Assembly: GCA_011389685.1 (NCBI GenBank)
Contig: JAABTV010000008.1
Coordinates: 2,823-66,822, forward strand
Length of the DNA: 64,000 nucleotides
Reading direction: 5' to 3'
Origin: Paracoccaceae bacterium
GTDB lineage: Bacteria; Pseudomonadota; Alphaproteobacteria; Rhodobacterales; Rhodobacteraceae
Under the pieces are notes generated by a model, which saw only the letters and a list, made by a program, of their open reading frames with translations, was not told where the DNA came from and did not search any database. Position numbers and translations under genes: made by a program. This document shows, piece after piece, positions 1 to 64,000 of the stretch. Numbering within the stretch: the first letter of the stretch is position 1; every line of letters starts with the position of its first letter.

Positions 1-289
1 TCGGCCAGCTCTCGCGGTTGCGCAGCCATTCGCGAAACCGTGGCGCGATCAGCCGACCCAGAAGGACGGCGAGGACGAGAAGGGCAAGGGCGATACCGAC
101 CTGGTAGGCCATCCACGGGCGCATGAGGCTGGTCAGGAGGCCCTCTGCCCGGTCGGCCAGCGACAGGGCGATGTCCTGAGCACCGCGCAGGATCTCCTCG
201 GGGTCGGCGGCGTCCGGGGTCGGTTGTGACTCGGGCCCGGTTTCCGCCGTCGTTCCCGTTTCCGCTGTTTCTGTCGTTTCCGGTTCCAT
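1..289 (-). CDS. N-terminal part of a membrane protein, probably a mechanosensitive ion channel (MscS) family protein; runs off the window edge
   Basis: My translation from ATG at 289: MEPETTETAETGTTAETGPESQPTPD...RPWMAYQVGIALALLVLAVLLGRLIAPRFREWLRNRESWP, an acidic low-complexity N-terminus followed by a TM helix. The family call rests on recalled synteny with leuC, not on a visible motif. Confidence 0.55.
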   Translation of the reverse strand, partial: MEPETTETAETGTTAETGPESQPTPDAADPEEILRGAQDIALSLADRAEGLLTSLMRPWMAYQVGIALALLVLAVLLGRLIAPRFREWLRNRESWP

Positions 290-545
290 ACCTGCCTGCC
301 GCCGATTTCTCCCGGGATGATGCAATGCGCCACCACGGGGCGGCAAGCCCTGTTGATCGCTGGCCCTTGCGAGACTCGGGGCGAGACTGTATCTCGTCTG
401 CATGACACGGATTTTCGACATGGATGACCGCGTGCGGCTGAGGGAGCGGTTCTTCGGCGCGGCCCGGTCGGTGCTTGCACGGCGCGCCTGAGCGTTTCGT
501 TACACCGTTGCAATCCAATCCAAGACAGCTGAACGGAGAGGACCG

Positions 546-1949
546 ATGTCCCCCAAGACACTCTATGACAAGATCTGGGATGCCCACCTGGCCCATGAGG
601 CCGAGGATGGCACCTGCCTGATCTATATCGACCGCCACCTCGTGCACGAGGTGACCAGCCCGCAAGCCTTTGAAGGGCTGCGCATGGCGGGCCGCACGGT
701 GCGCGCGCCCGACAAGACGATCGCGGTGCCGGATCACAACGTGCCCACCACCGAGGGCCGCGAAAACCCCGAGGCGATGACCGAGGACAGCCGCATCCAG
801 GTTGCGGCGCTCGACAAGAATGCCAGGGATTTCGGCGTCCACTATTACCCGGTGAGCGATGTGCGCCAGGGGATCGTGCATATCGTGGGCCCCGAGCAGG
901 GCTGGACCCTGCCGGGGATGACCGTGGTGTGCGGTGACAGCCACACGGCGACGCATGGTGCGTTCGGCGCGCTGGCCCACGGGATCGGGACCAGCGAGGT
1001 CGAGCATGTGCTGGCGACCCAGACGCTGATCCAGCGCAAGGGCAAGAACATGAAGGTCGAGATCACCGGCAAGCTGCGCCCCGGTGTGACCGCCAAGGAC
1101 ATCACCCTGTCGGTGATCGGCGAGACCGGCACCGCCGGGGGCACGGGTTACGTGATCGAGTACTGCGGCGAGGCCATTCGCGACCTCTCCATGGAAGGCC
1201 GCATGACGGTCTGCAACATGGCGATCGAGGGCGGCGCGCGAGCCGGGCTGATCGCACCGGACGAGACGACGTTTGAATATATCAAGGGCCGCCCGCACAC
1301 GCCCAAGGCCGGGCAATGGGAACAGGCGATGGAGTGGTGGAAGACGCTCCATTCCGACGATGACGCCGATTGGGACAAGGTGGTGACGATCCGGGGCGAG
1401 GATATAGCGCCGGTGGTCACATGGGGCACCAGCCCCGAGGATGTGTTGCCGATCAACGAATCCGTGCCCGCGCCCGAGAGCTTTTCGGGCGGCAAGGTCG
1501 AGGCGGCGCGTCGCGCGCTCGACTATATGGGGCTGACCCCGGGGCAGAAGCTGACCGATATCGAGATCGACACGGTGTTCATCGGCTCCTGCACCAACGG
1601 GCGGATCGAGGATCTGCGCGCCGCGGCCGAAATGGTCAAGGGCAAGAAGATCGCGGTCAAGCGCGCCATGGTCGTGCCCGGTTCGGGCCTCGTTCGGGCG
1701 CAGGCCGAGGAAGAGGGGCTGGCCGATATCTTCAAGGCGGCCGGGTTCGAGTGGCGGCTGGCGGGCTGTTCCATGTGCCTTGCGATGAACCCCGACCAAC
1801 TGGCCCCCGGGGAACGCTGTGCCTCGACCTCGAACCGCAATTTCGAGGGGCGGCAGGGCTACAAGGGGCGCACCCATTTGATGAGCCCGGCAATGGCCGC
1901 GGCGGCGGCGGTGACGGGTCACCTGACCGATATTCGCGATTTGGCATAA
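546..1949 (+). CDS. leuC: 3-isopropylmalate dehydratase large subunit
   Basis: [29 protein letters not shown] and [12 protein letters not shown] motifs; GGAGAGG RBS. Confidence 0.98.
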
Positions 1950-1960
1950 GGACGCGGGCG

Positions 1961-2566
1961 ATGGAAAAATTCGACAAACTGAGCGGGATCGCGGCGCCCT
2001 TGCCGTTGGTCAATATCGACACCGACATGATCATCCCCAAGCAGTTCCTCAAGACGATCAAGCGCTCGGGGCTGGGGGTGAACCTGTTCGACGAGATGCG
2101 CTATGACCGCGACGGCAACGAGATGCCTGATTTCGTGCTCAACAAGCCGGCCTATCGCGAGGCGCAGGTTCTTGTGACAGGGGAGAATTTCGGTTGTGGC
2201 TCGTCGCGCGAGCATGCGCCCTGGGCGTTGGCGGATTTCGGGATCAAGGCGATCATCTCGACCAGTTTCGCCGACATCTTCTACAACAACTGCTTCAAGA
2301 ACGGCATTCTGCCGATCGTGCTGCCGCAGGAACAGGTCGATGTCCTGATGTCGGATGCCGAGAAGGGGGCGAATGCGCGGATGGAAATCGACCTCGAAGC
2401 GCAGACGGTCACCACCTCGGATGGCGAGGTGTTCGGTTTCGAGGTCGATCCGCACCGCAAGCACTGCCTGATCAACGGGCTGGACGATATCGGCCTGACC
2501 CTGGAGAAGGCCGCCGCGATCGACAGTTTCGAGGCGCGCGCCGCCGCCGAGCGGCCCTGGGTCTGA
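1961..2566 (+). CDS. leuD: 3-isopropylmalate dehydratase small subunit
   Basis: MEKF...[29 protein letters not shown]; true start is ATG 1961 within the longer ORF 1370..2566. Confidence 0.97.
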
Positions 2567-2797
2567 TCGCCCGGAAGTAGAATCGCGAAAGGCCGCCTGC
2601 CAGTTGGGCGGTCTGTCGTTTCCATTTTGGAAACAGTCGTGACGCGTCTTGGCGTCAGTGCCGCAGCTCTCTTGCGGCTTGATCCATCACATCAGCTACA
2701 TCTTGTAGGGCGCTGACTCTTCGTCACTTTTTTGCGCCGAAAATGATGCAATCCCGCACCACTTGCACCTTCAAATCGCCGAATTGATGAAGTGTTC

Positions 2798-2812
2798 TTA
2801 ACCATGTCTTGA
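2798..2812 (+). promoter_or_regulatory. Candidate CtrA box (TTAA-N7-TTGA)
   Basis: TTAA CCATGTC TTGA, one mismatch from the TTAA-N7-TTAA consensus, in an AT-richer intergenic region upstream of the 2937 gene. Confidence 0.45.
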
Positions 2813-2936
2813 GCCGCAACGCGAAAGTAGGCAAAATTTGGGCAAGAATGAGGCAAACCGCGACACGACGCGGGATCAAGTTGGAACAAGGACCCGGCAT
2901 CGAACCGGATCCGGCCAGTTTGAAGGGAATGGGGCA

Positions 2937-3794
2937 GTGGTATCCCGACTGACAGGCGCGTTCTTGCGCGCGGCGCTGATGGCTTCGATGATCTCGATGC
3001 CGTCCTTCATCCTGCCGGATGTCGGTTCGGACACGACCCAGGTGGTCCTGTTGGTGGCGATCCTCGCGTTCGTGCTGACCTTTATGGAATATTTCAGCGA
3101 ATATCCCAGCATGATCGAGTTTCGCTTCGCGCCCCCTTTCAACCGGTTGCGCTTCGGGGTGCTGTTTCTCACGATCCTGGTGATATCGCTGATCTGTGCA
3201 AGCAAGACGACCGCGACGGAAATCGGGGCGGTGATGGCGCGGCTGGGCGCCCATCTGGGTAATGTGATGGACTTTCCCTATTCGCCCGTGCGGATGGCCG
3301 TGTTGATGCTGCCGCCCGACGCCGGGGCATCGGTGGTGGCTTCGGTCAGGACGGCGGCGGGTGTGTCCTATGCGATGTCGCTCGTCATGCTGTTTGTCTT
3401 TGTGAGCCTGGTGCGCCTGTTCGGCTGGCCGACCCGTCGGGGCGCGTTCAATGTCTGGATCAACCTGCCGCTTTTCGACCCGACCGCGGGCGGAGACGTG
3501 TTGCGAAGGCTCAGACGCGATGCCGGTCTTAACATTATGTTAGGGGTTTTGCTGCCATTCCTGGTCCCGGCGATCATCAAGGCGGCGCCCGGGGTGATTG
3601 ATCGCTTCACGATGGAGAACCCGCAAACCCTGATCTGGACGATGAGCGCATGGGCCTTTCTTCCTGCAAGCATGATCATGCGCGGCATCGCGATGAGCCG
3701 TGTGGCCGAACTGATCGAGGAAAAGCGCGCCCGCGCCTATGCCAGGGCGAAGGCGCAGGAAGACGGCGAGGAAAAGCGGCTGCGCACCGCGTGA
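2937..3794 (+). CDS. Hypothetical multi-pass membrane protein
   Basis: Several hydrophobic helices; GTG at 2937 follows a purine-rich RBS-like stretch; GTGA overlap with the next gene. Confidence 0.75.
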   Translation: MVSRLTGAFLRAALMASMISMPSFILPDVGSDTTQVVLLVAILAFVLTFMEYFSEYPSMIEFRFAPPFNRLRFGVLFLTILVISLICASKTTATEIGAVMARLGAHLGNVMDFPYSPVRMAVLMLPPDAGASVVASVRTAAGVSYAMSLVMLFVFVSLVRLFGWPTRRGAFNVWINLPLFDPTAGGDVLRRLRRDAGLNIMLGVLLPFLVPAIIKAAPGVIDRFTMENPQTLIWTMSAWAFLPASMIMRGIAMSRVAELIEEKRARAYARAKAQEDGEEKRLRTA

Positions 3795-4855
3795 TCGGCT
3801 GGATCATCGCGGCTTGTCTGATCGCCGGCGGCGCCGTGGCCGATCCGATCCGGGTTGCGACCTACCATGCCGACCTGGCGCGCAAGGGGCCGGGGCTCTT
3901 GCTGCGCGACATCCTGAAAGGCAACGAACAGGTCGAGGCGGTGGCGCAGGTCATCGCGCATGTGCGCCCGGACATTCTGCTTCTTCTGAATACGGATCAT
4001 GATTTCGAGGCGCGCACCCTTCGTGCGCTGAATGCGCGGATCGCGGCGGCCGGGCACCGCTTCGATTACCTGTTCGCCAAGCGTCCGAACAGCGGCATGG
4101 CCAGCGATCTCGACCTTGACGGGGATGGGCGCCGGGGGGGGCCGGGTGATGCGCAGGGGTTCGGCCGTTTCGCGGGCGAAGGCGGGATGGCGGTGCTGTC
4201 GCGCTGGCCCATCGGCGAGGTCGAGGACCTGAGCGGGCTGATCTGGGGGGATTTGCCCTGGGCGCTTTATCCCGAGGTGGCGGGGCGGCCGTTCCCGTCG
4301 CAAGAGGCAAGGGCCGTGCAGCGCCTGTCGTCGGTCGCGCATTGGGTGGTGCCGGTCGACACCCCGGGGGGGCGGGTGACCCTGGCGGCGTTTCACGCGG
4401 CGCCGCCGGTTTTCGATGGGCCCGAGGATCGCAACGGCAAGCGCAATCACGACGAGATCATGCTGTGGCGGCACTGGATGGACGGCGCCTTTGGCGCGGC
4501 GCCGGAGGGGCGGTTCGTGATACTGGGCGATGCCAATCTCGACCCGGTGGATGGCGACGGGATCAAGGCGGCGATAAGGGGGCTACTGGGCGATGCGCGG
4601 GTGCAGGACCCGATGCCCGCGAGCCGGGGTGCCGTTGCTGTGGCCGACCCGGAGCAGAGCGGCGATCCGGCGCTCGATACGGTGGACTGGCCGGGGCCCG
4701 ACCCGGGCAATCTTCGCGTCGATTACGTGCTGCCCTCGGCGGATTTCCGGTTGCGCGGGACAGGGGTATTCTGGCCTGCGCCGGGCGAGGAGGGGCATGA
4801 CCTGGCCGTGCGGGCCAGCCGTCACCGGCTAGTCTGGGTCGATCTCGATTTCTGA
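3791..4855 (+). CDS. Secreted endonuclease/exonuclease/phosphatase (EEP) family protein
   Basis: Signal-peptide-like N-terminus; IRVATYH, LGDANLDP, RVDYVL and SRHRLVWVD motifs. Confidence 0.85.
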   Translation: MIGWIIAACLIAGGAVADPIRVATYHADLARKGPGLLLRDILKGNEQVEAVAQVIAHVRPDILLLLNTDHDFEARTLRALNARIAAAGHRFDYLFAKRPNSGMASDLDLDGDGRRGGPGDAQGFGRFAGEGGMAVLSRWPIGEVEDLSGLIWGDLPWALYPEVAGRPFPSQEARAVQRLSSVAHWVVPVDTPGGRVTLAAFHAAPPVFDGPEDRNGKRNHDEIMLWRHWMDGAFGAAPEGRFVILGDANLDPVDGDGIKAAIRGLLGDARVQDPMPASRGAVAVADPEQSGDPALDTVDWPGPDPGNLRVDYVLPSADFRLRGTGVFWPAPGEEGHDLAVRASRHRLVWVDLDF

Positions 4856-5692
4856 AAAGGCCGCCTCGGGCGGGGTGGCGGTGAAATCCGGCAGGAGTGC
4901 GGCGAACCTCGTGCCATCGAGGCTGTGCGGGGTGTCCCAGAGATAGCGCATCTCGAAGAGGTGCTTGACGACCGGCATGAAGGGCTGAGCGAGGCGCAGC
5001 GGCCACCATTGCATCGGTTTCACACGGATCTGGCGCCCACGAATGCGGGTGAGGATCGCGGCCATCTCCTGACCGGTGAGGGTGTATCCGGGGAAGGGGA
5101 TATCCTCGAACCGGGCGAGGGTGTCGCGGCGTTCGGCCAGCGCCACGGCGGCGCGGGTGAGGTCGGGGAGAAAGGCCCAGGCGTGGGGGATGTCGGGGCG
5201 CCCGGGATAGGTGAGCGCGCCCTTGGGCACCGAGGGCAGCATCATCCGGTCGAGCCAGTTGCCCGAGGCCGTGGTGTCGATGAAATCGCCCGCCCGCAGA
5301 AGGATGGTGCGCACACCGTCACGGCGATAGGCGTCTTCCATGTCGCGGCGAATGCGGCCCAGCGTGTTTTCGGCGCGGTGCGGCGTGTCCGGGCCCCAGG
5401 GGGCGGGGGTGTCGGGGCCGAAGACATAGACATTGCCGGGCAGGATCACCGTGGCGTCATTGTCCAGCGCGGCCTTGCGGATGCGGGCATGCAGGGAGGG
5501 CACCGTATCGGCCCAATGTTCGTAGCTGGGGTTCCAGGCGGCGACGATGATTTCGGCCCCGCGGGCCGCGTGGTCGAGGTCGTCGGTCTTGCGGTCGAAT
5601 TGCCGGGTGGTCCAGCCTGCGTCCTGAAAGGCGCGGGTGGCGTGGCGTCCGAAGCGGCCCGAGCCGCCGAGGATGAGAACTGTTCCGGGCAT
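4829..5692 (-). CDS. NAD-dependent epimerase/dehydratase (atypical SDR) family protein
   Basis: N-terminal VLILGGSGRFG Rossmann motif; PGNVYVFG; HAWAFLPD. Confidence 0.85.
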   Translation of the reverse strand: MPGTVLILGGSGRFGRHATRAFQDAGWTTRQFDRKTDDLDHAARGAEIIVAAWNPSYEHWADTVPSLHARIRKAALDNDATVILPGNVYVFGPDTPAPWGPDTPHRAENTLGRIRRDMEDAYRRDGVRTILLRAGDFIDTTASGNWLDRMMLPSVPKGALTYPGRPDIPHAWAFLPDLTRAAVALAERRDTLARFEDIPFPGYTLTGQEMAAILTRIRGRQIRVKPMQWWPLRLAQPFMPVVKHLFEMRYLWDTPHSLDGTRFAALLPDFTATPPEAAFSEIEIDPD

Positions 5693-5775
5693 TGTGCGTC
5701 TCCTTTTAATGCGTGGTCCCGGGAAATTGACTCATCCCTTGGTGAATGGGAATTGCCAAAAAATGCCTGTGTGAT

Positions 5776-5789
5776 ATTCATTAATGAAT
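5776..5789. promoter_or_regulatory. Perfect 14-bp palindrome ATTCATTAATGAAT, probable LysR operator
   Basis: Lies between the divergent SDR and LysR genes and overlaps the LysR start codon, as is typical of LTTR autoregulatory sites. Confidence 0.6.
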
Positions 5790-6684
5790 GGAAACATCCG
5801 TTCGGGATATCGACTGGTCGCTGATGCAAGCCTTTCTGGCGGTGGCCGAAGCGGGCTCGCTCAGCGGGGCTGCGCGGGTGCTGGGTGTGAGCCAGCCGAC
5901 GCTTGGCCGACAGATCAGGGCGGTGGAGGAGCGAACCGGTCTGATCCTGTTCAGCCGCCAGCCGCGCGGGCTCGACCTCACCCGGGACGGGGCGGCGCTT
6001 TTGCCCCATGCACGGGCGATGCGGGCGGCGATGCGCGACGTGACGCTTTACGCGGCGGGGCATGATGCGGGCATGTCGGGGGTGGTGCGCATTACCGCGT
6101 CCGAGATGGTGGCGCATCACATCCTGCCGGGGATCATGGCGGGGATTCGCGCCGAGCGGCCCGAGATCGAGATCGAGCTTGCGCCATCGGATCGGGCGGA
6201 GAACCTGTTGTTTCGCGAGGCGGACATCGCGGTGCGGATGTATCGGCCCGAGCAGCTTGACGTGGTGGCGCGCAAGCTGGGCGAGCTGGAAATCGGGATA
6301 TTCGCGGCGCGGGACTACCTCGATCGGCGCGGCTGGCCGGCCACCCCCGAAGAAATGCTGCGCCATGATCTTGTCGGATATGATCGCAGCGACCTGATCC
6401 TGCGGGGGATGCGCGCGGCCGGGTTCGACGCGACCCGCGACATGTTTGCCACGCGCTGTGACAACCAGGTGACCTATTGGGAATTGCTGCGCGCCGGCTG
6501 TGGCATCGGGTTCGGCCAGCGCCATGTGGGTCGCGCCGATCCGGGGGTCGAGGAGATCGACATCGGGATTGCCGTTCCGGGCCTGCCCGTCTGGCTGGCC
6601 GCGCATCGCCAATTGCGTCAGGTGCCGCGCCTGCGCCATGTCTGGGATCGGCTGGCCGAGGGGTTGTCACCGCTGCTTTCTTGA
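5788..6684 (+). CDS. LysR family transcriptional regulator
   Basis: DWSLMQAFLAVAEAGSLSGAARVLGVSQPTLGRQI helix-turn-helix. Confidence 0.95.
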   Translation: METSVRDIDWSLMQAFLAVAEAGSLSGAARVLGVSQPTLGRQIRAVEERTGLILFSRQPRGLDLTRDGAALLPHARAMRAAMRDVTLYAAGHDAGMSGVVRITASEMVAHHILPGIMAGIRAERPEIEIELAPSDRAENLLFREADIAVRMYRPEQLDVVARKLGELEIGIFAARDYLDRRGWPATPEEMLRHDLVGYDRSDLILRGMRAAGFDATRDMFATRCDNQVTYWELLRAGCGIGFGQRHVGRADPGVEEIDIGIAVPGLPVWLAAHRQLRQVPRLRHVWDRLAEGLSPLLS

Positions 6685-6742
6685 CCATCCGGGCGCATCG
6701 CTTTAGGCGGGGTGGGACGGATTATTCCAAAGGACGGACCCC

Positions 6743-7846
6743 ATGAGCAACCTCTCGCTTCTCATTCTGCCCGGTGACGGGATCGGCCCGGAAGTCATGG
6801 CCGAGGTTTCCAGGATCATCGACTGGTTCGGCGCGCATCGCGGCCTTAAATTCGATGTGAGCGAGGATCTGGTCGGCGGCTGCGCCTATGACAAGCACGG
6901 CGCGCCGCTGCATGACGACACAATGGCCAGGGCGCAGGAGGTGGACGCGGTTCTGCTGGGCGCCGTGGGGGGGCCGAAATACGACGATTTGGATTTCAGC
7001 GTGAAGCCTGAGCGCGGGCTCTTGCGGTTGCGCAAGGAGATGGACCTGTTCGCCAACCTGCGCCCGGCGCAGTGTTTCGATGCGCTGGCCGATTTCTCGT
7101 CGCTGAAAAAGGACGTGGTGGCGGGCCTTGATATCATGATCGTGCGGGAACTCACCAGCGGGGTCTATTTCGGTGAGCCGCGGGGCATTTTCGAGGAAGG
7201 CAACGAGCGGGTCGGGATCAACACCCAGCGCTATACCGAGAGCGAGATCGACCGGGTGGCGCGCGCGGCCTTCGACCTAGCAATGAAGCGGGGTCGCAAG
7301 CTTTGCTCGATGGAGAAGGCCAACGTGATGGAATCCGGCATCCTGTGGCGCGAGGTCGTGACCAGGGTGGGCGCGGATTACCCCGAGGTCGAGCTGTCGC
7401 ATATGTATGCCGATGCGGGGGCGATGCAGCTCACCCGCTGGCCCAAGCAGTTCGATGTGATCGTGACGGATAACCTGTTCGGCGATCTTCTGAGCGATCT
7501 GGCGGCGATGCTGACCGGGTCGCTGGGTATGTTGCCCTCGGCCAGCCTTGGCGCGCCGATGGCCAATGGCCGACCCAAGGCGCTTTACGAGCCGGTGCAT
7601 GGCAGCGCGCCCGATATCGCCGGTCAGGGCAAGGCCAATCCGATTGCCTGTATCCTGAGCTTTGCCATGGCGCTGCGCTATTCCTTCGATGCGGCTGGCG
7701 AGGCGGAACGGTTGGAACAGGCGGTGAATGCGGTTCTGGCCGATGGGCTGCGCACGGCCGACCTTCTGGGCGAGGAGGGCGTGCAGCCGGTCACGACCAG
7801 CGAGATGGGCGATGCGATCCTTGCCAGGCTGGACGCGTCGGACTGA
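6743..7846 (+). CDS. leuB: 3-isopropylmalate dehydrogenase
   Basis: [30 protein letters not shown]. Confidence 0.98.
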
Positions 7847-7855
7847 TCCGGACGG

Positions 7856-7885
7856 GCCGAATTCTTTCGAAGAATTCGGCTTTCT
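7856..7885. terminator. Intrinsic terminator between convergent leuB and moaD-like genes
   Basis: GCCGAATTCTT-TCG-AAGAATTCGGC, a perfect 11-bp inverted repeat followed by TTTCT. Confidence 0.75.
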
Positions 7886-8130
7886 CAACCGCCGACAAGC
7901 CGGTTGAGAAGGACCACCTCGCTGTCTTCCTCGATCGGGGTCGCCCAGGTGTCGTTGTAGATCTTGCCGTCAATCGACACGGAAACGCCGCGTTCGAGCT
8001 GGGGTTTGAGAGCGGGGTAATCACGCGCCAGGCCGTCGAGAAGCTGCCGCAGGTTGGCGGCCTTGATCTCGACGGTTTGCTGGCCGTCCGCAAGCTCGGC
8101 CAGCGAGCCCCAGAGCCGGACGGCCACCAT
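7885..8130 (-). CDS. MoaD/ThiS family sulfur carrier protein
   Basis: 81 aa from MVAVRLWGSL, ending in the diagnostic C-terminal GG (LVGG). Confidence 0.88.
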   Translation of the reverse strand: MVAVRLWGSLAELADGQQTVEIKAANLRQLLDGLARDYPALKPQLERGVSVSIDGKIYNDTWATPIEEDSEVVLLNRLVGG

Positions 8131-8131
8131 C

Positions 8132-10375
8132 TTACTGTGCCTTGAGCGCCGCCAGAACTCTGGGCGGCGACATCGGCAGCGAGGTGAGGCGCACGCCCGC
8201 CGCGCGGCTGACCGAGTTGGCGATCGCCGCAAGTGGCGGGACGATCGAGGTCTCGCCCACGCCGCGCACACCGTAGGGGTGGCCGGGGTTCGGGATTTCG
8301 AGAATGACGGGTTCGATCATCGGCAGGTCCGAGGCCACGGGAATGCGGTAATCGAGGAAGCCCGCATTCTGGAGCCGCCCGTCATCGCCATAGATATATT
8401 CCTCGTTGATCGCCCAGCCGATGCCCTGCGCGGCACCACCCTGGAACTGGCCCTCGACATAGTCGGGATGCACTGCCTTGCCCGCATCCTGGAACACGGT
8501 ATAGCGAAGCACCTTGACGGCGCCGGTCTCGGGATCGACTTCGGTGTCGACCATGTGGGTGGCAAAGCTGACGCCCGCGCCCTCGGCATTGACCTCGTGG
8601 TGGCCGGCGATCGGCCCGCCGGTATTCGAGGCGATGGCGGCGATCTCCTTGATCGTCATCGGCGGAAATTTTCCTGCATTGGGGCCTGCGGGGTGGGCGG
8701 CGCCGTCGCGCCAATCGACCGCCTCGGGGTCGATGCCCCATGTCATCGCGGCGCGTTCCTTCATGATCTCGATTGCGTGGCGCGCGGCCTTGATCGTGGC
8801 GAGGCCCACGGCGAAGGTCACCCGGCTGCCGTCCGTCACCTCGTTCTGGCCAAGGCTGGCGGTGTCGGCGATGATGGTGCGGACCTGATCGAGCGGCACG
8901 CCGAGTTCTTCGGCGGCCATCATCGTCATCGACGCGCGCGAGCCGCCGATATCGGGGTTGCCCTCGGAGAGCGACACGGTGCCGTCTGGGTTCACCATCA
9001 GCGAAACGCAGGTATCTCCGCCGAAGTTGAACCAGAAGCCGCAAGCCACGCCGCGTCCCTGGTTTTCGCCAAGTGGCGCGGACCAGTGCGGGTGCGATTT
9101 CGCGGCTTCGAGCGTGGCTTCGAGGCCGATGGCCGGATAGGTCGGGCCATAGGACGATCTGGTGCCCTCGCGGGCGGCGTTTTTCAGCCGGGTTTCGAGC
9201 GGGTCGAGATCGAGTTTCTGGCACAACTCGTCGATCACCGACTCGACCGGATAGGCCCCCATGGGCGCGCCGGGGGCGCGATAGGCGGCGGCCTTGGGCC
9301 GGTTGGTCATCACCTCGAAGCCTTCGGTGCGGACGTTTTCGAGGTCGTAGGGCGCAAAACCGCACATCGCCGACAGGAAGGCGATGCCGCCGGGATAGGC
9401 CCCCGCCTGAAGGCGGTAGGTCGCGGTGGCCCCGGTGATCTTGCCCTCGCTGGTCATGCCGATCTTGACATCGACCGAGGAGGACGCGGTGGGGCCGGTG
9501 GCGCGGAACACTTCGTCGCGGCTCAGCACCAGCTTGACCGGCTTGCCCGACTTGCGCGCAAGCATCAGCGCGGTGGGTTCCATCCAGACATGCGTCTTGC
9601 CACCGAAGCCGCCGCCGATCTCGGACGCGGTCACGCGCAATTGCCCGGCGTCGAGGCCAAGAACCCCGGCGCAGACATTGCGCACCATGTAATGGCCCTG
9701 GGTGCAGACCCAGAGGTCGCCTTGACCGTCGCTGTCGAGCGTGGCGAGGCAGGCATGCGGTTCGATATAGCCCTGATGTGTTGCCGCGGTCTTAAAACTG
9801 CGCTCGACGATCAGGTCGGCCTGCTCGAAGCCTGATTCGGGGTCGCCATGGCCATATTGCGAGCGTCCGGTCACGTTCTCGCAATAGCCTTCCGGCACGC
9901 TTTCCTGCTGGCGGCCGGGTTCGACCACCGGGGCGCCGGTCTTCATGGCTTCGTCCACGTCGGTGACATGGGGCAACACCTCGTAATCCACCTCGATCGC
10001 GGCGAGGGCCGCGCGGGCGATGGATTTCGACGTGGCCGCCACGGCGGCGACGGCGTGGCCGTCATAGCGCGCCTTGTCGCCGGCCATGCAATTGTCGAGG
10101 ATGTCGGCCATGCCCGAATCCTCGGGCTGATGGGTGAAATCGGCGCGGGTGATCACCGCCTTGACACCCTTCATGGCGCGGGCCTTCGAGGTGTCGATGC
10201 CCTTGATCCGGGCATGGGCGTGAGGGCTGCGCAGGATCGCGCCCCAGAGCATGCCGGGGGCCGAAATGTCGGCGCCATAGCGGGCCTTGCCGGTCACCTT
10301 TTCGATGCCGTCGGGGCGGATCGGGCGGGTTCCGACGACCTTGAAATCGCGGGATGTGTATTCGTCCTTCGGCAT
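8132..10375 (-). CDS. Xanthine dehydrogenase family molybdopterin-binding large subunit (CoxL-like, substrate unknown)
   Basis: RSPHAHARI, GGGFGGK, AYRAPG, QFQGGAAQGIG, GVGE motifs. Confidence 0.93.
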   Translation of the reverse strand: MPKDEYTSRDFKVVGTRPIRPDGIEKVTGKARYGADISAPGMLWGAILRSPHAHARIKGIDTSKARAMKGVKAVITRADFTHQPEDSGMADILDNCMAGDKARYDGHAVAAVAATSKSIARAALAAIEVDYEVLPHVTDVDEAMKTGAPVVEPGRQQESVPEGYCENVTGRSQYGHGDPESGFEQADLIVERSFKTAATHQGYIEPHACLATLDSDGQGDLWVCTQGHYMVRNVCAGVLGLDAGQLRVTASEIGGGFGGKTHVWMEPTALMLARKSGKPVKLVLSRDEVFRATGPTASSSVDVKIGMTSEGKITGATATYRLQAGAYPGGIAFLSAMCGFAPYDLENVRTEGFEVMTNRPKAAAYRAPGAPMGAYPVESVIDELCQKLDLDPLETRLKNAAREGTRSSYGPTYPAIGLEATLEAAKSHPHWSAPLGENQGRGVACGFWFNFGGDTCVSLMVNPDGTVSLSEGNPDIGGSRASMTMMAAEELGVPLDQVRTIIADTASLGQNEVTDGSRVTFAVGLATIKAARHAIEIMKERAAMTWGIDPEAVDWRDGAAHPAGPNAGKFPPMTIKEIAAIASNTGGPIAGHHEVNAEGAGVSFATHMVDTEVDPETGAVKVLRYTVFQDAGKAVHPDYVEGQFQGGAAQGIGWAINEEYIYGDDGRLQNAGFLDYRIPVASDLPMIEPVILEIPNPGHPYGVRGVGETSIVPPLAAIANSVSRAAGVRLTSLPMSPPRVLAALKAQ

Positions 10376-10854
10376 CAGGCGGCCCCCCTCAGGTCGGCGG
10401 CGGTGTCCATCACCGCGCGGATGATCTTGTCATAGCCCGTGCAGCGGCAGAGATTGCCGGCGAGCCAGTAGCGCACCTCTTCTTCGGACGGGTTCGGGTT
10501 GCGTTCCAGAAGGTTCTTTGCAGCGACGAGGATGCCCGGGGTGCAGATCCCGCATTGCAGCGCCGCATGTTCGAGGAATTTCTGTTGCAGCGGGTGCAGT
10601 TGGTTGCCCTGGGCCATGCCTTCGATGGTGTCGACGGCGCGGCCTTCGGCTTCGGCTGCGAGCATCAGGCAGGAACAGACGAGGCGGCCATCGACCACGA
10701 CGCTGCAGGCGCCGCAATCGCCGGTGCCGCAGCCTTCCTTGCTGCCGGTCATGTCGAGATGATCGCGCAGCACGTCGAGCAGGGTTTCACCGGCCTCGCA
10801 GAGATACTCGGTCTCGTCGCCGTTGATGGTTGTGGTGACATGAATGCGGGACAT
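10375..10854 (-). CDS. (2Fe-2S)-binding small subunit (CoxS-like)
   Basis: GCGTGDCGAC, QCGICTPG, NLCRCTGY. Confidence 0.95.
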   Translation of the reverse strand: MSRIHVTTTINGDETEYLCEAGETLLDVLRDHLDMTGSKEGCGTGDCGACSVVVDGRLVCSCLMLAAEAEGRAVDTIEGMAQGNQLHPLQQKFLEHAALQCGICTPGILVAAKNLLERNPNPSEEEVRYWLAGNLCRCTGYDKIIRAVMDTAADLRGAA

Positions 10855-11726
10855 CAGGTTTCTCCCCCGGTTTTTCCACCAGCGCGGGTGATGGCGATTT
10901 TCGCGGCGCGTTTGGCGAGGACGCCGACCACGTCCTTGCGGAAGGCGATGGTGCCGCGCTTGTCGTCGATGGGTTTGGCCTCGGCCGAGGCGGCCGCGGC
11001 GAGCGCATCGAGCGCGGCGTCATCCCCGGCGGTGCCGATCAGCGTATCGGCGCAGGATTGCGACAGGATCACGGTCGGCGCGACCGCCCCGAGCGCCACG
11101 CGGGCGTCGGAAATTTTCCCCTGATCGTCGAGGGTTAGCGATATGCCACAGCCGACCACGGCGATGTCCATCTCGGTGCGCGGGATGAAGCGCAGATAGG
11201 CGTCGCCGGAGTGGGCGGGCTTGGCGGGCAGGAAAATGGAGGTCACCAGCTCGCCCTTTTCCAGCGAGGTCTTGCCGACGCCGGTGGGGATGCCCTCGAC
11301 CGCGACGTCGCGGGTGCCGTCGGGCCCGGCGATGCGCGCCGTTGCGCGGGCGGCCATCATGGCGGGCACGCTGTCGGCGGCGGGCGAGGCGTTGCAGAGG
11401 TTGCCCGCCAGCGTGGCGCGGCCCTGGATCTGGGTCGAGCCGATGAGGTCGGCGGATTCGACCACCCCGGGCCAGTCGGCCTTGAGCGCGGCGTGTTCGT
11501 TCATCTCGGCCGAGGGCACGGCCGCGCCGATGCGCCAGCCGCCATCCTCTTGGGAAATAACGGTCATTTCCCTGATGCGCTTGATGTCGATAATGGCGCT
11601 GGGCGCGATCTGACCGGCGCGCAGGCGCACCAGAAGATCGGTGCCGCCTGCCAGCACCCGGGCCTCGGGGTCGGCGGCGAGAAGCGCCACGGCCTGGTCT
11701 ACGGATGTCGGGGTTTCGAATCTCAT
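10854..11726 (-). CDS. FAD-binding medium subunit (CoxM-like)
   Basis: Start MRFETPTS; LAGGTDL, ATLAGNLCNASPAAD. Confidence 0.93.
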   Translation of the reverse strand: MRFETPTSVDQAVALLAADPEARVLAGGTDLLVRLRAGQIAPSAIIDIKRIREMTVISQEDGGWRIGAAVPSAEMNEHAALKADWPGVVESADLIGSTQIQGRATLAGNLCNASPAADSVPAMMAARATARIAGPDGTRDVAVEGIPTGVGKTSLEKGELVTSIFLPAKPAHSGDAYLRFIPRTEMDIAVVGCGISLTLDDQGKISDARVALGAVAPTVILSQSCADTLIGTAGDDAALDALAAAASAEAKPIDDKRGTIAFRKDVVGVLAKRAAKIAITRAGGKTGGET

Positions 11727-11890
11727 TCTTTTCAGCTCTCTGCTTGGCCGCGTCCGGCTTGGCGTCACGGGGCGGAATATCGGGCATTCCGCCCGGCACA
11801 AGAGTGTTGCGACTCGGCGCGATTGGCAACCCCTCGCAGCCGGTTGGATGCGCAAAGGGGTCAACAATTCCCTGACCGCACGTCCCGGCA

Positions 11891-12009
11891 GGTTAACGCC
11901 CGATGATTCGGCGAAACCGGGGGGTGACTCGCGGCTGCTGCCCGGCTGCCGGACGTGCACCGCCGCAGTGCAGCGAGAGCGGCGGCTGACCGGTTAACGC
12001 GGCGCGCGG
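11891..12009. repeat. Dispersed ~120-bp intergenic element, copy A
   Basis: GGTTAACGC...CCGGGGGGTGAC...CGGCTGC..CCCGGCTGCC...CGTGCACCGCCGC...GGTTAACGCGGCGCGCGG; the same blocks occur in the same order at 21152-21272. Confidence 0.75.
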
Positions 12010-12076
12010 GGGGCGATCCGCGCGGCGCCGCGAGACGGAGAGTGACATGCGCCGCGGGGTCCGGGCGCAGCCGCGA

Positions 12077-12679
12077 TCAGCGTTTGCGGTCGCGCCGGCT
12101 CGACATCGGTTGAAAGGCGACGCCGACATGGGCCTCGCAATAGGGTTTGCCGGCCTTCACCGGCAGCCCGCAGAACCAGAAATCCTCGGTCGCCGGATCA
12201 CCCACGGGCCATTTGCAGGTCCGTTCGGTCAACTCCATCAGGGTCAGCCGGCGCGCCTTCTTCTCGATCTCGCTGACCTTGGCGAGGGCCTCGGGGCTGA
12301 TCTCGTTGGCCGAGGGCTGTGGCGGCAGCGGCTGTCCGGCGGGGATGATCTGCTTGCGCGCCGGCATGGAGGGTTTCGGTTCGGCCTCGACCTCGGCCTC
12401 GGTTTCGGCGGCCTCGGCGGGTTTTTCGGGCGCCTCACGGGCCGGTTTCGCCGGCTTGGCGCGGGCGGCGCGCGGTTTCGCCTCGGATCTGTCCTCGGGT
12501 TTCTCGGTGGTCTCGGGCGCGGGGGGGGCCGAGCTGCGGTTCGACAGGCCAAGACGGTGGACCTTGCCGATCACGGCATTGCGGGTGACACCGCCGAGTT
12601 CCTTGGCGATCTGGCTGGCGGACTGGCCGTCGCCCCACATCTTCTTGAGAAGTTCCACGCGTTCGTCGGTCCAGGACAT
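12077..12679 (-). CDS. gcrA: GcrA cell-cycle regulator
   Basis: MSWTDERVELLKKMW..GQSASQIAKELGGVTRNAVIGKVHRLGLS; C-terminal TCKWPVGDP..FWFCG...YCEAH. Confidence 0.97.
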   Translation of the reverse strand: MSWTDERVELLKKMWGDGQSASQIAKELGGVTRNAVIGKVHRLGLSNRSSAPPAPETTEKPEDRSEAKPRAARAKPAKPAREAPEKPAEAAETEAEVEAEPKPSMPARKQIIPAGQPLPPQPSANEISPEALAKVSEIEKKARRLTLMELTERTCKWPVGDPATEDFWFCGLPVKAGKPYCEAHVGVAFQPMSSRRDRKR

Positions 12680-12695
12680 CGGGTTTTCCTATTTG

Positions 12696-12726
12696 AAAAG
12701 GGCGGCCACGTCGGTCGGGCCGCCCT
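12696..12726 (-). terminator. Terminator-like hairpin directly upstream of gcrA
   Basis: 9-bp stem AGGGCGGCC/GGCCGCCCT with a 10-nt loop, running into a short T tract on the minus strand. Confidence 0.5.
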
Positions 12727-12746
12727 GCTGTTCCGGTCAGGGCCTT

Positions 12747-12774
12747 ATTCTAAACATCGTGTGGCGCGGTGCAA
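12747..12774 (-). promoter_or_regulatory. Candidate sigma70 promoter of gcrA
   Basis: Minus strand TTGCAC-N16-TAGAAT. Confidence 0.55.
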
Positions 12775-12780
12775 GCTGCG

Positions 12781-12810
12781 ATTCGGGCCTGTCTCATTCG
12801 GGCCTGTCTC
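12781..12810. repeat. Perfect 15-bp tandem duplication (ATTCGGGCCTGTCTC x2)
   Basis: Read directly; sits at the 3' end of the DMT gene. Confidence 0.9.
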
Positions 12811-13714
12811 AGCGTGGAACCGTCGCGGGCTGCCGTTTCCTGAGCCGGGCCTCGCGCCAGGCCAGGACCGCGGCCCCGACGATGATGATCGCCGCCCCGA
12901 GCCCCGAGACGGCATCGGGTCGGGTGCGGAACACGATCGCGTCGAACAGCGCGGCAAAGATCAGCGTGGCATAGGCGAAGGGCACGACAAAGCTGGCCTC
13001 GGCGCGGGCCATGGCGTTGACATAGGCGGCCTGGGCGCAGGCCATGAACGCGCCAACCCCGGCAAGAGCCGCCCATTGCGTGGGCGTGGGCATCACCCAG
13101 AAGGGCAGCACCGCGATTGTGGCGACGATCAACCCGAGGCTGTTGTTGATGAACAGGATCTGAAGCGGCCCCTCGCGGCCCGAGAGCAGCTTGATCAGGG
13201 TGATCTCGACCCCCATGGCCAGCGCCGCCCCCAATGCGAGAAGGGCGGCGGGCTGAAAGCTGGCCGGGGTGGGGCGCAACAGGATCAGCGCGCCCAGCAG
13301 GGCAATTGCGGCGGCGGACCAGCGGATCGGTCCGACCTTCTCGCCCAGCAGCGGGATCGCCAGCAGCATCGCGAAGACCGGGTTGAGAAAGGAGATCGCG
13401 GTGGCGTCGGCCATCGGGATATAGGCGACGGCGGCGAACATCAGGCTGACCCCGGCCCAGCCGCCCAGCGTGCGCAGGGCGTGCAGCCGCAGGTTCGGCC
13501 GCTCCAGGCGCAGCCGCATCGCGGCGGCGGTCGTGGCGATCAGGATCCAGGCAAAGAGAAACCGCCCATGGCTGACCTGCAACGGGTGCAGCGGATCGCC
13601 CAGCCGCCCGGTGCCGGCGAGTTTCGCCAGCAGCGTCGAGGCGGCGATCAGGGCGCAGGCGGTCAGCATGAAGGCGACGGCAAGGCCGGGATTTTGCGCG
13701 CGCGGTATGAACAT
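12809..13714 (-). CDS. DMT/EamA family transporter
   Basis: Start MFIPRAQNPG; about 10 TM helices; ADATAISFLNPVF..LLAIPLLGEKVG EamA signature. Confidence 0.9.
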   Translation of the reverse strand: MFIPRAQNPGLAVAFMLTACALIAASTLLAKLAGTGRLGDPLHPLQVSHGRFLFAWILIATTAAAMRLRLERPNLRLHALRTLGGWAGVSLMFAAVAYIPMADATAISFLNPVFAMLLAIPLLGEKVGPIRWSAAAIALLGALILLRPTPASFQPAALLALGAALAMGVEITLIKLLSGREGPLQILFINNSLGLIVATIAVLPFWVMPTPTQWAALAGVGAFMACAQAAYVNAMARAEASFVVPFAYATLIFAALFDAIVFRTRPDAVSGLGAAIIIVGAAVLAWREARLRKRQPATVPR

Positions 13715-13765
13715 GGGCGACTGTCTGCGCCGCGGATCGCGCCGAGTAAAGTGTGAAACGGGTCC

Positions 13766-13825
13766 GGGAGGATTCAGTCGGGGAAGATTCAGTCTGGGAG
13801 GATTCAGCCGGGGAGGATTCATTTG
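13766..13825 (+). repeat. Tandem array of four 15-bp units (GGGAGGATTCAGYCG-like), each containing GATTC
   Basis: gggaggattcagtcg / gggaagattcagtct / gggaggattcagccg / gggaggattcatttg. Confidence 0.92.
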
Positions 13826-13851
13826 ACAGGTCCGCGCCCGGGCGCTAAGTC
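13823..13851 (+). promoter_or_regulatory. Sigma70-type promoter of the arg leader/argD-argF transcript
   Basis: Perfect TTGACA (13823-13828), 17-bp spacer, TAAGTC -10. Confidence 0.7.
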
Positions 13852-13858
13852 CGCGGCC

Positions 13859-13912
13859 ATGACACGGGACCGCCATATCACGATGATCCGACGTCGACGC
13901 CACCGCGCCTGA
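13859..13912 (+). CDS. Putative Arg-rich leader peptide MTRDRHITMIRRRRHRA
   Basis: ATG 7 nt after the -10 (leaderless); 7 of 17 codons are Arg, including the run CGA CGT CGA CGC; lies upstream of argD. Confidence 0.72.
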   Translation: MTRDRHITMIRRRRHRA

Positions 13913-14030
13913 CGCATCCGCTTCCGTGTCGCGGGGCCGTGCCGCATCGGCCTGCCCCCTTGAACTTGCCGCAAAATCGTTGACGAATGGCCCCGCACCG
14001 GGCAAACCCGGGGCTTTCTCGAGGGAAAGG
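13899..14030 (+). promoter_or_regulatory. Putative attenuator with alternative RNA stems
   Basis: 13899-13907 pairs 13930-13937; 13931-13940 pairs 13987-13996; 13990-13995 pairs 14009-14014 followed by TTTCT. Confidence 0.6.
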
Positions 14031-14038
14031 ATATCCAG

Positions 14039-15226
14039 ATGATCCCGTCTGTTCTGCCAACCTATAACCGCGCACCGCTGGAATTCGTCAAGGGCGAAGG
14101 CAGCTGGCTGGTCGAGCGCGACGGGCGACGCTTTCTCGATCTGGGCTCGGGCATCGCGGTCAACGTGCTGGGCCACGCGCATCCCGATCTCGTGGCCACG
14201 CTGGGCGAACAGGCGCAGAAGCTCTGGCATGTCTCGAACCTCTACCGGATTCCCGAACAGGAACGGCTGGCCGATCTGCTGGTCGAACACACCTTTGCCG
14301 ATACGGTCTTCTTCACCAATTCCGGCACCGAAGCCTGTGAACTGGCGGTCAAGATGGCGCGCAAATACTGGTATGAGGCGGGTGATCCCGAGCGGGTCGA
14401 GATCATCGCCTCCGAGGGCGCGTTCCATGGCCGCTCCACCGCCGCCATCGCCGCCGCCGGGTCGGAAAAGATGGTCAAGGGATTCGGACCGGTTCTGGGC
14501 GGGTTCACCCATCTGCCCTGGGGCGATATCGCGGCGCTGCGGGACGCGGCCAGCGACCGGACCGCCGCGATCCTGATCGAGCCGATCCAGGGCGAGGGCG
14601 GCATCCGGGCGATGCCCGACGAAGACCTGCGCGCCATTCGTGCGATCTGCGATGCGACCGGCGCGCTCCTGATCCTGGACGAGGTGCAATGCGGCATGGG
14701 CCGCACCGGGCGGCTCTTCGCGCATGAATGGGCCGGGATCACCCCCGATATCATGATGGTCGCCAAGGGCATCGGCGGCGGCTTTCCGCTGGGCGCGGTG
14801 CTGGCCAGCGAAGGCGCGGCCTCGGGCATGACGGCAGGCACCCATGGCAGCACCTATGGCGGCAATCCGCTGGGCTGTGCGGTGGGTGCGAAAGTGGTCG
14901 AGATCGTTGCCGCCCCCGATTTCCTCGCGCAGGTCAATGCGCGGGCGGGGGCGCTGCGCCAGAAGCTCGAAGCCCTGGTCGCCGCCCACCCCGAGGTCTT
15001 CGAGGGCGTGCGCGGGGCCGGGCTGATGCTCGGCCTGGTCTGCAAGGCGCCCAACACGGATGTGGTGAGGGCCGGCTTTGACGCGCAGGTGATCACCGTG
15101 CCGGCCGCCGACAACGTGATCCGCCTGCTGCCGCCGCTCAACATCACCGAAGACGAGATCGCCACGGCCGTCGAGCGGCTCGACGCTGCCGCCACGCAGA
15201 TCGAATCCGCCCTTTCATCTTGCTGA
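14039..15226 (+). CDS. argD: Acetylornithine aminotransferase
   Basis: FFTNSGTEA, FHGRS, EPIQGEGG, DEVQCGMGRTG, AKGIGGGFPLGA, HGSTYGGNPL; adjacent to argF. Confidence 0.95.
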   Translation: MIPSVLPTYNRAPLEFVKGEGSWLVERDGRRFLDLGSGIAVNVLGHAHPDLVATLGEQAQKLWHVSNLYRIPEQERLADLLVEHTFADTVFFTNSGTEACELAVKMARKYWYEAGDPERVEIIASEGAFHGRSTAAIAAAGSEKMVKGFGPVLGGFTHLPWGDIAALRDAASDRTAAILIEPIQGEGGIRAMPDEDLRAIRAICDATGALLILDEVQCGMGRTGRLFAHEWAGITPDIMMVAKGIGGGFPLGAVLASEGAASGMTAGTHGSTYGGNPLGCAVGAKVVEIVAAPDFLAQVNARAGALRQKLEALVAAHPEVFEGVRGAGLMLGLVCKAPNTDVVRAGFDAQVITVPAADNVIRLLPPLNITEDEIATAVERLDAAATQIESALSSC

Positions 15227-15259
15227 CAATACTCCGGGGGTCCGGGGGCTGGCCCCCGG
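15214..15259 (+). repeat. REP-like element overlapping the argD stop codon
   Basis: TTCATCTTGCTGACAATACTC followed by a CCGGGGG-CTGG-CCCCCGG hairpin; the first 21 nt match 42870-42890 at 17/21 positions. Confidence 0.55.
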
Positions 15260-15286
15260 TCCTGCCGGTGACATGAGGACCGCCAC

Positions 15287-16213
15287 ATGAATCACTTTCT
15301 CGACCTCCACAAGACCGACCCCGCCGCCCTCAGGGGCATCATCGACCATGCAATCGCAATGAAAAATGCGCGCGCGGGGCGCACACGGGGCGCGGCCGAT
15401 GACGAACATCCGCTGGCCGGGTGCATGGTCGCGCTGATCTTCGAGAAACCCTCGACCCGGACACGGGTTTCCTTCGATGTGGGAGTGCGCCAGATGGGCG
15501 GGCAGACCATGGTGCTTTCGGGCAGCGACATGCAACTCGGCCATGGCGAGACCATCGCCGACACCGCCCGCGTCCTGTCGCGCTATGTCGACCTGATCAT
15601 GATCCGCACCTTCGACGAAAGCGTTCTGACCGAGATGGCGGAATATGCCGATGTGCCGGTGATCAACGGGCTCACCGACCGCACCCACCCCTGCCAGATC
15701 ATGGCCGACGTGATGACCTATGAGGAGCATCGCGGCCCGATCGCCGGCAGGAAGGTGGTGTGGTGTGGCGATGGCAACAATGTCTGCGCCTCGTTCCTGC
15801 ATGCCAGCGCGCAATTCGGGTTCGACATAACCTTTGCCGGGCCGGTCCAGCTTGAACCCGAGCCGGAATTCGTCGGCCTTGCCCGCAAGGCGGGGCGCCA
15901 GGTGACGATCGAGCGCGATGCGAAACGGGCGGTCGAGGGCGCCGACCTGGTCGTGACCGACACCTGGGTGAGCATGCATGACAGCCAGTCGAGCCGCGAG
16001 CGGCGCCACAACATGCTGCGCCCCTACCAGGTGAATGCGGAACTGATGAAACACGCCAATCCCGATGCGCTTTTCATGCATTGCCTGCCCGCCCATCGCG
16101 GCGAAGAGGCGACATCTGAGGTGATGGACGGGCCCCATTCGGTGGTGTTCGACGAGGCCGAGAACCGCCTGCACGCTCAAAAGGCGATCATGCGCTGGTG
16201 CCTCGGGGTCTGA
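15287..16213 (+). CDS. argF: Ornithine carbamoyltransferase
   Basis: [32 protein letters not shown]. Confidence 0.97.
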
Positions 16214-16220
16214 GCCGGTC

Positions 16221-16268
16221 AGGGCGGGCGCTTCGCACCCACCCCGGGTCGGGCGCTGCCCTTTCGTT
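16221..16268 (+). terminator. Probable terminator after argF
   Basis: Imperfect GC-rich stem AGGGCG...TGCCCT followed by TTCGTT. Confidence 0.4.
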
Positions 16269-16461
16269 GGGCGTCGGCGGAATCCCATTCGACGCAACAT
16301 GCCATAGAGCCGATCGGGTCGTTTGAAGAGGGGCTTGACCATCGCGGTCCAAGCCTTGCCGCGGAGAGACGGTTTCGGATCGGACATGGCTTCACCCGGC
16401 ATCGTGCCTGTGTCGATCAACCGGTCGGGTGTGAAGCATGCAGGTTTCCCGGTCGTCGCCG

Positions 16462-17415
16462 TCAAGCTGTCAAGACGCGCCTGGGTGCGCCGTCGAGCCA
16501 GGCTTCGATATTCTCCAGCGCCTCGGAAAACGAAACGCGGTAGTTCTCTTCCGTCACATAGCCCAGATGTGGCGAGAGCAAAGTATTGGGAGCGGATCTG
16601 AGCGGATGATCCCCGGGCAGCGGCTCCATCTCGTAGACATCGAGGGCCGCGCCGCCGATCATGCCCTTGTTCAAAGCCGCGACCAGCGCGAGCTCGTCGA
16701 TCACGGCCGCACGCGAAGTGTTTACGAACAATGCGGATTTCTTCATCCTTGCGAATTGCGCCGCGCCGATCATCCCGCGGCTTTCGGCGTTGACGCCCAG
16801 GTGCACCGAAACGACATCCGATTGTTCGAGCAGGGGATCGACGTCGGTTTTCCGAACGCCGTCCGCGCTCGCCGCCTCCTGGGTCAGCGAGCGCGACAGG
16901 GCCAGCACATGCATACCGAAGGCCAGCCCGATTTTCGCAACGTCCTTGCCGATGCGTCCATAACCGACGATGCCGAGCGTCTTGCCGCGCAGACCGTGCC
17001 CAAGCCCGACCTGCCATCCGCCGGCTTTCAGGCTGGCGACTTCGGATGGCAGGTTGCGAAAGAACGCCAGTATCAACCCCCAGGTCAGCTCGACCGTCGG
17101 GTAACCGAGCGTGGCTGTGCCGCAGACCGTGACGCCGCGCGCATTGGCGGCGGCGACGTCGATGGAATTGTTGCGCATTCCCGAGGTCACGATCAGTTCG
17201 AGGTCGGGCAGGGCGGCGATCAGATCGCCGTCGATTTTCGTCCGCTCGCGGTTGCATACCAGCACATGGACCCCGGCAAGTTCTTGTTTCAACTCGTCTC
17301 GGTCGCCGATATAGCGGTTCGATGTCCTGACCGAGGCGCGTCCATCCAGTCGTGTCCAGTCGGCCATTGCGAGTGCCACGTTCTGGTAGTCGTCCAGAAT
17401 GACCACGTTTTTCAT
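16462..17415 (-). CDS. D-2-hydroxyacid dehydrogenase family protein
   Basis: Start MKNVVILDDYQ; GIVGYGRIG, VNTSRA, ALDVY..EPL, PHLGY. Confidence 0.92.
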   Translation of the reverse strand: MKNVVILDDYQNVALAMADWTRLDGRASVRTSNRYIGDRDELKQELAGVHVLVCNRERTKIDGDLIAALPDLELIVTSGMRNNSIDVAAANARGVTVCGTATLGYPTVELTWGLILAFFRNLPSEVASLKAGGWQVGLGHGLRGKTLGIVGYGRIGKDVAKIGLAFGMHVLALSRSLTQEAASADGVRKTDVDPLLEQSDVVSVHLGVNAESRGMIGAAQFARMKKSALFVNTSRAAVIDELALVAALNKGMIGGAALDVYEMEPLPGDHPLRSAPNTLLSPHLGYVTEENYRVSFSEALENIEAWLDGAPRRVLTA

Positions 17416-17605
17416 GCCTGTCGTGCCTCCCGGAAGGATTGCCGCAAGTGGCGCCACATTGCCCCGGCCCCACGCCATGATGCGCGCAGGTCCGGTGCAG
17501 AATAATGCGTTCCATACCTGAAACGGTTATGTCTGCCCGTCGGTCCTGTGCGAATTGTATAGGCGCCTGTCATGGGAAATGCAAAATCCCCTGTTTGCGG
17601 AGAAT

Positions 17606-20047
17606 TCAGCGCGGCTTGGCCCGCAGGGTCGGGTCGGCGCGGGTCGGGTCTTCGGGCCAGGGGTGCCTCGGATAGCGCCCGCGCATGTCCTTGCGCACGT
17701 CGGAATAGGACGAGGCCCAGAAGCCGGGAATGTCGAGCGTGGTCTGCACCGGGCGCCCGGCGGGTGAAAGCAGGGTCACGCGCAGCGGCTGGCCCGCGAC
17801 GGTGGGGTGCGTGGTCTGGCCGAACATCTCTTGCAGGCGCAGGCGGATTTCGGGGTGGTCGCCGGAATAGTCGATCGGCACGCGACGGCCCAGCGGCGTG
17901 GTGAAGGCGGGCGGGGCGATCCGGTCGAGGGTTTGGGTCTGCTCCCAAGTGAGCATGGCACCGAGCGCGCCCAGCATGTCGAAGGATTTCCAGTCCTGCG
18001 CGGTCCTGACCCCGGTGAGATAGGGCAAAAGCCAGTCTTCGAGCGTGGCCAGAAGCGTCGCGTCGTCCATCGCGGGCAGGTCTTCGCCCGCCGTGCGGGC
18101 AAGCGCCACGCGGGCGCGGAAACGCTCGGTGGCGGGGGACGGGAACAGCCCGAGATCGCGGATGCCGTCGCACATGGCGCGGGCCATGGCCTCGTCGGGC
18201 GCGTCCTTCCAGATCCGGTCATCGAGTACGAGCACGCCGAAGCGTTCCTGACGGCGGGCGGTGACACGGCGGTCGCGTTTCGACCATGTGCAGATGTCGT
18301 GCCATGCGATCTGATCGGCGAACAGGGCACGGATCTGCGCCTGGGTGATCGGCAAGGCCTGGCGGATGCGGGCCTCGCGCGGGTTGCCATCGGTGTCGGT
18401 GACGACGAGGAACGGGCTTTGAGCCAACGGATCGTCGTCGGGCAGGACCGCGCCCTTGCCGCCCGACAGGACATGGCGGGGTGCATCGCCCTTGCGCCGC
18501 TGGCCGATGCGGTCGGGATAGGCGAGGGCGGCCATTTCGGCGGGGGTGAAGCCGGAGGCCGAAGTCTTGGCCTGGCGCGCAAGACGCCGCGCTTCGGCGC
18601 TTATGCGGTCGAGTGCGGCGCGGTTGGCATGCCACGGGCGTTCCCGGGTGAAACGCTTGAAATCATTGAGGGCTTCGAGCCGGAGGGTGAGATCGACCGG
18701 TGCGCCCCGGGCCAGCGGGTCGCGGTCGGCCAGAAGCGCGGCGAGCGGGGCCGCGCCGGGGCCGGCCAGCGCCAGCATATGCGCCAGCCGCGGGTGCAGC
18801 GGAAGCGCCGCCAGCGCGCGCCCGTGATCGGTGATCCGGTTGTCGCGGTCGAGCCCGCCCAGCATCCGCAACAGCGCCTGCGCCTCACCATAGGCGCCCG
18901 GGTTGGGTTGGGTGAGGAAGGGCAGATCGGTGGGTGCGGCCCCCCAGAGCGCCAGTTCGAGCGCGAGGCCGGCAAGGTCGGCGCTGGCGATCTCGGGCGG
19001 GGGGAAGGCGGCGAGCGCGCCTTCTTCGCCGCGGGTCCAGAGGCGATAGGCCACGCCCTGCGCGACCCTTCCGGCGCGGCCCGCGCGCTGTTCGGCCTCG
19101 GCTTTCGTGACCCGTTCGGTCACCAGTCGCGACATGCCCGAGGCCGGGTCAAAACGGGCACGGCGGGCGCGCCCCGCGTCGATCACCACGCGGATATCCT
19201 CGATCGTGAGAGAGGTTTCGGCGATGGCGGTGGCCAGCACGATCTTGCGCCCGTTTTCAAGCGGTTCGATAGCAGCGCGCTGGTCCTTGAAGGGCATGGC
19301 GCCGAACAGCGGCCTGAGGGTGCAGCCAGGGGGCAGATTTGGCCGCAACAGCGCCTCGGTGCGGCGGATCTCGCCTTCGCCGGGCAGAAAGACGAGGATC
19401 CCGCCCTCGGTGTCGTGCAGGGCCTCCAGCGTGAGGTCGGCGGTGGCCTCTTCGAGCCGCTGGCGCTTGGGCAGGGGGGTGTCGCGCCAGCGGGTCTCGA
19501 CCGGGAAGCTGCGGCCTTGTGAGGTGACCAGCGGGGCCTGCATGAGATCGGCCACCGGGCCCGCGTCGAGCGTGGCGGACATGGCGATGAGCATCAGGTC
19601 ATCGCGCAGCGCATCGGCAATTTCGAGGCAGAGGGCGAGGCCGAGATCGGCATTGAGGGAGCGTTCGTGAAACTCGTCGAAGATCACCGCGCCGACGCCG
19701 GAAAGCCCCGCGTCGGACTGGATCATCCGGGTCAGGATGCCCTCGGTCACCACCTCGATTCTGGTGTGTTTTCCGCATCTTGCCTCGCCCCTTATGCGAT
19801 AGCCGACGGTTTCGCCCGGAGCCTCGCCCAGGGTCTGGGCCATCCGTTCGGCGGCGGCACGGGCGGCGAGGCGGCGCGGTTCGAGCATGAGGATGCGGCC
19901 CTTTGCCAGCCCTGACTCGCGCAGGGCAAGGGGCACGCGGGTGGTCTTGCCGGCGCCGGGCGGGGCCTGAAGCACGGCGCGGCCATGGTCGCGCAGGGCG
20001 GCGAGGAATGCGGGCAGGGCGTCGTCGATGGGCAGGTCGGATCGCAT
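17606..20047 (-). CDS. hrpB: ATP-dependent RNA helicase HrpB
   Basis: APPGAGKTT, DEFHERS, MSAT, QRAGRAGR, C-terminal RGRYPRHPWPEDP. Confidence 0.96.
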   Translation of the reverse strand: MRSDLPIDDALPAFLAALRDHGRAVLQAPPGAGKTTRVPLALRESGLAKGRILMLEPRRLAARAAAERMAQTLGEAPGETVGYRIRGEARCGKHTRIEVVTEGILTRMIQSDAGLSGVGAVIFDEFHERSLNADLGLALCLEIADALRDDLMLIAMSATLDAGPVADLMQAPLVTSQGRSFPVETRWRDTPLPKRQRLEEATADLTLEALHDTEGGILVFLPGEGEIRRTEALLRPNLPPGCTLRPLFGAMPFKDQRAAIEPLENGRKIVLATAIAETSLTIEDIRVVIDAGRARRARFDPASGMSRLVTERVTKAEAEQRAGRAGRVAQGVAYRLWTRGEEGALAAFPPPEIASADLAGLALELALWGAAPTDLPFLTQPNPGAYGEAQALLRMLGGLDRDNRITDHGRALAALPLHPRLAHMLALAGPGAAPLAALLADRDPLARGAPVDLTLRLEALNDFKRFTRERPWHANRAALDRISAEARRLARQAKTSASGFTPAEMAALAYPDRIGQRRKGDAPRHVLSGGKGAVLPDDDPLAQSPFLVVTDTDGNPREARIRQALPITQAQIRALFADQIAWHDICTWSKRDRRVTARRQERFGVLVLDDRIWKDAPDEAMARAMCDGIRDLGLFPSPATERFRARVALARTAGEDLPAMDDATLLATLEDWLLPYLTGVRTAQDWKSFDMLGALGAMLTWEQTQTLDRIAPPAFTTPLGRRVPIDYSGDHPEIRLRLQEMFGQTTHPTVAGQPLRVTLLSPAGRPVQTTLDIPGFWASSYSDVRKDMRGRYPRHPWPEDPTRADPTLRAKPR

Positions 20048-20146
20048 GGGGGCTTTATGCGGCAGGGTTGGGGCGGCGTCCATGGGGCTCTGGACTTGGG
20101 CGGGCGCTTTGGGCATCAAGGCGGGCGAAACGCCGAAGGGGGGCCA

Positions 20147-21124
20147 ATGGATATCGAGGCAATTGCAGCGCGAATCGCCGACGGGGACCGCCGGGCGCTG
20201 GCCCGGGCGATCACCCTGGTCGAAAGCGGCCGCGAGGATCACCGCGCCCAGGCGAGCGCATTGCTTGAAACGCTCAAGGGACTGAAAAGACAGGCCATCC
20301 GCATCGGTCTTTCGGGCACGCCGGGGGTTGGAAAGTCGACCTTCATCGAGGCGTTCGGCTGTGCTCTGATCGGGCGCGGCCTCAGGGTTGCGGTGCTGGC
20401 GGTCGATCCCTCCTCGGCGCGCTCGGGCGGGTCGATCCTGGGCGACAAGACACGGATGGAGCGGCTGTCGCGCGAGCCCGGCGCCTTTATCCGCCCCTCG
20501 CCGGCGCAAAGCCAGTTGGGCGGGGTCGCGCGGCGCACCCGCGAGGCGGTCGCGCTGTGCGAGGCGGCGGGGTTCGACGTGGTGCTGATCGAGACGGTGG
20601 GGGTCGGGCAATCCGAGACGGTTGTCGCGGAAATGTCTGATTTGTTTGTGCTTTTGCTGGCTCCGGCGGGGGGTGACGAGTTGCAGGGCGTCAAGCGCGG
20701 GATCATGGAAATGGCCGATCTGATCCTTGTCAACAAGGCCGATGGCGATCTCAAACCCGCCGCCACGCGCACCTGTGCCGATTACTCCGGCGCGCTGAAA
20801 CTGTTGCGCAAACGGCCTCAGGACCCGGAGGGCTTTCCCAAGGCGATGATGGTTTCGGCGCTGGAGGAGGCGGGGCTGGAAAAGGCCTGGGAGGAGATGC
20901 AGGCGCTGATCAAGTGGCGCAAGGAGAACGGGTTTTACGATGCGACCCGCGCCGGGCAGGCGCGTTTCTGGTTCAACGAGGAGGTCCGCCAGGGGCTCCT
21001 GCGCCAGCTTGAGACCGGGGCGGCGAAACAGGTGATGGAGCGGCTGGGCGCCGAGGTGGCGCGGGGCGAGATCACCCCGTCACAGGCCGCCCGCACGGCG
21101 CTGGCCCGAATCGCCGAAAGGTGA
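20147..21124 (+). CDS. meaB: Methylmalonyl-CoA mutase-associated GTPase MeaB
   Basis: GTPGVGKST, AVDPSS..SGGSILGDKTRM, ETVGVGQSE, NKAD. Confidence 0.95.
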   Translation: MDIEAIAARIADGDRRALARAITLVESGREDHRAQASALLETLKGLKRQAIRIGLSGTPGVGKSTFIEAFGCALIGRGLRVAVLAVDPSSARSGGSILGDKTRMERLSREPGAFIRPSPAQSQLGGVARRTREAVALCEAAGFDVVLIETVGVGQSETVVAEMSDLFVLLLAPAGGDELQGVKRGIMEMADLILVNKADGDLKPAATRTCADYSGALKLLRKRPQDPEGFPKAMMVSALEEAGLEKAWEEMQALIKWRKENGFYDATRAGQARFWFNEEVRQGLLRQLETGAAKQVMERLGAEVARGEITPSQAARTALARIAER

Positions 21125-21151
21125 AGATTTCCCGAAGGCGGCGTGCCGCCG

Positions 21152-21272
21152 GGTTAACGCGTCGAAGGGGCGGACATTCCGGGGGGTGACATCCGGCTGC
21201 GCCCCGGCTGCCATCCGTGCACCGCCGCGTCGCGGTGAAACCGTTGCGTCGCAAGGTTAACGCGGCGCGCGG
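21152..21272. repeat. Dispersed ~120-bp intergenic element, copy B
   Basis: Homologous to 11891-12009; the GGTTAAC ends are 103 bp apart here and 101 bp apart in copy A. Confidence 0.75.
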
Positions 21273-21425
21273 TGGCGTGCCCTGTGCGCGCCGGATTGAA
21301 GGCGGGGCGAAACGGTGCGACGCTGATGGCACGGGTGAGGCGGGCCGAGCGAAGCGCGGCCCCGCCCCACCCCGGGCGCCGGCGCAGCCGGTGCGCACGC
21401 TGACCGCGGGCGAGGAGAGACCGGC

Positions 21426-21899
21426 ATGAGCGAGGCGCATGATTTCGAGGCAAGGATCGTCTGGACCGGCAACCGGGGAACCGGCACGTCGGATTACCGG
21501 GCCTTCACGCGCGACTGGGAGGTTCGCACCCCGGGCAAGCCGGCGATCGCCTGTTCCAACGATCCCCGGCTGGGCGGCGATCCGGGGTTGCACAATCCCG
21601 AGGACATGCTGATCGCGGCGCTCTCGGCCTGTCACATGTTGTGGTATCTGCATCTGGCGAGCGAGGCCGGCGTGGTGGTTCTGGCCTATGAAGATGCGCC
21701 GCTGGGCCATGGTGAAAGCGCGCCATCGGGGGCGGGGCGGTTCACCGGGGCCACGCTGCGCCCGCGGATCACGGTGGCGCCGGGCACCGACCTCGAACGG
21801 GCCGATGCGATCCATCACGAGATCGGCAAGGTCTGTTTCATCGCCCGCTCGGTGGCGTTTCCGGTGACGCATGAGGCGCGTTACGAGATCGGGGGCTGA
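21426..21899 (+). CDS. OsmC/Ohr family protein
   Basis: NPEDMLIAALSACHMLWYL and CFIARSV with two conserved Cys; GAGGAGA RBS. Confidence 0.9.
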   Translation: MSEAHDFEARIVWTGNRGTGTSDYRAFTRDWEVRTPGKPAIACSNDPRLGGDPGLHNPEDMLIAALSACHMLWYLHLASEAGVVVLAYEDAPLGHGESAPSGAGRFTGATLRPRITVAPGTDLERADAIHHEIGKVCFIARSVAFPVTHEARYEIGG

Positions 21900-21946
21900 G
21901 CAGCCGGGGCTTGCCCATCGGCGGGCTTGGCCCTAGGGGTAGCGCC

Positions 21947-22759
21947 ATGAAACTGCTTTTTCTGGGTGATGTGATGGGCCGGGCCGGGCGGGCCGCCATC
22001 AGCGAGCGGCTGCCACGGCTGCGCGAGGACTGGGGCCTCGATTTCGTGGTGGTCAATGGCGAGAACGCGACCAATGGCGCGGGTCTTTCGGGCGAACATG
22101 CGAAGCTGTTGCTGGAGGCCGGGGCGGATTGCGTGACGCTGGGCGATCATGCCTTCGATCAGAAGGACATGCTGCAATTCGTGGAATCCGAGCCACGCAT
22201 CATCCGGCCGGTCAATTTCGCCAAGGCCGCGCCGGGCAAGGGCGCGCGGGTCTTCGAGGCGACGCGCGGGCGCAAGGTTCTGGTGGCGCAGGTGCTGGGG
22301 CAGGTGTTCATGAAGCGTGCCTTTGACGATCCGTTTTCGCAGATCGAGACCGTGCTCAAGGCGCATCCGCTGGGCGGCGCGGTGCAGGCGGTGATCGTCG
22401 ATGTGCATTGCGAGGCCACCTCCGAGAAGATGGCGATGGGCCATTGGTGCGACGGGCGGGCGAGCCTCGTGGTGGGCACGCATACCCATGTGCCGACTGC
22501 CGATGCGCAGATCCTGCCAAAGGGCACGGCCTATCAGTCGGATGCGGGGATGTGTGGCGATTACCTAAGCGTGATCGGCATGGACCCGGCCGAACCGATG
22601 CGCCGTTTCGTCACCGGCATGGGCAAGACCCGGTTCACCCCCGCCCTGGGCGAGGCGACCCTGTCGGGGGTCTATGTCGAAACCGACGATCGCACCGGGC
22701 GGGCCACGCGCGTCGAGATGGTGCGCCTGGGCGGGCGGCTGGCCCCGGCGGGGCCTTGA
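21947..22759 (+). CDS. YmdB-like (TIGR00282-type) metallophosphoesterase
   Basis: LFLGDVMG, NGEN, HCEATSEK, VGTHTHVPT, DAGMCG. Confidence 0.93.
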   Translation: MKLLFLGDVMGRAGRAAISERLPRLREDWGLDFVVVNGENATNGAGLSGEHAKLLLEAGADCVTLGDHAFDQKDMLQFVESEPRIIRPVNFAKAAPGKGARVFEATRGRKVLVAQVLGQVFMKRAFDDPFSQIETVLKAHPLGGAVQAVIVDVHCEATSEKMAMGHWCDGRASLVVGTHTHVPTADAQILPKGTAYQSDAGMCGDYLSVIGMDPAEPMRRFVTGMGKTRFTPALGEATLSGVYVETDDRTGRATRVEMVRLGGRLAPAGP

Positions 22760-22905
22760 CGCCGTCTTCGACAATCGGGCGGGCCGGCCTCGCGGGGCTT
22801 TGCGCCTGATGCGGCGCGGGATTGTTCCCGCTCGGGGCGGGCGCTATTGAGGCATGATACCCGCCCCCTTGTCCGCAGGGCGGCAGATCAGGCGAGGCAG
22901 TGGCC

Positions 22906-24687
22906 ATGATGCAGGTTTTCGCGTTTTCCCAGACCGGTGAGGCGGTTGTCACGCTGGCCGTGGTGGTGGCGATGTTCGCGCTGTTCCTGCGCGAAAGCTA
23001 TCCCACCGAGGTGGTGGCGATCGGCGGGGTCGCGGTTCTGCTGGTGCTGGGGGTGCTGCCCTATGAGGGCGCGATCGAGGTCCTGTCGAACCCGGCGCCC
23101 TGGACCATCGCGGCGATGTTCATCGTGATGGGGGCATTGGTGCGCACCGGGGCGCTCGATGCGTTCACAAGCCTTGCCGACCGCAAGGCGCGGACCAGCC
23201 CGCGACTGGCCATCGGGTTGCTGATGGGGTTCGTCGTGCTGGCCAGCGCGGTGGTGTCGAACACGCCGGTGGTGGTGGTGATGATCCCGGTTTTCGTGCA
23301 ACTGTCGCGCTCGCTGGGGATTTCCGCCTCGAAACTGCTCATCCCGCTGAGCTATGCGGCGATCCTTGGCGGCACGCTGACATTGATCGGCACGTCCACC
23401 AACCTGCTTGTGGACGGGGTGGCGCGGGCGCAGGGGATGGCGCCGTTCACGATCTTCGAGGTGACGCCGCTGGCCGCGATCCTGGTGGCCTGGGGGATGA
23501 TCTATCTGCGCTTCATCGGCCCGCTGCTGTTGCCCGAGCGCGACAGCATGGCGACGCTGCTCTCGGACCGGTCGCGGATGAAGTTCTTTACCGAGGCGGT
23601 GATCCCGCCCGAAAGCAACCTCATCGGCCGCGAGGTGAGCGGGGTGCAGCTTTTCAAGCGCGAGGGGGTGCGGCTCATCGACGTGATCCGCGGCGATGCC
23701 TCGCTGCGCCGCAACCTCGAAGGGGTCACGTTGCAGGTCGGCGACCGGGTGGTTCTGCGCACGCGCATGGCCGAGCTTCTGAGCCTGCAGCGCAACAAGG
23801 AGCTCAAGCGGGTGGACCAGGTGAGCGCGGTCGAGACCACCACGGTCGAGGTTCTGATCACGCCGGGCTGCAAGATGGTGGGGCGCAGCCTTGGCAAGCT
23901 CAGGCTGCGCCGGCGTTACGGGGTCTATCCGCTGGCGGTGCATCGCAAGAACCAGAATATCGGGCGTCAGCTTGACGATCTGGTGGTGCGGGTGGGCGAC
24001 ACGCTGCTGCTGGAAGGCGCGCCCGAGGATATTCACCGGCTGGCCGCTGACATGGAGCTTGTCGATGTCTCGCACCCTTCGGTGCGGGCGTTCCGGCGCG
24101 GTCACGCGCCGGTGGCGGTGCTGGCGCTTCTGTCCATCGTGGGGCTGGCGGCGCTGGGCGTGGCACCGATCTTCCTGCTGGCGGTGCTGGCGGTGGCGGT
24201 GGTGCTTCTGAGCCGCTGCATCGACGCGGACGAGGCGTTTTCCTTCATCGACGGGCGGCTTCTGGCGCTGATCTTCTCGATGCTGGCGATCGGGGTGGCG
24301 CTGGAAAGCTCGGGCGCGGTGCAGATGATCGTGAACGCGGTGGCGCCGATGCTGTCGCTGTTGCCCGCGGCGCTGATGATCTGGGCGATCTACCTGTTGA
24401 CCAGCCTGCTGACCGAGATGGTCAGCAACAACGCGGTGGCGGTGGTCATCACGCCGATCGCCATCGGCCTGGCCGAGGCGATGGGGGTCGATGCGCGGCC
24501 CTTTGTGGTGGCGGTGATGGTGGCGGCGAGCGCGGCCTTTGCCACGCCGATCGGATACCAGACCAACACGCTGGTCTACGGACCCGGCGGATACAAGTTC
24601 ACCGATTTCCTGAAGGTGGGCGTTCCACTCAACCTGTCGGTGGGGCTTCTGGCAAGCGCGGTCATTCCGTTCATCTGGCCGTTGTGA
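22906..24687 (+). CDS. SLC13/CitMHS-type permease with two TrkA-C domains
   Basis: SNTPVV, TLIGTSTNLLV, SNNA, TPIGYQTNTLVYGPGGYKF; start could be GTG 22900. Confidence 0.9.
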   Translation: MMQVFAFSQTGEAVVTLAVVVAMFALFLRESYPTEVVAIGGVAVLLVLGVLPYEGAIEVLSNPAPWTIAAMFIVMGALVRTGALDAFTSLADRKARTSPRLAIGLLMGFVVLASAVVSNTPVVVVMIPVFVQLSRSLGISASKLLIPLSYAAILGGTLTLIGTSTNLLVDGVARAQGMAPFTIFEVTPLAAILVAWGMIYLRFIGPLLLPERDSMATLLSDRSRMKFFTEAVIPPESNLIGREVSGVQLFKREGVRLIDVIRGDASLRRNLEGVTLQVGDRVVLRTRMAELLSLQRNKELKRVDQVSAVETTTVEVLITPGCKMVGRSLGKLRLRRRYGVYPLAVHRKNQNIGRQLDDLVVRVGDTLLLEGAPEDIHRLAADMELVDVSHPSVRAFRRGHAPVAVLALLSIVGLAALGVAPIFLLAVLAVAVVLLSRCIDADEAFSFIDGRLLALIFSMLAIGVALESSGAVQMIVNAVAPMLSLLPAALMIWAIYLLTSLLTEMVSNNAVAVVITPIAIGLAEAMGVDARPFVVAVMVAASAAFATPIGYQTNTLVYGPGGYKFTDFLKVGVPLNLSVGLLASAVIPFIWPL

Positions 24688-24700
24688 GGCCGGAACAGGC
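24601..24700 (+). repeat. 100-bp direct repeat, copy 1 (3' end of the SLC13 gene)
   Basis: 90/100 identical to 25401-25500 by manual alignment. Confidence 0.95.
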
Positions 24701-24779
24701 CGCCTTGATCGCGGTGCGGGTTTTGATGTCCGGTCCGTTCCGGGCTACGGGGCAGCAAGTCGGAACATGGAGCGATGCC

Positions 24780-25400
24780 ATGATCACCGAGATCGAGGAC
24801 TATTTTGCGAAAGGGTGCGGACGTTGCGCGCGGTTTGCAACGCCGGATTGCTCGACCCGGAAATGGGCCGATGGCCTTGACGATCTGCGCCGGATTTGCC
24901 TTGAAGCCGGGCTTGTCGAGACCGTGAAATGGGGGCATCCATGCTATATGCATGCGGGCCGGAACATCGCGATCATCGGTGCATTCCGGGGCGATTTCCG
25001 CATCAGTTTCTTCAACGCGGCACTGATGAAAGACCCCGAGGGCGTGCTTGAGAAGCAGGGGCCGAATGCCCGGCATCCCGGCATGATCCGTTTTGGGGGC
25101 AATTCGCAGGTGACACGGAACGCGCCGGTCATCCTGTCCTATTTGCAGGAAGCGATGGGCTATGCCGAGGCGGGGATGAAGCCGCCGAAGGAGGAAACCA
25201 AGATCGAACTGCCGGTCGAATTGGTGGATGCCCTTGATGCCGACCCCGAACTGGCCGAGGCTTTTCACAACCTGACCCCGGGGCGGCAGAAAAGCTATGT
25301 GATCAATCTCAACGCGGCAAAGAAGTCCGCGACGCGGATGTCTCGCATCGCCAGGTTTCGCGGCAGGATCCTGGCGGGAAAGGGCGCAAACGAGCGGTGA
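24780..25400 (+). CDS. DUF1801 / YdeI-OmpD-associated family protein
   Basis: ETVKWGHPCY, AEAFHNLTPGRQKSY, ILAGKG. Confidence 0.85.
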   Translation: MITEIEDYFAKGCGRCARFATPDCSTRKWADGLDDLRRICLEAGLVETVKWGHPCYMHAGRNIAIIGAFRGDFRISFFNAALMKDPEGVLEKQGPNARHPGMIRFGGNSQVTRNAPVILSYLQEAMGYAEAGMKPPKEETKIELPVELVDALDADPELAEAFHNLTPGRQKSYVINLNAAKKSATRMSRIARFRGRILAGKGANER

Positions 25401-25500
25401 ACCGATTTCATGCCGGTGGGCGTTCCGCTCAACCTGTCGGTGGGGATGCTGGCGAGTGCGGTCATCCCGTTGATCTGGCCGTTGTGAGGCCGGAACAGGC
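25401..25500 (+). repeat. 100-bp direct repeat, copy 2 (orphaned SLC13 C-terminus)
   Basis: Translates TDFMPVGVPLNLSVGMLASAVIPLIWPL* versus TDFLKVGVPLNLSVGLLASAVIPFIWPL*. Confidence 0.95.
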
Positions 25501-25555
25501 ATCCGGAATGAGAGATTTTGTTGACATCGGCCATGTTTGCCGAAAGCCTCTTTCC

Positions 25556-26368
25556 ATGGATAGTCATAGCCTTTTGTATTTTGGCAATTCTGATCAACAA
25601 CGCCTTCAGATGCGTGCCCATGATCTCTGGAAATTGCTCAGGCACATGCCCGAATACGCATGCCACGGTCGTGTGGTCGGGTTGGCGCATTACACGGAGC
25701 AGAACCTCGAACAACACATTGCGCTCGCTCGTCTGCAAGGTGTTGGGCCAGTGGACGGGATGCCGCGAGAACACCTTGCGGCGCGCCTTGCTGCCCTGGA
25801 GGGTGCTGGCTTGATTGCCGATGTCTACGACCACTGGGAGGGGTCCAGGGCCACGTTCGAAGCCGCCGACAGAATGCTTGCCACACGCGCCCTGCCTGTT
25901 GATCTCGCTCTTCGTGAGGTGGGTCCGGACACTTCGACCGAAGACCTGAACAGTCTCGACAGTCTCACTCAGAGCTGTGATGTGTTGCTTCCGATGGGGA
26001 CTTTCCTGCGCGGTTTCGAGCGGCCGAGCGTCTTCCTTTACGCGAAAGACCCGGAAGGGCAGGTTGTCGGGGCTGCGGCCGCCGTCGCGCAGTTCCACGA
26101 TGCCCACCCGAAAAAGGGGATGGTCTGGTGGGGCATGCTTTCGACGCATGCCAGTCGGCGCGGAGAGGGCATCGCCCTCACGTTGGGCGCAATGGTATTG
26201 CGCGAGGTGCGGCAACGGCTGGGATATTCGGAGTGTTTCACCGGAATTCGAGCCGGCAATTCGCCTTCGGAGGCGCTTTGTTCGAAGCTGGCATTATCTC
26301 GAACCGACACCGTGGACTTGCTCGCGATCAATCCGGACTGTTTTGGCGGCGGCCAAATGACGAAGTGA
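25556..26368 (+). CDS. Probable GNAT-domain N-acetyltransferase
   Basis: C-terminal WWGMLSTHASRRGEGIA (motif A-like) and GNSPSEALCSKL (motif B-like); start uncertain. Confidence 0.65.
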   Translation: MDSHSLLYFGNSDQQRLQMRAHDLWKLLRHMPEYACHGRVVGLAHYTEQNLEQHIALARLQGVGPVDGMPREHLAARLAALEGAGLIADVYDHWEGSRATFEAADRMLATRALPVDLALREVGPDTSTEDLNSLDSLTQSCDVLLPMGTFLRGFERPSVFLYAKDPEGQVVGAAAAVAQFHDAHPKKGMVWWGMLSTHASRRGEGIALTLGAMVLREVRQRLGYSECFTGIRAGNSPSEALCSKLALSRTDTVDLLAINPDCFGGGQMTK

Positions 26369-26771
26369 TCGGGTTGCGTCGGCCTCTTGCGCTGCCTGGC
26401 CTTTGAGCGGCAGTTCACGATGGTCCGCAAGGTCCGCAAGACAGCCATTCGGCAAGGTTATTCTGCCGGGAACAGAGGCTTGGACGCCCGCTTTGGACGC
26501 CCGCGCGGTCACGCCGGGCCCCGGTTGTGGCACGTCGGGCGGGCGCAGCCCGCCGGTTGGTTGTTGACCGATTCTCATTTGATGCAACACGCACAAGGAA
26601 GGATTTGGACACAGGCCCGAACGTACCTTGAATTCCGCTGTCCAGACGTTCCTGAATTGCGTGCAAATTCAAAACAATCCCGGCAAATTCCGACAATTGA
26701 ACATAGCCCCGCCTCACGTTGGTCACATTTTGAGATCACCTCTGAAGAACTTTGCAGCGAAGGGTGTTTAC

Positions 26772-27749
26772 ATGGAGATGAACTGGTTTGCCGGGGTCTT
26801 TTCCGAAGTCTTCAATGTTCTTGCCGGTCCGCTGACGCGGCTTTGGCCGATCTACCTGATGTTCACGCTTGTGATCTGTTTCGCGATCTTTCGCGCGCGG
26901 AGAATCGAGGGGTCGTTTCTGGGCTGGCTGATGCCGAGATCCATATATCTGCACTCCTCGCATATCGTTGATCTCAAGGTTTTCCTCGTAAACCGGTCCA
27001 TCGCCGCATTGGGACTGATAAACCTTATCTTTTTCAATGCACTGGTGGCGCAATGGATCGGGGGATCCTTTGCCGGCGGACTGGGTCTTGCGCCGCTGCA
27101 CCCGGTCCTCATTTCGGCCTTGCTTCTCGTGGTCAGCGATTTCGGCACTTACTGGGTGCACCGGGTGCATCACGAAAGCCCGATTTTCTGGCCGTTTCAT
27201 TCGCTGCACCATTCCGCCGAGGTGATGACGCCCGTCACGGTCTATCGCAAGCACCCGGTGTATGATGTCGTCTCGAGCCTGGTCCGCGGCCTTTTTATCG
27301 GGATATTGCAAGGTGTTTTCATCGGCCTGTTTGCCGATGATGTGTCGTTGTATACACTGATCGGAGTGAACGCGGGTTATGTCCTGTTCAATATGGCCGG
27401 GTCGAACCTGCGCCATACCCACGTCTGGTTGGGCTATGGCCGCGTGGTCGAGCATATCCTGATCTCGCCGGCGCAGCATCAGATTCACCATTCGCTCGCG
27501 CCCGAGCATCACAACAAGAATTATGGCGAGGTGCTTGCCCTGTGGGACTGGATGTTCGGCACGCTCTACGTTCCGCGAAAACGGATCGAGCTACAATTCG
27601 GGCTGGCTGACGCTAAGGGAAACCGGGTGCGCCAACGCCATGACAGCCTGACTGCGGCGATGGTCGTGCCAATGCAGGACAGTTGGAAACAGATCAAGCG
27701 GCGCCTGCGGCGCCGGGCATCCAAATCCGACGTGACACCAGCAGAATGA
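26772..27749 (+). CDS. Sterol desaturase / fatty acid hydroxylase superfamily protein
   Basis: His boxes HRVHH, HSLHHS, HQIHHS; NYG...WDWMFGT. Confidence 0.9.
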   Translation: MEMNWFAGVFSEVFNVLAGPLTRLWPIYLMFTLVICFAIFRARRIEGSFLGWLMPRSIYLHSSHIVDLKVFLVNRSIAALGLINLIFFNALVAQWIGGSFAGGLGLAPLHPVLISALLLVVSDFGTYWVHRVHHESPIFWPFHSLHHSAEVMTPVTVYRKHPVYDVVSSLVRGLFIGILQGVFIGLFADDVSLYTLIGVNAGYVLFNMAGSNLRHTHVWLGYGRVVEHILISPAQHQIHHSLAPEHHNKNYGEVLALWDWMFGTLYVPRKRIELQFGLADAKGNRVRQRHDSLTAAMVVPMQDSWKQIKRRLRRRASKSDVTPAE

Positions 27750-28855
27750 CACGCGGCTTCTCGATTTACCTGGACCTGCTCCGCTTTGGTGCTGCTTTCG
27801 TGGTTCTGTTGTCGCATTTCGCCTATCCGCGCTATTCCGAGGGGCGGTGGCTGTGGGTACGTGACCTCAATCTGGGGAGCGATGCAGTCATTGTGTTCTT
27901 CGTGCTGTCGGGGCTTGTGATCGCGCTCGTGGCGGAGCGCAAGCGGACCGGGCTGCGCGGGTTCGCCTTTGACAGGATCACCCGGCTGGTGTCGGTTGCC
28001 TTCCCTGCACTGGTGATCGGCTTTTTGCTGGACCGGGCCGGAACCTGGGTGGCGCGGGACGCCTATTCAGGCTGGTTCCATAACCCTTTGCCATTCTGGG
28101 AACATATGCTGCGTGGTCTGACCTTCTCCAACGAATGGGGGGGAATGGCCACACGACTGGGCACGAACGGGCCGTATTGGTCACTGAGCTACGAAGCCGC
28201 ATTCTACGGCCTGTTCGCGGTAGGCTTTTACATGCGCGGTGCGCGGCGGTTGGCGTTGCTGGCTCTCGGTGCATGGGTTTTTGGTCTCAACATCCTGCTG
28301 CTCATGCCCGCTTGGTTGATGGGTGTCTGGCTCTATGGGCGGATCGCAAGCGCCCGGCTGCCAGAGGGCAAGGCTGCGCTGGTTCTGGCGGTGCTGCCAG
28401 TGCTGGCCTATGGCTGTGCATTGGGGTTGGACCTGCCGGACCGCATGCAGGCACTCACCGGCCCGCTGGACAGGGCATGGAATCTGCGATTCTCGGATGA
28501 GCCGATCTGGAACGTGCTGCTGAGTCTCATGGTGGTGACGCATCTAACCGGCATGGCCGGATTGTTGAGCGAACGCAGTCTGGCGCGGTCCGCCCCGGTT
28601 GCAGCGCGGCTGGCGGGAGGCAGCTTCTCGCTCTATCTCCTCCATTACCCGGTCTTGCAGTTCTTGAGCAGCGTCTTGCCCGGGATGGAGTATCCGGTGT
28701 TGGAAGATCTGATAATGCTTGGCGCGGTTCTGGCGCTCTGCGCGTTGTTTGCGCAGGCGTTTGAGCGGCCTTTGGCACTGTGGCGCGCGCTGGCACAGCA
28801 CATTTGGGGCAAGCTTGAAAAGGCCATGCTGCGCCAAGCCATCGCGAGCGACTGA
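27746..28855 (+). CDS. Acyltransferase family 3 (OafA-like membrane O-acyltransferase)
   Basis: LDLLRF, VFFVLSG, YWSLSYE, SFSLYLLHYP; ATGA overlap with the desaturase. Confidence 0.9.
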   Translation: MTRGFSIYLDLLRFGAAFVVLLSHFAYPRYSEGRWLWVRDLNLGSDAVIVFFVLSGLVIALVAERKRTGLRGFAFDRITRLVSVAFPALVIGFLLDRAGTWVARDAYSGWFHNPLPFWEHMLRGLTFSNEWGGMATRLGTNGPYWSLSYEAAFYGLFAVGFYMRGARRLALLALGAWVFGLNILLLMPAWLMGVWLYGRIASARLPEGKAALVLAVLPVLAYGCALGLDLPDRMQALTGPLDRAWNLRFSDEPIWNVLLSLMVVTHLTGMAGLLSERSLARSAPVAARLAGGSFSLYLLHYPVLQFLSSVLPGMEYPVLEDLIMLGAVLALCALFAQAFERPLALWRALAQHIWGKLEKAMLRQAIASD

Positions 28856-29030
28856 ACCACTGCCCGCTTCCATGGTTGCCCCGCCGCGACTGGTCGAGAA
28901 GTCCGGGCCGCAACGCCGGGGGTGGGTTTGCGGCGTGTCGGGTGGGTGTTGTGCGCCTTTCGAGTTGGCCCGGACAGGACCGCCTGGCGCGATCCTGTCC
29001 GCGAACGCCCCGTCCGCCGGGGCGCGGGTG

Positions 29031-30467
29031 TCATGCGGCGAGTTTCTTGCCCGGTTGCCCGGATGCTTCCACGAAAGCCCCGTGCAACAGCGCGATCGCC
29101 TTGTCGCAATCGTCTTTGGCGACGACGAACTGCACATCGACGCTGCCCGGCACGTGCTGCACCGCGCGCACCCCGACTTCGCCCTCGCGCAGCGCGGCCA
29201 GACCGCGTTCGACGCTGTGCAACCCGTCGAGGCTGCGCCCGATCACGGCGACCAGCGCCAGCCGGGTGAGCCGCAGCTCGGCATTGGGGAAATGCGCGCC
29301 AAGGTCGCGTTCGACCCGGCGCAGGGCCTTGCGCGAGGCATCGAGGTAGTGGGTGATGGTGTTGGCATTGGTGGCCTTGGACACGATCCGCACCTTGTGA
29401 CGTGCCAGAACCTCCAGCACCTTGGCGTCATAGCCCTTGACCCCCACCATGTCCTGTTCGAAGATCTCGAACGCCGTCACCGGCAAGCCGGTCACGATCT
29501 CGACCACCGCGCTCTGGCTCGGTTCCTCGTCGATCAGGGTGCCCGGATCGTCGGGATCGAACGCATTGGCCACGCGCAGCGGAATCCCCGCCCTGCGCAG
29601 GATCTTGGCGGCGTTGGGGTGGATCGCCTCCATCCCCAGATTTGAAAGCTGATCGGCCACGTCGTAATTGGTGTGCCCCAGCTTGCGCACCGCGTCCTCG
29701 CCGACCAGCTTGGGGTCGGTCGAACTGAGGTGGAACTCCTTGTGGATGATCGCCTCGGCGGCCTGCGTCTGCGCGGCGATGTTCGAGAAGGTGACCTCGG
29801 AATAGCCACGGTCATATTCGCGCATCAATCCTTCGCTGCACTGGGCATAGCCGGTCACGATCGGCAATTCGCTGGCGATATCGACATCCGCGAAGCCGGA
29901 CGCGATCCGCTCTTCGAGGGTGTATTCGTTCTCGTCGCGCCAGCCCGACAGGTCGACGAAGCGCGCATTCACGCCGGCGCGCTGCAACAGCATCGCCGCC
30001 ACGAAGGCCGAATGCGCTTCGCCCAGACCGGCCAGCAATTCGCGCGTGACCGCCATGTGATCGGACAGGCGGAAATGGCCATAGGAGCACAGGCGCTGGA
30101 GGTCGATCAGGCAGGAGCGCGCGCCCTCGATCCGCTCGCGCACGAACTCGCCCGCCTGGGTGCGATCGCCCGGCTGGTCGAGCACCGCCTCATGCGCGAC
30201 GACCATGGCCTCGCTCACCCGGGTCAGCGCGTCGTGCCAGCCATGGGCGCTTTCGTCATTGGCGAACATCTCGTAAACGCCGGCCTCGCCGGTCTTCTTG
30301 TGCTCCAGCAGCAGGTCGGTGATCCCGCCAAAGGCCGACACCACGAAGACCCGGTTGTAAAGCGCGTCCCCCGTGCGGTTGCCGATCAGGAGCGTGTCGC
30401 GCAGTTCATCGAGCCGCGACATCGACGTGCCGCCGATCTTCTCGACGGTGTGTTTCCGGAGTGTCAT
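29031..30467 (-). CDS. ask: Ectoine-cluster aspartate kinase (Ask_Ect)
   Basis: HTVEKIGGTSM, VVSAFGG, DRGYSE; directly downstream of ectC. Confidence 0.93.
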   Translation of the reverse strand: MTLRKHTVEKIGGTSMSRLDELRDTLLIGNRTGDALYNRVFVVSAFGGITDLLLEHKKTGEAGVYEMFANDESAHGWHDALTRVSEAMVVAHEAVLDQPGDRTQAGEFVRERIEGARSCLIDLQRLCSYGHFRLSDHMAVTRELLAGLGEAHSAFVAAMLLQRAGVNARFVDLSGWRDENEYTLEERIASGFADVDIASELPIVTGYAQCSEGLMREYDRGYSEVTFSNIAAQTQAAEAIIHKEFHLSSTDPKLVGEDAVRKLGHTNYDVADQLSNLGMEAIHPNAAKILRRAGIPLRVANAFDPDDPGTLIDEEPSQSAVVEIVTGLPVTAFEIFEQDMVGVKGYDAKVLEVLARHKVRIVSKATNANTITHYLDASRKALRRVERDLGAHFPNAELRLTRLALVAVIGRSLDGLHSVERGLAALREGEVGVRAVQHVPGSVDVQFVVAKDDCDKAIALLHGAFVEASGQPGKKLAA

Positions 30468-30504
30468 TCCATTCGGCCCGGAGGTCTCGCCCCAGGCCCC
30501 TCTT

Positions 30505-30897
30505 TCAGCTGGTTTCAAGCGCGTAGGAGCCGTCTTCCTGGTGCACTTCGTTGCCGGTGACCGGCGGGTTGAAGCAGCACGCCATCACAAGCTCTTCCTC
30601 GGCCCGCAGGATATGGCGGTCATGCTTGTCGAGCGCATAGACCACGCCGGGGTGAATATCGTGCGTCTCGCCGGTGGCGATGTCGGTGATCGTGCCCTTG
30701 CCCTTCATGCAATAGACGCTCTCGAAATGGTTCTTGTATTCGAACTCGTGTTCCGACCCCTCTTCGAGAAAGGTGATGTGGAACGAGAACCCCATCCCGT
30801 CATCGGCCAGCAGCATCCGCACGCTGGTCCATTGCGCGTCGGCCACGACGCGGTCGCGTTCGTTTTCGACGATCTTGTTGAAATCTCTCACGATCAT
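30505..30897 (-). CDS. ectC: L-ectoine synthase
   Basis: [41 protein letters not shown]. Confidence 0.97.
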
Positions 30898-30901
30898 TGG
30901 G

Positions 30902-32188
30902 TCACTCCGCTGCCATCTTGTGGGTGTCCAGAACCTCGCGCGCGGACTCGAGCAGGATGCCCAACCCCTTGCGCAGCGTCTCTTCGGACGTTGTCAGTGG
31001 CGCGAGGATCTTGACCACCTCATCATCGGGGCCCGATGTCTCGATCACAAGGCCCTTCTTGAAGGCGCGCGCGCAAATCTCGCCGGCCAGGTCGCCCGAC
31101 CCGACATCGACGCCGCGCATCAGCCCCCGGCCCTTCATCTTGGCACCGTCCACCATCAGGGCAAGGCTGGCCAGCCCCTCGGCGATCAGGTCGGCCTTCA
31201 CGGCCAGATCCTTCTCGAAGGTGTCATCCTTCCAGAATTTCTCGATCGCGACCTTCGCGGTGAGAAAGGCGTGGGTGTTGCCGCGGAAGGTGCCGTTATG
31301 CTCGGCCGGGCCGAACACGTCATGTTCGGGGCGCACCAGCACGAGGGCCATCGGCAGGCCGAAGCCCGAAACCGATTTCGCCATGGTCACGATATCCGGC
31401 TCGATCCCCATCTTCTCGAAGGAAAAGAACGTGCCGGTCCGGCCACAGCCGGCCTGGATGTCATCGACGATCAACAGCGCGCCGTGTTCACGGGCCAGTT
31501 CGGCCACCCGCTTGACCCATTCGGGCCGCGCGGCGTTGAGTCCGCCCTCGCCCTGCACGGTTTCCAGCATGATCGCGGCGGGCGCGTCCATGCCCGAGGA
31601 GCCGTCGGTCAGCATCTTTTCCAGAAGCTCGACCGTGTCGAAATCCGGGCCCATGTAGCCATCGAACGGCATCCGCGTGACACCGTCGAGCGTGATGCCA
31701 GCGCCACCCCGGTGATAGCCGTTGCCGGTCGCGGCCAGCGCGCCCAGCGTCACGCCGTGAAACCCGTTGGTGAAGGCTATGATATTGGTGCGCCCGGTCA
31801 CCTTGCGGGCCAGCTTCATCGCCGCCTCGACGGCGTTGGCGCCGGTCGGGCCGGTGAACATCACGCGATGATCCATCTCGCGGGGCTGAAGGATATGCTT
31901 TTCGAAGCTTTCGAGGAAATCCGCCTTGACGTTGGTATGAAGGTCCAGCGCATGGGCCAGCCCGTCACCCGTGAGATGCTCCATCAGGGCGTTCTTCATG
32001 TCCGGGTCGTTGTGGCCGTAATTGAGCGAGGAACACCCCGCCAGGAAGTCGATATAGCTGCGCCCCTCGGCATCGGTCATTTCCGAGCCTTGCGCGCTTG
32101 TGAACACCGTGTCGAAGCCACGGCAATAGGAGCGCACTTCGGATTCGCGTCGCTCGAAGACAGAAATGTTGGATGACTGGTCAGTCAT
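30902..32188 (-). CDS. ectB: Diaminobutyrate-2-oxoglutarate transaminase
   Basis: [36 protein letters not shown]. Confidence 0.97.
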
Positions 32189-32249
32189 TGGGTATCCTTT
32201 TGGGATTGCTTGATTTCGGTGTTGGTCGCGGGATCCGCCGGGCCGTCTT

Positions 32250-32786
32250 TCAGGCCGCCTTGCGCATCGTCTCGCGTTCCAGCGTGATCGTGACCAAGTG
32301 TTCGGTCTCGTGGCGCCCGCGGAAATGCAGCGACTGGGTGAAATGGGCCTGGGCGTCGATCTCACCATCGCGCAGATCCGAGAACTTGCGGAACAGCGCC
32401 CAGCTTGCCGAGTTATCGGCGGTGATCGTGGTCTGAAGCCGGTTCACCCCGTCGCATTCGTCGCGTCGGATCAGGTGATCGAGCATCAAGGTGCCAAGCC
32501 CCATGCCGCGCGCCTTGGACGACACGGCGACCTGCCAGACAAAGAACGTCTCGGTGTCATAGGGCAGCACATAGCCCGAGACCCAGCCCATGATCTCGCC
32601 GTCGATCTCGGCCACCACGCAGGTGTCGCGGAAATGATCGGCTTGAAGCAGGTTGCAATACATCGAGTTCTCGTCGAGCGGCTTGCAGCTGCGCACAAGT
32701 TCCCAGATCGCCGCGCCATCGGCGGCCTCGGGCTTGCGCAGAACCGGCTGTGCCTTCTTCCTGAGCTGCTCAATTGCATGGGTCAT
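32250..32786 (-). CDS. ectA: Diaminobutyrate acetyltransferase
   Basis: LDENSMYCNL, FVWQVAV, TTITADN.ASWALF. Confidence 0.96.
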   Translation of the reverse strand: MTHAIEQLRKKAQPVLRKPEAADGAAIWELVRSCKPLDENSMYCNLLQADHFRDTCVVAEIDGEIMGWVSGYVLPYDTETFFVWQVAVSSKARGMGLGTLMLDHLIRRDECDGVNRLQTTITADNSASWALFRKFSDLRDGEIDAQAHFTQSLHFRGRHETEHLVTITLERETMRKAA

Positions 32787-33020
32787 CTGAATGGGCCTCC
32801 TGATTGCTTTGGAAGGCTAAGTAACAACTTTCGGATTTTATTTCAAGTATCAAAGCAGTTTTCCGGGCAGCTTTGCCGATTTCAGCCCTTTTAGGGCGAT
32901 TTCCTTTGTAAATCCTGCATAAATTGCTTAGGCTTTCCTTTGCATAATTGTGATAGGAGGTAATTGATCTTGAACATTCCATCTGCCAACATTCTCGCGT
33001 TTCAGCGCAAGGGGAAGACC

Positions 33021-33497
33021 ATGGACCGCATCGACTCGAGCCTCGTCGCGCTGCGCCGCATCCTGCGCGCGACCGATCTCTACGGGCGTGACCTGGCACA
33101 ATCCGCCGGCCTCACCGCGGCCCAGTTCCGGGTGCTGCAACTGGTCGCGGAAAAGGGCGATGCCACCGCCACCGCGATCGCCCAGCGCATGCGGGTGTCG
33201 CAGGCGACCGTGACCTCGCTTGTCGACAAGCTCGTGGCCAAGGGCCTGGTGGTGCGCGAGAAATCGCAGACCGACCGCCGCCAGATCAATATCTGCATCA
33301 CCGAAAGGGGGCGCGACACCATCGCCGACGCGCCGGACGCGCTGCAACAGCGCTATGTGCGCAAGTTCCAGTCGCTGGAGGACTGGGAACAGGCGATGAT
33401 CGTCTCCGCGCTCGAACGGGTGGCGACGATGCTAGACGCCGAGGATATGGATGCCTCGCCCGTGCTTGACTCGCGCGACATCCGCTCGGGCACCTGA
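33021..33497 (+). CDS. ectR: MarR family regulator divergent from ectABC (EctR/CosR-like)
   Basis: LRRILRA...GLTAAQ, SQATVT, DRR winged-helix motif; position divergent from ectA. Confidence 0.85.
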   Translation: MDRIDSSLVALRRILRATDLYGRDLAQSAGLTAAQFRVLQLVAEKGDATATAIAQRMRVSQATVTSLVDKLVAKGLVVREKSQTDRRQINICITERGRDTIADAPDALQQRYVRKFQSLEDWEQAMIVSALERVATMLDAEDMDASPVLDSRDIRSGT

Positions 33498-33505
33498 TCC
33501 GGGGG

Positions 33506-34165
33506 TCAGAACCGGGGCAGATCGCCCTCGGGGATGACCAGCCCGGCCCCCGTCGCCCCAACCACATCCGCCACGTTCAGCCCCTCGGCAATCTCGCGCA
33601 GGTGAAAGCGCCCCTGCGCCACATCGACCACCGCCATGTCGGTGAACACCCGGTTCACGCAGGCGGCCGCGGTCAGCGGCAGGCTGCACTGCTCCAGCAG
33701 CTTCGGGTTGCCCTTGCGGTCCAGATGCGTGGTCAGGACCACCACCCGGCGCGCCTTTTGCGCCAGTTCGATGCCGCCGCCCGCCCCGGGCGAGAATTTG
33801 CCCGGGATCTTCCAGTTCGCCAGGTCGCCGTTCTGTGCCACCTCGAAGGCGCCCAGCATCGTGAGATCCAGCCGCCCGCTGCGGACCAGCGCGAAACTCA
33901 CCGCGCTGTCAAAGAACGCGCTGCCCGGGATGGTCGAGACATAGGCCCCGCCCGCGTCGATCAGGTTGCGGTCGGCCTGTTCAAAGGGCAGGGTCGGCCC
34001 GATCCCGGAAAGCCCGTTCTCGGTATGCAGGCAGACCGGGAAATCCGCCGCCAGGTGGTCGATCACCCGCGTCGGCAGGCCGATGCCGAGATTGACCACC
34101 ATGCCCGGCGCGATCTCGCGCGCGGCGCGCGCCACCATCCTGTCACGCACGTCTGACAACGCCAT
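33506..34165 (-). CDS. 3-oxoacid CoA-transferase subunit B
   Basis: VNLGIGLPT, TENG (catalytic Glu), GDLANW. Confidence 0.92.
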   Translation of the reverse strand: MALSDVRDRMVARAAREIAPGMVVNLGIGLPTRVIDHLAADFPVCLHTENGLSGIGPTLPFEQADRNLIDAGGAYVSTIPGSAFFDSAVSFALVRSGRLDLTMLGAFEVAQNGDLANWKIPGKFSPGAGGGIELAQKARRVVVLTTHLDRKGNPKLLEQCSLPLTAAACVNRVFTDMAVVDVAQGRFHLREIAEGLNVADVVGATGAGLVIPEGDLPRF

Positions 34166-34838
34166 ACTCCTCGCCCAGCGTGCCGAGCGGCACGACGTGA
34201 TCCACGAACGGCCCCGGCGTGTGCACCTCTTCGGGCGGGATGCCGCCCGGTTTCACCATCTCTTCGACCTCGGCAATCACCCGGTCGGCGGCCATCGCCA
34301 TCAGCGGGCTGAAATTCCGCGCCGCCGCCGCATAGCACAGGTTGCCGAACGTGTCGGCCCGCGCCGCGTGGACCAACGCCACGTCGGCGCGCAGGGCGGT
34401 TTCCAGAACCCCCGCGCGCCCGCCCATGTCGAGGCGCGGCTTGCCCGTCGCCAGTTCGGTCCCGACACCGATATCGGTGACGAAGCCCATCAGCCCGGCC
34501 CCGCCCGCGCGCACCCGCTCGGCCAGCATGCCCTGGGCGCAGAATTCGACCTCGATCTCGCCTGCGTTCATCATCGCCATCGCCCGCGCATTGAGCCCGA
34601 TATGCGTCACGATCAGCTTTTCCACCATCCCCGCCGCCAGCAGGTGATCGACGCCCATGCCCTTTTCGTTGGCGTCGTTCTTGATAATGGTGAGACCCGT
34701 CGGCCCCTGCCGCACCAGTTCACGGATCAGCGCGAAGGGCGTGCCCGGCACGCCGAACCCGCCCAGCATCACCGTGGCACCCGCGCCGATCCGCGACACC
34801 GCGTCTTCGATCGCGCAGCTCTTGTCGGCCAGCTTCAT
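34143..34838 (-). CDS. 3-oxoacid CoA-transferase subunit A
   Basis: GGFGVPGTP, QGMLAERVRAGGAG, ARNFSPLMA. Confidence 0.92.
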   Translation of the reverse strand: MKLADKSCAIEDAVSRIGAGATVMLGGFGVPGTPFALIRELVRQGPTGLTIIKNDANEKGMGVDHLLAAGMVEKLIVTHIGLNARAMAMMNAGEIEVEFCAQGMLAERVRAGGAGLMGFVTDIGVGTELATGKPRLDMGGRAGVLETALRADVALVHAARADTFGNLCYAAAARNFSPLMAMAADRVIAEVEEMVKPGGIPPEEVHTPGPFVDHVVPLGTLGEEYGVVRRA

Positions 34839-35329
34839 GTCACCCCCTCGCGCGCCAGCCGGGCAAAGCGTTCGCCGGCCAGCCCCATCGGCAGATCGTT
34901 GGCGAAGCTTTCGAACCCCAGCCGGTCATAGAAGCGCACCGCGCTGCCATTGTGCCGATTGGCCGTCAGCATGAGATAGGCGGCCCCCCAGCGATCCGCC
35001 GCCATTCGCGCCACGGCGGCCAGCAACCGGCGGCCCAGCCCGCTGCCGCGCTGGTCCGGTGCGATCCAGAGATCCTGCACATAGACCCCCGGTTCGCCCC
35101 GCAGGGTCGAGAAATGGCGGAAATAGAGGCTCATCCCGCAGGCATCCGCCCCGGATTCGGCGATCAGGGCCTCGAAGAACCCGGTGCCCCAGGGGCCGTG
35201 GCGGCGCAGCGCGCCCACATTGCCGGTATGAAGATCATGATCGCCCAGATGCTTCGACAGGGCCCGCAACATCGTGTCCATCGCATCGACATCCCCTTGG
35301 GTCGCCGGACGTATCCGCGCCTCGCTCAC
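34835..35329 (-). CDS. GNAT N-acetyltransferase (SSAT-like)
   Basis: FSTLRGEPGVYVQDLWI..DQRGSGLG, AVRFYDRLGF. Confidence 0.88.
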   Translation of the reverse strand: MSEARIRPATQGDVDAMDTMLRALSKHLGDHDLHTGNVGALRRHGPWGTGFFEALIAESGADACGMSLYFRHFSTLRGEPGVYVQDLWIAPDQRGSGLGRRLLAAVARMAADRWGAAYLMLTANRHNGSAVRFYDRLGFESFANDLPMGLAGERFARLAREGVT

Positions 35330-36666
35330 GCCGCGCGTCCCGTTTCGAGCCCCGCCTCGCCCGCGAAATCCTCAAGCGCGGCGCCCAGCCCCTCGATGAT
35401 CTCGTCGATCCCGTCCTCGCCCACGATCATCGGCGGGCAGACCAGGAAGTGATCGCCCTCGAGCCCGCCGCGCGTGCGCCGCGAATAGATGATCAACCCC
35501 CGGTCATAGGCCAGATCGACCAGCCGGGAATGTGCGTTCAGGTCCTTGGGCAGCGGTGCCATGCTGTCGCGGTCGCTGACCAGTTCGAAGGCCAGCAACA
35601 GCCCCTTGCCGCGCACATCGCCGATGAAGGGAAACCGCTGCATCAGGGCCTCGAGCCGGGATTTGAGACGCGCGCCCATACGGTCGGCGTTGCCGATCAT
35701 GTCGTGGCGCGCGACCTCGTCGAGAACCGCCAACCCGGCGGCACAGGCCAGCGGGTTGCCGGCATAGGTATGGCCATGCACGAACCCGCCCTTGTCGAGC
35801 ACCGCCTCGACGATATCCTCGCGCGCGATCATCGCGCCCAGCGGCACGTATCCGCCGCCGAACCCCTTGGAAATGCAGATGATATCGGGCACCGTCTGCC
35901 AATGCTCGGCGCCCCAGAACTTGCCCGTGCGCCCACCGCCCGACATCACCTCGTCATGGATCAGGAGCACGCCGTAGCGGTCGCAGATCTCGCGGATGCG
36001 CTGCATGTAGCCCGCCGGCGGCACCAAGGCCCCGGTCGAGGCGCCGCCGACCGGTTCGACGATGAAGGCCAGCACCGTTTCCGGCCCCTCGTCGCGGATC
36101 TTCTGCTCCAGCATGTCGGCATAATGATGGCCCGTCGCCACATCGTCGATGTCGAGCCCGTCGAGATAGGCGCGCGGCGCGGGGATTTTCGGCATCCGCA
36201 TCAGCATCGGGTCGAACGGCGCGCTCATCGGGGCATAGCCGGTCACCGCCAGCGCGCCCAGCGTCGCGCCGTGATAGGACGGCATCCGCGAAATCACCTT
36301 GAACCTTTGCGCCTCGCCGGTCGCGATCGCGTATTGGCGGGCCAGCTTGATCGTGCTTTCCACCGCCTCGGAGCCGCCAGAGACGAAGAACACCTTGTCG
36401 AGGCCGGGTGGCGACAGCTCGGCCGTGCGGGCCGCCAGCGTCTCGGAGGCTTCGGTCTGGAAATGCAGCCGGTAGCCGAAGGTCGATTTCTCCATCTGGG
36501 CGCGCATCGCGGCCAGAACGGCGGGGTTGGAATGGCCGATATTGCTGACCATCGCGCCGCTCGATCCGTCAAGGTAACGCTTGCCGGTCTTGTCCCACAT
36601 GTAGATGCCTTCGGCCCGGTCGAGTTCCGGCCGTGCCAGCCGGCTTTGATAAAAAAGATGGCTCAT
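35326..36666 (-). CDS. Class III PLP aminotransferase
   Basis: SGGSEAVE, SYHG, DEVMSGGGRTG, SKG, HGHTY. Confidence 0.93.
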   Translation of the reverse strand: MSHLFYQSRLARPELDRAEGIYMWDKTGKRYLDGSSGAMVSNIGHSNPAVLAAMRAQMEKSTFGYRLHFQTEASETLAARTAELSPPGLDKVFFVSGGSEAVESTIKLARQYAIATGEAQRFKVISRMPSYHGATLGALAVTGYAPMSAPFDPMLMRMPKIPAPRAYLDGLDIDDVATGHHYADMLEQKIRDEGPETVLAFIVEPVGGASTGALVPPAGYMQRIREICDRYGVLLIHDEVMSGGGRTGKFWGAEHWQTVPDIICISKGFGGGYVPLGAMIAREDIVEAVLDKGGFVHGHTYAGNPLACAAGLAVLDEVARHDMIGNADRMGARLKSRLEALMQRFPFIGDVRGKGLLLAFELVSDRDSMAPLPKDLNAHSRLVDLAYDRGLIIYSRRTRGGLEGDHFLVCPPMIVGEDGIDEIIEGLGAALEDFAGEAGLETGRAA

Positions 36667-36669
36667 CTG

Positions 36670-37749
36670 TTACGCCTCGTTGGCCAATACGCTGCAATCA
36701 TCGGGGTTGAGCACCACCGACACCTCGGCCCCTTCGGCGAAGGGCACGCCGTCGATCATGTTCATCGCCTGGAACCGGGTCTCACCGATCCGCACGAAGT
36801 AGCGTGCCAGCTGGCCCTGATAGTCGACCGCCTCGACCACGCCGCGCGTCGATACCGTGCCCTCGGGCGAAGCCCCGTCGGCAAGGTGCAGTTTCTCTGC
36901 CCGCATCACCAGCTTGCCCCTGGTCGCATCGCCCAGGTTGGTGGCCCGGTCGGCATGCAGCGTGATCGCCCCGAAATGCGGCACGTCGAGCGTCACCGTG
37001 TCCGCGCCGCGCCCCTTGACATCGACATCCACGATGTTCGACGCGCCCAGGAAATTGGCCACGAACACGCTGGCCGGGTTGTTGTAGACCTCAGCGGGTG
37101 CGCCGACCTGTTCGACGCGCCCATCGCTCATCACGATGATCTTGTCGGACATGGCCAGGGCTTCGGACTGGTCATGGGTGACGAAGATCGTCGTCACCCC
37201 GATGCGGTGCTGGATCGACTTCAACTCGACCCGCATCTCCTCGCGCAGATTGGCATCGAGCGCCGACAGCGGCTCGTCGAGCAGCAGGACATCGGGTTCG
37301 ATCACAATGGCGCGGGCCATGGCGATGCGCTGTTGCTGACCGCCCGACAACTGGCTGGGATAGCGGTCCTCGACCCCCGGCAGCCGCACGATATCGAGCG
37401 CCTCGGTCACCTTCTGTGCCGCGTCGGCCTTGTTCACGCCCCGGTACTTGAGGCCGAAGGCGATGTTCTCGGCGATGGTGCGATGTGGGAACAGCGCGTA
37501 GTTCTGGAACACCAGCCCCAGGTTGCGCTTGTGGATCGGCACATCGTTGATCCGCTTGCCACCGATCAGGATGTCGCCGCCCGTGGGCCTCTCCAGCCCC
37601 GAGACCATCCGCAGGATCGTCGTCTTGCCACAGCCAGACGGGCCGAGAAGCGTGGTGAACGATCCCTCTTCGAACACCACGTCGGATTCATGCACCGCCT
37701 TGAGAATGCCGAAGGACTTGGTGATCTGCTTGAGTTCGACGCGTGCCAT
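36670..37749 (-). CDS. PotA-like ABC transporter ATP-binding protein
   Basis: GPSGCGKTT, LSGGQQQR, LLDEPLS; start MARVELKQ. Confidence 0.93.
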   Translation of the reverse strand: MARVELKQITKSFGILKAVHESDVVFEEGSFTTLLGPSGCGKTTILRMVSGLERPTGGDILIGGKRINDVPIHKRNLGLVFQNYALFPHRTIAENIAFGLKYRGVNKADAAQKVTEALDIVRLPGVEDRYPSQLSGGQQQRIAMARAIVIEPDVLLLDEPLSALDANLREEMRVELKSIQHRIGVTTIFVTHDQSEALAMSDKIIVMSDGRVEQVGAPAEVYNNPASVFVANFLGASNIVDVDVKGRGADTVTLDVPHFGAITLHADRATNLGDATRGKLVMRAEKLHLADGASPEGTVSTRGVVEAVDYQGQLARYFVRIGETRFQAMNMIDGVPFAEGAEVSVVLNPDDCSVLANEA

Positions 37750-37837
37750 CGCGTGCCATCCCCGTTTTCGGTCGGTTTCTGTTGGGGCCGGGCCGCGCAT
37801 CCGTCGCGCGGCCCGGCCCGGTGGTGTCATGCGTGGA

Positions 37838-39010
37838 TCAGCCGCCCTTCTTGACGCGGTTCCACATCGCGCCCTGCTTCTTCTCCTGCGGGTTCCAGGT
37901 TTGCGGGTCGCGGAACACGAGCGCTTCGAGCTTGCCGGTGGGGTCGAAGGCGGGCAGGTTCGTCACCTCTTCGGGCATGTCGACCTTGGTCGGGTCGAGC
38001 GAGGAGGGGTATTTCTGCCCCGCCGCCACCGCGATCGCCGTCTCGGGTTCGAGCATGAAGTTCAGGAGTTCCTCGGCCTCGGCCAGCGGCGAGCCCTTGA
38101 GCACGAACATCGATTCCATCCATGCCAGCCCGTTCGGCGGGTCCATGTAGGCGATCGGATGCCCCTGCGCCTGAAGTGCCGCAACCCGGCCCGACCAGGC
38201 TTCGGTCACCCAGATCTCTTCCTTGGCGAGAAGGTCCATCAGTTCCGCGCCCGAGCCCCAGTATTTCAGCACCAGTTCGCGATGCTCGCGCGCCTTCTCC
38301 CAGACCGCATCCCAGTCCTCGATATTGTTCGGATCCTGCCCCGATTGCAGCGCGCCATACCATGCCCGGTTGGCCCAGTCGCCGCCCCAGCCGCCGATCT
38401 TGCCCTTGAGCTCCTTGTCGAGCAGCAGGTCGGCGCCCAGCTCCATCGCCTTTTCCTTGCTGACATGCTTGGTGTTGTAGGCGATGCCGGTGGTGCCGTA
38501 ATCGTAGGGCACCGCCGAAAGGCCCTCGGGCGTGATCGCGCGGAACGGCTCGATCATCGTGGTCATCACGTTCTTGAGGTTGGGGATGTTGTCCTCGTTC
38601 AGGACCACGTGATAGCCATTGTCGACCCAGCGCTTGTACCAGCTTACCCCAGAGCTATGCAGGATGTTGTGACCCGACGTGCTGCCCGCCGCCTTGATCT
38701 TGGTCAGAACCTCGTTCTCACCGCCGAAGGTGGCATCGATCACGGTGTTGCCGGTGGCGGCTTCGTAAGGGTCGAACGCATGCTTGCGCAGCGCCTCGGA
38801 GACGACGCCGCCCCAGCCCTCGAAATGCAGCTCGACACCGGCGGCGCGCGCCTGCCCGGCCATCGCCGTCATGATCCCGCCCGAAAGCCCGGCGGTGATC
38901 CCCGCCGATCCGAGCAGGCCAAAGAAGGTGCGGCGATCCACATCGCCATTGCCCACCGCCTCGCGCAGCTTTTCATAGCGTTTCGTGCTGTCCATTTTCC
39001 TGGTCATCAT
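37838..39010 (-). CDS. PotD-like extracellular solute-binding protein with Tat signal
   Basis: DRRTFFG twin-arginine leader; PYDYGTTGIAYN, AWSGR. Confidence 0.9.
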   Translation of the reverse strand: MMTRKMDSTKRYEKLREAVGNGDVDRRTFFGLLGSAGITAGLSGGIMTAMAGQARAAGVELHFEGWGGVVSEALRKHAFDPYEAATGNTVIDATFGGENEVLTKIKAAGSTSGHNILHSSGVSWYKRWVDNGYHVVLNEDNIPNLKNVMTTMIEPFRAITPEGLSAVPYDYGTTGIAYNTKHVSKEKAMELGADLLLDKELKGKIGGWGGDWANRAWYGALQSGQDPNNIEDWDAVWEKAREHRELVLKYWGSGAELMDLLAKEEIWVTEAWSGRVAALQAQGHPIAYMDPPNGLAWMESMFVLKGSPLAEAEELLNFMLEPETAIAVAAGQKYPSSLDPTKVDMPEEVTNLPAFDPTGKLEALVFRDPQTWNPQEKKQGAMWNRVKKGG

Positions 39011-39057
39011 TCTCTCCTTGTTGGTGGTTTATCGTTGGTCGTTCGTTGTCGGTCGGG

Positions 39058-39843
39058 TCATACTTTCCTGCGTGAGAAATAGCGCGCCAGCCCACCCGCC
39101 AGGAGCGGCACGCCCACCGTGATGCAGATCATCACGAATCCCAGCGCGTTGATTTCGGGGCTGACCGAATGGCGCAGCATCCCGAAAATCTGAGTCGGCA
39201 CCGTCTCCATTCCGGACGGGCGCCAGAAGATCGTCGCGGTGATGTTATCGAACGAGATGGTAAAGGCAAACAGCGCCCCGGCAAAGATCGCCGGCAACAA
39301 CAGCGGGAATGTCACCGAAAAGAAGGTTTGCACCGGGCTGGCCCCCAGTGATCGCGCTGCTTCCTCGTATTCGCGGCGGATTCCCACCAGACGGGCCTGC
39401 ACCACCAGCACCACGAAGGGCAGCGCGATGATCGAATGGCCCAGCAGCAACAGGGTGAAACTGCGCGGCATGTGCAGCCAGCGCAGGAAGATCAGCAGCC
39501 CCACCGCCAGCACCGTTTCGGGCACCAGCACCGGCGAGATCAGGAAGGTCGTGACCCAGTCCTTGCCGCGAAACTGGTAACGCACCAGCGCCAGCGCGGC
39601 CAGGATCCCGACCGTCGTGGCCACCGCCGCGGTCATCAGCCCGAGGATAAACGAGGTGCGAAACGCCCGCATGATCGCCTCGTTCTCGAAAAGCTCGGCG
39701 AACCAGCGCAGGCTCAGCCCGTCGATCGGGAAGCCGCCGAATTGCGAATTGTTGAAGGCCAGCAGCAGCACCACCGCGATCGGTGCGAACATGAAGGTGT
39801 AGACGAGGATCGTGTAGAACCGGATGAAGGCCCATGCGCTCAT
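39058..39843 (-). CDS. PotC-like ABC permease
   Basis: EEAARSLGA EAA loop; SPEINAL. Confidence 0.92.
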   Translation of the reverse strand: MSAWAFIRFYTILVYTFMFAPIAVVLLLAFNNSQFGGFPIDGLSLRWFAELFENEAIMRAFRTSFILGLMTAAVATTVGILAALALVRYQFRGKDWVTTFLISPVLVPETVLAVGLLIFLRWLHMPRSFTLLLLGHSIIALPFVVLVVQARLVGIRREYEEAARSLGASPVQTFFSVTFPLLLPAIFAGALFAFTISFDNITATIFWRPSGMETVPTQIFGMLRHSVSPEINALGFVMICITVGVPLLAGGLARYFSRRKV

Positions 39844-39856
39844 GTCCGTTTCCCCC

Positions 39857-40729
39857 TCACCCGAATGCCTTGGACAACTGGTTGAGCCCCATGAACCGGC
39901 TGTAGAGGATCACCACGGACCCCAGCAGCACCAGGAGCGTGAAGGAAAGCGTCGCCCCCATCGGCCAGTTGAGCTCTGTCACCACCGCATCGTAGATCAG
40001 GTTGCCGAAGAGGAAATCGCTCGGCCCGCCCAGGATCAGCGGGGTCACATACGATCCCCCGGTCAGCACGAAGACCAGCAGGCTCCCCGCGGCCAGCCCG
40101 GGCAGCGACAGCGGCAGGGTCACCTCGCGAAACGCCTGCCACGGCGTCGCCCCGAGCGTGCGCGCCGCCGGTTCCAGGTTCCGGTCGATGCCTTCGAGGC
40201 TCACATAGATATTGAGGATCATGTAGGGCAGGAACACGTGGATCAGCCCCACCATGACCGAGAATTCGCTGAACATCATCTGCAGCGGCTCATCGGTCAG
40301 TCCCAGCCACAGGAACAACCCGTTGAGCGCGCCCTGGTTGCCGAGGATGTGGATCCAGCTCAGCGTGCGGATGATGAAGCTGACCCAGAATGGCAGGATC
40401 AGCAGCAGCAGGAGCAGCCATTTGTGCCGGAACGTGGTCATCGCGATGAAATAGGCCGGCAGATAGCCCAGGACCGCCGCCAGAACCGTCACCACGACCG
40501 AGATGCGCAGCGTTTTCCAGATCGCGCTGTGATAGTAATTGTCGCTGAAAAGCGCCTGCCAGTTGCCGAACTGGAAGGCGACGCGGTCAACGGCGAGGTC
40601 GACATTCTCGTAAAAGGAATAGACGAGGATGAACGACATCGGGATCACGACAAGCGCCGTGATCGCGATGAACGCCGGGGTCAGCAGCACCAGCGGCCGC
40701 TTGTCGATCGGGGTGGCGGTGTCGGGCAT
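39857..40729 (-). CDS. PotB-like ABC permease
   Basis: LPFWVSFIIR, AARTLGA, NWPMGA. Confidence 0.92.
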   Translation of the reverse strand: MPDTATPIDKRPLVLLTPAFIAITALVVIPMSFILVYSFYENVDLAVDRVAFQFGNWQALFSDNYYHSAIWKTLRISVVVTVLAAVLGYLPAYFIAMTTFRHKWLLLLLLILPFWVSFIIRTLSWIHILGNQGALNGLFLWLGLTDEPLQMMFSEFSVMVGLIHVFLPYMILNIYVSLEGIDRNLEPAARTLGATPWQAFREVTLPLSLPGLAAGSLLVFVLTGGSYVTPLILGGPSDFLFGNLIYDAVVTELNWPMGATLSFTLLVLLGSVVILYSRFMGLNQLSKAFG

Positions 40730-40805
40730 TACGTCCGTTTGCGTTTGGATTCTCTGTTAGAAAACGGTTGCATGCTGTCGAAAATTGCCCAAATTGATAA
40801 TCCTT

Positions 40806-41789
40806 ATGGAACACATCAATTCAATCAATACTGAACAACAGCCCGACCGTTTCACCGCCAATCTGGACTGGAACCTGTTGCGCACCTTCATCGTGATTGT
40901 CGAAGAAGGCTCGATCACCCGCGCCGCCCATCGCCTGTTGCGCGGCCAGCCCGCGATCAGCCTCGCGCTGCAACGGCTGGAGCAGGAATTCGGCACGAGG
41001 CTGATCGATCGCGGGCGCGGCCATTTCGCGCTCACCGCCGCCGGGCGGGCGCTCTATCGCGAATGTCTCGACATCCATGCCGGGATCGCCAAGCTGCGCG
41101 AGGCCACCTCGCTGGCCCAGTCCGAGATTTCCGGCCATGTCACCATTGCGCTGGCCAGCCATGTCATCACGCCGCTGCTCGACGATCTGCTGGGGCGCAC
41201 CTACCGCGCCCATCCGCGCGTGACCTACCGGATTCACTCGGCCACCTCGGCCAACGTGGCCGCCGCCGTGCAGGACCGCACCGCCAGTTTCGGGATCTGC
41301 CTGGTGAACCGGCGCTTTCCCGATCTCGATTACGGGCGGCTCTACCGCGAATTCTTCGGCTTCTATTGCGGCCCGTCGCACCCGCTTTTCGGGCGTGACG
41401 GACTCGGCATCGAGGCGCTCAAGGGGCTGGATGCGGTGTCGTTCGAAACCGACGATCTCAACGATGCGCTGCGCCCGGTGGCGCTTCTGCGGCGGCAATA
41501 CGAGCTTGATCAGCGCATCGTCGGGCGCTCCTCGCATCTCGAGGAAGTGCGCCGCATGATCCAGTGCGGCCTCGGCATCGGTGCGCTGCCGGTTCATGTC
41601 GTGCAGCCCGATGTCGAACAGGGCCGGCTGTGGCGCCTGCCGCCCTATGACGACCCGCCCGCGGTCGATATCTTCCTGCTGACCAACCCGCGCAAGCGGC
41701 TCAACCGCGCCGAAAAGCTGATGATCGACGCGCTGCAGGACGCGATCTCGTCCCGCCCGCTGGCCGAACGCACCTATCCGTCGGCCTGA
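40806..41789 (+). CDS. LysR family regulator divergent from the ABC operon
   Basis: LDWNLLRTF...GSITRAA...QPAISLALQRLE; start uncertain (40785-40806). Confidence 0.92.
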   Translation: MEHINSINTEQQPDRFTANLDWNLLRTFIVIVEEGSITRAAHRLLRGQPAISLALQRLEQEFGTRLIDRGRGHFALTAAGRALYRECLDIHAGIAKLREATSLAQSEISGHVTIALASHVITPLLDDLLGRTYRAHPRVTYRIHSATSANVAAAVQDRTASFGICLVNRRFPDLDYGRLYREFFGFYCGPSHPLFGRDGLGIEALKGLDAVSFETDDLNDALRPVALLRRQYELDQRIVGRSSHLEEVRRMIQCGLGIGALPVHVVQPDVEQGRLWRLPPYDDPPAVDIFLLTNPRKRLNRAEKLMIDALQDAISSRPLAERTYPSA

Positions 41790-41814
41790 CCCCGTGCGCC
41801 TGTCCCCGTGCGCC

Positions 41815-42324
41815 TCACTCGGCCGCGTCGCGGCGCGGCAAGACCCAGCCGGGGCGCGGGAAGTGGCAGGTATACCCGCCCGGATAGCGCGCGAGGTAGT
41901 CCTGGTGCTCGGGCTCGGCCTCCCAGAAATCGCCGACCGGTTTCAATTCGGTCACCACCGGCCCGGGCCACAGCCCGCTGGCCTCGACATCGGCGATGGT
42001 GTCCTCGGCCACCCGCCTCTGGTCGTCATCCACGTAATAGATGCCCGAGCGGTAACTCATCCCGATATCGTTGCCCTGCCGGTTCGGCGTGGTCGGGTCG
42101 TGGATCTGGAAAAACACCTCCAGCACCTGCCGGAAACTCAACACCTCGGGGTCAAAGATCACCTCGATCCCTTCGGCATGGGTGCCGTGATTGCGATAGG
42201 TCGCATTGGGCACATCGCCGCCGGTATAGCCCACCCGCGTGCGCAACACCCCGGGCAGCTTGCGGATCAGATCCTGCATGCCCCAGAAACAGCCACCCGC
42301 CAGAACCGCGCGTTCCTCGCTCAT
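41815..42324 (-). CDS. msrA: Peptide-methionine (S)-S-oxide reductase
   Basis: [19 protein letters not shown]. Confidence 0.96.
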
Positions 42325-42327
42325 CGT

Positions 42328-42768
42328 TCAGCCCTCCACCTGATCAAGATATTCGCCATAGCCTTCCGCCACCATCCGCTCCTTGGGAACGAACTGCAAG
42401 GCGGCCGAGTTGATGCAATAGCGCAAGCCCCCCAACTCGGGCGGTCCATCCGGGAACACGTGCCCGAGATGCGAGTCGCCATGTTTCGAACGCACCTCGG
42501 TGCGCACCATCCCGAGCGACGCGTCGCGCAGCTCGACGATATGGCCCGCCTCGACCGGCTTGGCGAAGGCCGGCCAGCCACAGCCCGAATCGTATTTCAT
42601 GGAACTGGCGAAAAGCGGCTCGCCCGACACCACGTCGACATAGAGCCCCGGCGCGAAATGCCGGTCATATTCGCCGGTATGGGGCCGCTCGGTCCCGCTC
42701 TCCTGTGTGACCCGGTATTGCTCGGGCGTCAGCCGCGCCAGCGCCGCGTCGCTCTTTTCATATGCCAT
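42328..42768 (-). CDS. msrB: Peptide-methionine (R)-S-oxide reductase
   Basis: [24 protein letters not shown]. Confidence 0.96.
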
Positions 42769-42938
42769 CTCTTCCCCTCGCGCTTGTTCAACTCAAAGAT
42801 GGGGCACCGGGATGGCGCATTTCAAGAACCCGGTGACGGATTGTCATCACAAGTGTGCCTGCCCCCGCATTCATCTTGCCAGAAATACTCAAGATTACAC
42901 CCGCGCCATCTGCGCCCCGTCCGAAGTGCCCGCCAACC

Positions 42939-44780
42939 TCACGGCACGCGGCGGAACCCGCCCTTGTCGGCGCTTTCGGCAAAGGCGGCATAGACCCGCA
43001 GCGCGGCCCCGATCACCCGTGACCTTGGCGCGGCGGGGGCCCAGCGGGCGCCCTCGGGCCGTGCCTCCATCTCGGCACGCCGCGCGGCCAGGTCCGCCGC
43101 GTCGATCAACAGCGACAGCCTGCGCCCCGGGATGTCCACCGCGATCCGGTCGCCGTCGCGCACAAGGCCGATCGCGCCGCCCGCCGCCGCCTCGGGCGAG
43201 ACATGACCGATCGAAAGCCCCGCCGTCGCGCCGGAAAACCGCCCGTCGGTGATGAGCGCGCATGTGTCGTCCACCTTCTGCGCCTTGAGGCTCATCGTCG
43301 GCTTCAGCATCTCCTGCATGCCCGGCCCGCCGCGCGGCCCCTCGTAGCGGATCACCACCGCCGTGCCGGGCGCGATCTCGCCGCCGTCGATGGCCGTCAG
43401 CGCCGCCTCCTGGTCGTCGAACACCCGCGCCACGCCTTCCCAGCGCAGCATCTGCGCCGGCACCGCGCCGGTCTTGACCACGCAGCCATCCGCCGCGATG
43501 TTGCCCTGCAGCACGGCCAGCCCGCCCTCTTGCGAATAGGCATGCTCCAGCGACCGGATGCAGCCCCTTTCGCGGTCGAGATCCATCTCCTGCCAGCGCA
43601 TCTCCTGCCCATAGGGCGTGATCGTGCGCCGCCCGCCCGGCGCCGCGCGGTAGTAAAGGCTCACCTCTTCATCGCCGCTCTGAACCACGTCCCATTTCGC
43701 CAGTTGTTCACGCAGGCTCACACCCGAAACCGTGCCGACGCCGTCATCGAGAAGCCCGGCGCGCTGCAACTCGCCCATGATCGCCATGATGCCGCCGGCG
43801 CGATGCACATCCTCCATGTAATAGTCGAATGTCGCGGGCGAGACCTTGCAGAGATATGGCACCTCGCGCGAAAGCCGGTCGATGTCGGCCATTGTGAAAT
43901 CCACCCCCGCCTCGGCCGCCATGGCCAGCATGTGCAGGATCGTGTTGGTCGATCCGCCCATCGCGATATCGACCTTCATCGCGTTCTCGAAGGCCGATTT
44001 GGTGGCGATGCTGCGTGGCAGCACGCTTGCGTCCTCGCCCTCGTAGAAGTCCCGCGCCAGATCGACCACCCGCCGCGCCGCGCGGGCGAACAGCCCCTTG
44101 CGGTCGGCATGTGTCGCCAGCAGCGAGCCATTGCCCGGCAGCGCCAGGCCGATCGCCTCGGCCAGGCAATTCATCGAATTGGCGGTGAACATTCCCGAAC
44201 ACGACCCGCAGGTCGGACAGGCATTTTCCTCGATCGCCTGTGCCGCCTCGCCCTGCTCGGGATCGAAGGCCGCCACATAGGCCATGATCGGATCGAGCCG
44301 CCTGACCTCGCCCTGACCGGGCAGGCGCCCCGCCTCCATCGGTCCGCCCGAGACATAGATCACCGGGATGTTGAGCCGCAGACCCGCCATCAGCATCCCC
44401 GGCGTGATCTTGTCACAGTTGGAGATGCAGATCAGCGCATCGGCGCGGTGCGCCTCGGTCATGTATTCGATGCTGTCCGCGATCAACTCGCGCGAGGGCA
44501 GGGAGTAGAGCATCCCGTCATGGCCCATCGCGATCCCGTCATCGACCGCGATGGTGTTGAATTCGCGCGGGATGCCGCCCGCGGCCCAGATTTCCTTGCA
44601 GACCAGCCGGCCCACCTCGGCCAGATGGACATGGCCGGGCACGAACTCGGTAAAGGAATTGGCCACCGCGATCACCGGCTTGCCGAAATCCGTCGCCTCC
44701 ACCCCGCCCGCCATCCAGAGCGAGCGCGCCGCCGCCGCGGTCTTGCCCTCGGTCACCAGCGCCGATCTGAGTTTCGCCAT
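42939..44780 (-). CDS. ilvD: Dihydroxy-acid dehydratase (IlvD/Edd family)
   Basis: [41 protein letters not shown]; start MAKLRS. Confidence 0.85.
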
Positions 44781-45048
44781 GATGTGCCCCCCGTCCTTTT
44801 CGCGGCCATGAAGCCATGCCCCATGCGCCAAGACAAGCCCCCGGGCCCCGGACGTGGGGTCGGTTCGCGACGCGGGCGGTTCCTGATGGTTTGCGGGTTC
44901 GGGTGATCCGGCAGGGTGCGTGCAACGTAAGCAGACGGCGAACACCAGTTCGTGAGCGGCGCGGAGGGAGTTGTGCTCTGCCGTCTTTGCGCCTTAAGCT
45001 TTGGCAACGTGCGCGTCGGCAACCTCAAAAGGAATTGGAAAACCCGGC

Positions 45049-46149
45049 ATGGCCTTGTGGAAACAGCTGGTGGTTCTGTGCCTTCTGGGGGCGTTTGGCT
45101 ATGGCGGATATGAAGGCTATCGGCAATACCTTGCGCCCGGAAAGGCCGCGCCGGTGCAGTCGGGCGGCGGGCCGCGCGTGGCGGCGATCGAGACCGCCCG
45201 AGCCGAGTTGCGGGTGTTGCGCGACACGGTCGAGGCGGTCGGCACGACGCGGGCGCGGCAATCGGTCGAGATCGTCCCCGAGGCCACCGGCCGGATCGAG
45301 GCGCTGAATTTCACCCCGGGCCAGAGCGTTGAGGCGGGCACGGTTCTCGCGCGGCTCGACGATACGATCGAGCGCGCCAACCTAGCCGAGATCAAGGCGC
45401 GTCTGCGCGAGCGTGAGCAGGCGGTCGAGCGGCTGACCCAGCTCAGGCGGACCAATGCGGTGGCCGAGGCCACGCTGGAAGAGGCGGTAGCGCGGCTGGC
45501 CGAGACAAGGGCGCAGATCGACCGCGCGACCCAGCGGCTTGACGATCGCACGATCCGGGCGCCCTTTGCCGGGATCGTCGGGCTGGCCGAGGTCGATGAG
45601 GGCGCGCGCGTGGCCGCGGGCCTGTCGATCACCCGGCTTGATGACCTTTCGGAGGTGGAGGTCGAGTTTTCGCTGCCCGAGACGCTGTTCGCGCGCATTC
45701 GTCAGGGCCAGACCATCAAGGCCACGAGCGCCGCGTTCGAGAACCGCCAGTTCGAGGGCCGGATCGAGGCGGTGGACAGCCGGATCGACCCGGTGAGCCG
45801 GGCCTTTCGGGTGCGCGCAGTCATCCCGAACCCCGAGGGCGTGCTGCCGGCGGGGATGTTCATGTCGCTGGAACTGACGCTGGGGCAGGCCGAGCATGTG
45901 GTGGTGCCGGAAGAGGCGATCATCTTTCAGGCCGCCGAAACCTATGTTTTCCGGGTCGAGGACGGGGTCGCCCGGCGGGTCACGGTGCAGACCGGGCAGC
46001 GGCGCGAGGGACGGGTTGCGATCCTGTCGGGCCTCGATGCGGGCGAAGCGGTGGTGGTGCGCGGCTTGCACCGGGTGCGCGACGGCGTCGCGGTCGAGGT
46101 CATCGGCGGCGGCGGCGAAGCGGCTGCCACGGGCGAGGTGAAATCGTGA
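45049..46149 (+). CDS. RND efflux periplasmic adaptor (MFP)
   Basis: N-terminal TM, coiled-coil hairpin, IRAPFAG, LPAGMF. Confidence 0.92.
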   Translation: MALWKQLVVLCLLGAFGYGGYEGYRQYLAPGKAAPVQSGGGPRVAAIETARAELRVLRDTVEAVGTTRARQSVEIVPEATGRIEALNFTPGQSVEAGTVLARLDDTIERANLAEIKARLREREQAVERLTQLRRTNAVAEATLEEAVARLAETRAQIDRATQRLDDRTIRAPFAGIVGLAEVDEGARVAAGLSITRLDDLSEVEVEFSLPETLFARIRQGQTIKATSAAFENRQFEGRIEAVDSRIDPVSRAFRVRAVIPNPEGVLPAGMFMSLELTLGQAEHVVVPEEAIIFQAAETYVFRVEDGVARRVTVQTGQRREGRVAILSGLDAGEAVVVRGLHRVRDGVAVEVIGGGGEAAATGEVKS

Positions 46150-49100
46150 CCCTTTCGGACATCTCGGTGCGCCGGCCGGTTCTGGCGGCGGTGGCGAGCC
46201 TCTTGCTGATCGTGTTTGGGCTGAGCGCGTTGCGCGACATCCCGATCCGCGAGCTGCCGGATGTGGACAATGCGGTGGTCACGATCACCACCACCTATCG
46301 CGGTGCGGCGCCGGAGGTGATCGACACCGATGTGACCGAGACCATCGAGGGAGCGGTTGCCTCGATCTCGGGGATACGCTCGATCAGTTCGGAAAGTCGG
46401 CAGGGTCGGTCACGGGTCACGATCGAGTTCGAGACCGGGCGCGATATCGACGTGGCCGCCAATGACGTGCGCGACGCGGTGGGACGGGTGCGCGCGCAAC
46501 TGCCGCAGGAGGCCGACCCGCCCGACGTGAAGAAGAGCGACGCCGATGCCGACCCGGTGATGCGGCTGGCGGTGACCTCGGACGGGATGACCACCGCCGA
46601 GATCACCGATTACGTGGATCGCTTCGTGGTCGATCGGCTGGCCACGCTGGATGGCGTTGCCAATATTGTCATTTACGGCGAGCGGTCCTTTGCGGTGCGC
46701 ATCTGGCTGGATCGGCGGGCGCTGGCCGCGCGCAAGTTGACCGTGGCGGACGTGGAGCGCGCCCTTGTGCGCAACAATATCGAGCTGCCCGCGGGCAAGG
46801 TGACGTCGCGCGACCGCGAGTTGACCGTGCGCTTGAACAGCCGGTTGCAGAGCATCGACGATTTCCGCGACGTGGTTCTCGACCGGGTGGCGGGATACCC
46901 GGTTCGGCTTGGCGATGTGGCGCGGGTCGAGGCGGGGGTGGCCGACGATTCGACCATCGCGCGCAGCGACGGGCGCGATGCGGTGGGCCTCGCGGTGCAG
47001 CGCCAGAGCCAGTCGAACACGCTTCAGATCTCCAACGCCGTGCGCGCCGAGATCGCCACGCTGCGCCCGACCCTGCCCGAGGGTATGGAGATCATGGTGG
47101 GCTCGGATGACGCGCTTTTCGTCGGGGCGTCGATCCGCGAGGTGGTGTTGGCGCTGATGATCTCGCTCGGGCTGGTGGTGCTGGTGATCCTGTTCTTCCT
47201 GCGCAGTCTGCGCGCCACGCTGATCCCGGCGATCACCATTCCGGTGTCGCTTCTGGGGTCGTTCATCCTGATCGGGGCCTGGGGGTTCTCGCTCAACACG
47301 CTGACGCTTCTGGCGCTGCTTCTGGCGATCGGGCTGGTGGTCGATGACGCGATCGTGGTGCTGGAGAACATCCAGCGCCGGATCGAGGAGGGCGAAACCC
47401 CGCTTGTGGCCAGTCTCAAGGGCGCGCGGCAGGTGACATTCGCGGTGCTGGCGACCTCGGTCACGCTGATTGCGGTGTTCGTGCCGCTGTCGTTCATGCC
47501 CGGACAGGTGGGGCGGCTGTTCATCGAGTTCGGCTGGGTGATGGCGGGCACGGTGGCGATTTCGACCTTCGTGGCGCTGACCGCCTGTCCGGCGCTGGCG
47601 TCGAAAGTGCTGAGCAAGGGCGCCGGTGCGGCGGCGCCGGCCGACGAGAGCGGGCTGCGCGGGCCGGTGCAGAAGTTTTACGCCGGGGTCTTGCGCCGGG
47701 CGGTGCGGATGCCGCTGGTGGTGATCGTGCTGGGCGGTGCGGTGACCGGCGGAGCGGTGCTGTTCTATGATGCGCTGCCGCGCGAGCTGGCCCCGCGGGA
47801 GGATCGCGGCGTCGGGTTCATCCCGCTGACCGCGCCCCAGGGCAGCACGCTTGAATATACCGACCGCGCCGCGCAGCAGGTCGAGGAGATTCTGCGCCCG
47901 ATGCGCGACGAGGGCGTGATCGAAACGGTGTTCACCTTTACCGGCTGGGGCAACCGGGCGTGGCGATCCTTTGTCGTCTTTCGCCTTGCGCCATGGGACG
48001 AGCGCGAGCAGTCGGCGTCGGACGTGGTGCGGCGGATCGCGCCGAAAATGGGCCAGTTGACGGCGGCGCGCGGCTTTCCGGTCACGCCGGCGGGGCTTGG
48101 CCTGCGCGGCAGTTCGACCCCGATCCGGGTGGTGGTGAGCGGGCCGGATTTCGACAGCGTCAAGGATTGGGCCAACGCGTTGCAGGAACGGGCCCGAGAG
48201 ATCGAGGGGCTGGCCAATCCCGAGATCAATTTCGAGCAGAACCTGCCGCAGCTCGACGTGCGGATCGACCGCGAACGGGCCGACGATCTGGGCATCAGCG
48301 TGGAGGTCATCGCCAACACGATGCAGACCATGCTGGCCTCGCGGCAGGCGACGCGGTTCATGACGCGGGGTCGGGAATACCCGGTCATCGTTCAGGCCGA
48401 GGAGCGTGACCGGCGCTCGCCCTCGGATATCGACAACATCTTCATCCGCTCGGGCGACGGGCAATCGCTGGTCCCGCTGGGCGCGCTGGTCACGGTGCAG
48501 GAGAATGCCGCGGCGCCGTCGCTGCGTCGGTTCGACCGGCTGCCCTCGATCCAGTTGTCGGGGGCGCTGGCGCCGGGCGCGGATCTGGGCAGTGTCCTCG
48601 CCCGGGTCGAGGCGGCGGCGGCCGAGATCATCCCGCCCAGTGGCAAGCTGGGCTATGAGGGCCAGTCGCGCACTTTCAAGGACACCTCCGCCGGGGCGGG
48701 GGTGGTGTTCGCGCTGTCGCTGCTCATCGTCTTCCTGGTGCTGTCGGCGCAGTTCGAGAGTTTCGTGCATCCGGTCACGATCCTGCTGACGGTGCCCACG
48801 GGGGTGGCGGGCGCGATCTATGCGATGGCGCTGGGGGGGTTGTCGCTCAATGTCTACAGCCAGATCGGGATCATCCTGCTGATCGGGCTGGTGGCCAAGA
48901 ACGGCATCCTGATCGTCGAGTTTGCCAATCAGCTGCGCGATCAGGGCAAGAGCGTGCGCGAGGCGGTGATCGTTGCGGCGGCGCTGCGGCTCAGGCCGAT
49001 CATGATGACCGTGCTGTCGACCGTTCTGGGCGCGCTGCCGCTGGTTCTGGCCACCGGGGCCGGGGCCGAGAGTCGCAACGCCATCGGCACGGTGATCATC

Positions 49101-49310
49101 GCGGGTCTGGCGCTGTCGGCGCTGTTGATGCTGGTGGTGACGCCGGTGATCTATGATCTGCTGGCCCGGTTCACCCGCCCGCGCGGCCATATCGAGCGCG
49201 CGCTGGAGCGGGAGCTTGCGGCGCAGGGCGGGCACCCGGAAACGGCGCCGGCGCATGGCGTCGCGCTTTCGGTCCGGGACGGCCCGGATGCGAAAGGCCG
49301 CCCCTCTTAG
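46146..49310 (+). CDS. RND efflux permease (AcrB family)
   Basis: AIGLVVDDAIVVLEN, KNGILIVEFA, RLRPIMMT. Confidence 0.95.
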   Translation: MTLSDISVRRPVLAAVASLLLIVFGLSALRDIPIRELPDVDNAVVTITTTYRGAAPEVIDTDVTETIEGAVASISGIRSISSESRQGRSRVTIEFETGRDIDVAANDVRDAVGRVRAQLPQEADPPDVKKSDADADPVMRLAVTSDGMTTAEITDYVDRFVVDRLATLDGVANIVIYGERSFAVRIWLDRRALAARKLTVADVERALVRNNIELPAGKVTSRDRELTVRLNSRLQSIDDFRDVVLDRVAGYPVRLGDVARVEAGVADDSTIARSDGRDAVGLAVQRQSQSNTLQISNAVRAEIATLRPTLPEGMEIMVGSDDALFVGASIREVVLALMISLGLVVLVILFFLRSLRATLIPAITIPVSLLGSFILIGAWGFSLNTLTLLALLLAIGLVVDDAIVVLENIQRRIEEGETPLVASLKGARQVTFAVLATSVTLIAVFVPLSFMPGQVGRLFIEFGWVMAGTVAISTFVALTACPALASKVLSKGAGAAAPADESGLRGPVQKFYAGVLRRAVRMPLVVIVLGGAVTGGAVLFYDALPRELAPREDRGVGFIPLTAPQGSTLEYTDRAAQQVEEILRPMRDEGVIETVFTFTGWGNRAWRSFVVFRLAPWDEREQSASDVVRRIAPKMGQLTAARGFPVTPAGLGLRGSSTPIRVVVSGPDFDSVKDWANALQERAREIEGLANPEINFEQNLPQLDVRIDRERADDLGISVEVIANTMQTMLASRQATRFMTRGREYPVIVQAEERDRRSPSDIDNIFIRSGDGQSLVPLGALVTVQENAAAPSLRRFDRLPSIQLSGALAPGADLGSVLARVEAAAAEIIPPSGKLGYEGQSRTFKDTSAGAGVVFALSLLIVFLVLSAQFESFVHPVTILLTVPTGVAGAIYAMALGGLSLNVYSQIGIILLIGLVAKNGILIVEFANQLRDQGKSVREAVIVAAALRLRPIMMTVLSTVLGALPLVLATGAGAESRNAIGTVIIAGLALSALLMLVVTPVIYDLLARFTRPRGHIERALERELAAQGGHPETAPAHGVALSVRDGPDAKGRPS

Positions 49311-49389
49311 GGTATCCTGCGCGAGGGTTGCGGGCGGCGTCGGGGCCTCACCGAGGCGAGGGGCAGCGGGGTTTTGCGGGGCGAGCGGC

Positions 49390-51108
49390 TCAGCCCACTT
49401 TTTCTTCACTGTCGATCTGGGGAATTTCGGTGCGTTCTTCCTCGGGCGCGCCGCAGAGCAGGTCGGCCGCGCGATCGGCGGCATCCTGGAAGGGTTCGAG
49501 AACCAGGTCGGCGCCCGAGGCGAACAGTTCTTCGGTGTCCCTGGGATGATGCGAGGCGACGGCGACCCGCCCACGGAAGCCGGTGGCGCGGGTCAACTGG
49601 ATCAGCGTGGTGCGCGTGTCCTCGTGGGTGAGGCCGGTCGGGTGGATCGGAACGGTCGAGACGACCCATTGCGCATGGGAAAGCGGCAGTTCGGCGACGA
49701 ATTCAGGGTCGGTCGCATCGCCGAATTCGGTCTCCAGCCCCATTTCGCGCCAGCGCCGCACGGCCAGCGGGTTGAAATCGACCCCCAGCACCCGGATGCC
49801 GCGTTTCTGCAGGCGAATGCCGATCGCGGTGCCGAAGCGGCCCAGCCCGAAGATGATGACCTTGTAGCTGTCGTGTTGATGCGCCCCAGCCTCGGACGGC
49901 TCGCGCGGGGTGCCCTTGCGTTCGAAAAGGCCGAGCAGAGATTCGAACAGCGCGTAAAGCCGGTGCGAATAGGTGATCATGTATGTCGAGGCCGCGATGG
50001 TCACGAGGCCGACCATGGTCACGAGGCCGAGCGCGTCTTCCTGCACATGGCCGAGCGACACGCCCATGGCGACGAAGATCAGGGAAAACTCGCTGATCTG
50101 CGCCACGGTGAGACCGGCGAGAAAGCCGGTGCGCTTGCGGTAGCCCAGCGCGCCCATGATCGCCAGAACGATGAGCGGGTTGCCGATCAGCACGAAGAGC
50201 GAGAAGATGATGGCGCCGGTCACATGCGCGCCCAGAAGCGACAGGTCGAGCGCCGAGCCGAGCGCGATGAAGAAGAACAGCAGCAGGAAGTCGCGCAGGG
50301 GCGCGAGGCGCGCGGCGATGGTTTCGCGATAGGGTGTCGAGGCGAGCGCGATGCCCGCCAGCAGGCCGCCCACCTCCTTGCCGAGGCCCACGATATCGCC
50401 GATCGCCGCGAACATGGCGGCCATGGCGATGGCGAAGATCACCAGAAGTTCAGGCGCGCGCGCCAGGCGGTCTGTCAGAGGGTTGGCGACGTAACGCACG
50501 AAGAGGATGACAAGCCCCACCATCGCGACGCCCGACACAAGCACCGAAAGCACCGATCCACCGCCATGGCCATCGGCCCCGGCACCGATCCCGATGGCCG
50601 AGAGCACGATCATCGCCAGCACCACGACAAGATCCTGCACGATCAGGAAGCCCAGCGCGATCTGCCCGTGCAGGCTGTCGATTTCGCGTTTGTCCGACAG
50701 CAGTTTCACGATGATGATCGTCGAGGAAAAGGTCAGCGCGACGGCGACATAGAGGCTGGTGACGTGGCCCAGCCCGAGCCCCAGCCCGATCAGGTAGCCG
50801 AAGATCGAGGTGAATGCGACCTGTCCGAGCCCAGTCAGCAGCGCGACCGACCCAAGCGAGCGGATCAACTTCACGTCGAGCTTGATCCCGACGAGGAACA
50901 GAAGCACCGCGATGCCAAGCTGTGAAAGCAGGCTGATCTGCTCGTCCGAATGCACGACATCAAGCGCCGAAGGCCCGGCGATCAGGCCGACCGCGATGAA
51001 GCTTACGATGAGGGGTTGCCTGAGGATGATCCCGAGAAAGCCGATCACGGCGGCCATCACCAGCAACGCGGCGATTTCCGCGAAGGGGGATTGGACGATC
51101 AGTTCCAT
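49390..51108 (-). CDS. CPA2 (Kef-like) cation:proton antiporter with TrkA-N domain
   Basis: LLFLVG, FSST, QISEF, GLGRFG, FGDATD. Confidence 0.9.
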   Translation of the reverse strand: MELIVQSPFAEIAALLVMAAVIGFLGIILRQPLIVSFIAVGLIAGPSALDVVHSDEQISLLSQLGIAVLLFLVGIKLDVKLIRSLGSVALLTGLGQVAFTSIFGYLIGLGLGLGHVTSLYVAVALTFSSTIIIVKLLSDKREIDSLHGQIALGFLIVQDLVVVLAMIVLSAIGIGAGADGHGGGSVLSVLVSGVAMVGLVILFVRYVANPLTDRLARAPELLVIFAIAMAAMFAAIGDIVGLGKEVGGLLAGIALASTPYRETIAARLAPLRDFLLLFFFIALGSALDLSLLGAHVTGAIIFSLFVLIGNPLIVLAIMGALGYRKRTGFLAGLTVAQISEFSLIFVAMGVSLGHVQEDALGLVTMVGLVTIAASTYMITYSHRLYALFESLLGLFERKGTPREPSEAGAHQHDSYKVIIFGLGRFGTAIGIRLQKRGIRVLGVDFNPLAVRRWREMGLETEFGDATDPEFVAELPLSHAQWVVSTVPIHPTGLTHEDTRTTLIQLTRATGFRGRVAVASHHPRDTEELFASGADLVLEPFQDAADRAADLLCGAPEEERTEIPQIDSEEKVG

Positions 51109-51222
51109 CGGTCGATGCGCTCCTGCATTTGCCCTGCGTCACGCGCCAAGTTGTGGCGCGGTCCAGATATCAACCGACCCCGCCCGCGGCAAACCGAAAA
51201 GGCGGGGTATCGCCGGGTTGGT

Positions 51223-54200
51223 TCAGCCTTTGAACACGCGGTAGATCGCGGGGATCACCAGCACCGTGAGCAAGGTCGAGCTGAGCAGCCCGAACAGGAG
51301 CGAGATCGCGAGGCCCTGGAAGATCGGGTCGGGCAGGATCACCCCGGCGCCGATCATCGCGGCGATGGCGGTGAGCAGGATCGGCTTGAACCGGATCGCA
51401 CCTGCGGCGAGCAGCGTGTCGATGAGCGGCGTGTCGGGGCCGCCCTCGTGACGGATGAAATCGACAAGCAGGATCGAGTTGCGCACGATGATGCCCGCCA
51501 GCGCGATGAACCCGATCATCGAGGTGGCCGAAAACGGCGCCGCGAAGAGCCAGTGCCCGACCATGATCCCGAGGAAGGTGAGCGGGATCGGCGTGAGGAT
51601 CACCAGCGGCAGGCGGAAGCTGCCGAATTGCGCCACGACGAGGATGTAGATGCCCAGAAGCGCCACGGCAAAGGCCGCGCCCATGTCGCGGAAGGTGATC
51701 CATGTCACCTCCCATTCACCATCCCAGAGCAGTGTCACGGCGCGGTCGTCCTCGGGCTGGCCATTGAGGCGGATCGTGGGCTTGGTGCCTTCATCCCATT
51801 CCATCGCGTCCAGCGCGTCGGACACGGCGAGCATGCCATAGAGCGGCGCCTCGAAATCGCCGGCGAGTTCGGCCATGACCATTTCGGCATAGCGGCCATT
51901 ATGGCGGAAGATCGGGTGCGAGGCGTGTTCCTCGCGGATCTCGATCACGTCGCCCAGTTCGACCACGCCGCGCGCGCCGGGAAGGACGTTGGCCGGGATC
52001 GGGGTGGAGAGGAACCGTTCGTCAAGCACCCGGTCGGATTTGTCACGCTCGACCTGGATCGGGATCGGGCGGCGGCCGTCCTCGCGGTGGGAATAGCCCA
52101 CGGTCATGCCACCGTTGAGAATGGCGAGCGTGTCGAACACGTCCTGTTCTTGGACCTGGTGGAATTCGAGCTGGTCGGTCGAGATGGTCGCGCGCATCCG
52201 GCGCGGCTGCACCCCGAAACTGTCATCGACGTCGACGATGAAGGGAACCGATTCGAATGCCTCGCGGACCTTGCCCGCCACCTCGCGCCTTGTGTCGGCG
52301 TCGGGGCCGTAGATCTCGGCGAGAAGCGTGGCGATGACCGGCGGGCCGGGCGGCGGCTCCACCGTCTTGAGCGTGGTGCCCTCGGGGATGTCGAGCGCAA
52401 GGATACGCTCGCGGATTTCCAGCGCGATGTCGTGGCTGGAACGGTCGCGGTGGTGCTTGGCGGCGAGGTTGATCTGCACGTCGCCCATCTGGGGCTGGTT
52501 GCGCAGGTAGTAGTGCCGCACCAGCCCGTTGAAATTGAACGGCGCCGCGGAACCTGCGTGGGTCTGGGTCGAGATCACCTCGGGGAGGTGCAGCACCTCG
52601 GCGGCGACGGCCTGTGCCACGGCGTCGGTGGCCTCGACGCTGGCACCTTCGGGCAGGTCGATCACGACCGAGAGCTCGGACTTGTTGTCGAAGGGCAGCA
52701 GCTTGACCGTGACATCCTTGGTATAAAGCAGGCCGAGCGAGCCGAAGGAGGCGGCGGCGGTCACCAGCAGGAAGGTGAGTGCGCGCGCCCGGGTCTTGAG
52801 GAGGGGCTTGGCGACGATCGTGTAGATACGGCCAAGAATGCCGCCATGGTGGCCCTCGGTGTCGTCTTCGGCATGGGCGGACATGTCGGCGGAGCCTGCG
52901 AATTGCACCATCAGCCAGGGGGTGATTATCACCGCGACGAAGAAGGAAAAGATCATCGCGGCGGAGGCATTCGCGGGGATGGGTGACATGTAGGGGCCCA
53001 TCAGCCCGGAAACGAACAGCATCGGCAGCAGGGCCGCAACCACGGTGAGCGTGGCGACGATGGTGGGGTTGCCGACCTCGGCCACGGCGCGGATCGCCTT
53101 TTCGACGCGGGTCGCCTTGTCCTTCATGGCCCAGTGGCGGGCGATGTTCTCGATCACCACGATGGCATCATCGACCAGGATCCCGATCGAGAAGATCAGC
53201 GCGAAGAGCGACACGCGGTTGAGCGTATAGCCCATGATCCAGGCCGAAAAGAGGGTGAGCAGGATGGTGACGGGGATCACCACCGCGACGACGAGGCTCT
53301 CGCGCCAGCCGATGGCGAGCAGCACGAGGAAGACGATGGAAACGGTGGCGAGGCCAAGGTGAAACAGAAGCTCGTTGGCTTTCTCATTGGCGGTTTCGCC
53401 GTAATTGCGGGTGATTTCGAGCGCGATGGTCGAGGGGATCAGGTCGGCTTTGAGCATCTCGACGCGATCGAGGATGTTCTGGGCCACGTCGACCGCGTTG
53501 GCGCCCGCGCGCTTGGCGATGGCCAGCGTCACGGCGGGGGTGCGATGAATGGTGCCGTCGCCGTCCCTGATGACATTCGCCACCAGCTTGTCCGAGGTGT
53601 CGGGCACATAGGAGATGTCGGCCACGTCGCGGACATAGACCGGGCGGTTGTCGCGCGAGGTGAGCAGCAGGTTGCCGATCTCGGCGGGCGCGCTCAGGGT
53701 CTGGCCCGCGACCAGGGCGATCTGTTCGCCCTGATCGCGGATAAATCCGGTCGAGAACGCCTTGTTCGCCATCTGCACCTTGCCGGCGAGCTGTTGCAGC
53801 GTGACGCCATAGAGCGCGAGGCGTTCGGGGTCGGGGGCGATGCGGATCGCCTCGGGGCTGTCGCCGACAAGGTAGGTCAGGCCGACATTGTCGGTCTTGG
53901 ACAGTTCGACCTGCAATTCGCGGGCGATGCGGGTGATGTCATTGGCATTGACCCCGGTTTCGCCGGGTTTCGCCGAAAGGGTGAGCGCGACGATGGCCAC
54001 GTCGTCGATGCCGCGCCCGACGATCAGCGGTTCCTCTATGCCCACGGGGATGCGGTCCATGTTGGCGCGGATCTTGTCATGCACGCGCAGGATCGCCGCA
54101 TCGGACGAGGTGCCGACGAGAAAGCGCGCCGTGACCATGGCGTAATCGTCCATCGACTGGGAATAGACATGTTCGACGCTGTTGATGCCCTGTACGATGG

Positions 54201-54441
54201 TTTCCATCGGTTCGGTCACGAGTTTCACCGCGTCCTCCGCACGCAGGCCTGGGGCCTGGATGTGGATATCGACCAGCGGCACGGAGATCTGCGGCTCTTC
54301 CTCGCGCGGCAGCGAGACCAGCGCGACCAGCCCCACGGCCAGCGCGGCGAGGATCATCAGCGGGGTGAGCGGCGAGCGGATGAAGGCGCGGGTCAGCCCC
54401 CCGGCGATGCCGAGGGGTTTGCTTTCGGGGTGATCGCTCAT
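51223..54441 (-). CDS. RND efflux permease
   Basis: PREEEPQI, GILVDDAIVVIEN, RNSILLVDF, RFKPILLT. Confidence 0.95.
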   Translation of the reverse strand: MSDHPESKPLGIAGGLTRAFIRSPLTPLMILAALAVGLVALVSLPREEEPQISVPLVDIHIQAPGLRAEDAVKLVTEPMETIVQGINSVEHVYSQSMDDYAMVTARFLVGTSSDAAILRVHDKIRANMDRIPVGIEEPLIVGRGIDDVAIVALTLSAKPGETGVNANDITRIARELQVELSKTDNVGLTYLVGDSPEAIRIAPDPERLALYGVTLQQLAGKVQMANKAFSTGFIRDQGEQIALVAGQTLSAPAEIGNLLLTSRDNRPVYVRDVADISYVPDTSDKLVANVIRDGDGTIHRTPAVTLAIAKRAGANAVDVAQNILDRVEMLKADLIPSTIALEITRNYGETANEKANELLFHLGLATVSIVFLVLLAIGWRESLVVAVVIPVTILLTLFSAWIMGYTLNRVSLFALIFSIGILVDDAIVVIENIARHWAMKDKATRVEKAIRAVAEVGNPTIVATLTVVAALLPMLFVSGLMGPYMSPIPANASAAMIFSFFVAVIITPWLMVQFAGSADMSAHAEDDTEGHHGGILGRIYTIVAKPLLKTRARALTFLLVTAAASFGSLGLLYTKDVTVKLLPFDNKSELSVVIDLPEGASVEATDAVAQAVAAEVLHLPEVISTQTHAGSAAPFNFNGLVRHYYLRNQPQMGDVQINLAAKHHRDRSSHDIALEIRERILALDIPEGTTLKTVEPPPGPPVIATLLAEIYGPDADTRREVAGKVREAFESVPFIVDVDDSFGVQPRRMRATISTDQLEFHQVQEQDVFDTLAILNGGMTVGYSHREDGRRPIPIQVERDKSDRVLDERFLSTPIPANVLPGARGVVELGDVIEIREEHASHPIFRHNGRYAEMVMAELAGDFEAPLYGMLAVSDALDAMEWDEGTKPTIRLNGQPEDDRAVTLLWDGEWEVTWITFRDMGAAFAVALLGIYILVVAQFGSFRLPLVILTPIPLTFLGIMVGHWLFAAPFSATSMIGFIALAGIIVRNSILLVDFIRHEGGPDTPLIDTLLAAGAIRFKPILLTAIAAMIGAGVILPDPIFQGLAISLLFGLLSSTLLTVLVIPAIYRVFKG

Positions 54442-54442
54442 C

Positions 54443-55447
54443 TCAATGGCCCTCGCTCGGGGTGTAGGTCACGGGCGCGGAAGGGGTAATGATTTCTCCG
54501 GCTTGAAGCCCCGAGAGCACCTCGACCATGTCGACGCCGTCGATCCGGTGATGCTGGCCGGGGACGATGGTGCGCAGCGCCCTGTGGTCGCCCTGTTGCA
54601 CGGTGACGAAATCGAGCCCCATGCGGGTGGTCACGAGGTCCGCGGGAATCAGCAGGGCACGGGTTTCACCCACCGGAAGGCGCACCAGCACGCGCGCATC
54701 GACATAGCGGGCATCCATGCCCTCGACCTCGACATCGGCGATGACGCGGCCATTCTCGATCTGGGGATAGACCTTGGCGAGACGCCCGGTGCGGGCGGCT
54801 TCATCGTTGCCGATCTGGATGTCGGCGCCTTCTTCGAGGAAGGCGGCGTGGCGTTCGGGCACGGCAAGCCGCAGGAAGAAACCACCGCCGCCGATTCTCG
54901 CCACCGCCTCGCCGGGCATGACGACCGACCCTTGCGTCAGGGGGACGTCGAGCACCCGGCCCGAGATCGGGGCGAGCACGGCGCCCTCGGCCGCTTGCTG
55001 GGCGATTACGCGTTTCTCGGCCTCTGTCGCCTCGATCCGGTTGGTCAGCACATCGACCTGGGTGCGCAGCGCGTCGAGCCGTTGGGCGGTGGTGACGCCG
55101 CGGGCGAGCAGGTCTTCGCCGCGGGTGAGTTCGGTCTGGGCGTTTTCAAGCTGCGAGCGCAGCACGTCGATCTGGGCCTCGACCGAGTCGAGTTGCAGCC
55201 CGAGCTTGGCGTCGTCGATGGTGCCGATCTGCTGGCCCTCGGTCACGTCTGTGCCCTCGGTGACGGTGATCTCGACCAGGGTGCCGCCGATCCGCGCCCG
55301 CGCCGGAACGTTGTCGCGCGCCTCGACCTTGCCGAAGACGGCCTTCCATTCGGTCACGGTGGTCAATCGGGCCGCGTGTTCGGTCTCGGCCGTGGCCAAG
55401 GCGGGCAGTATGAGCGCCAGAATGGAGGCTAAAAGGGTCATGCGCAT
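54443..55447 (-). CDS. RND efflux periplasmic adaptor (MFP)
   Basis: Signal peptide, ARARIGG, coiled coil, VLAPISGRV. Confidence 0.9.
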   Translation of the reverse strand: MRMTLLASILALILPALATAETEHAARLTTVTEWKAVFGKVEARDNVPARARIGGTLVEITVTEGTDVTEGQQIGTIDDAKLGLQLDSVEAQIDVLRSQLENAQTELTRGEDLLARGVTTAQRLDALRTQVDVLTNRIEATEAEKRVIAQQAAEGAVLAPISGRVLDVPLTQGSVVMPGEAVARIGGGGFFLRLAVPERHAAFLEEGADIQIGNDEAARTGRLAKVYPQIENGRVIADVEVEGMDARYVDARVLVRLPVGETRALLIPADLVTTRMGLDFVTVQQGDHRALRTIVPGQHHRIDGVDMVEVLSGLQAGEIITPSAPVTYTPSEGH

Positions 55448-55731
55448 GTGGTTGGTCCCTGAATTTGAGCGTGCCGGAAAACATATGCGAATTTTATTAT
55501 ATATTGCAACCCCGCCCCTGAATTGCTTGACCGGCCGGTCGGTTTTTGGCTATCTACAACGAAGCTGCGCCGATGAAGGAAGCATCCGTGTCGGAAATGG
55601 TGCAAACGTGACTACTGCTTAGCGTTTACAAGCGGTAATGACAACATTATGTATGCTTACTAAATCTTGCGCGGGAGAGGAGCCATGTGCAGGATGCCAG
55701 TCGTGGCGCATACCGGGGGAGAGCGGGCAAC

Positions 55732-56379
55732 ATGCTGACATTTCACGGATACTTCCGAAGCTCATCATCCTATCGGTGCCGGATCGCGTTCAATCTCAAG
55801 GGAATCGACTATGAATTTCGGCCCGTGCACCTGAAAAGCGGTGCGCAGACAGGCGAGGATTTTCGCAGGCTCAACCCGCAAATGCTGGTTCCGGCGCTGG
55901 AAACCGGAGAGGGCGAAGCTCTGATCCAGTCGCTGGCGATCATCGAATGGCTGGACGAGACTCACCCCGAACCGCCGCTGCTGTCGCGTGATCCGATGAT
56001 ACGGGCGCGCGAGCGGGGCTTAGCGCAGGTGATTGCCTGCGAGATTCACCCGCTTCAGAACCTGCGGGTGCTGAAATACCTGACGGATGAACTGGGCGCG
56101 AGCGAGGACCAGAAGAATGCCTGGCTGGCGCGGTGGCTGGGTGACGGGCTGGCCGCCTGCGAGGGGCTGTTGCAAAAACAGGCCGGTGACACGCAGTTCT
56201 GTTTTGGCGATTCGCCGGGTCTGGCCGATATCTGTCTGGTGCCGCAGGTGTTTTCGGCCGAGCGGTTCGATGTCGATATCAGCGAGCTGACCCGTGTGCG
56301 GGAGATTTACGAGGCTTGCGCCGCCTTGCCGGAATTCGAGCGCGCACATCCGAAGAATCAGCCGGATTTCGAAAGCTGA
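55732..56379 (+). CDS. maiA: Maleylacetoacetate/maleylpyruvate isomerase (GST zeta class)
   Basis: YFRSSSSYRCRIA, QSLAIIEWLDE, EIHPLQNLRVL, AHPKNQPD. Confidence 0.9.
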   Translation: MLTFHGYFRSSSSYRCRIAFNLKGIDYEFRPVHLKSGAQTGEDFRRLNPQMLVPALETGEGEALIQSLAIIEWLDETHPEPPLLSRDPMIRARERGLAQVIACEIHPLQNLRVLKYLTDELGASEDQKNAWLARWLGDGLAACEGLLQKQAGDTQFCFGDSPGLADICLVPQVFSAERFDVDISELTRVREIYEACAALPEFERAHPKNQPDFES

Positions 56380-56443
56380 CCGCAAGACGCCGGGCCGGGG
56401 AGGGCCGGGCGGACCAACACCACGCTTACAGGGAGGAGCCAGG

Positions 56444-57481
56444 ATGAGTTACATGACGGGTTTGATGCGCGGGGCGATGGCCGCCGCGATGATCGTGGGC
56501 GGCACGCTGGCCGCGCAGGCGCAGGAGGTGACGCTCAAGCTGCACCAGTTCCTGCCACCGCAGGCCAATGTGCCGAAACTGGTGCTGGATGTCTGGGCCG
56601 ACAAGGTCGAGGCCGACAGCGACGGGCGGATCAGGATCGACCGCTTTCCGGCCATGGCGCTGGGTGGCAAGCCGCCCGAGTTGATCGACCAGGTGACGGA
56701 CGGGGTGGCCGATATCGTCTGGGCGGTCAACGGGTTCACGCCGGGCCGGTTCCCGCGCACCGAGGTGTTCGAGTTGCCCTTCATGGTGAGCGACGCGCGC
56801 GCCGCCTCGTCGGCCTATTGGCAGATGTACGAGACCCATATGCGCGACACGGATTTCCGCGATGTGAAGGTGCTGGGCACCTGGGTTCACGGGCCGGGGA
56901 TGCTGCACACCAAGCGCCCGGTGGAGAAGCCAGCTGACCTCAACGGGATGAAGATTCGCGGTGGATCGCGGATGGTGAACCAGTTGCTCGAGCTTCTGGG
57001 GGCGACGCCGATCGGGATGCCGGTGACGGCGATTCCCGAGGGGCTCTCGAAAGGGGTTCTCGACGGCACCACGATCCCGTGGGAAGTGACCGGCGCGCTC
57101 AAGGTGCCCGAGCTGGTCGAAAACCACACCGAATTCGAGGGGCCGGCGATCTATGACCTGACCTTCGTGATGGCGATGAACAAGGCGAAATACGAGAGCC
57201 TGCCCGACGACCTCAAGGCGGTGATCGACGCCAATTCGGGTCTTGAATTCTCGATCTTCGCGGGTGGCGTGATGCAGGACATGGACGCCCCCGCCCGGCA
57301 GATTGCGGTGGATCGCGGCAACAATATCGTCACGATCAGCGCCGAGGACGCGCAAACCTGGGAAGAGCTGGCCCGCCCGATCTATGAGAACTGGATCGCG
57401 GATGTCGAAGGCAAGGGAATCGACGGGCGGGCGCTGATCGAAGAGGCGCGGGCGCTGATGAATGCCTATGACGGGCAATGA
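56444..57481 (+). CDS. dctP: TRAP substrate-binding protein, paralog 1
   Basis: Signal peptide; LKLHQFLP, TPGRFP..EVFELPF, LNGMKIR. Confidence 0.93.
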   Translation: MSYMTGLMRGAMAAAMIVGGTLAAQAQEVTLKLHQFLPPQANVPKLVLDVWADKVEADSDGRIRIDRFPAMALGGKPPELIDQVTDGVADIVWAVNGFTPGRFPRTEVFELPFMVSDARAASSAYWQMYETHMRDTDFRDVKVLGTWVHGPGMLHTKRPVEKPADLNGMKIRGGSRMVNQLLELLGATPIGMPVTAIPEGLSKGVLDGTTIPWEVTGALKVPELVENHTEFEGPAIYDLTFVMAMNKAKYESLPDDLKAVIDANSGLEFSIFAGGVMQDMDAPARQIAVDRGNNIVTISAEDAQTWEELARPIYENWIADVEGKGIDGRALIEEARALMNAYDGQ

Positions 57482-57490
57482 GAAGTCACT

Positions 57491-57522
57491 ATAATGACGC
57501 GACCAAATAATGACGCGACCAA
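57491..57522. repeat. Perfect 16-bp tandem duplication (ATAATGACGCGACCAA x2)
   Basis: Read directly between the two dctP genes. Confidence 0.9.
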
Positions 57523-57543
57523 CAGACAAGGGGAGATGTCGGA

Positions 57544-58578
57544 ATGATCACGAAACGTAAACTCATGGGCCTTGCGGCCGGAGCGGCGATGGCCGCGGGC
57601 CTGGGAACGGCTGCGATGGCGCAGGAGGTGACGCTGAAGATGCACCAGTTCCTGCCCGCGCAGGCCAATGTGCCAAAGCTGATTCTCGAACCCTGGGCCG
57701 AACGTGTCGAGGAGGCATCGGGCGGCAAGATCAAGATCGATCATTACCCGTCAATGCAACTGGGCGGCAAGCCGCCCGAGCTTTACGGGCAGGTCACGGA
57801 CGGCGTGGCCGATATCACCTGGACCGTGCTGGGCTATACGCCGGGGCGGTTCCCGCAATCGGAAGTGTTCGAGTTGCCCTTCATCATGAGCAATGCCGAG
57901 GATACCAGCCGCGCCTATTGGCAATATGCCGAGGCCAACATGATGGACAGGGACTTCAAGGACGTGAAGGTTCTGGGCGTCTGGGTGCATGGTCCGGGCC
58001 TGATCCACTCCAAGGATCCGATCCGCTCGGTCGATGACCTCAACGGGGTCAAGCTGCGCGCGCCGACACGCGTGGCCAACAAACTTTTCACCGCGTTGGG
58101 TGCAACACCGATCGGCATGCCGGTGCCCGCGGTGCCCGAAGCCCTGTCGAAAGGCGTGATCGGTGCAGCGGTGATCCCGTGGGAAGTGACCGGGGCGCTG
58201 AAAGTGCCCGAACTTGTGAGCAACCACACCGAGTTCGGCGATGAAGCGCTTTACACCACCGCCTTCGTTTTCGCGATGAACAAGCAGAAATACGAGAGCC
58301 TGCCGGACGATCTCAGGGCGGCGATCGACAGCCAGTCCGGCGAGGATTTCTCGGCGCTGGCGGGCAAGCTGATGGCGGGGGCCGATGCGCCGTCGCGCGC
58401 GGCTGCGGTCGAGCGCGGCAACAACATCATCACCCTGAGCGCCGACGAGGTGCAGGAGTGGAAGGACGCTGCCGCCGGGGTCGAGGCCGAGTGGATCGGG
58501 GAAATGGACGAGCTTGGCTTTGACGGGCAGGCGCTGGTCGATCAGGCCAAGGCGCTGATCGCGGAAAACACCAAGTAA
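57544..58578 (+). CDS. dctP: TRAP substrate-binding protein, paralog 2
   Basis: Same motifs as paralog 1 (QEVTLK.HQFLP.QANVPKL, IPWEVTGALKVPELV). Confidence 0.93.
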   Translation: MITKRKLMGLAAGAAMAAGLGTAAMAQEVTLKMHQFLPAQANVPKLILEPWAERVEEASGGKIKIDHYPSMQLGGKPPELYGQVTDGVADITWTVLGYTPGRFPQSEVFELPFIMSNAEDTSRAYWQYAEANMMDRDFKDVKVLGVWVHGPGLIHSKDPIRSVDDLNGVKLRAPTRVANKLFTALGATPIGMPVPAVPEALSKGVIGAAVIPWEVTGALKVPELVSNHTEFGDEALYTTAFVFAMNKQKYESLPDDLRAAIDSQSGEDFSALAGKLMAGADAPSRAAAVERGNNIITLSADEVQEWKDAAAGVEAEWIGEMDELGFDGQALVDQAKALIAENTK

Positions 58579-58590
58579 GACAGGACTTTT

Positions 58591-58621
58591 CGTGGCCGCG
58601 GGCGTGAGGCCCGTGGCCACG
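58591..58621 (+). other. GC-rich stem-loop after the dctP genes (mRNA stabiliser or partial terminator)
   Basis: CGTGGCCGCGGGC / GCCCGTGGCCACG, a 13-bp stem with one G-U pair. Confidence 0.6.
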
Positions 58622-58644
58622 TCTCGCGAAGATGTGGCGCGCGG

Positions 58645-59256
58645 ATGCGCGAATTGTGGGGGCTGGATTTGGCGATACACAGAACCATGCTTGCGCTGGC
58701 CCGGGCAATGGCGGTGCTGGGCGGGACGGTCCTGACCGCGCTGGTCCTGCTGACCTGCGTTTCGGTGCTGGGCCGCGGGATCAACAGTTTTCTGCATTGG
58801 GACCCGATCGAGACCTTCATGCCGGCCGTGTCGGGCTGGCTTCTGGATGCCGGAGTCGGGCCGGTCTGGGGCGATTACGAACTGGTCGAGGCGGGCATCG
58901 CCTTTGCCATCTTCGCCTTTATCCCGCTGTGCCAGATCACGGCGGGGCACGCGACGGTCGACATTTTCACATCGCAACTGCCCAAGCGGGCCAACCGGGT
59001 GATCCAGATGATCGTGGACATCGTGTTCGCGGCCGTCCTGATCCTGATCGCCTGGCGGCTTTACGAAGGCATGATGTCGAAGATGCAATATAACGAGACC
59101 ACGTTTCTGCTTCAGTTTCCGATCTGGTGGTCCTATCTGATCAGCCTGATCGCGGCGGTGCTGGCGGCGCTGGTGGGCGTCTACATGGCGGTGGTGCGGG
59201 TCGCGGAGTTCCTGACCATGCGCACGATCGTGCAGGCCGCGGAGGTGGACCATTGA
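58645..59256 (+). CDS. dctQ: TRAP small permease
   Basis: Four TM segments; GDYELVE, GHATVDIF; start uncertain. Confidence 0.9.
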   Translation: MRELWGLDLAIHRTMLALARAMAVLGGTVLTALVLLTCVSVLGRGINSFLHWDPIETFMPAVSGWLLDAGVGPVWGDYELVEAGIAFAIFAFIPLCQITAGHATVDIFTSQLPKRANRVIQMIVDIVFAAVLILIAWRLYEGMMSKMQYNETTFLLQFPIWWSYLISLIAAVLAALVGVYMAVVRVAEFLTMRTIVQAAEVDH

Positions 59257-60575
59257 CCAGTCTTGAAATCGGTCTGACGTCGTTTCCCGTTCTCTTGTTG
59301 CTGATCTTCTTGCGGGTGCCCATTGGGCTGGCGATGTTTCTTGTCGGGCTGTTCGGTCTTTATTTCGTGACCGATGGCTGGAACATGGCGCTGTCGCGGC
59401 TCAAGACCGAGACCTACTCGACCTTTTCGAGCTATTCGCTTTCGATCGTGCCGATGTTCCTCTTGATGGGGCATTTCGCGACCTTGGGCGGCATGTCCAC
59501 CGCGCTGTTCAAGGCGGCAGAATCCTGGCTTGGGCACAAGCGCGGCGGGGTCGCGATGGCCGCTGTCGGGGCCTGTGCCGGGTTCGGGTCGATCTGCGGG
59601 TCGTCGCTGGCCACGGCGGCCACGATGGGCCAGGTCGCCTTGCCCGAACTGCGCCGCTATGGCTATTCCGGGGGGTTCAGCACCGCGACGCTGGCGGCGG
59701 GCGGGACGCTGGGCATTCTCATTCCGCCCAGCGTGATCCTTGTCATCTATGCGATCCTGACCGAGCAGAACATCGCCAAGCTGTTCCTGGCCGCGTTCAT
59801 TCCCGGGATACTGGCGGCGCTCGGCTATATCATCACCATCTCGATCTATGTGCGCGTCCACCCCGATGCCGCCGGCACGCGGGAGCCGATCCCCTATGCC
59901 GAGCGATTCCGGGCGCTGGCCGATGTGTGGCCGGTGTTGCTTGTGTTCCTGCTGGTGGTGGGGGGCATCTACCTGGGCTGGTTCACCCCGACCGAGGGCG
60001 CTGCGGTGGGTGCGGCGGGCACCGGGTTGATCGCGCTGGTCAATCGGGGGCTGAATTTCACAACCCTGATCGAGAGTTTCATGGCCACGGGCCGGTCCAC
60101 CGCGATGATCTTCTTCATCGTGCTGGGCGCGGCGTTCTATAACGGGTTCCTGGCGTTGACCCAGGTGCCGCAGGAACTGGCGGTCTATGTCACGAGCCTG
60201 GGATACAGTCCCTGGGTGGTCCTGGCGATCATCCTGTCGCTTTACCTTGTCTTCGGCTGCGTAATGGACAGCCTGTCGATGATCCTGCTGACCGTGCCGA
60301 TCTTTTTCCCGATCATCAGTCAACTGGATTTCGGTCTCACTTTCGAGGAAACGGCGATCTGGTTCGGGATCATCGTTCTTATCGTGGTCGAGGTCGGGTT
60401 GATCACCCCGCCGGTGGGGATGAATCTGTTTGTCATCAACTCGATGGACCGCAGCACACCAATGGTCGAGACCTACAAGGCGGTGACGTATTTCGTGGCC
60501 TCCGATATCGTGCGGGTTGTCATCCTCGTCGCCTTTCCGTCGATCACGCTGTTCCTGATGCGGATCCTGCACTAG
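59253..60575 (+). CDS. dctM: TRAP large permease
   Basis: TTG start overlapping the dctQ stop; GGTLGILIPPS, TPTEGA, GLITPPVGMNLF. Confidence 0.93.
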   Translation: MTSLEIGLTSFPVLLLLIFLRVPIGLAMFLVGLFGLYFVTDGWNMALSRLKTETYSTFSSYSLSIVPMFLLMGHFATLGGMSTALFKAAESWLGHKRGGVAMAAVGACAGFGSICGSSLATAATMGQVALPELRRYGYSGGFSTATLAAGGTLGILIPPSVILVIYAILTEQNIAKLFLAAFIPGILAALGYIITISIYVRVHPDAAGTREPIPYAERFRALADVWPVLLVFLLVVGGIYLGWFTPTEGAAVGAAGTGLIALVNRGLNFTTLIESFMATGRSTAMIFFIVLGAAFYNGFLALTQVPQELAVYVTSLGYSPWVVLAIILSLYLVFGCVMDSLSMILLTVPIFFPIISQLDFGLTFEETAIWFGIIVLIVVEVGLITPPVGMNLFVINSMDRSTPMVETYKAVTYFVASDIVRVVILVAFPSITLFLMRILH

Positions 60576-60716
60576 GCAATGCCGGGCATGCCCGGAACCG
60601 GAACATGTCCCGGCCTGCCTGGAAAAGAGGCATTCGGGCGCCGGGTTGATCTATGTCAAAGTGTGCGACCGGTCTCATATGCGAAAAAGGAAATGTAAAA
60701 GCAGAGAGAGACGCGC

Positions 60717-62036
60717 ATGACATCGGATCAGACATTCCTGTCGACGCGCCGCGGATTCCTGGGCCTCGCCTCCGGTGTGGCCCTTTTGGCCGCAGGCGCG
60801 CGACCCGCGGCAGCACAGAAAGTATCAACCAGGGCGAAGATCGTCATCCTTGGCGCCGGGGCGGCGGGCACCGCCCTGGCAAACCGTCTGGTCGAGCGGC
60901 TGGACGGGGCCAAGATCACCCTTGTGGACGGGCGCGCCGAGCATTGGTATCAGCCCGGGTTCACGCTGATTGCCGCCGGGTTGAAACCGGCGGATTATTC
61001 GGTGAGCCAGACCGCCGAATGGTTGCCCGGGGCGGTGACGCTGGTGGCGGAGTATGCCGCCGGGATCGACCCCGAGGCGCAGACCCTGACCACCGCGTCG
61101 GGCAAGGTGCTGGAGTATGATTACCTGATTACTGCGCCGGGCCTTGTGCTCGACTGGGACGGGATCGAGGGGTTCAGCCTCGATCTGGTGGGCAAGGACG
61201 GTGTCGGTGCGGTCTATGCCGGGCCGGACTATGCCGCCAGGACATGGGCCGAAATGGACCGCTTCACCTCGACCGGGGGCAAGGCCGTCTTCTTTCGCCC
61301 GGCGACCGAGATGAAATGTGCCGGTGCGCCGCTCAAATATACCTTCCTGACCGAGGATTTCGCCAGCAGGAAGGGCAATCGCGGCAAGGTCGAGATCGAA
61401 TACTGGAACAGTTCCGGGGCCCTGTTCGGCGTGCCGATCGTGGCGGAAAAGGTGCGGATGCTGTTCGGGCAGCGCGGCATCAGGACCGAGATGCACAGGG
61501 TTCTGAAAAGCATCGACCCGGTCAAGAAGATCCTGACCTTCGAGGATGCCGACGGGATCGCGCATGAGACCGATTACGATTTCACCAACGTGATTCCGCC
61601 GCAACGCGCCCCGGAGGTGATCCGCCAGTCGGGGCTGAGCTGGGAGAACCGGTGGGTCGATCAGGGCTGGGTCGAGGTCGATCCCTACACGCTGCGCCAC
61701 AACCGCTATCCCAACGTGTTCGCCGTGGGTGACGTGGCGGGCGTGCCCAAGGGCAAGACCGCGGCCAGCGTGAAATGGCAGGTGCCGGTGGTCGAGGATC
61801 ACCTCGTGGCGCAGATTGCGGGCGACACCACGGATACGGTTTACAACGGTTACACGTCCTGTCCGCTGATTACCCGTGTGGGCCGCGCGATGCTGATCGA
61901 GTTCGATTACAACAACGATCTGACCCCCAGTTTCCCCGGCGTGATCGCGCCGCTGGAAGAGTTGTGGATCAGCTGGCTCATGAAGGAAGTCGCACTCAAA
62001 CCCACCTATAACGCCATGCTGCGTGGCAAGGCGTAA
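60717..62036 (+). CDS. Tat-exported flavoprotein disulfide reductase, type II sulfide:quinone oxidoreductase-like
   Basis: STRRGFLG Tat motif; GAGAAG; YQPG; KCAGAP and YNGYTSCP catalytic Cys motifs. Confidence 0.85.
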   Translation: MTSDQTFLSTRRGFLGLASGVALLAAGARPAAAQKVSTRAKIVILGAGAAGTALANRLVERLDGAKITLVDGRAEHWYQPGFTLIAAGLKPADYSVSQTAEWLPGAVTLVAEYAAGIDPEAQTLTTASGKVLEYDYLITAPGLVLDWDGIEGFSLDLVGKDGVGAVYAGPDYAARTWAEMDRFTSTGGKAVFFRPATEMKCAGAPLKYTFLTEDFASRKGNRGKVEIEYWNSSGALFGVPIVAEKVRMLFGQRGIRTEMHRVLKSIDPVKKILTFEDADGIAHETDYDFTNVIPPQRAPEVIRQSGLSWENRWVDQGWVEVDPYTLRHNRYPNVFAVGDVAGVPKGKTAASVKWQVPVVEDHLVAQIAGDTTDTVYNGYTSCPLITRVGRAMLIEFDYNNDLTPSFPGVIAPLEELWISWLMKEVALKPTYNAMLRGKA

Positions 62037-62047
62037 GGAGACGGAAG

Positions 62048-62407
62048 ATGAAGGAACTGACACTCGAGACCCTGATCGCCGTCTGGGAAGAGATGTTCGG
62101 GCGCGGCCTGTTCTGGGCGATGGTCGTGATGGCGGCGCTGATCACCGTGGCCTATATCTATGTGCTGATCCGTGATCGGTCGATGTCGATGCGCAAGTTC
62201 CTGCTGGCGCAATTGTCGATGCCGGTGGGCGCGGTGGCGGCGGTGCTGTTCGTGCAGAAGATGACCAGTTCGGGCTTTTCCGATATCGGCGGGCCGATCG
62301 ATGTGATCGTCCTGCTGGGCGTGGCCTTGGCGGGGGCCGTCGGGATTGCGATCCTCGTCTATACCGCGCAGGCGCTGATCAAGGGGCCCGAGGCGAGCGA
62401 CGGATGA
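62048..62407 (+). CDS. Small three-TM membrane protein (resembles DUF5368)
   Basis: Three hydrophobic helices; GGPIDVI; AGGAG RBS; family name recalled, not searched. Confidence 0.7.
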   Translation: MKELTLETLIAVWEEMFGRGLFWAMVVMAALITVAYIYVLIRDRSMSMRKFLLAQLSMPVGAVAAVLFVQKMTSSGFSDIGGPIDVIVLLGVALAGAVGIAILVYTAQALIKGPEASDG

Positions 62408-62426
62408 GCGTGGAAGGGATAACAAC

Positions 62427-63407
62427 ATGACGGATGCGACGCAGACCGAGGCGCAGCCGGTGAACCGGCTTGAACATTACCCGGTGCCGCTGTTCGGCAT
62501 GGTGATGGGCATGGCCGGGCTGACGCTGGCCATGCATGCGGGCGAGGCGGCCTTTGGCATGGGGGCGCAAATTTCGACCGGGCTTTATCTCTTCACCTTC
62601 GCGCTGTTTGGGCTGATCGGGGCGGGTTATGCCGCCAAGGCCGCGATTTACCCCGGCGCGTTGGTGGCCGAATGGAAACATCCGGTGCGGCTGTCGTTCT
62701 TTCCGGCGATCTCGATTTCCCTTCTGCTGCTGGCAACGGCGACGATGCCGCGCAGCGAAGGGCTGGCCGAAGGCATGTGGCTGCTCGGGATGGTGCTTCA
62801 GTTCGTGCTGACCATCGCGGTGGTGTCGAACTGGATCGGGTCGCGCAGTTTCCAGCACGGGATGCTCAACCCAGCCTGGTTCATCCCGGCGGTGGGCAAC
62901 GTGATCGTGCCGATTGCGGGCGTGCCGCTGGGCTATGTCGAGATCAGCTGGTATTTCATGTCCGTGGGCCTGATCTTCTGGCTGGTGCTGTTGACGCTGG
63001 TCATCAACCGATTGATTTTCCACGACCCCTTGCCCGGGCGCTTGCAGCCGACGCTGGTCATCCTGATCGCGCCGCCGGCGGTGGCATTCGTCGCGTGGCT
63101 GCAACTGACCGGCGATGTCGATGCCTTTGCACGCATCCTGATCAACGGGGCCTATCTGTTCACCGCGATCGTTCTGGTGCAGTTGCCGCGCATCCTGCGG
63201 CTGGAATTCGCGCTGAGCTTCTGGGCGCTGAGCTTTCCCTTTGCCGCCGCGACGATTGCCAGCTTCCGTTTTGCCGCGGAGACGGGGTCGGAGGCGCATC
63301 GCCTGTTCGGCGGGGTGCTTCTGGTGGCGCTGTTTGTCGTCATCGCGGGGCTGTTGTGGCAGACCATCCGGGCGGCGATGGCGGGCCGGATCTGCGTGCC
63401 GGAATAG
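62427..63407 (+). CDS. TehA/SLAC1 (TDT) family anion channel
   Basis: FGMVMGMAGL, HPVRLSFF, PAWFIPAVG, APPAV, FWALSFP. Confidence 0.92.
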   Translation: MTDATQTEAQPVNRLEHYPVPLFGMVMGMAGLTLAMHAGEAAFGMGAQISTGLYLFTFALFGLIGAGYAAKAAIYPGALVAEWKHPVRLSFFPAISISLLLLATATMPRSEGLAEGMWLLGMVLQFVLTIAVVSNWIGSRSFQHGMLNPAWFIPAVGNVIVPIAGVPLGYVEISWYFMSVGLIFWLVLLTLVINRLIFHDPLPGRLQPTLVILIAPPAVAFVAWLQLTGDVDAFARILINGAYLFTAIVLVQLPRILRLEFALSFWALSFPFAAATIASFRFAAETGSEAHRLFGGVLLVALFVVIAGLLWQTIRAAMAGRICVPE

Positions 63408-63468
63408 CCATTGGCAGGGCGCGGCGCGCGTCCTAGTCTGGCCGTGACGCAACACCGGAGAGGTGATC

Positions 63469-64000
63469 ATGGCCAGCGCGGACCCCGTGCCCGTATTTGA
63501 CGGGCATAACGACGTTCTCTTGAAAATTCGCGCGGCGGGCGGGCGGTCCGCGACACGGCTTTTCCGCGAGGGGAGCGATTTTCACGTCGATCTGCCCAAG
63601 GCGCGCGCGGGGGGATTCGCGGGCGGGTTCTTTGCGATCTTCGTGCCGTCACCGCTGGACCTTGCGGCGATGAAGGACGAGATGGACAAGCCCGAATATG
63701 ACCTGCCCTTGCCCGACCCGGTGCCCCAGGAGGCGGCGCTGCCGGTGGTGATGGAGAAGGCCGCGCTGCTGTTGCAGCTTGAGGCCGAGGGCGCCTTGCG
63801 CATCTGTCGCAGCGTAGCCAATATCCGCGCGGCGATGGGCGTGGGTGAACTGGCGGCGGTGATGCATATGGAAGGGGCGGAGGCGATCGACCCTGAGTTT
63901 CACGCGCTCGACGTGCTTCATGCTGCCGGTCTGCGCTCGCTCGGGCCGGTGTGGAGCCGCCCGACGATCTGGGGCGAGGGGGTGCCGTTTCGCTATCCCT
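63469..64000 (+). CDS. Membrane dipeptidase (peptidase M19), partial
   Basis: My translation: MASADPVPVFDGHNDVLL...HVDLPKARAGGFAGGFFAIF...MHMEGAE...GLRSLGPVWSR; truncated by the window end. Confidence 0.9.
   Translation, partial: MASADPVPVFDGHNDVLLKIRAAGGRSATRLFREGSDFHVDLPKARAGGFAGGFFAIFVPSPLDLAAMKDEMDKPEYDLPLPDPVPQEAALPVVMEKAALLLQLEAEGALRICRSVANIRAAMGVGELAAVMHMEGAEAIDPEFHALDVLHAAGLRSLGPVWSRPTIWGEGVPFRYP

Follow-up and report, generated by a model that had tools for sequence, protein, structure and literature searches.

A conserved arginine-codon upstream ORF before argD-argF in the Rhodobacteraceae, a proposed ribosome-mediated attenuator of a new sort

Arginine synthesis is a textbook repressor-controlled pathway. 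In fungi, an arginine-synthesis gene (CPA1 or arg-2) is controlled by an upstream ORF (uORF) whose product, the arginine attenuator peptide, stalls at high arginine by means of a conserved peptide sequence and represses by blocking scanning. The classical bacterial attenuators (trpL, hisL, leuL, thrL, pheL and the ilv leaders) carry cognate codons near the end of a leader ORF before a biosynthetic operon. The closest tested bacterial case of arginine-codon sensing is Salmonella orf34, called SpeFL in E. coli, a leader ORF with consecutive arginine-sensing Arg codons (PMC6386406) that controls the ornithine decarboxylase gene speF and in which ribosomes block Rho-dependent termination. The SpeFL model of 10.1101/604074 comprises a hairpin at the end of the ORF, an overlapping rut site and masking of that site by the stalled ribosome. 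In tnaC and in the duf1127-1 uORF of Sinorhizobium (PMC12218461), the position of the ribosome governs access to a C>G tract in a leader without a strong intrinsic terminator; TnaC senses free tryptophan through its peptide and duf1127-1 senses translation efficiency. A leaderless start has been described for trpL of Sinorhizobium (PMC10117765), and a Rhodobacterales cysS leader, uORFC-8-2, is also on record (PMC8632094, Brewer 2021).

The leader upstream of argD described here is real and widely conserved, and we interpret it as ribosome-mediated attenuation of a new sort. It shares with the classical attenuators the cognate codons near the end of an ORF before a biosynthetic operon, and differs from them in its amino acid, the lack of a conserved antiterminator, a weak U-tail and an inner promoter lying over the last hairpin. 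The leaderless start recalls that of Sinorhizobium trpL. As in tnaC and duf1127-1, a strong intrinsic terminator is lacking, but neither of those leaders controls a biosynthetic operon by cognate codons, as we propose for argD. We found no arginine-biosynthesis leader peptide in searches of the open literature, nor in the texts searched of PMC8632094, PMC11109978, PMC10117765 and PMC13285730; a prior prediction could exist in attenuation surveys, such as Vitreschak 2004 and those of the Lyubetsky group, or in motif tables.

The leader lies in the window, the whole 64,000-nt stretch of DNA from a Paracoccaceae bacterium that was analysed, upstream of argD (acetylornithine transaminase, 14039..15226, + strand; PRK01278 and TIGR00707) and argF (ornithine carbamoyltransferase, 15287..16213, +; TIGR00658). 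An earlier note on this DNA had named both genes, and the NCBIfam profile matches, all above cut-off, bear out the assignment; the positions it gave for a promoter, a uORF, an arginine run and four pairing segments likewise agree with the sequence. The EamA-family gene and gcrA are oriented opposite to argD-argF. A predicted promoter, P1 (13823..13851, +), consists of the -35 element TTGACA (13823-13828), a 17-nt spacer and the -10 element TAAGTC (13846-13851); its predicted start site at 13858-13859 (+) would make the uORF leaderless. The uORF itself (13859..13912, +; MTRDRHITMIRRRRHRA) has 17 codons, from the ATG at 13859 to the TGA at 13910-13912. Seven of these encode arginine, and the run CGA CGT CGA CGC at 13889..13900 (+) is the putative sensor. 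The Shine-Dalgarno sequence of argD is AAGGA at 14027-14031 (+). Between the divergent EamA gene and P1, at window positions 13770-13822, there are four imperfect GGGAGGATTCAG-like units, which were not seen in the nearest relative.

Conservation of the uORF among relatives was the key check put forward in the earlier note. Our sample held 151 family genomes, one per genus and including the window's own; ArgD was found in 148, and the DNA upstream of argD was compared in all of these. With a uORF defined as an ATG-started frame of 4-40 codons having two Arg codons and one CGA within the last eight, 111 of the 148 genomes have one upstream of argD, versus 44 of 2163 control genes under the same rule, the controls being crudely called genes of the window's genome and the family genomes being kin, so that their counts are not independent. 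All 111 were kept when the stop codon was required to lie 60-170 nt upstream of argD; by this criterion the uORF is absent from 37 of the 148. A GTDB pattern scan gave an estimated ~880 matching genome stretches. A uORF is present in 116 of the 120 matches listed (the pattern itself asks for CGACG), and among these 120 all with a named genus or family are Rhodobacteraceae/Paracoccaceae. The genera with the pattern include Ruegeria, Phaeobacter, Roseovarius, Sulfitobacter and Rhodovulum.

GC-rich DNA abounds in Arg codons (the background is 2%), which could make the uORF a chance ORF, or its CGACGC repeat an untranslated DNA-binding site. Both are extremely improbable given the frame of the repeat: the leaders of 115 loci contain CGACG, and the frame that reads CGA has both an ATG and a stop in 103 of them, the other frames in 1 and 6. 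The ATG keeps its place at the predicted start site, Arg codons are swapped synonymously, and the arrangement recurs in other layouts, as described below. The uORF is real, exceeds chance and passes the conservation check of the earlier note. CGA, which the note had called uncommon in the neighbouring genes, makes up 3.3% of 56,089 Arg codons in this genome, versus 200 of the 394 run codons (the criterion itself demands one CGA). The usual run in the family is CGA CGC CGA CGC or CGA CGA.

The uORF is also of the leaderless type, as had been claimed for an Arg-codon uORF before argD-argF. TA occurs 5-8 nt upstream of the uORF ATG in 99 of 109 leaders versus 36 of 539 other ATGs; from a -10 element at this distance, transcription would begin at the ATG itself. 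A Shine-Dalgarno sequence precedes the uORF in 2 of the 109. The consensus promoter scanner did not report P1, so its prediction rests on this conservation.

The peptide could instead be the sensor, as an arrest peptide of the SpeFL or fungal type whose ligand, bound within the ribosome tunnel, would be arginine, ornithine or citrulline. SpeFL is a conserved 34-aa arrest peptide whose sensor is HIRRXXH (10.1101/604074), and His-Ile does occur in 47 of 227 of our peptides, but HIRRXXH occurs in none of the 227. SpeFL has its Arg pair in mid-peptide and a Shine-Dalgarno sequence; in the argD uORFs, few of which have the latter, the Arg run alone is conserved, it lies at the C-terminus, the other residues are free, and the length is 9-19 aa in 108 of 111. 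Codon choice is conserved as well, which points to the tRNA rather than the peptide as the thing sensed, and we consider an arrest peptide very improbable. The relationship with orf34/SpeFL was compared by motif and by Rfam only; there was no Rfam match here, the covariance models giving 0 matches at E up to 1 over 13000-14600. The fungal peptide is eukaryotic and stalls at high arginine, the opposite of the low-arginine stall that we propose.

ArgR (PF01316) was found in none of the 151 family genomes, while the profile did match in control genomes. This agrees with the reported absence of ArgR outside the Gammaproteobacteria among the Proteobacteria studied (PMC5343134). For the regulation of the arginine pathway in the roseobacters and Rhodobacter relatives, the argD leader offers a direct and cheap test. 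The tRNA-Arg genes found in the window's genome, which is 86% complete, are ACG, CCG, CCT and TCT, with none for CGA alone. Where no tRNA is dedicated to CGA, the codon is read by wobble, and the same would hold here, as far as an 86% complete genome can tell. Arginine-codon sensing of some form is very probable on these sequence features.

The end of the leader holds a second promoter-like element, which overlaps segments 3 and 4, the presumed terminator, and was overlooked in the earlier note. This predicted internal promoter, P2 (13980..14008, +), has a -35 element TTGACG (13980-13985), a 17-nt spacer and a -10 element CAAACC (14003-14008), with a predicted start site near 14015 (+). TTGAC followed 18-19 nt on by xA is present in 99 of the 111 uORF-bearing genomes, in most of these ~55-65 nt upstream of argD, and in 28 of the 37 uORF-less family genomes. 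The TTGAC element is kept in uORF-less genomes where another gene ends just upstream, and TTGACN-17/18-[GC]ATNNT is found upstream of argD in 24 of 39 genomes of other families. We read P2 as the ancestral argD promoter (predicted; TTGAC-N18-CA). In five uORF-less family members (L133, L135, L139, L142 and L145), a GC hairpin and a U run lie just behind the ancestral argD promoter.

The hairpin formed by segments 3 and 4 (13989..14022, +) has a weak U-tail, TTTCTCGA, and is likely a pause site or a weak terminator. Segment 3 is within the P2 spacer and segment 4 just behind the P2 -10 element; because of this overlap the hairpin would be complete only in P1 transcripts.

The earlier note had inferred ribosome-mediated attenuation by arginine, with a uORF as the sensor and a switch between mutually exclusive helices 1:2, 2:3 and 3:4. 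The sensor is supported; the terminator/antiterminator switch is unsupported. Under classical attenuation, stalling would free an antiterminator that blocks 3:4 as an intrinsic terminator, and each lineage would have evolved its own antiterminator. All three helices can indeed be drawn in the window (1:2, 8 bp plus a bulge, -12.0 kcal/mol; 2:3, 10 bp, -20.0; 3:4, 6 bp, -10.6), and covariation of the 3:4 arms fits this model, own arms pairing at -10.3 kcal/mol versus -8.5 for foreign ones and better in 70 of 98 leaders. Segment 2 (13931-13940, +), however, lies within the C-rich spacer and is not conserved: in the nearest relative, whose ArgD is 89% identical, segments 3 and 4 are kept and segment 2 is lost. 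Across relatives 2:3 pairing is at chance, the longest helix between spacer and segment 3 being 4.37 bp with the leader's own spacer and 4.41 bp with a foreign one. These foreign-partner controls and the loss of segment 2 rule out a conserved 2:3 antiterminator. The 3:4 stem is followed by a median of 3 T in 8 nt, with six or more T in just 6 of the 98 leaders. The leader fails two defining features of intrinsic-terminator attenuators, the antiterminator and the U run.

When a stalled ribosome was simulated, 27 of 98 leaders showed a drop of more than 0.3 in the probability of the 3:4 hairpin and 5 showed a rise, in keeping with classical attenuation, but chimeric controls shifted almost equally (23%, versus 28% of leaders). 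In the window's own leader the 2:3 helix dominates, at a probability of at least 0.96 in all four ribosome states under equilibrium folding, a method beyond whose reach kinetic trapping lies. A divergent argC in another genome (L401, G052:C8) is preceded by a leaderless uORF, MSRTIFIRRRLCLAFARRR, that contains two Arg runs. Behind the uORF come a perfect hairpin and a long stretch of U, a true U-rich terminator; this leader has the look of a classical arginine attenuator and speaks for the classical model. For the argD leader we regard that model as unlikely.

The overall folding energy of the leader is no better than that of shuffles (z +0.60). In a survey of 36 segment pairs over 203 leaders, comparing own with foreign partners, the pairs with z below -2 were the Arg run with the post-stop segment (-2.2), the spacer hairpin (-4.9), 3:4 (-5.1) and the spacer with the 3' arm (-2.6). 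Three hairpins covary. That of the Arg run, stem A (13892..13914, +, by folding), pairs Arg codons with bases at and after the stop codon and is a candidate pause hairpin; against shuffles its z is -8.0. In one Ruegeria-type cluster of 14, the post-stop segment paired with the TTGAC region; this pairing was absent across the 203 leaders and was rejected.

The spacer behind the uORF (13913..13979, +) is C-rich and G-poor, with a variable internal hairpin inside, and is a candidate rut site. Over the 55 nt upstream of TTGAC, the C>G skew is positive in all 98 of 98 leaders (mean +0.29), versus 48% of 770 intergenic control stretches (mean +0.017); the window's own leader is at the weak end of the range (+0.105). 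G is scarcest 5-16 nt upstream of TTGAC, in a part that is ~40-55 nt past the uORF stop, is outside a ribosome footprint and may partly be upstream sequence of P2. A rho gene is present in the window's genome. The C>G skew is suggestive of Rho, not diagnostic. By analogy, a hairpin at the uORF stop together with the C>G tract favours Rho attenuation of the speFL/tnaC type; in orf34/SpeFL Rho-dependent termination is described, and for the argD uORF it is a proposal.

From the sequence we infer that both promoters are active and that ribosomes translate the uORF and stall on it, with Rho as the effector and with control in the following direction. When charged tRNA-Arg is scarce, a ribosome would stall at the CGA-rich end of the uORF and would probably keep Rho off the C-rich RNA downstream, so that transcription would continue into argD-argF. 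When arginine is abundant, the ribosome would reach the stop codon and come off, Rho would load on the exposed C-rich leader, and P1 transcripts would extend no further than the hairpin at 13989-14022. The P2 start is predicted behind most of this hairpin and would provide a basal, unattenuated level of argD-argF. We give this Rho version of the arginine gauge a probability of about 0.5.

The same sensor could have a post-transcriptional output, with the stalled ribosome refolding the mRNA to give RNase resistance or an open argD ribosome site. The Arg codons of Salmonella orf34 govern RNase G access (PMC6386406), the tract upstream of TTGAC is single-stranded and A/C-rich, and the short gaps of the murI-argC loci and of the second family, both discussed below, suit translational control. 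The argD Shine-Dalgarno segment, on the other hand, has no conserved pairing with any of eight leader segments in the 203 leaders, and such an output seems rather unlikely to us.

Arginine uORFs recur outside the Rhodobacteraceae. In other alphaproteobacterial families, 9 of 127 argD loci have a CGA pair and a close in-frame stop within 330 nt. In one further family (f61, centre G210; L402-L431), a uORF ending in a CGA CGA (CGA) run precedes argD in 28 of 28 loci, a count that leaves out two unpublished genomes. These uORFs are mostly preceded by a Shine-Dalgarno sequence (by eye) and lie downstream of the ancestral argD promoter; this different placement relative to the promoter suggests an origin separate from that of the Rhodobacteraceae uORF. 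A C-rich tract of 48-110 nt follows the uORF, with positive skew in 27 of the 28 and TTGAC inside the tract in 1. The second family thus has both the CGA codons and the C-rich tract, mostly without TTGAC in it, and we take these two as the shared core.

This placement also bears on transcriptional interference, in which P1 polymerase would pause over P2 and occlude it, stalling altering the frequency. The hairpin lies exactly over P2, and promoter-like sites are seen by eye in several murI-argC gaps, but the second-family uORF is downstream of the ancestral promoter and its tract nearly always lacks TTGAC, which makes interference improbable.

In the Rhodobacteraceae, argC usually lies behind a glutamate-racemase (murI-like) gene, the profile match being just under cut-off. 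Among 62 argC loci, the murI-like gene is within 130 nt in 37, farther away in 15 and not nearby in 10. At least two CGA codons occur within its last 14 codons in 21 of the 37 argC-adjacent copies versus 3 of the 15 farther ones, three of these 15 being mis-framed (Fisher p 0.03; the loci are kin, not independent). CGA accounts for 48 of 84 Arg codons in the murI-like tails versus 25 of 690 in the bodies. In the window's genome, CGA CGA is found in the last 14 codons of 2 of 2210 genes, one of which is the murI-like gene before argC. The murI-like coding tail is a candidate arginine sensor for argC, although its geometry, with the CGA pair 7-8 codons before the stop and a gap often of 23-93 nt, fits simple rut masking poorly. 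If true, the tail of a housekeeping gene can serve as a leader peptide, and searches limited to intergenic DNA would overlook attenuators of this kind, hidden as they can be inside ordinary genes. In one locus (L313; G000:C2, murI-like gene 625-1437, argC behind), the gene ends ...QFLRRRLEFEAA with CGA CGA CGA. Upstream of three murI-detached argC genes (L309, L352 and L363), stand-alone uORFs ending Leu-Arg-Arg, with CGA CGA, resemble the murI tail.

CGA could also act as a slow codon in a general sensor of translation speed or stress that is not specific for arginine. In the Salmonella his-leader assay CGA is the slowest of CGU, CGC and CGA and is slow even in rich medium (PMC4046918), a slowness that also suits the arginine gauge, and the Sinorhizobium uORF senses translation efficiency via a C-rich element (PMC12218461). 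The CGA pairs occur specifically before argD and argC, however, and with CGA CGA gene ends as rare as given above, one of the two being murI before argC, a general sensor has little probability.

We lean slightly towards the view that Alphaproteobacteria without ArgR repeatedly evolved CGA-based ribosome gauges: a leaderless uORF upstream of the old argD promoter in the Rhodobacteraceae, a Shine-Dalgarno-led uORF downstream of it in the second family, and for argC a murI tail, re-created as a stand-alone uORF when argC split off. On this view arginine would join the amino acids with biosynthetic attenuators. Leaders were not seen before argJ, argG, argH, carA and argS in 5 genomes each, or before argB in 4.

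Several minor observations concern related loci. An ABC-2 permease gene upstream of argD ends ..RRGY(R/N)LK. with CGA CGA in L275, L280, L297, L432 and L495; such CGA CGA tails make up 5 of the 12 other-family loci with RR there (52 tails examined), a weaker echo of the murI case. Single candidate Arg uORFs lie upstream of argD in three further families (L282, L478 and L512). At window positions 402-491 (+), a leaderless-type 29-codon ORF lies 54 nt upstream of leuC (leuC from 546); it is Arg-rich, has three Leu and is not CGA-rich, and is possibly related to the small ORF beside leuC in Sinorhizobium. Near position 103612 (+) of G000:C1, a leaderless uORF, MNATCITICCIIG, lies upstream of a cysS-like gene and is probably the published uORFC-8-2 motif; an inner promoter-like site can be seen by eye downstream of it.
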